A DNA stretch of 64,000 nt from Octopus bimaculoides (GCF_001194135.2 NC_068982.1:155525442-155589441), one strand, 5' to 3'; numbered from the stretch's first letter, positions 1 through 64,000 are shown. Numbers and translations: made by a program. The notes: generated by a model not told the origin, from the letters alone.

Positions 1-522
1 TCTCCCTCAACTCTCAAGTTTCTGTCCTCAAAGGTAAAGATTACAGTGGATAATGTAGAACCCTATGTCTTGTAAAAGTAAAAAAAAGGGCAGAATGTTT
101 GCAGGTGGAAGCCCTTTAATCATAGGTTTATATGATCCAACTGCGTTAAGGCTAAATATAACGTTGCCTTCCTCAGTGTCTTCATTAACAATTTCTACAC
201 TAACACCTCTTTCATCTATGTTTTCACAAAACAGATTCGGAAATATCTATGTCATAACTGTCTTTAAATGTTCTAGATATTTTCTCTACTAGAAATCTAC
301 AGTTATATGTAACATTTCAGCAGAAACTTCTATGAGGACACTCAATCTACAAGAAATAGCAGCCAAATTTCACACTCACTCCATATCACCTTAAAAATAA
401 GGATAATGAAGCTCTAGATATGCTGAATAAAAGACGGATGACTACAGTTGAAATTTCTTTGATTATATGTATGTTTGATCACAAATGATCAAGGGCTAAC
501 AAGAATCTTGTTAATGTAGTTA

Positions 523-544
523 TGTGTGTGTGTGTGTGTGTGTG
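523..544. repeat. (TG)n microsatellite
   Basis: Direct reading of about 11 TG units. Confidence 0.95.
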
Positions 545-699
545 TATGTTATATACAAGTTGCTATCATTTACAGTCATTTGTCACATTGTAAGCATCAG
601 TTAATATTGCTTCTTAACCATCTACTCTATCACTATTGCTCTGAGTGTCACCATTTCAACTAACAACTGCTATGACAAACAGTTCACCTCTTAAATTGT

Positions 700-1799
700 C
701 ACTGGGGAACAGATTCAATTTTTTGCCTATTGAATTAGATTTGACAATTAGTTCTAGGTAATTTGGGTGTGTTGAGCACACATTTTTACTCGATTTTGCT
801 CTATTAGGTCCTGATTTTGCTTGGGCTTCACTAAGAAAAATAAACATTGTATCAAGCAATGTTTCAAACAAATCTAGCCAACACGAACATCACTTACTGT
901 TGGAGAAGAAAATACCTAGTTAATTCACTTTTAATGACCAGAGATAAAACCATATTTTCTCCTCTATCTAAGAAACTAGGACTCATTAAACAATATGTAA
1001 AAGCTTTAGATACGAACAGCTTTTGTTTCAAATACATAACTTTAAAATTTCCAAGTCTAAGTTATGTAAAAATCAAGGCATAAGTTTTTAATGGTCCACA
1101 AATAAGAACATTAATTAAAGACTGCGATTTTCCTAATGTCATGAACGAATGCGAAAGAATTACGTGGTTCTCATTCGCGGACTTGATAGAAAATTTTTAG
1201 GCAATTATAGGGCAGGTAACTACGAAGAAATCGTAAAAAAAAAATTTTTAAGGGGCTACAAATAGTTAGGTTGCAATATGAGCATAAGGATGCATTTTTT
1301 TTGAATAGCCATCTTGACTAATTTCCAAGTAATTTAGGTGCTGTAAGTGACAAACAAGGGGAGAAATTCCACCAAGATATCAAAATTATGGAGGAATAGT
1401 ACCAAAGATGCTGAGATTACCACATGATGGCTGATTACTGTTGGTGTTTGAAAAGAGATCTGCCATCAACAAGCAAAATACCCTAGAAAGTCTTATAAAA
1501 AAATTTTTTGTCAGTGAAAGCTTCATATCTCTTAATTTTTTTATTTTAAGTATTTCTGTCATTATAATGTAATTTTACAGTAGTTTGAACTGCTTGTATT
1601 TATGAAACTTGAAAATAAATTTGAATACATGACTTAATTTTTTAGTCTTAATTTGAAAAATCTAGAAAATGGCACCTAGGCTGTTGATAAGAATCAGGAC
1701 CTGATAGAGCCAAACTGAGTTGAAATTCATATTCAGTGCACCCAAACTACCTAGAAGCAAGTATCAGATATCATTCAATAAAATATGTGTTCCCCGGTG
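700..1799 (+). mobile_element. Degenerate, internally deleted DNA transposon, most likely Chapaev3-like (CMC/EnSpm superfamily)
   Basis: Imperfect inverted repeats of about 110-120 bp starting CACTGGGGAACA (700) and ending TGTTCCCCGGTG (1799). Internal + strand remnant (about 930-1470, with stops and frameshifts) reads KLGLIKQYVKALD...FPSLSYVKIKA...GPQIRTLIKD...LGCNMSIRMHF..SHLD*FPSNLGAVSDKQGEKFHQDIKIME...MMADYCWCLKRD, a recognisable transposase C-terminus. Superfamily name is from recall of CAC..GTG termini and the H-rich/GE..H motifs. Confidence 0.75.
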
Positions 1800-3189
1800 T
1801 TATTATTAGGATGATGGATTAGTTGAATCATAAGAGCTTCAGACAAAATGCCTTAAACTATTTGTTCTGGCTCTTTACATTCTGGTTTCAAATCCTACCA
1901 AGTTTGACCTTGCCTTGCAGTCTTATACTGAAGTTGATGGTATCCACTAGCACCATCCCCACTTCACCCACCCACAATTTCAGGCCTGATGCCTGTGTTA
2001 GAAGCAATTGTTTCTGAAACCACTATTTGCTTCCCATGTTTATTCTATATTCCACCAAAAGAAGACTAAAAAAAGCCAATAAGAACCACAACATTTAGTC
2101 AGGTCGCTCTTGAGCACTACTGGTAACATGCAACCCAGTACAACCTGTCACATGGTTGGGTCATCAGTGACTAAACTGGCAACCCCATCAAGCTTGCTTG
2201 GTGAGGAGGGCGATTGTCGGACACCCTGCGGGACGAAAAATAAGACCCGTCAAAGGGTGGAAGAACTGCTGTGTAGTCAACGGCCAATTCAACAAATACC
2301 TTGTCGCGGTGAAGTGCCTGTGTGCTCCATTGATCCTGAGAGCTGTGCTGGGGGGAGAGAAATCTTCAGGCAGGTCTTACCAGGCCAGACAGGTCGAAGG
2401 GTAGGAGACAAACAAAACCTTAACGACAATAAATCAAAGCATCAACAGCAGGGTGTGGATTTAGTTATCAGCAGGACCTAACAGATCAGATTCCTGGCTT
2501 TGAACTTGTGGGATGTCATATAGAGGATCTTGAATACAAGACAATGGATAATATTCTTAGTTAGATGGAAACTGCAGGACCACATGGAGCAGTTCCCTGC
2601 GACTCCTATAGTATGCGCAACCAAAACCCCTAAAAGAGGGCATCCTATGGGACGACCTAAATAAGATGAGATGATTAAGTCACTATCTTATCAGTTTAGG
2701 ATATTTGCTCTACTTTGCAAAGAAATAGTTGCAGGATTAGTGTTAACAATTAGTGTGCTGGTATTAGCTAAGATAATAATGTACATCACTAAAATATCGT
2801 TAACATAGCACCAAACACAGCTTAACACAGAATCAACATAGCCTAAGCATAGCATTAACTCTTTTATCATATTTCTGTTGAAATACATTGCCTGAAAATA
2901 ATTAAAAAATGGAGTGAAATAACTTTATCCTTATTAAGCTGGTGTTTGGAACATATATTATCATGAATTTTGATGCAAGGTTGTAATTTAGATCACTTTA
3001 AAACAGCAAGCTTGTATTAAAGAACAAGAGTGATCTCAGGCAGGATGGTATGAAAGTAGTCCTTATAGCATTCATCAGCATAAGTTTATACTGAATATGT
3101 TTCTTTCGTAACTTTTGTAATGCTTCCAATTGTTATCTTTGTAGTCCATTATATTAGCATCACTCGTGTTTACTACCAAATCAATTATT

Positions 3190-3215
3190 TTTTTGTCCTC
3201 ATTCTCTACTTCCAG
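3190..3215 (+). promoter_or_regulatory. 3' splice acceptor of the giant exon
   Basis: Polypyrimidine tract TTTTTTGTCCTCATTCTCTACTTCCAG ending at AG 3214-3215, just upstream of the long open frame. The exon starts in phase 1 (xAT GCA TCA CAG CCT...). Confidence 0.75.
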
Positions 3216-6200
3216 ATGCATCACAGCCTGCACCAGAGACGCTTATTCATTCTACCACAAAACAATCAGTGAAGATGCCAATTATATCCAGTATTACACC
3301 TGAACTTCAGAAAATATGCCGGCTGACTATGGATAACAACTCTTTGTCACCATCTCAGTGTTCAGCACTGGCAGTAACAACCCAGTCAGCATTATCAGTT
3401 AACAAGACAGCCACTTTGCCACAAGCTTCAGCCATCAATCCACCAGATCCGTCCACTGCAACATTTGACAAGACCTCTGTGTTGCCAACATCACAAAATC
3501 TTGAAATGCAGTTGTCTCCTGCTTCAGACAAACCGACGAGAGATTTATTTGCTCTAAATAATATACAGGTTCCAAATTATTTGTCATTACCTGCCTTAAC
3601 ATCATCACCTCCAACTTCTGCATTAAATATACAATCGTCTTCCATTTCAAAACTTCAACCAAGGTTCTGTCCTAGTTCAGAAGCTTCTGTTTTAATGTCT
3701 TCATCTAAATCTGATGTATCATCGTCACCTTTAACTTCTTCTGTTACTGACACTTCTGAAGTAGCTAACACATTGCTACCTCAGTCAGTCACTCCAAACC
3801 AAACCTATTCTTCTAAGCAAACTGTTGTCTCTAAAGCTATTTCTCCAGTATCATCTACTCATTTAACTCCATCTTCTTCTCACTCTGTTCCTTTTAGCTC
3901 TGACACACAAACTTCACTACCCAGTACATTAGGATCTAGTACCTCACAAACTACTCCTCACTCTCTAAATAGTCCCCAGGTTTGCACTGCTACTTCAAGC
4001 AAATACACTCTCCCTCATCTAGATATATCGCTTGCACCAGTAAAACACCAAACTCCCATTTCTTCATTAGATCCCAAGATTTTGGTCCCGTGTTTATCTA
4101 CAAATATTATTACTCCAACTCTTACTGAAACATCAACCAATATCTCCTCATCAAACCCAAAGGTTTCAGTATCAACTTTATCTCCAAATACCAAACTTGT
4201 TTCTTCTACTCCAATTCCACTTGGTCCAGACTCATCAAAAAGTACCCCACTACTAGTTTCTAATTCATCATCAGACACAATGTCTGAAGTACCTAGTGTC
4301 AGGGTTATTCCATCTGCCACTAAAATTCCAGAACTTAGCTCATCACCTAATACTAAGGCTCCAGTATCCAACTCCTCAACATTCACTTCCTCTTCTGCTA
4401 CTGATACTTCAACTCTTACCTCTTCCTCTACTATGATCCCATCATCTCTAGCGGCCAGCTCCTCATCTACTACCAGTACTCTAATACCAAGTTCATTACA
4501 TATTAATGATAATAGGGCATCTGACATCCTCCCTGTTATCAAGACTTCAGTTTCCAGTTCTTTGTCTTCTACTGAAACTGCAGTTGCCAACACTTCTATT
4601 TCTGGTTCCTTGCCTGCCACTGACACTCCAAAATCGTGTTCGTCATCTGAAACCTCATCTTCTAGTTCATTTCATAAGCAAAATTTTGATGCTCAGAATA
4701 GCTCCCTAGGACTCAAAACCATACTGCAAACTGATAGTTTATCTCATTCTCTCGCTCCTGCAAAGATATTACCTGCTGTTTCTGAAAACAATTTGATGGT
4801 TTCTCGTTCAGTTACTCCCACTATCTCAACTAATTTTTCTCCTCTTCTTAAGAACTCAACTAATAATTCTGCTGCCAGTTCTCTGTCAGTTATCAATAAT
4901 CACTTGGCTGATTCTTCTGGTACATCATCCCTTGTTCCCATTGTTTTGGTTAGTCCTGTTTCTGCATCAAGTTCTAACACCAAAGCATCCAGTGGTAGTT
5001 TTGTACAACCCCCAACTCCTAGTCCTTCAGATCTCAACATTTCCACATCTAATTCTTCAAGTTCCAATGTCAACATTATGAGTAAGTCACCTCCAACTTC
5101 CAGTCCTACTGTGACTGAAAAGACTCCAGTTACCATCTGTGTTCCAACTGAAAGAGATCCCCAACCTATCTCTACTTCTGTATCACCCATTTTTACTTCT
5201 CCTACTGCTCCTTTGAAGATATCTACTCCTATTCCCAGCTCCACTTTTACATTGAATTCTTCTGATCTACAAACTACAAAAAGAAGTACATCTGATACCA
5301 AGACATTAGTTACTGACTTGTCTTCATCTTCATGTACACCCAATGTATCTGAATCATTGCCATTAACCTCTGGTATTACTGCTTCTAGTTCATTGTCAAC
5401 ATCTAAGACTTCAATTCCCAGTTCATCTGATCCACAACTTTTGTCACCTGGACTAAAAACTATTAGTTCAAGTGCTGATACAAAGCCACTAGCACTTAAT
5501 GATCCTAATTCTATGAAATCAAGCACAAGTGGTAGTTTCACAACCTCATCAGACAGCAAATCTCTTGGCACCAAAACCTCAGCTCCTGACTTGACTGATA
5601 GTCCTAAAATCTTGGCTTCCAGCTCTATCAATAGCCCCAAGATCTTGGTGCCCATTTCTTCTGATGGTCCCGAGATGTTGGCTTCTAGCTCTTCTGATAA
5701 CTGTAAGACCTTAGCACCCACCTTCGCTGATACCTCTATCACAACAGCTTCCAGCTCTACTCATAATCCTAGAACTTCAACTGATTGTCCAAAAACAGAT
5801 AATTCTAAGATGCTACCTACCAGTTTGACTACTAATACCACTTCTACTTTACCTAAAGCACTTGACTCAGTTTCTTCTGTCACCAAACTGTCTTGTACAG
5901 TTTCATCCTCCACTCCCAACTCAGTAAAATCTACCATTCTCAAAACACTGCCACCTAACAGCACATCTATTAAAACAAAATCACTTGATACCTCTGGACC
6001 TCAGAAACCAATGACTTCCAGTGACTCATTCTCTATGACAACACCAGTCATATCAGTTTCTGTGACACCAACACCCAGCTCTACAGATCCCCCTAAGCCT
6101 ACTTATTCTCCTTGCACATCATCTCCTACTTCTACAGCTAACCCTCAAACTCTGGATCTCAGCTGTACATCTGTTCCCTCTAACTCTACATCATCCCCCA

Positions 6201-9200
6201 AGGCACCAGCTTCTCACTCTACATTTGTCTCCAAAGCTCCAGTACCTAGTTCTACATCTTCCCCTAACATACCAGTCTCCAGCTCTACATCTGTCCCCAA
6301 AACTCAATCACTCACCTCAACAGCTGTCTCTAAAACACCAGCCCCCATTTCTACCATTTCCTCCAAAACTCCAGCACCTAGTTCTACTACTACCCCCAGG
6401 ACACCTGACTCTAGTTCCACATCTGTCCCCAAAATGTTAGCACCTGGTTCTACAACTCCCCTCAACACACCCATCCCTAAAACTCCAACACTCAGTTCTA
6501 CACCTATCTCCAAAACAACAACACTCACTCCTACAGCCACCTCTAATTCATCTGCTCCTAACTCTGTTGCTTCTCCAGCACCCAGTGTTAAAGCCACATC
6601 TACAGCACCAACCCCCAACTCTGCATCTCTCCCAAAAATTACAGCACCTAGCACTACCGCTTCTCCCAGCTCTACATCTACCCCCAATTCTACAGTTATC
6701 CCTAAGATACCAACCACCAGCTCTATATCTCTCTCAAAAATTTCAGCAACTATTACTACCGCTACCCCAAACTCTTCACCTGTTCTCAAAACTCCAGTAC
6801 CCTGTTCTACAGCTACTCCTAAGACGCCAGTTCCTAGTTCTACATCTGTTCCTAAAATCCCAACAAGCATCTCTGCAGTTGCCTCCAAGACACCAGCCCC
6901 CACCACATCTTCCTTGAAGACATCACACACAGTCACTACATCTTCCTCTAAGGCAGCAGCACCCACAGTGACAACTGTCCCTAAAACATCAACAACTACA
7001 AAAATATCTACAATCAAAACTCAAGTGTCTTTCTCCAAGACACCAGCCTCCACTACTGTAGATCCCCCAAAGACACCAGCCTCCACCATAACAGATGTCC
7101 CGAAAACACCAGCCTCCACCACTATAGATGCTGCAAAGACACCATCCTCCACCACAACAGATGTCCTAAAGACACCAGTCTCTACTGCAGATGTCCCAAA
7201 GACACCAGCCTCCACCACCATAGATGTCCCAAAAACACCAGCTTCCACTACTACAGATGCCTCAAAGACAGCAGCCTCTACCACAACAGACACCCCAAGA
7301 ATGCTAACACCCACAACTTCATCTGCTCTCAAAACAACAGTGCTCACCTCTACATCTTCCTCCAAGTCTTTAACTCTTAACTCTACATCTAACACTTCAG
7401 AAACTACCACTACAACTCTTTCTATGATTCCACTACCCAGTTCAAACTCTCAACACAGTACTCCAACATCAATTTCTACTTGTATTCAAAAGAATTTAGC
7501 ATCTAGCTCTACATCTTCCCCACAGGTCCCTTCACATAGCACTAATTCTACCCACAAGGCTTCACCAGCCAGTATTGTTTCTACAACAAAGACCTTGGCT
7601 GCCAATACTGCATCTGCACTCCAGATCAAACCAATAGCACCCACTTCTACAACTACCCCCAAGCCACCAGCAGCCACCTCTACAACTACCCCCAAGACAC
7701 CAGCAGCTGCCTNNNNNNNNNNNNNNNNNNNNNNNNNNNNNNNNNNNNNNNNNNNNNNNNNNNNNNNNNNNNNNNNNNNNNNNNNNNNNNNNNNNNNNNN
7801 NNNNNNNNNNNNNNNNNNNNNNNNNNNNNNNNNNNNNNNNNNNNNNNNNNNNNNNNNNNNNNNNNNNNNNNNNNNNNNNNNNNTCTACAACTACCCCCAA
7901 GCCACCAGCAGCCACCTCTACAACTACCCCCAAGCCACCAGCAGCCACCTCTACAACTACCCCCAAGACACCAGCAGCTGCCTCTACAACTACCCCCAAG
8001 ACACCAGCGCCCCCTTCTACAACTACTTCCAAAACATCAACACCCATTTCTACAGCTACTTCCAAGACATCAGGATCTATCTCTACCACTACCCCCAAGA
8101 CACCAGCACCCACTTCTACATCTACCCCCAAAACACCAGCATTCACCTCTACAACTACCCCCAAAACACCAGCACCCACTTCTACAACTAATCCTAAGAC
8201 ACCAGCAACTACTTCTACTATTACAAACAAAACACCAGTAATCACTTCTACATCTTCCCCCAACACATCAGCATCCATTTCTACAGCTGCACCCAAGACA
8301 GCCATCCCAAGCATTACAGCTGTCTCTAAGACACCGGCAATCAGCTCTACAATTGCTTCTAAGTTACCAGCACCCAGCCCTGCATCTGCCTCTAAAACAC
8401 CAGTGCTCACCTCTACAATTATTCCGAAGTCACAAGCCCCTGTCTCTGCAGCTGCCTCTAAATCAGCAGCACCCAACTCAACCTCTTCCCCCAATACACC
8501 AGCACCCACCTCTACTTCTGCTCCAAAGACACCAGCACCCACTTCTACAACTACTCCCAATACACAGGCCTTCAGTTCTGTATCTTCCCCTAAGAGCCTG
8601 GCTCCCAGCTCTACCTCTTCTCCCAAGACTCAAGCACCAACTTCTACAACTACCCACAAGACACAAACACCTAGCTCTTCTTCAACCTTACAAACATCAT
8701 CACCCAATTCATCTTCATCTACAACACCAACACCCATTTCTACAATACCAGCACCCACTTCTACAACTACCCACAACACATCATCACCAACTTCTACATG
8801 TACCCCCCACCTTCCATCACCAAACTCACCACCTACTCCTAGCACACCATCACCTAGCTCTTCAACTCTCAAAACCTCAACACCCAGCTCTTCTTCGGCC
8901 CCCAAGACACCAGCATTCAGTTCTACAGATACCCCCAAAATACTAGCATCCAACTCTACAGCTAAATCCATATCACCAACCACTACAGCTGTTTCTAGGG
9001 CCCCAGCTCTCAGCTCAACATCTGCTCCCAAGACACCAGAACCCACCTCTTCAGCTATCACCAAGGCACCAGCCCCCAGTTCCACCTCTACCAAGGCACC
9101 AGCCCCCAGTTCCACCTCTACCAAGGCACCAGCCCCNNNNNNNNNNNNNNNNNNNNNNNNNNNNNNNNNNNNNNNNNNNNNNNNNNNNNNNNNNNNNNNN

Positions 9201-12200
9201 NNNNNNNNNNNNNNNNNNNNNNNNNNNNNNNNNNNNNNNNNNNNNNNNNNNNNNNNNNNNNNNNNNNNNNNNNNNNNNNNNNNNNNNNNNNNNNNNNNNN
9301 NNNNNNNNNNNNNNNNNNNNNNNNNNNNNNNNNNNNNNNNNNNNNNNNNNNNNNNNNNNNNNNNNNNNNNNNNNNNNNNNNNNNNNNNNNNNNNNNNNNN
9401 NNNNNNNNNNNNNNNNNNNNNNNNNNNNNNNNNNNNNNNNNNNNNNNNNNNNNNNNNNNNNNNNNNNNNNNNNNNNNNNNNNNNNNNNNNNNNNNNNNNN
9501 NNNNNNNNNNNNNNNNNNNNNNNNNNNNNNNNNNNNNNNNNNNNNNNNNNNNNNNNNNNNNNNNNNNNNNNNNNNNNNNNNNNNNNNNNNNNNNNNNNNN
9601 NNNNNNNNNNNNNNNNNNNNNNNNNNNNNNNNNNNNNNNNNNNNNNNNNNNNNNNNNNNNNNNNNNNNNNNNNNNNNNNNNNNNNNNNNNNNNNNNNNNN
9701 NNNNNNNNNNNNNNNNNNNNNNNNNNNNNNNNNNNNNNNNNNNNNNNNNNNNNNNNNNNNNNNNNNNNNNNNNNNNNNNNNNNNNNNAAGGCACCTGCCC
9801 CCAGTTCTACAACTGCTCCCAAGGCACCTGCCCCCAGTTCTACAACTGCTCCCAAGGCACCTACCCCCAGTTCTACAACTGCTCCCAAGCCACCAGCACC
9901 CAGTTCTACAACTACTCTCAAGGCACCAGCCCCCAGTTCTACATCTAGCACCAAAACACCAGCCCCCAATTCTGCAACTACTCCCAAGACACCAGCCCCC
10001 AGTTCCACATCTAACATGAAAACATCAACCCCAAATTCTACATCTACTCCCAAGGCACCAACTACTACCACTATTTCTACCAAAACACCAACTCCCAGTT
10101 CTGCAACCACTCCCAAAGTTCCAGCACGTAGTTCTACTACTACTACTAGCAAAACACCAACCCCCAGTTCTACATCTAGTACCAAAACACCAGTAAGTAT
10201 TACAACAACCCCCAAGACGCCAGCACCCAAGATAGCTACAGTCACCTCTACAACAACTTCTAAAGCTTCATCACTTAGCTGTACCTCTTCTCCTGCAGTA
10301 CCCAGTTCTACTTCAACCTCCAACACACTCCTATCCAAGTCTCCCCTCAAATCTACTGTGGCCCTTTCCAATACTACATCCAAATCTCTGGCACCCAGCT
10401 CTGCCTCTCCTTCCTCTACCACTATTACTGTTGCATCCAAGACAACAGTGCCTACTTCTACCACTGCTTCTAAGACAACAGTTTCTACTTCTACCACAAC
10501 TCCTAAGACTACAGTTCCCATTTCTACCACTACTTCTAAGATCATAACTCCTATTTCTACCACTACTTCTAAAACTACAACTCCTACCACTACTTCTAAG
10601 ACTACAGCTTCTACCTCTATCACTACTTCTACCATTGCTTCTCCTTCCTCTGCTATTGCATCGAAAACAACAGTGCCTACTTCTAAGGCTACAGCTCCTA
10701 TTTCTACTATTGCTTCCAAGACTACAACTACTACCACCACTGCTAAGACAACACCTCCTACTTCTACCGTCACTGCTAAGACTACAGCTCCTACTTCTAA
10801 GACAACACCTGCTACTTCTACCGCTGCTTCTAAGACAACAACTCCTACTTCTACCACTGCTTCTAAGACAACAACTCCTATTTCTACCACTGCTTCTAAG
10901 CCAACACCACCTACTTCTACCACTGCTTCTAAGACAACAGCTCCTACTTCTACCACTGCTTCTAAGACAACACCCCCTACTTCTACCACTGCTTCTAAGC
11001 CAACACCCCCTACTTCTACCACTGCTTCTAAGACAACACCCCCTACTTCTACCACTGCTTCTAAGACAACACCCCCTACTTCTACCATTGCTTCTAAGAC
11101 AACACCCCCTACTTCTACCACTGCTTCTAAGACAACAGCTCCTACTTCTACCACTGCTTCTAAGACAACACCNNNNNNNNNNNNNNNNNNNNNNNNNNNN
11201 NNNNNNNNNNNNNNNNNNNNNNNNNNNNNNNNNNNNNNNNNNNNNNNNNNNNNNNNNNNNNNNNNNNNNNNNNNNNNNNACCTACTTCTACCACTGCTTC
11301 TAAGACAACAGCTCCTACTTCTACCACTGCTTCTAAGACAACACCCCCTGCTTCTAGCACTGCTTCTAAGACAACAACTCTTACTTCTACCATTGCTTCT
11401 AAGACAACACCCCCTACTTCTACCACTGCTTCTAAGACAACACCCCCTACTTCTACCACTGCTTCTAAGACAACAGCTCCTACTTCTACCACTGCTTCTA
11501 AGACNNNNNNNNNNCTTCTAAGACAACAGCTCCTACTTCTACCACTGCTTCTAAGACAACAACTCTTACTTCTACCATTGCTTCTAAGACAACAACCCCT
11601 ACTTCTACCACTGCTTCTAAGACAACAGCTCCTACTTCTACCACTGCTTCTAAGACAACACCTCCTACTTCTACCACTGCTTCTAAGACTACAGCTTCTT
11701 CCTCTAGCACTGCAGCCAAGACTACCACTGCTCCCAATTGTAATACTGTACCAAAGACCTCAACATCCAGTTCTACCATTATCACTAAAACTTCAACACC
11801 TTCCTCTGTCTCTGCTCTTAAATCTCCAATGCCCAAAGTTGTTTTAACTGGTTCCAAACCAGCAATACCTAGCATCATTTCTGATCCCAAAACAACAGTT
11901 TCCAGTTCTAAATTTGATGTGAAAAGTTCAATGTTGAGCTCTACATCTGGCAGTGAAGCAGCAACGCTGAGCAGCACAAGCAGTGACAAGACACTTGAGC
12001 CTAATGTGACATCTGGTATCAAAAGAAAAGCTCCTAGCTCCATTTCTAATGTCAAGAGACCAGCACTTAGCTCTTCTAGTGTTGAAAAGAAGCCTGCGTC
12101 TAGCTCTACCTCTAAGATAGCTTCCAGTTTTATCAAAGATTCTGAGGCATCTCCCATATCAACTCCTGAGGTTACCCTAATTTCTGGTTCAAAATCTTCA

Positions 12201-15200
12201 CCAGTTACTCCTACCTCTAGTCTGAATACTCCAGCTACCAATTCTACTAATGGCATTAAAATTCTACCTCGTAGTTCTGCTACTGGTGCTCTAGCTTCTA
12301 GTTCTGCTGTTGTGACTGACACTCCAGCTTCCAGTTCTATTGAAACTGACACTGCAGCTTCTAGTTCTGCTATTGATGCCCCAGCTTCCAGTTCTGCTAC
12401 AGCTAGTGACACTCCAGTTTCTAGTTCCGCTACTGGTTTTGACACTCCTTCTCTTAGTTCTACAGTCAGTGTTGATACTACAGATGCAAATTCTACTTTG
12501 AGGAACAGCTTCCCAAGTGGTGAGAAAAGTTCTCGTGTCTCTTCTCTTCCATGTCAACCATCAACTGACAACTCTTCTCTGAACAAAAGTCCATCTTCAG
12601 GTAATTTTGGGCCAAGTTCCTCTTCAGTTCCCCCATCTGTCTCTGTTAGCATTTTTGATACCAAAATGCCTCACTCTTCTGTTTCATTAACTCCCATAAC
12701 AAGCTCCTCCTCTAGTATCAACACCACACTTTCATCAGATATAATATCATCACCAAACTCTGTCTCTACAGAACTTGCATCATCCACCAGTTCAAAAATG
12801 TCTGCTGTTGTTGTCTCCTGTCAGAATACTTCATCCTCCTCCTCTTCAAATGTAAATTCTGAAATCTCTGACCCTAAATCTCCCTCTTCTACCTTCTCTT
12901 CTAACTCCATATCCCCAGCACCTATTTCATCATCTGTTCAGTCATCTTCAGAATTAGCTTCCTCATCAAATCAAGTTGTAATTGAGTCTGATTCACCTTC
13001 TCAATCTAAATTAGGTAATCACTCCTCCAAATGCACGTCTAGCTTACCTTCCATTAAGTCCCCAAGTAGGATGTCTCCTATAGAAACTAAGTCATTAACT
13101 TCATCTGCTCCCTCCTCTAGTGTTTCAACATCATCAGATTCTGTTACTTCATCTCATTGTGCCAAAGATTTAGTTCTTTCGTCTGAAGTTAAATCAGCCC
13201 CGTCACCAAATAACCCAACTTTAATGTCATCAACTTCTGTCACTACCAACGAACCAACCCCATCCTCTGTTCTTTCCAAAGAGTTTGTTCCATCTTCATC
13301 TGTTTCATCTGAGACAGCCCCATCTTCATCTGCTTATTCTAAGAAACCAAAAGCCACTCCAGTAGCAAGCTCTAAGACATCAGTTTCATCTTCTACTAAA
13401 AGAATACTACCATCATCTTCTAATAATATAACACAAACTCCCAGTTGTAGTCCTGTTGAGTCTTCAGACTCACTCCACTCTGCTAGTAAACCATCAAGGT
13501 CTTTGTCACCATCATTTGATGCCAAATCCCCTGTGCTTTCTTCTTTGTCTAGTGTCAAGTTGCCTGAGCCTTCATCATCATCATCATCATCTGGTGCTAA
13601 ACCACCAGGTCCATCTTCATCATCATCATCATCGTCATCATCTGACACTGATTTGCTAGGACTTTCATCATCATCATCATCATCATCTGACAGCAAGCTT
13701 CCAACACTGTCATCATCTAATGACATTGTACCAACAACAGTATCACAATCAATTGAATGTAAACTTGATTCACCATCAGTGACACCAATATCTTCTACTT
13801 TCCCTCCATCTCCAACGCCTTGTTCATCTACAAATCACAGATCTCCTCCACACAGTCAAAAATTGCCATCTCCTTCATCATCAACTGACTTTTCAGATTC
13901 TAATGTAATTACCCCATCATCTAATAAATCTGATTTGCCAATTGTGGCATCATCAGCTTCTGAATCAGTGTCCCTATCAGCATCAATTGATGAAGACTTG
14001 ATGATGTCTTCAGAACTGTCATCTAATTTAGTTGAATCAACTAGTAATCAGAACACTTCTTCACATCCTGTTGAACCCATTCACACTACATCTTCCTCTT
14101 CTCTAACAGAAGATGCCCATTTACATTCATCATTACCTTCTGAGTCCTCATGTTCTTCTCTAGAACATCCTGAGCAGTCATCAGCAACTCCTATTTCATC
14201 ATCGGTACAAGACCCTATCAAGGTGCCTGTGTCAGCCTCCTCCTCCTCTTCATCATCATCATCATCATCTGCAGAAGTATCCAACTCTCAGTCATCAGCC
14301 CCAGTTTCCTGTGTCAAAGAGTCACCAAAATTAATTAACAGTGCTGCTGACTCTCTATCTCCTACTTTAGACACTGCTTCTCCTTCCAACATGGTACAAC
14401 AGACATCTGTTGCTTCAACTCCTTGCCTGTCTAGCAAATTGCCTTCTAAGTTAAAATCTTGTTCATCAGCTGAATCCTCATCATCCTCCTCCTCATCATC
14501 ATCATCATCATTATCAACATCAGATTTAGTCATTTCTGTAAACAGTAGTTCTAACATTCCAGTTTCACACAAAGTTTGCAACTCTCCTAATGTGGATACA
14601 GGCCTTAAACCCTCCCTTTGTGAAGATGAACAAAATGCTTTGGAAAGTTTAGTGAACAGTAAAACTGAAAGTGATTTGACTAAGGAAATGACAGAGAATT
14701 TAGAACCTGAAAACACCAGTACTAGTCAGAAATCAGAAGAGGATGCACAACTACCTGGTACTTGTGTTGAGGAGAAACCTAGTGAAAATAATACTGAAAT
14801 CAAAACAACTTCTGTGAGTTCTGACACTCTTGGAGCTGAACAATTGATTTCCAATACTAGAAGTGATGTGAATGAAGGCCAACCAGTTAGTTGCAGTGAT
14901 GTTGCTAGCCAGCCATCAGATTTTAAATGCGAGTTGGCTAATTCTGATGACACTGAAGTTAGCAGATTATTATGTGGTGGTAAAAAACCTGTTGGTGATG
15001 TGACAGATGCTCCTCAGAAGTCTTGTGACATTAAATGCGACTTGTCTGTAACAGATGACATTAAAACTGATGAGAATTTCAATTCACAGACTCTGTTTGA
15101 AGACACTGATCGACCAGTAATGGAATCTGATGTAAAAGAGGATAAAAATTTGGAAAGTGGAGAGAAAGAATGTGCCTCATCAGAGTCTCAAACTGAAATA

Positions 15201-17201
15201 AAAACTGAAAAATCTACTTCTATTAAGACTTACAGTTCATCCAAGGTTGATATTAAGACAGATTCAAAAGTGAAGTGTGAGGTAGAGGAGAAAAGTGAGG
15301 TTGAAATTTCTTACAATAGTCAGTCCAAATCAACTATTAAGGATGACAATTCTGACGTTTGCAAGAATGAGAAACAAGAGCAAGTAACCTGTGAGGAAGA
15401 TGACTCGCAAAGTTTTAATAAAAGCAGTAAATGTGAAGAGCTAGCATTACAACTGCAGGAAAATAGTTGCCATTCAGAAGAATCGACAGACTCTGGCAGT
15501 CGAAGGCTACGTGGAAGACCCCGAAAGACCAGTACAGAGACTGTCTCAACTGAACAAATGAAAACCCAACTATTGAACCCTGGAAATATTATAAACTTAC
15601 GCCTTCGCCGAGACCGTCCATCCGTAAAGAATGGGAAATGTAAACACTGTTGCTGCAAAAAACGCTGTCAGGCCAGCTGTGTTCAGAACAAGTGTATGGG
15701 TTGTATTTTAGATGGCAATTCAATATGTCGTTGTAGTTTAAAAGAAAGCTTGATGAAGAATATTCAAAGTATAGCTTTGTCAGTTAATACAATGTGCATG
15801 AATTGTCATGGAAAGAACAAAAGATCTGTTCGGGCTTGCAAGCGGAAACGCTCACCAAGTCCACAACCAAACAAACGACGTAGTGTTCTGCAAAGTCAAG
15901 TAAAACCCTCCACTACAACAAATCAAAAATCATCCAAAAATTCCTCAAAAGTATCTAGAACAAACTTCAAAACCAAACTGACTACAACTCCTCACAAAAC
16001 AATTGCCAAATCACCCCACAAAAAATCCCTAACAAAAACCCCTTCTAAAAAAGTAATTGAAGTTGAATTGAAAAAAATATCTCGAGAACCTTCTAAGCAA
16101 AAGGAACCCAGATGTAAATTAAAGAAAAAGCTAAGTGTCAATCTTTTGAAAGAAAACCCTGTTGTCTCTCTGAAGCAAATGAGCTCATTAGAGTCTCTGT
16201 CGGTTAGCCAGACAAGTAAAAAGGAGGATAGCACAAAGCATGTATCGACAAGGCGTTCGCTGAGGAGTAGAAAGTCTCTTGATGAAAGTACACCAGTATT
16301 GCAACAGATGCGCCGATCAAAGTCGGAACAAAAGCTTGATTCGAATAATGACAGTGCATCAAAATACCAAATTGATTTGGCTCTTACAGACAATATGAAT
16401 GATACAAAGATCAATTCTAAACTTTCACAAGACCATCTCAGGACAAATAGCAAAAGCAATGCAGCTCAGCCATGCTGTAGTACAGCAGATGATTGTTGTA
16501 GTACATGTGCTGACAACTTTAATAAAAAATTTGTAGATAATCGTGCTCTAAAAGAACTGCGGCAGCGTGTTAAACTTGGACCTTTTAAATGGGACTTGGA
16601 GGAATCAGATACTGGTGGACGAGCTCACACGAATGACGAATCTAATAAATCTAATAATGCAAATACTGTGTCAACTTGCAACACCAGTGTATCTAATACA
16701 AGCAGTAGTAGTAGCTCTTCTAAGGTATCAGAAAATACCTCACAAGTATCCCAGTTAACTCCCTCCTCTTCTGCATCATCATCAAGTAGTATGGATGATG
16801 AACTTGTGAAAACATCCATGACCCCACCAATCAGGACTTACTCTAGAACCCAGTCCCCAACTTCTCGGATCCGTGTTGGCCGAACATACAGTAAAGCATC
16901 TGACTATCAGGCCCTTCCCCCTGGGGTAATACCCATTGTAGACTGTCTGCGAGCATCATCACGCAGTTCAGCCAGTCACCTCTGTGACATGCCTCGTGTA
17001 CATGTAGTACGAGTAGATAAAAAGGGCAACATGTTTGAAACTCGAGAACCTTACCCTCTGCCCAGAACACCTGTGGACACTGACATAAATCGTAGTGTAC
17101 TTGATGAGGAAAAAGTTTCTGGCCAAAGGTGGAAACTGCAAAGAACTAAAATGAAAACAGATGGCTATCCATTTAGTTTTAAGAAAACACGAATTCAATA
17201 A
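3216..17201 (+). CDS. Giant terminal exon of an uncharacterised Ser/Thr/Pro/Lys-rich protein (mucin-like repeats; C-terminal AT-hook, Cys cluster and basic region)
   Basis: Each of the five sequenced blocks between N-gaps has one uninterrupted S/T/P-rich frame, and the frame changes only across gaps. ORF-track entries 3269, 8403, 10016 and 11829 are pieces of it. Stop TAA at 17199-17201. About 13,050 non-N coding nt. No ATG or signal peptide identified; upstream exons probably lie outside the window. Confidence 0.85.
7030..11700 (+). repeat. Coding tandem repeat array, mostly 33-nt units (11 aa) with some 30-nt units
   Basis: Successive unit types: STTTDVPKTPA, STTTPKPPAAT, STTTPKTPAPT, SSTSTKAPAP (30 nt), SSTTAPKAPAP, STTASKTTPPT (e.g. 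CCTACTTCTACCACTGCTTCTAAGACAACACCC). Confidence 0.95.
7713..11514. other. Four assembly gaps inside the coding repeat (7713-7883, 9137-9787, 11173-11279, 11505-11514)
   Basis: N runs of 171, 651, 107 and 10 nt, each flanked by near-identical repeat units. Confidence 0.99.
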
Positions 17202-17370
17202 CTACAGTGCATTGATTAGGATATTCTTTAATTAACTACTTATTGTGATTTTACTATTTGTTTTTGTTTTTCTTTATATTCCCTTTTTTTTTTTTCTGTT
17301 ACCCCTTTCATTTTACTTCAATTAAATATTTATATGGAAGAATTCACTTGCTAAAACGTTTTTAAAAAAA

Positions 17371-17551
17371 AATAAATAAGTTTTGAAATCTTGTTAAATT
17401 ACTAAATTGCTTTTGATAGTTTAATTTGATGAGAGAAACTATCTGGGGATAATAGTCAGGCCATCTTTAATTTATTGTCAGTAAAGTTTGACTACCTTCT
17501 TTACTTGAAATACACTAATGATTGCCAACCACTCAGCTTTCTTCTTACTAC

Positions 17552-17586
<35 letters not shown>

Positions 17587-17625
17587 TTTTAAAGATGTAT
17601 TTATCCCCCATTGCCTTTCAATAAA
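17371..17625 (+). terminator. Candidate polyadenylation signals for the + strand gene
   Basis: AATAAA at 17371-17376 and 17620-17625 in AT-rich sequence after the stop codon. The site actually used is unknown. Confidence 0.4.
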
Positions 17626-17822
17626 TTATTCTGATTTTTGAGTGGGGAGTTTTTTGTTAGTCTAGAACAAGCATTTTAGTTGACAAGCAATAGACAAAAT
17701 ATCACCTCACCCTTGTGTAAATAAATGGAAAAAAAAATTGTAAACACTTGTCTGTTGACAGAAGTATCAGCTGCAAGTAATTTTGTCTGAAAAAGCAGAT
17801 AAAGATACGTCTTTGTATATAG

Positions 17823-17837
17823 TTTTTTTTTTTCTTT

Positions 17838-17875
<38 letters not shown>
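17823..17875. repeat. Poly-T tract
   Basis: T-rich run, pure T from 17840 to 17875. Confidence 0.95.
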
Positions 17876-18494
17876 CTGGAACATAATCTGATCTTTGCTG
17901 CTGGTCTCACTGAGTTAATCTGTATGATCAATTGTATTGTGTATGTAAATATAACACACTCACCCTCTTGCTTTTTCTCTGGGCTAAAAAATTTTGTTTC
18001 TTTTGTTGCCCTCCTCATTTGTATAAGAAAGTCATCTATTCCTAGATTCACCTTCTCCGACATTTCATACAAATAATGATCATGCGTCAAATTTAATTTT
18101 AATAATTCTGATTGGAGTTTCAAAATTCATCCAAATAATGCTAGCATGGGTAGCTGGCTGTAGTTATTAATGATTTTAATAGTTCCAATAATATAATTAA
18201 TATAAATAATAATAATAGTGATGTGGACAGCAGAATTGGTAGTATCTGATAAAATATCTTGCATTTTGTCATGTTCTGACTTCAAATCTTCCTCAGATCA
18301 ACTTTGTTGTTTATCTTTTTGTCTAAGGTCAATTAAATAAGTATTGATTTATAAATAATGGTGTTGATGTAATTCTGCTAAGCATGGCCATATATACACA
18401 CACACACACTCACATTCCATTGAGTGAAACTAGTAAAATAACGATAATGTTTCTAGCAGACACACAAGGCCTGAGATTTGTGGATGGAAATTAA

Positions 18495-18712
18495 CTCTTT
18501 AGCATTCAGATTACTTTGTGAAATGTGATGCTTATTTATTGACATTGTTTTGAATCGATCATGCATTATCTCATAGCTTTGAGATTTTGATGATGATTGG
18601 TTATTTTAAAAATGACATTGTAGGGTAGGTGTGAGATGCCAGGTCTGGCTGATTTGAGGATAAATCAGGTAGAATATTAGGATCGGATATGGCTGGTTTA
18701 AATGCTAAAGGG
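18495..18712. mobile_element. About 220-bp piggyBac-type MITE, copy 1
   Basis: TTAA (18491-94), CTCTTTAGCATT ... AATGCTAAAGGG, TTAA (18713-16). Internal sequence is shared with the other copies. Confidence 0.85.
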
Positions 18713-18769
18713 TTAACCAATAACATCAACCTCAGCGCTTTGCTGGTACTCCATTTTATGCTAATAATT

Positions 18770-18983
18770 AGCGTTCAGATTAACTTGCCAAAAGTAATCC
18801 TTATTTATTCACATTAAAAAAAAATTATCTGATATTATTTTGTAGCTTCAAGATAGGAAAGATGTAATTGCTTATTTTTAGAATGACATTGCAGGGTAGG
18901 TGTGAGATGCTGGTTCTGGCCAGTTTGAGTATAAAATGTGTAGAATATCTGGGCCGGATACAGCCAGTTTAAACACTAAAGGG
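18770..18983. mobile_element. piggyBac-type MITE, copy 2 (left end degraded)
   Basis: Same internal sequence (...GAATGACATTGCAGGGTAGGTGTGAGATGC...), ending CACTAAAGGG-TTAA. Confidence 0.75.
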
Positions 18984-19665
18984 TTAAGCACGAGGTCATT
19001 GATTTTGAAGGGAAAAAGTTAGTCAACACCATATGTAACTGGTACTTTATTTTATTAACTCCTGAGAAATGAAAGGCAAAACTGACCTACATGAGATATG
19101 AGCTCAAAATGTAAAGAGTTGGAACAAATACCATATGGTATTTCTCCTACACTCTAACAAGTCTACCAGCTCATCACCGTAATAATTATAATAATATTGA
19201 TTACATACAGAGAAACACTTCCTCAGATGAAAACTTCAGATTGTAATGTGTTTATAATTGAAATGAAACAATAGCATATAACACGAACCAGCCTCTAATA
19301 TAGTCACTTAAACTGTTAGAAAGAACAGCCAAATTTCTCTTGAATCACACTCTACCATTTAAAATAGAAAATATATGCTGAATGTTGTTGTCCTAAGTTG
19401 TATACCTGGGGGTTGGGAACCAAGACAAGATGAGTATGGCTAGAATGATTTTGATCATAGATCTATTTGGATACGGTCGAACTGTGTCCTGAGCACCCGC
19501 ATGTAGCATTTGAAACCAATTTGTAGATTCACAAGGAACTTAACTTCTGACAACCCTTGCCATATTGATAATACTGATCGTGTTTAACAATGAATGAAAG
19601 TTAACAAAAGGCTCTATGTAACACTAAGGTCATAATGTTTGTGTTAGTAGGAATTAATATATTTG

Positions 19666-19667
<2 letters not shown>

Positions 19668-19732
<65 letters not shown>
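19668..19732. repeat. (TA)n microsatellite
   Basis: About 32 AT units. Confidence 0.95.
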
Positions 19733-19734
<2 letters not shown>

Positions 19735-20196
19735 TACTTGTTTATTTATCATTGATGAACTCAAGCAGCTAATATGTATGAAATTCAGCTCTTTTTAAAT
19801 GCCTTGTTTTGCAGCGTTAATTTCTCTCTCTTTCTCTCATACATGTGTGAGAGGTTGAAAGTTCACAAGCAGCTTCATATTCTCAGTGAAACTATTAATT
19901 GCTTCAAAATAGCTATAAACTCTTGTATTGAGTATGTGTAGTTTGTAAACATAAGCATTTATCTAATTACATATATTTATTTGTTCAGTGTCTATTTTAG
20001 CATGCTAGCATGGCTTAGATGAGGAGAGGTATTCAAGGCAGGATTTTTACAATTGAAAGCTCTTTTTGGTACCAATCAATCCTTGTTTTGCTAGTAAGGG
20101 GATTTTTTTTTTCCCCTTGAACAATTGAAAAGCACAAAGCATGAAGACAATTTGTTGATAGAAAATGTCAACAAACCTCACTGTTTATAACTCACA

Positions 20197-20477
20197 TTTG
20201 TTGTTGGCACTCCATCGCTTACGATGTCGAGGGTTCCAGTTGATCTGATCAACGGAACAGCCTGCTCGTGAAATTAATGTGCAAGTGGCTGAGCATTCGG
20301 GGATATTCAGCGTGACACAGTGTGACAAGGCTGGCCCTTTGAAATACAGGCACAATAGAAAGAAAGAGTGAGAGAAAGTTGTGGTGGAAGAGTACAGCAG
20401 GGTTTGCCACCATGCCCTGCCGGAGCCTCGTGGAGCTTTGGGTGTTTTCGCTCAATAAACACTCACAAGGCCCGGTC
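20197..20477 (-). mobile_element. tRNA-derived SINE family A, 5'-truncated copy
   Basis: Matches the body and (AAC)n tail of the full copy at 40293-40677. Confidence 0.85.
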
Positions 20478-21827
20478 TATATATAACAAGGTGTTGGCCA
20501 GTGTGGGGCTTTAGTACAGATACTTTCCTAAGATGTTACACTGGGGCTGAGCCCAAAGCCACAACGTTGAGGTATGATCTTCTTAACTCCACAGCCTTTA
20601 ATGTAAAATCTCTAATTAATTCTACTATAAATTTCTTCAATTAAGATCTCTTAGAAACTATAACATTAATTTTTTTTTTTTAAGCTAACAGAAATAAAAG
20701 TTGTAAACTGTATTTTGGTTAAGATATTTGATGACTACCTTTAGTTGCATTATTATTTTATGATTATATTTGAAATGATTATTCTTATTGGCAGAACTAA
20801 TAGAAAGGCAGACTAAATGCCTTCCAGTACTTACACCCCTTTCTTAGTTGGTTAATATCCCACTGCAGTGAACTTTACACTTTATCGCTCTGTGGCTGCT
20901 AAAACAAAGTGTTAGTCAAGTTTAAGGCTGATAGTTTTGAATGTATCTCTCCTTGCCTCCCAAAATATCTAGCCTTGTGCCTTGTATCAACTTCACAATT
21001 TTCCATTGTCTCCTTTGTAGCTCTTAACATTTCATGCCTATAAAATATATTTTCATCATTTGTAAGATCTTATCTATATGGCATTTCTGTAACAAAGTCA
21101 CAGCAGTCCAATAACTGGAGCCAGTAAAAAAAATTGTATTTGTGTGTGTGTGTGTGAAATTAGTGTTTTAAATGCATAAAGTAACATACTTAAAAACCTA
21201 TATAGATACAAGCATTCACTGAACAAAGAACTCTATATAGAGTCGAATATTTATTATAAGACTGTTGGCAGTTATTTCAAAATAGCTGTTAACTCTTATT
21301 ATCATTGTGTGTTTGTATATTCATGCATGTATGTTGATAGTGCTTCTCCATGGACAGCCCACAGGCTAAAATTAGTAAGAGAATATGTTTAGGATATAAA
21401 ATATCCCTTCTGTAAGGCCTATTAGCAATGAGTATAAATTTAAATTAAGTATATCAATATATTAAGCATGCTTTCTGGCGTTTTATGATGACAATGTGTT
21501 TGATTTGTGTGTATGGAAACAAAAATCTCCAATTTCCTCACACTCACCAACATGAGAGAGCCTTCACATGTCTGTTTGACCTGCTAGATATAGCAGCCAC
21601 ATCTTCCTCGAATCACACCCTATCATATGACATACAAACAGGATATATTAGAAAATGTAATCCTAAAGTGATGGGATTGTCATGGCTGGAATGTCTGTGA
21701 TCATTGATTGATCTGGAACTAAACAACAATGATATATATTTCTCTAATATAATCTATAAAATAACTGGAAAAAAAAACATTATAAATCTCATCAAAATGT
21801 TCTTGATATATTCTAGCATCTAAGTGA

Positions 21828-21830
<3 letters not shown>

Positions 21831-21868
<38 letters not shown>
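21831..21868. repeat. Poly-T tract (38 nt)
   Basis: Direct reading. Confidence 0.95.
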
Positions 21869-21872
<4 letters not shown>

Positions 21873-22084
21873 GCCAGCAGTAAAGGTCTTTTAGACATCA
21901 TGGCCTTAGCCATGATGTCTAAAAAAAATCAGAGATCATTCATTTGTATATTTTGTTTTAGCATTTAGTTGGTTTTATTAAAAAAAAAACACTTTTTCTT
22001 TTTGCATTATGAATGACAAAACCTGGATCTACACAAGTTATGTGAAGAAAAATGAGTGTGTATATGTACGTGTGTGTGTGTGTG

Positions 22085-22133
<49 letters not shown>

Positions 22134-23275
22134 GTGCACACAGACACATTTATATACTCACACATGTATATATGTATATATATATATATATTTACACTCA
22201 GACAGTCGTATATATGAAAATTCTGTAAATTTTGTTTTTTTAAATTCCCTATCCCTGTTTCCCAGCAAATTGTATGTTCTAATCTGCCATGGTACTGTGT
22301 TAATATTTCACTCTGTACCACCTGTTTCAGACTGATTGAAAATAAAAATATTCATTTATCATAATAAACCTCTGAAATATATATACTTAATAGTTTGACT
22401 TTCATCACACATTTTTTTTTTCTCAAATTCACTTTCCTCTTTATAGATATTCTAAATGAATGAATTGTAAATCCTTGCACCCATTGCTGTGTACAATAAG
22501 GCTTTCTAATGGTGTTAATTCTTTTGTGCCAAGACAGTTCTGACTGAGAAATTCTATAATGTAAAATATTCTAATTATCGCCAACACATTTTCAGTATCT
22601 CTACTACTTTGCTTATTTTTTTATTTCTTAAGATGCTCAAGTGTGATTTGGTTGCTATTTCTACTTAATTAAATATTCATATGGAAACTTCCAAGTTGGC
22701 TTATATTTTCTTTATGGTTTAATGATAAGAAGAAGGGCATTACCCTCGACCTTAGCTTCGTTTCTGAGAAAAGTGATAGGAAACTATGATTCATGATTTA
22801 GTGAATCAGTGAATCAAGATTTTAAGTCATCCTCTGACCAGACATCTGACTTGAATGCTTGTAACAAAGTGGACATCACTAAAAGCATTCATGGGTCCAC
22901 ATTGAAATCAGCTTCCTTAAATTCATTGCTATATAACCCTTTCTACTATAGGCACAAGGCCTGTGATCTTGGAGGAGTGGGTCAGTTAATTACATTGACC
23001 CCATTCTTTGACTGGTACTTATTTTGTCAAGGATGAAAAGCAAAGTTCACTTCAGTGGAATTTGAACTCAGACCATAAAGACAGACAAAATGCTTAGCAG
23101 CTTGCCATCTAGATTGCGATATAGTAGAATATAGTTAACATTTCTATCACTATATAATAGACTAGTTAGATAACTCTACACACATTATATAATAGAACAC
23201 AGAATACTGTGTACATCACTATGTAACAATGTTAGAACTTCTCTCATTGTACAATAGAAGCCTCTACATCTTATA

Positions 23276-23570
23276 GGTGCAGGTGTGGCTGTGTGATAAG
23301 AAGCTTGCTTCCTACATGATTCTGGATTCAGTCCTACTGCGTGGCACATTGGGCAAGTGTATTCTGCTATAGCCTTGGGCTTCATGAATGGATTTGGAAG
23401 ATGGAAACTGAAAGAAGCCTGTCATATATACCTATGTGTATGTGTGTGTTCCCTCATACATGCTGCTTGACAACCAATGCTGGTGTGTTTATGTCTCTGT
23501 AACTTGGTGGTTCAGAAAAAGAGACTGATAGAATAAATACCAGGCTTTAAAAAAAAAAAACGTACTGGAG
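23276..23570 (+). mobile_element. tRNA-derived SINE family B (CORE-like domain), diverged copy
   Basis: Head GGTGCAGGTGTGGCTGTGTGATAAGAAGCTTGCTT...GGATTCAGTCC followed by TTGGGCAAGT, as in 31545-31950. Confidence 0.8.
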
Positions 23571-24007
23571 TTTATACATTTGAGTAAAAATTCTTCAAAA
23601 CAGTTCTGCAGTCTAATCACTAAAACAAATAAAAGATAAAATATCTGTTCAGGTCAACTTTTGCTTTTCATCCTTCCAGAGTTAATAAAATAAAGCACAA
23701 TCCTGGGTGATGAACTGTTGGAATTGTTAGAGCATTGAACAGAAGGAATTACAATACTTGTTTAAATTCTGAGTTAAACTGCAACCACACTGGTACCAAG
23801 TTACCATCCCTTGTCTTTCCCGTAGCCAATATTGGTGGTATGGGAAGGGGATATTTACTGCATGGGCAGCAACTAGTTTTCCACAAAGAATCCTTGTCCA
23901 GAACTTCAGTCGCTCTGCACTTTTGAAGATGAATGGAATAAAACCTACCTTACTTGAAAAACAGGTAAGGGTTAGTGATAGGAAAGGCATCATGCTATAA
24001 AGTAACG

Positions 24008-24354
24008 TTTGTTGTTGTTTGTTGGCACTCTGTCACTTACGACTTCGAGGGTTCCAGTTGATCCGATCAACGGAACAGCCTGTTTGTGAAATTAACGTGC
24101 AAGTGGTTGAGCACTCCACAGACACATGTACCCTTAATGTAGTTCTCGGGGATATTCAGTGTGACAAGGCTGGCCCTTTGAAATACAAGTACAACAGAAA
24201 CAGGAAGAAAGTTGTGGTAAAAGAGTACAGCAGGGTTCACGACCATCCCCTGCTGGAGCTTTAGGAGTTTTTGCTCAATAAACACTCACAACGCCCGATC
24301 TGGGAATTGAAACCGCAAGTCCGCTACCCTAACCACTGGGCCATTGCGCCTCCA
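24008..24354 (-). mobile_element. tRNA-derived SINE family A
   Basis: Reverse complement starts TGGAGGCGCAATGGCCCAGTGGTTAGGG (A box), has a B-box-like GGTTTCAATTCC, and ends in an (AAC)n tail. Confidence 0.9.
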
Positions 24355-24711
24355 CTTAAAAAACAACACCAACAATATTTATGTAAGCCAGTTCTTTGCA
24401 GAATTGAGTGGGGGTGAGATGGAAAATTGTTTATGGGTATTGGGGGAAAGGGGTCCAGTAAGGGAGGTAATAGATACATTTTTATAGTTTAGTTTTTGTC
24501 TTTTATTTAAATACTAGCTTTTAACTCATGTCAGATGTAATATGATTAACTGCTTCTTAGCCACAATCCCTACAATGACAATGTTAACAAGACTTCAAAA
24601 TGTGATTAAACAAAGGCAATGGAATTCTAAATGGCAACTCTTATTAGCTGTAGACAAGTGCACCATTTGAGAGAAAACAAAACCTGAATTCACCTACTGC
24701 ACCACACCTTT

Positions 24712-24903
24712 TACCATTTAAACCAGCCATATCCAGCTCAAATATTTTGCCCATTTTATATTCAAACAGCCAGATCTAGCTTCTCACACTTACCTACAAT
24801 GTCATTCTAAAAAGAATCACATCATCAAAATCACAACACTAATATAATGCATGATCAATTAAAAATAATGTGAATTAAATATGCATTACATTTGACAGAA
24901 TGC
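24712..24903. mobile_element. piggyBac-type MITE, diverged copy in opposite orientation
   Basis: Reverse-complement match to the MITE body (CCAGCCATATCCAGC...CTCACACTTACCTACAATGTCATTCTAAAAA); termini eroded. Confidence 0.6.
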
Positions 24904-25079
24904 TATACAGTTAAGAAATTTACAAGTGAACATGACCTAGGCACATAGTGTCATCAATAGTCTATGTTGGATGAATTACATTTCTAAAATTGTCAAGAAA
25001 GGTTGAAGATGTCTTAGTATTATTCAATAAGACATTTGCCAACCACTCATATTAGCTATTTATTTAAAGCTATATATGA

Positions 25080-25320
25080 CTATAGTACATTCACACAGTT
25101 TGCATTTCCAGTCTGGAACCTCCATCCCAAGTATTGATCAACTGGAAGTAGTCCATTGACATGTAACCAGATGAACTCCCTCTATCACCATGTCTTGAAT
25201 GTCTTGCTTCTCTGGTCCAGCAGCTGGCTTGTTAGAAGCCTAGAAGATTATCCACGATCTTTCCAAAAACAACTTTGGCTAGCTTTTTGAATTCAATACC
25301 TCTGTCACCTGTAAGACATG
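25080..25320 (+). mobile_element. CR1-type LINE ORF2 3' fragment, heavily decayed
   Basis: Remnant reading QFAFPVWN..P..IDQLEVV.. similar to the better-preserved fragment at 32100-32470. Confidence 0.5.
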
Positions 25321-25324
25321 CACT

Positions 25325-25630
25325 TCATCGTCGTTTAACATCCACTTTCCATGCTAGCATGGGTTGGACGATTTGACTGAGGACTGGTGGACCAGGAGGC
25401 GACACCAGGCTCCAATCTGATTTGGCAGAGTTTCTACAGCTGGATGCCCTTCCTAACGCCAACCACTCTGAGAGTGTAGTGGGTGTTTTATGTGCCACCG
25501 GCATGGGGTCAGTCAGGCGGTACTGGCAACAGCCACGCTCGAAATGGTGTATTTTAAGTGCCACCTGCACAGGAGCCAGTCCATCAGCACTGGCAACGAT
25601 CTCACTCGAATGTCTTTACACGTGCCCCTG
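25325..25630 (-). mobile_element. RTE-type LINE 3' end with (GAT)n tail
   Basis: CATCGTCGTTTAACATCC...CTGGATGCCCTTCCTAACGCCAACCACTC core, shared with copies at 28231, 30321, 38839 and 51892. Confidence 0.85.
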
Positions 25631-26369
25631 GCGCAAGTGCCAGGCAGGTACTTATAAAATGAAAAAGCACTACAACACCTATGACTCAGAAACATTCACG
25701 TTCAGAATTGATGAAGCATGAGATAAATGACCCTTGCCAATTGTTAACTGTTGGAACATTCTATCTTTCAAAAATTCAATAACACTACCTCTGATGTACA
25801 CATGCATCCTTTCCTCTTTATGACACTTTTAATGTCCACTTTTCAGTCTTTTTGCATTTTATCTTTTGTACTTCTAGCTTTCTTTACTCGACATATTGCT
25901 AATTTCTGTCCCCTTCTTTTACCCCTTTTTCAACAAGTTGTAGTGCACCTGAGTACTGTATACAATAAGCTCATGTTTTAAAACCATTGAATAGTAGCAA
26001 TCCACCACCAGCAGCATAATTATGGTATGTGTGCATGTATATGTTTGCAGGGTGTTTAGGCTAGATTTGACAGTTTGCATAAAAGGAAAATAAAACACAA
26101 TATCTCAGCCTTAAGACAGCTCCAGGAGCTGGCACATGCATTCCTCACAGTGTCCCAGGGGAGATATTTGAACACTTCCTTGGTCTTGGCCCCAGCTCTG
26201 CCTTGGTGTTTCAAGCAGAGTGGTTGGTATCTTTCTCAACTGCACCTTACATATAGTAATCAAAGGGATTAAAATTGGGAGAGTTAGGAAGCCAGAAATT
26301 AGGTGAAGTCATAGTAATTCTCCAACAGCCACTTAAGACTCTCTGCAGAGTGTGGCAAGGAGCCAGATC

Positions 26370-27512
26370 CTGTCTTGAGGAATAATTCATGAGCGTTTTT
26401 TTTTTTTTTTTTTTCAAATTCAAAAATGCATGCAGAAATAAAACGCATTGCCAAACTGTTTTGTGTTATTTGAAAGAGAATTTTTTGCTCTACAAGATAG
26501 TGTGTTTTGATTTTTGTGTATTTTCACATCGTTAAAATGGAATGTCAAGTGGACAAAACTGAACATTTTTGACACCTTTTGCTTTTTGAATTTAATCAAG
26601 GTGTTAAACCTGCTGAAGCTACTCATGAGATTTGTGCTATGTATGGAGAAGGAGCAATGCCTCAAAGTACTGCCCACCATTGGTTTTCATGCTTCAAAAA
26701 TGGGAATTTTGACCTCAAGGACGGGTAACACACCAGTTGACCAATTGAGTTTGATGAACCTTGCCCATCGAGTGAAGGTGGTTCACCAGTTTAAAAAAAA
26801 AATTTTTTTTATCGCAATCCATCTACTTCGCCAACCCTTTGGTCATTTAATTCTTTATGGCCCACAAGGGGCTAAACATAGAGTGGACAGACAAAGGGAC
26901 TAAGTCGATTACATCGACTCCAGTGTGCAACTGGTACTTAATCGACCCCGAAAGGATGAAAGGCAAAGTCGACCTCGGCGGAATTTGAACTCAGAACGTA
27001 GCGGCAGACGAAACACTGCTAAGAATTTCGCCTAGCGTGCTAACGATTCTGCCAGCTCGCCGCCTAACCCTTTGGTCATTTGACGGGGATTTTCGGGAAG
27101 AAGTTGATTCAATCGCTCTTCATAGAACTCAGTTGATCGGCTGGTGTGTGATCCATCCTTGAGGTTAATATTCTCATTTTGAAGCGTGAAAACTAACAGC
27201 AGGCGATATGTTGAAGCATTGCTCCTTTTCCATACACAGCACAACTCTCACGAGCAGCTTTGGCGGGCTTAACACCCCGATTAAATACAAAAAGTAAATG
27301 GTGTCGAAAATGCTCAGTTTTGTCCGCTTGACATTCCATTTTAATGATCTGGAAATACACAAAAACCAATAAAATTTTTAAATCAAAGCACACTATCTTG
27401 TAGAGCAAAAAATTCTCTTTCAAATAATATAAAACATTTTACCAATGCGTTTTATTTCTGCATACATTTTTTAAATTTGAAAAAACTCGCTCGTGAATTA
27501 TTCCACAACTGA
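26370..27512. mobile_element. Fold-back mariner derivative: two transposase 5' ends in inverted orientation
   Basis: + copy from ATG 26537: MECQVDKTEHF*HLLLFEFNQGVKPAEATHEICAMYGEGAMPQSTAHHWFSCFKNGNFDLKDG. - copy: MECQADKTEHFRHHLLFVFNRGVKPAKAARESCAVYGKGAM... Both are preceded by the same TIR/5'UTR (GGAATAATTCA(T/C)GAGCG); the right end is followed by TA (27513-14). Confidence 0.85.
26849..27065 (-). mobile_element. tRNA-derived SINE family C inserted into the mariner fold-back
   Basis: B-box GAGTTCAAATTCC on the - strand. Perfect 16-bp target-site duplication AACCCTTTGGTCATTT at 26833-26848 and 27066-27081. Confidence 0.9.
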
Positions 27513-28230
27513 ATAAATTGGTTGTATAAGGGAGGTAAATCAGTACATACACAAGTGCATATACGTGTGTGTGTGTGTGTAGCGTGAAAGTTTAGTGGTA
27601 AAAATGGGAGAAATAGAACTTGATATGTAAAGTATGGTATATATATTTATGTAGCTCTGAAAAATATTAAAGATGTGTGCTTGTCTTATGCTAATGTTAG
27701 TATATTCATATTCGCATAGAATATATTGTCTACATACCCTTGTATAAAAGTATGACTTTTTTTTTTAATTATTAGAATTCTTCCTAGAAAGAAAGATCTG
27801 GTTTCTAACAAAGAAACAAAGCTCCATCACTGGGATATGGATAACTACAGTAATGTTACATGTTGAGCTACAGAAAAAGTCTTGCATATTTTTACTGTTT
27901 CACTTAGAGATGTTATCTGTAAAGTGTCTGTCAGCCAGTCTCTCCTTGCCTGCAATTCCTAGCTTTTCCATAGAGTTAGACATTTACTAAAATAATCAAA
28001 TGCACCAATAATTATTGGTATGTTATTCTATAATTAAAGATAAATGAGCAGCAAGCTGTGAAGCAGTTGTTCATAAATATTCTCCATTTTGTAAATTTTG
28101 GAAGAGATGTACACATCTGCATGGTAGCTTACTTCAATGGCCATACATGATTTTTCTTTACTGTTGTAAATAATGGAATCAGACTTCAGTGTTTGTACCA
28201 ATATTCCTTGTGTATAAACAGCAGAGGTGT

Positions 28231-28460
28231 TCATCATTATCATCATCATCATCGTTTAACGTCCGCCCTCCATGCTAGCATGGGTTGGATGATTTGACTG
28301 AGGACTGGCAAGCCAGAAGGCTGCACCAGGCTCCAATCTGATCTGGCAGAGTTTCTACAGCTGGATGCCCTTCCTAACGCCAACCACTCTGAGAGTGTAG
28401 TGGGTGCTTTTACGTGCCACCGGCATGAGGGCCAGTCACACGGTACTGGCAATGGCCACG
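28231..28460 (-). mobile_element. RTE-type LINE 3' end
   Basis: (CAT)n CGTTTAACGTCCG... family core. Confidence 0.85.
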
Positions 28461-30320
28461 CTTGGTGCTAGAAGGTAGTTATTTATATTTATCTCAGAGC
28501 AACTTTTTTCTGTGGATAGCACTGTATGTTTTAGTAACAATATCATGTTGCAGCAGGAGGTGGTATCTCAAAGACATTTTTCAGTAACTACTGGTTACAT
28601 GTGTTATGTCCTCCACAAAAAACTTATATAACTGACATTTGTGGTTGCATCTTGGACGTTTAAAGGCTTTACTCTCCTATTTGTTCATAAGATATTTCAT
28701 AGCTCTGTCTCTCCTGCTCTTAATTTGTATGTATGTATGTAGGTACCTTTCTTATTTCTTTATTGTCCACAAGGGGCTAAACATAAAGGGGACAAACAAG
28801 GACAGACAAACGGATTAAGTCGATTATATCGACCCCAGTGCATAACTGATACTTATTTAATTGACCCAGAGATAATGATTTCAGCATTTTAGTTTCAATT
28901 CTCCATGCATAGATATGTATTGCATTTTTTTCTTACCAGAAACCTTAAGTTTCCACCTACTTTTGTCTTTTTTTTTAATCAGGATACAATGCCAATAGGA
29001 TGCTTATATTGTGCAACCATTGAACGTGACGCCTGTAGGTTATGTCGTTCAACAACTGCCCTTTGCTGAACAGCTGGTCAGGCAACCATATATAGATGAT
29101 ATACATCAGCTTGAGGACGATTATATCAGCTGGTACTAGTTTGTCAACCCTAGAATGATAAAAGCCAAAGTTGACCTTGACGGTATTTGAACTCAAAACA
29201 TAAAGCACTGTAATTAAATACCATATGAGGGAGGAGGCTCTATGAAAACGTATGACCTGCCAGATTTTTCCAAATCACACTATTGTCTTAAAGGAAGAAC
29301 ACATTGTATCGTATGACCCTAGATACACTGCATCTGAGAAATAAAGGAAGATGGGTGGTCGTGGCTAGAATGTCTTTTGATCTGAGCTGCCATCTTGCCT
29401 GACATTGCACTATGTTTTGGTATTATTTCAAAAGATAGTATAGTACTTTATTATTCCAGCTAAAACTAGATCTCAACTGAATAAATGTACCATGTTATAT
29501 TCAATTCTTACATTCCAGAATTACAACCCTTTGCCTAAGTTGTCATGACAAACATCAACCTACTGTGTTTACTTTCTTTCACTCATACAATTATTTGCCC
29601 AACTGTTTCAATATAAGTAGGAAATGTTTCATTCCACTGATGTAATACTACATTACAATTTTTATGGTCTTCCTTCTCAATGAAGGTCTAGACTTTCAGA
29701 AAGATTTTCTATAGAAATTAAGACAAAAACATGAAATTCTATTTAAAAATATAAGAAAGGTAGTGATGTTGTGATTCTGTAATTACAATGGGAGCTTAAC
29801 TAATTATTGCTATAATGACTGTATAATTAGTTGCAGTTGTTATTAATTACTGCTACAAGTGATTTCGTGATTACAGTGGCAATTGTGACTAATTAGCTCT
29901 ATAAATGAGTTTATAGTTACAGAGGCAACTGAGACTAATTACCGCTATGACTAGTGGCAGTTGTGACTAATTACTACTATGACTAATTACAGTGGCAATT
30001 GTGGCTAATTAAGATGTGACTGCATAATTAAAGTAGAACTAACTAATATGTGTAACTACTACTATACTTGTAGCAAGATTTGTTGAACACCTAACAAATA
30101 GTGAAACAATAGAACCCAACGAAACAAGTAATAGTTTATACTGACTTACAGAGACAAGGTATTTTGTTGTGCAACCATAATATATTATAAAGTATATCAA
30201 AATGATTTTTGTAAGTGATTGCCGTGTTCAAATGTGTTAGCAGTGCTCTTTACATCACTTGTTAAGGCTATCGCTACAGATACTCTATAGAAATTATAGC
30301 CAGCACTGATTTTCATTATG

Positions 30321-31114
30321 ATCATCATCATCATCGTTTAACGTCCGCTTTCCATGCTAGCATGCTAGCATGGGTTGGACGATTTGACTGAGGACTGGTG
30401 AAACCGGATGGCAACACCAGGCTCCAATCTAATTTGGCAGAGTTTCTACAGCTGGATGCCCTTCCTAACGCCAACCACTCAGAGTGTAGTGGGTGCTTTT
30501 ACGTGTCACCCGCACGAAAACGGCCACACTCGAAATGGTGTCTTTTATGTGCCACCCGCACAAGCCAGTCCAGGGGCACTGGCAACGATCTCACTCGAAA
30601 ATCCTACGGGAGCCAGTCAGGCGGTACTGGCAACGGCCACGCTCATGATGTTTTTGATAACTGGCACCTGTGCCAGCGGAGCACTAACAGCACTGTCCGC
30701 GTGTATTCATTGCCAGAGCAGCTGTCTGGCTTCCGTCCTAGTGGCCTGTAAATAGCACCATTTGAGCGTGATTGTTACCTGCGTTGCCTTCTGGCACTTG
30801 TGCTGATGGCACAATAGAAAATCATTCGAGCAAGGTCGTTGCCAGTGCCGCTGGACTGGCTCCCGTGCAGGTGGCACATAAAATACACCATTTTGAGCGT
30901 GGCCGTTGCCAGTACCGTGCGGCTGGCCCTCGTGCCGGTGGCACATAAAAGCACCTACTACACTCTCGGAGTGGTTGGCATTAGGAAAGGCATCCAGCTG
31001 TAGAAACTCTGCAAGATCAGATTGGAGCCTGGTGCAGCTTTCTGACTTGCCAGTCCTCAGTCAAACCGTCCAACCCATGCCAGCATGGAAAGTGAACGTT
31101 AAACGATGATGATG
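30321..31114. mobile_element. Two RTE-type 3' ends in inverted orientation, tails pointing outward
   Basis: Left copy (-) starts (CAT)n CGTTTAACGTCC at 30321; right copy (+) ends GAACGTTAAACGATGATGATG at 31114. Confidence 0.85.
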
Positions 31115-31544
31115 CTTTGTATCCGAGACACCAGATGTAAACAAAGAGATTGAAACGAAAAATGGGTGTATATGCCATATGTCAGGAGTTTTTTTTGCTT
31201 CTTCTTCGGCACCCAACTAATCCATTAATCAGTGTTGGCTATAATTTCTATAGAATATCTGTAGAGATAACCTTAACAAGTGAAGTAATAGTTTATGTCA
31301 GCAAATTGTAATATAACTAATTGAAACAGTAGAATATGTTTTTGTAACACAAGAGAAGGCTTCAAGCAGAAATGTTCATTGTAGAAAGATCAAAGTATTA
31401 GACATCTTCCTTTTGTCATAAAATATGTTCTATGGTTTGAACTGTATATTACCTGAAAACATAACTCTGTTTTTCTTTTTTATAATAATGAAATTATTGT
31501 ATATAGTGCTCAGGTGCATTACAACTCAAAGGTACATGTACATA

Positions 31545-31707
31545 GGCGCAGGAGTGGCTGTGTGGTAAGTAGCTTGCTTACCAACCACATGGTTCCGGGT
31601 TCATTCCTACTGCGTGGCACCTTGGGCAAGTGTCTACTATAGCCTCAGGCCGACCAAAGCCTTGAGTGGATTTGGTAGACGGAAACTGAAAGCCCGTCGT
31701 ATATATG

Positions 31708-31750
<43 letters not shown>

Positions 31751-31950
31751 GCGTGTATATGTTTGTGTCTGTGTTTGCCCCCCCAGCATCACTTGACAAC
31801 CGATGCTGGTGTGTTTACGTCCCCGTAACTTAGCGGTTCGGCAAAAGAGACTAAGTCCTGGGGTCGATTTGCTCGACTAAAGGCGGTGCTCCAGCATGGC
31901 CACAGTCAAATGACTGAAACAAGTAAAAGAGTAAAAAGAGTAAAGAGTAT
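31545..31950 (+). mobile_element. tRNA-derived SINE family B (CORE-like), near full length with internal (TA)n
   Basis: GGCGCAGGAGTGGCTGTGTGGTAAG (A box), GGTTCATTCC (B box), GCACCTTGGGCAAGTGTC (CORE-like motif), (TA)n, and a (GAGTAAAA)n-like tail. Confidence 0.9.
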
Positions 31951-31959
31951 AGTACATAG

Positions 31960-32470
31960 AATTATGTACAAAAGTCAGGAAAGTGAACAAACAGTGTATG
32001 AATTGTAATATACATGTGTGCATGCATATGGTGAGGGAAGGGGTATCAGGTGTAGTGTTGGCGAATCTCAGGAAGCATGGCGGTTTTAAAGGATGCAATG
32101 TCTCAGCAACTAATAACCGATGCAGGTAGTTTGTTCCATACTTCAGTAACTCTTAGCATGAAAAAATGTTTCCGAAAGTCATGGGAGCTGTACTGTTTTC
32201 TGACTTTGTAAGCATGCCCACGTGTTAGACACATGGAACTCAAAAAGGTGCTCAAAGTGGTTGTTGGCACAATGTCTAATAATTTTGTGGTTTTCAAAGT
32301 CAGTTGCCAGACGTCGGAGTTTCAATGTATCTATGCCCAGGGAAGCAAGGTGTTTAGAGTATGGTAGATGCCTGATGGAGGGTATTCGCTTGGTTGCACG
32401 TCTCTGAACAGTTTCCAGGAGGTCAAAGTCCTGAACCAGATAGGGGTTCCAGACTGGTGATGCAAATTTC
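31960..32470 (-). mobile_element. CR1-type LINE 3' fragment (ORF2 C-terminus and 3'UTR)
   Basis: - strand reads FASPVWNPYLVQDFDLLETVQRRATKRIPSIRHLPYSKHLASLGIDTLKLRRLATD... then TRGHAYKVRKQYSSHDFRKHFFMLRVTEVWNKLPASV, canonical CR1 C-terminal motifs. Confidence 0.85.
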
Positions 32471-32989
32471 TGTTATTATGTAGAAAAATGACTGTTGCAA
32501 CAATATTTCATATTGAGTTCAAATCATGCCTAAGTCCATTTTCCCATTCATCATTCCACAGTTGATTAAATAAATAATAGGGGTCAATGTCATCAGCTCT
32601 ATCATTGAAGGGAGATGCCCCATCATGGCCACAGTACAATGACTGACGCCAGAAAAATAATAAAAGCAAAATTCATGAAGTGAAAGATTATATGATTATT
32701 GTTAAATTGCAAGTCATCCCTGGTTGAGCAGACCCACCATTAAAGACATTCAAGCGGTGACCATCCTATGCATCATCCATCCTTTTAAAGCAGTAGGGTG
32801 TAGATGTGATTGCTATTTCTAGCAGGCTGAGTGGTAACATAGAAACTCCCATGTGAAATGGTGAATGTGAGGTGGTAAACAGCATAAATGAAATGAAATG
32901 GCTACAACCAGGAATGAAAAAGAGACTCACATTACAGAATTAACATTGAAAAGAGATGAAACAAAATTAACATTGAAACAAGGTTTAGA

Positions 32990-33294
32990 TTTATTGCTGC
33001 TAAAACTTTCAATATTTTTATAAAACATTCCTATTATATAATAAATTAATAATATAACTTCAGTTTCATTACTGCATAACACTTTCCTTTCAAAATACTT
33101 CAATTTAGATTAGCTGTCTCTGTTATAAATGAAACAAATTTCTTTGGGCTAAATTTTAGGTTATATAGAAAAGGAGAAAGAGAAACAAACCAAAAATTGA
33201 AAAAAATACAAATTAAGAATTGGGATGTTTTATTCCAAAATAGAGTAGAACAAAACAGTATGAAATGAAATAACTTTTTTTTTCTTCTTTTATT
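32990..33294 (-). terminator. Candidate RPN1 polyadenylation signals
   Basis: AATAAA on the - strand at 33294-33289, 33234-33229 and 32995-32990, downstream of the stop at 33358. Confidence 0.4.
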
Positions 33295-33357
33295 GTCCAG
33301 ACAAACAAAAGATGTTTATGAATTGATAAATGATTTCACTCTAGATGGCAATGTTTA

Positions 33358-63586
<30,229 letters not shown>

Positions 63587-64000
63587 ATTGAAATGGTTGA
63601 TTGTAGAGTTTTTAAAGAGAGAGAGTGTGTGAGAAAGAAACAGATATTTCCCCGAAACACAAATATAAAGACTGCTCAGTCGATACTATTACTATTATTG
63701 GCAACTACTGTAGTTGTTTCAATGAGACAGTAGTGATGGTCACTAACTACGACGAGAGTAGAAAAGACAGAGGGAGGTAACAGCGGCGACAATATATCCA
63801 ATGTCGACGACTTCTCTCTCCAAATGGACGACGTGTCTCGTTCAGAATGACAGCCTCGCTTTCGATCTGACCAACCTGTTTTATTAACCTTCTCTAGAGA
63901 AGGTTTCCACTCCTCTTACAAAGGTGGTAACTAGTTGTTGTTAGGTACGCCGCATGGCGGACAGTCACAGTTTTAGTACTAATATTTATCCCTGCTTAAA

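What the first reader, a model, noticed from the sequence alone, without database searches (positions are those of the whole stretch)
3216..17201. A single ~14-kb coding exon encoding more than 4,300 aa of an apparently uncharacterised protein
Seen: one acceptor at 3215, an open S/T/P-rich frame in every sequenced block, frame changes only at N-gaps, and one stop at 17199. Exons this size are rare, and the assembly splits this one into four ORFs. Composition would lead pipelines to call it mucin-like, but no transmembrane segment or secreted domain (vWD, SEA, cystine knot) is visible and the C-terminus looks nuclear. Inference: a giant intrinsically disordered nuclear or chromatin protein, loosely analogous in architecture (not homology) to Ki-67, whose repeats also lie in one giant exon.
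Basis: partly seen in the sequence, partly recalled or inferred. Interest (0 to 1): 0.75.

Follow-up and report, generated by a model that had tools for sequence, protein, structure and literature searches.

The report
Giant last exon of Rlf-like gene
This is a real coding exon of about 14 kb, and it is the back end of a nuclear zinc-finger gene of the Rlf/ZNF292 family rather than a mucin; it is so long because a lysine-containing Thr/Ser/Pro 11-residue repeat has multiplied inside it, which is also why the assembly breaks there.

Summary
From a good acceptor at 3215/3216 to TAA at 17199-17201 there is one stop-free frame in every sequenced block: 4,344 codons and 13,047 sequenced nt. All four N-gaps lie inside 33-bp (11-aa) coding tandem arrays. 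At each gap the repeat register predicts a missing length that restores the frame, so the "four ORFs" come from arbitrary gap sizes.

The nuclear reading is supported and can be made sharper. The last 572 aa are 58.5% identical to the end of a 3,405-aa protein (P0002) encoded by one uninterrupted 10.25-kb exon in another species. That protein has five widely spaced C2H2/C2HC-like fingers and a basic (NLS-like) run. With its upstream exons spliced, it also has a Pfam TPR_Rlf domain (51 bits, cut-off 27). A third species has the finger exon alone, ending in a phase-1 donor that matches the window's phase-1 acceptor.

The window exon carries:
- a basic PTS array,
- an acidic patch,
- an AT hook,
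- a conserved cluster of 13 Cys and 2 His,
- a tail under strong purifying selection (dN/dS about 0.04).

It has no transmembrane segment, no mucin domain and no known fold. I read it as an ordinary but unusually inflated family member. Interest is modest.

The parts
1..33 (+). Candidate 3' end of the upstream (zinc-finger) exon, ending ...CTCAAAG|GTAAAG. This is a tentative assignment.
   Evidence: There is a consensus donor at 33/34. Read in phase 1, base G33 plus AT at 3216-3217 gives Asp, which fits the acceptor's phase. The homologous exon in L004 ends ...SQELPVK + G|GTAAGA in the same phase, against SQVSVLK + G|GTAAAG here. The evidence is weak: 33 nt is open in all three frames, and the similarity is only S-Q....K.
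34..3215 (+). Intron. It holds a roughly 1.05-kb element with 89-nt inverted terminal repeats at 728-816 and 1692-1780.
   Evidence: The frame is closed upstream of 3158. A polypyrimidine tract plus cag ends at 3215.
3216..6216 (+). Start of the giant exon: a non-repetitive Ser/Thr/Pro-rich region that appears disordered and is nearly neutral in charge.
   Evidence: 999 codons with no stop against 45 expected. S+T+P is 39-60%, and net charge is +4. No Pfam family at E <= 1. No C2H2 motif.
6217..11713 (+). Coding tandem arrays with a 33-bp (11-aa) unit containing one near-invariant Lys, such as TPAPTSTTTPK and TTAPTSTTASK. The arrays are interrupted by four N-gaps at 7713-7883, 9137-9787, 11173-11279 and 11505-11514.
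   Evidence: TRF arrays, with every period a multiple of 3. 122 Lys-delimited units are sequenced, 80 of them exactly 11 aa. Net charge is +112 with almost no acidic residues. The youngest array (10794-11713) is 90-94% identical between units. Repeat register and frame are continuous across every gap.
11714..14660 (+). Non-repetitive Ser-rich region that appears disordered (S up to 40%), including poly-Ser runs.
   Evidence: It is contiguous in one ORF with both the last repeats and the C-terminus (block 11517-17198, no stops). Net charge is -10.
14661..15480 (+). Acidic patch (D+E 23%, net charge -33).
   Evidence: P0002 has a patch of the same sign at the same relative place (residues 2301-2830, net -29).
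15501..15527 (+). AT-hook motif RRLRGRPRK.
   Evidence: Found by regular expression. It is conserved as RRPRGRPRK in L003. The Pfam AT_hook match in P0002 is below threshold: 10.1 bits against a cut-off of 17.4.
15636..15812 (+). Conserved Cys-rich cluster, CxHCCCx3Cx3Cx4Cx2Cx7CxC...Cx2CH. I presume it binds zinc.
   Evidence: By my reading of alignment A3, all 13 Cys and 2 His are conserved between the window and L003, and the 3' part is also conserved in L001. No Pfam match and no PDB match. AlphaFold2 confidence is low.
15840..16238 (+). Basic Lys/Arg-rich stretch with the NLS-like sequence KRKRSPSP.
   Evidence: K+R is 23%. KR[KR]RSPSP is conserved in L003 and L001.
16239..16631 (+). Two conserved linear blocks: TRRsLRSRKSlDEsTPV..q.RRSKSEQKLDS, and KKF..NRALKELRQRVKLGPFKWDLEES.TGGRAH.
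   Evidence: The blocks are invariant in the window, P0001 and P0002. The second block is predicted helical, but pLDDT is only 50-59.
16791..17198 (+). Highly conserved C-terminal module: DDEL..TPPIRTYSRTQSP.SRIRVGRTYSKASDYQALPPGV ... RWKLQR.KMKTD.YPFSFKK.RIQ.
   Evidence: The last 135 codons are 84% identical to L003 while synonymous sites are near saturation (pS 0.73, dN/dS 0.04). No Pfam or PDB match.
17199..17201 (+). TAA stop codon. AATAAA signals follow near 17373, 17620 and 17720.
   Evidence: The stop is at the same residue in P0001 and P0002.

Best explanation
Positions 3216-17201 are the 3'-terminal coding exon of the local orthologue of an Rlf/ZNF292-like nuclear zinc-finger gene.

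The N-terminal TPR_Rlf domain and the widely spaced fingers are encoded upstream, mostly outside the window. Window positions 1-33 may be the last bases of the finger exon.

The exon encodes, in order:
- a very long disordered linker;
- an acidic patch;
- an AT hook;
- a presumed zinc-binding Cys cluster;
- a basic NLS-like stretch;
- a strongly conserved C-terminal interaction module.

In this lineage the linker has been inflated about three-fold by in-frame expansion of a 33-bp minisatellite. This produced more than 120 copies of an 11-residue Thr/Ser/Pro unit with one Lys each. The near-identical young copies are what broke the assembly.

Inferred mechanism. The protein is targeted to DNA by the fingers and the AT hook. 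The C-terminal module recruits partners. The polycationic, TP/SP-rich array acts as a multivalent, low-affinity chromatin-contacting spacer, and its binding could be tuned by repeat number and by Ser/Thr modification.

What is shown: the exon, its continuity, the orthology, the family of the orthologue, and the selection on the tail. What is inferred: nuclear location and every step of the mechanism.
For: ORF and gap continuity.

Orthology: an exhaustive HMMER search of 1.84 billion representative proteins with the C-terminal profile found only P0002 (813 bits) and P0001. tblastn of P0002 on the window gives residues 2834-3405 matching 15501-17198 at 58.5% identity, E = 2e-173.

Structure of the orthologous gene: P0002 is one uninterrupted ORF on a 426-kb genomic contig (L003 10001-20218, with an acceptor at 9967/9968). 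It contains five spaced C2H2/C2HC-like fingers and the basic run KRKRRR.

Family: a spliced model of the L003 upstream exons plus the start of the giant exon hits PF25580 TPR_Rlf at 51.3 bits (cut-off 27), E = 1.2e-13. A cruder model had already given 30.2 bits.

Finger exon in a third species: P0003/L004 shows the finger exon bounded by the same acceptor and by a phase-1 donor. This matches the window's phase-1 acceptor.

Selection: dN/dS is 0.04 over the last 135 codons.

Against a membrane or secreted product: no transmembrane segment and no mucin domain.

Charge pattern: +112 in the repeats, -33 in the acidic patch and +60 in the C-terminal region. The acidic patch and basic end are mirrored in P0002, whose non-repetitive linker is near neutral.

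Family precedent from the literature: the last exon of ZNF292 is its largest and encodes all 16 fingers (PMC12329236). Rlf has 16 widely spaced fingers, binds DNA and interacts with chromatin proteins (PMC4381397).

Functional precedent for nuclear P/S/T repeats: the MDC1 PST region is a multivalent nucleosome binder, tuned by repeat number and by CDK1 phosphorylation of TP sites (PMC13548061).
Against: - The window itself contains no finger and no TPR_Rlf sequence. The link to the Rlf family rests entirely on orthology of the C-terminal 572 aa, plus the matching intron phase.
- The disordered regions of the window and P0002 do not align.
- The C-terminal module found no vertebrate RLF or ZNF292 in the exhaustive search. 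Family membership is therefore carried only by the N-terminal domain of the orthologue.
- The fingers of P0002 and P0003 score below Pfam's cut-offs. There are 5 of them, against 16 in RLF and ZNF292.
- AlphaFold2 gave no confident fold for either end: pLDDT 37.6 and 44.1.
- No transcript evidence exists for this species.
- 939 nt of the exon are unread.
- Differences between repeat units show no third-position excess. Selection seems to act on composition and frame rather than on the exact peptide.
Confidence: 0.8

Rival explanations
1. It is a secreted or membrane-tethered mucin. On this view the PTS tandem array is an O-glycosylated extracellular domain, and the nuclear-looking C-terminus is a coincidence.
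For: S+T+P reaches 65-75% across roughly 1,500 sequenced residues of tandem repeat. Lys-containing Thr-rich repeats do occur in secreted glue and mucin proteins (from my own knowledge, not tested here). The true N-terminus is outside the window, so a signal peptide cannot be excluded directly.
Against: - No vWD, SEA, cystine-knot or any other Pfam domain at E <= 1.
- No transmembrane segment; the highest Kyte-Doolittle 19-mer score is 1.19.
- The array is in one ORF with an AT hook, KRKR and a conserved basic tail.
- The orthologue carries zinc fingers, a TPR_Rlf domain and no tandem array at all in the same exon. The repeat is therefore an add-on to a protein of a nuclear zinc-finger family.
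- The N-terminal exon modelled in L003 starts MEYFAEEDP, with no hydrophobic leader. This may not be the first exon.
Confidence: 0.04
2. The open frame through 6.2-11.7 kb is a by-product of low-complexity DNA. On this view the minisatellite is really an intron, or is alternatively spliced out, and lies between two coding exons at about 3216-6200 and 11700-17198.
For: The C-rich repeats are poor in stops, and long ORFs also appear on the minus strand there, for example 9118-11154. Differences between units show no third-codon-position excess. The orthologue manages without the array. The gaps are unread.
Against: - Every TRF period is a multiple of 3.
- In each larger repeat block exactly one frame is stop-free, while the others have 2-27 stops. 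That frame is the one running in from the unique flanks on both sides (blocks 3218-7712 and 11517-17198).
- 12-17 stops per block are expected from composition.
- The arrays grade gradually into the unique Ser/Thr/Pro-rich flanks.
- Register and frame agree across all four gaps.
Confidence: 0.08
3. It is a lineage-specific paralogue or a truncated derivative that has lost the zinc-finger and TPR_Rlf part. Translation would start at an upstream exon or at ATG 3275, giving a purely disordered protein with an AT hook.
For: No finger is present in the window. An in-frame ATG exists at 3275. The evidence that positions 1-33 are a finger-exon end is weak.
Against: - The acceptor at 3215 has a strong polypyrimidine tract, and its phase matches the donor phase of the L004 finger exon.
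- Only one homologue per species was found in the searches.
- The tail is under strong purifying selection, as expected of the functional orthologue.
Confidence: 0.08

Closest known systems
RLF / ZNF292 / ZNF654 (Rlf-like widely spaced zinc-finger proteins; Pfam PF25580 TPR_Rlf)
   Same: The orthologue L003/P0002 has the TPR_Rlf domain, encoded by small phase-0 exons. A giant exon follows, with widely spaced fingers and long disordered stretches. This is the layout reported for ZNF292, which has 8 exons, the last being the largest and encoding all fingers (PMC12329236). Rlf has 16 widely spaced fingers and is a DNA-binding chromatin modifier (PMC4381397).
   Different: - Only 5 recognisable fingers, against 16, and several are C2HC-like and below Pfam's thresholds.
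- The C-terminal AT hook, Cys cluster and conserved tail retrieved no vertebrate family member in an exhaustive search.
- In the window's lineage the giant exon appears to be split by an intron.
- The downstream part carries more than 120 PTS 11-mers that the orthologue lacks.
MDC1 PST-repeat region
   Same: It is a nuclear protein with a tandem Pro/Ser/Thr repeat region that acts as a multivalent chromatin (nucleosome) tether. Binding scales with repeat number and is weakened by phosphorylation of TP motifs (PMC13548061, PMC6858307). The window's array is likewise basic (+112) and holds most of the exon's 199 [ST]P sites.
   Different: There is no sequence homology. The unit is 11 aa here, against about 41 aa in MDC1 (my own knowledge). 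No FHA or BRCT domain was found. Only 5 full CDK-type [ST]Px[KR] sites are present. The function here is untested.
Ki-67
   Same: It is a very large, mostly disordered, positively charged nuclear protein whose repeats sit in one large exon. Its surfactant role on mitotic chromosomes is discussed in terms of protein size and charge rather than of a specific fold (PMC8786303, PMC9106583, seen only as titles and abstracts; the detail is from my own knowledge).
   Different: No FHA domain, PP1-binding motif, 122-aa Ki-67 repeat or LR domain was detected. The orthologue has a quite different domain context, with TPR_Rlf and fingers.
Mucins (PTS-domain glycoproteins)
   Same: Both have the same composition and a tandem PTS array. 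Automated pipelines would probably label this exon mucin-like.
   Different: No signal peptide is seen, and there is no transmembrane segment or vWD, SEA or CK domain. The array is fused in one ORF to an AT hook and NLS-like sequence. The orthologue is a zinc-finger protein.

Membership tests
Rlf-like zinc-finger proteins (RLF/ZNF292/ZNF654) | N-terminal TPR_Rlf domain (PF25580) | not testable with these tools
   This part of the gene lies upstream of the window. In the orthologous gene L003 the feature was tested and met: 51.3 bits against a cut-off of 27, E = 1.2e-13, on a spliced model of exons 7159-7359, 7637-7784, 8275-8417 and 9968 onward.
Rlf-like zinc-finger proteins (RLF/ZNF292/ZNF654) | Multiple widely spaced C2H2 zinc fingers | tested here: inconclusive
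   There are none in the window exon. P0002 has five spaced C2H2/C2HC-like motifs at residues 584, 637, 784, 1099 and 1141, and A2 shows these stretches invariant in P0003. Pfam zf-C2H2 and CCHC_ZFPM2 hits fall below the cut-offs, the best being 25.2 bits against 27.
Rlf-like zinc-finger proteins (RLF/ZNF292/ZNF654) | Very large 3'-terminal coding exon | tested here: met
   The exon at 3216-17201 contains the stop codon. The L003 exon is 10.25 kb. The last exon of ZNF292 is its largest (PMC12329236).
Rlf-like zinc-finger proteins (RLF/ZNF292/ZNF654) | Orthology of the window exon to a gene that carries the family's domain | tested here: met
   58.5% identity over 572 aa, E = 2e-173, with the same stop position.
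Mucins | PTS-rich tandem repeat domain | tested here: met
   S+T+P is 65-75% in 33-bp arrays.
Mucins | Signal peptide, or a transmembrane anchor | tested here: inconclusive
   No transmembrane-like segment exists in 4,344 residues; the highest Kyte-Doolittle 19-mer score is 1.19. The true N-terminus is outside the window. The N-terminal exon modelled in L003 (MEYFAEEDP...) has no hydrophobic leader, but it may not be the first exon.
Mucins | vWD, SEA, cystine-knot or other extracellular domains | tested here: not met
   No Pfam family at E <= 1 in three stretches covering most of the non-repetitive sequence, 3158-7712 and 11517-17198. None at E <= 10 in the C-terminal pieces, apart from one chance-level hit.
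AT-hook DNA-binding proteins | An R-G-R-P core flanked by basic residues | tested here: met
   RRLRGRPRK at 15501-15527, conserved in L003. The Pfam AT_hook model is too short to be significant: 10.1 bits against 17.4 in P0002.
Ki-67 | FHA domain, PP1-binding motif, 122-aa Ki-67 repeats, LR domain | tested here: not met
   No Pfam hits. The repeat unit is 11 aa.

The most novel reading that the evidence does not exclude
The Lys-punctuated Thr/Ser/Pro 11-mer array has at least 1,500 sequenced residues and a net charge of about +112. It could be a functional, repeat-number-tunable chromatin tether or chromosome-coating brush, switchable by phosphorylation or O-GlcNAc, that arose independently on an Rlf-type DNA-binding scaffold. 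That would make it a convergent invertebrate counterpart of the MDC1 PST region or of the Ki-67 brush. The conserved block of AT hook, 13-Cys cluster and tail would then be an undescribed chromatin-reading or partner-binding module.
Probability: 0.15. Interest if true: 0.6.

Novelty: new member of a known kind. Interest (0 to 1): 0.33.

Why it matters
- Annotation. Composition-based pipelines would call this exon a mucin, and the gaps split it into four false ORFs. Placing it in the Rlf/ZNF292 family prevents both errors.
- Exon size. At about 14 kb it is a very large coding exon. Human internal exons average 147 nt, and only 1,115 exceed 1 kb (PMC3467050); this one, however, is a terminal exon, where size is less constrained.
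- Gene evolution. An in-frame minisatellite appears to have tripled a disordered linker, while the flanking modules stay under strong constraint. The comparison also shows an intron that is present in two lineages and absent in a third, within what is otherwise one giant exon.
- An uncharacterised module. The conserved C-terminal module has no Pfam or PDB counterpart, and it sits in a family linked in mammals to epigenetic maintenance and neurodevelopment. That makes it a modest lead.

None of this overturns current understanding.

Tried and rejected
- Pfam on three stretches covering most of the non-repetitive sequence and on isolated C-terminal blocks: nothing.
- PDB sequence searches with the C-terminal 633 aa, the AT-hook/Cys region and the N-terminal profile: nothing meaningful. 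There were only chance uL4 hits at E of about 0.7.
- All three word-indexed protein searches returned one relative each. The profile search of the finger region found only its own member.
- AlphaFold2 on the C-terminal 573 aa (pLDDT 37.6) and on the first 212 aa of P0003 (pLDDT 44.1) gave no usable model. No Foldseek search was run, because matches to such models would be meaningless.
- Aligning the window's disordered region to P0002 gave only composition-driven alignments, which I rejected as evidence.
- A test for third-codon-position excess between repeat units showed no excess. It is therefore not used as evidence of coding.
- An exact look-up of the 1,790-aa window ORF in public assemblies found no record.
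- Searching papers for the run and assembly accessions, to name the organisms, found nothing relevant.
- UBZ4-type and CXXC-type readings of the fingers and the Cys cluster were considered from memory. No tool supported them, so they are not claimed.

Full report
**1. The observation**

The + strand between 3158 and 17198 is open apart from the four N-gaps. Each sequenced block has one stop-free frame, with one exception: the 225-nt pure-repeat block 11280-11504 has two. The other frames carry 2-231 stops.

A textbook acceptor (ttttttgtcctcattctctacttccag|AT) lies at 3215/3216, in intron phase 1. A TAA stop lies at 17199-17201, followed by AATAAA signals.

The exon is 13,986 nt as assembled. 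Of this, 13,047 nt are sequenced, giving 4,344 codons. The two non-repetitive parts alone have 999 and 1,828 codons without a stop. From base composition, 45 and 104 stops would be expected. The longest open frame in the remaining 47 kb of the window is 165 aa. This is a coding exon, not a chance ORF. The ORF listing does split it into four pieces.

**2. The gaps**

The middle of the exon (6217-11713) consists of tandem arrays with a 33-bp unit, and all four gaps fall inside these arrays.

For each gap I extended the last unit before the gap periodically and found the shift that best matches the sequence after the gap. The best shifts were 32, 19, 0 and 23 bases (mod 33), with identities of 0.91, 0.67, 0.97 and 0.95. 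Modulo 3 these are 2, 1, 0 and 2.

I then calculated the missing lengths needed to join the open frames on either side. This uses the block phases 1, 2, 1, 0, 2 and the nominal gap lengths 171, 651, 107, 10. The answer is also 2, 1, 0 and 2. The "frame changes at N-gaps" are therefore what arbitrary gap sizes in a collapsed coding minisatellite would produce.

All 31 TRF rows inside the ORF have periods divisible by three. The youngest array (10794-11713) is 90-94% identical between copies, which explains why the assembly broke there. What lies in the gaps is nevertheless unread.

**3. What the exon encodes**

Overall composition is S 24%, T 17%, P 11% and K 7%. There is no 19-residue window above Kyte-Doolittle 1.19, so no transmembrane segment.

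The regions, in order:

| Coordinates | Content |
|---|---|
| 3216-6216 | near-neutral, non-repetitive S/T/P-rich stretch |
| 6217-11713 | 122 sequenced Lys-delimited units, 80 of them exactly 11 aa (consensus TPAPTSTTTPK, then TTAPTSTTASK), net charge +112, almost no acidic residues |
| 11714-14660 | Ser-rich stretch |
| 14661-15480 | acidic patch, net charge -33 |
| 15501-15527 | AT hook RRLRGRPRK |
| 15636-15812 | cluster of 13 Cys and 2 His |
| 15840 onward | KRKRSPSP and a Lys/Arg-rich stretch |
| 16239-16631 | two short conserved blocks |
| 16791-17198 | conserved tail |

Pfam finds nothing at E <= 1 in any part. PDB sequence searches find nothing.

**4. Relatives**

A word-indexed search with the last 633 aa found a single protein, P0001. 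It has 359 aa, is 61% identical, comes from two sequencing-run assemblies, and ends at the same RIQ*.

An exhaustive HMMER search of 1.84 billion representative proteins, using a profile of the window's C-terminus plus P0001, found only one more relative. This is P0002, with 3,405 aa and 813 bits. Its residues 2834-3405 align to window 15501-17198 at 58.5% identity, E = 2e-173.

P0002 is encoded by one uninterrupted ORF on a 426-kb genomic contig (L003 10001-20218). The exon really starts at an acceptor at 9967/9968. TRF finds no tandem repeat within it.

Its first ~1,300 residues carry five widely spaced C2H2/C2HC-like fingers and a KRKRRR run. Then come an S/T-rich linker, an acidic region, and the same AT hook, Cys cluster and tail.

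A search with that finger region found P0003 (1,476 aa, 48% identity). It lies on a 4.95-kb genomic contig, L004, from a third species. There the exon begins at the same acceptor (tttcag|GCTGGAGA) but ends at a donor (AAAAG|GTAAGA) in phase 1. That is the phase the window's acceptor requires.

The window's first 33 bases end in ...CTCAAAG|GTAAAG and could be the equivalent exon end. This is only a weak indication.

**5. Family**

Upstream of the L003 giant exon there are three small open stretches with clean phase-0 splice sites (7159-7359, 7637-7784, 8275-8417). Spliced to the start of the giant exon, they hit Pfam PF25580, "Zinc finger protein Rlf-like, TPR repeats". The score is 51.3 bits against a gathering cut-off of 27, with E = 1.2e-13. 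A cruder join had already given 30.2 bits.

The orthologue is therefore a member of the RLF/ZNF292/ZNF654 family. Two points from the literature fit this:
- ZNF292 has 8 exons, and the last is the largest and encodes all 16 fingers (PMC12329236).
- Rlf has 16 widely spaced fingers, binds DNA, associates with chromatin proteins, and maintains methylation states at CpG-island shores and enhancers (PMC4381397).

The gene layout in L003 is the same: small exons for the TPR-like domain, then one giant terminal exon with spaced fingers and long disordered stretches. In the window's lineage, and in that of L004, the giant exon appears to be split by an intron. The window holds the downstream part.

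**6. Selection and structure**

Between the window and L003, synonymous sites are at or near saturation (pS 0.73-0.88). Yet the last 135 codons are 84% identical, with dN/dS of about 0.04. The tail is therefore functional.

AlphaFold2 with the three available sequences gave mean pLDDT 37.6 for the C-terminal 573 aa. Only two helices and a hairpin were hinted at. It gave 44.1 for the first 212 aa of P0003. I did not run fold searches on such models. The conserved C-terminal blocks may be linear interaction motifs, or a zinc-dependent fold that cannot be modelled from so shallow an alignment.

**7. How it most likely works**

*Shown:* one terminal coding exon; continuity compatible across all gaps; orthology to an Rlf-like finger protein; a lineage-specific in-frame minisatellite; a constrained tail.

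*Inferred:*
- The protein is nuclear, given the fingers and TPR_Rlf domain in the orthologue and the AT hook and NLS-like runs here.
- It is targeted to DNA by the fingers and the AT hook.
- The tail recruits partners.
- The polycationic array, which holds most of the exon's 199 [ST]P sites, behaves as a multivalent, modifiable chromatin-contacting spacer.

The best-studied precedent for the last point is the PST region of MDC1. It binds nucleosomes multivalently, its binding scales with repeat number, and CDK1 phosphorylation of TP motifs weakens it (PMC13548061, PMC6858307). This is an analogy, not homology.

**8. Rivals**

*A true mucin (about 4%).* This is contradicted by the absence of any extracellular domain or membrane segment, and above all by the orthologue's architecture.

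*The array is intronic or spliced out (about 8%).* This is contradicted by the periods divisible by three, by the single open frame that continues from both unique flanks, and by the gap arithmetic. Only cDNA can exclude it.

*A truncated paralogue without fingers (about 8%).* This cannot be excluded from the window alone.

**9. Novelty and verdict**

What is there is a new member of a known kind, the Rlf/ZNF292-type zinc-finger genes with a giant last exon. It stands out for a repeat-inflated linker and for a C-terminal module with no Pfam or PDB match.

The organism was not identified with the tools available. Interest is modest, at about 0.33. It would be higher only if the array proved to be a functional chromatin tether.

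Noticed in passing
window 44647-63685, minus strand: These are exons of a ribophorin I (OST1/RPN1) gene. Pfam Ribophorin_I hits fall at 44647-44931 (90 bits), 45481-45918 (87 bits) and 63191-63685 (24.6 bits; this piece contains a signal-peptide-like [20 protein letters not shown]). The gene is the downstream neighbour and converges on the giant exon.
   Followed up: partly
window 34579-34929, minus strand: An open frame of 117 aa that reads like a coiled coil. It has a sub-threshold Pfam hit to DNA_repr_REX1B (21 bits against a cut-off of 24, E = 5e-4). It may be an exon of a REX1BD-like gene.
   Followed up: partly
window 728-816 and 1692-1780: Inverted repeats of 89 nt, 75% complementary, bracket about 875 nt inside the intron upstream of the giant exon. 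It looks like a non-autonomous DNA transposon.
   Followed up: partly
window 25.3-25.7, 30.4-31.1, 38.9-39.3 and 50.7-51.0 kb: A dispersed repeat recurs in both orientations; its translated frames read ...[21 protein letters not shown].... Separately, short pieces at both ends of contig L004 match other window sites (for example 41889-41996 and 31557-31635) at 75-79% identity, so that repeat family is shared between species.
   Followed up: no
window 48724-49110 (+) and 54032-55862 (-): Transposon remnants: a Tc1/mariner-type HTH_Tnp_Tc3_2 domain (59 bits), and a weak reverse-transcriptase (RVT_1) hit at 54338-54622 with further open frames around it.
   Followed up: partly
window 2083-2478 (+): A relatively GC-rich open frame of 132 aa inside the intron. 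It has no Pfam hit and no other copy in the window. Its nature is unknown.
   Followed up: partly
L001:380-425, and the same in L002: In the homologue from runs SRR27666086 and SRR27666074, the reading frame shifts just after a 13-A run. There is a 2-nt gap relative to L003 in a poorly conserved stretch. The cause may be an error in homopolymer length or a real indel. The same called protein (P0001) was found in both runs.
   Followed up: partly
L003 9968-20218 compared with L004 and the window: One lineage has the finger region and the disordered/C-terminal region in a single 10.25-kb exon. Two other lineages have a phase-1 intron between them. This is either an intron gain or an intron loss inside a giant exon.
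   Followed up: partly
window 7562-8626, 9118-11154 and other minus-strand ORFs: Long minus-strand ORFs (up to 678 aa) overlap the repeat arrays. They are by-products of stop-poor, strongly C-skewed repeats (GC skew about -0.6), not genes.
   Followed up: yes
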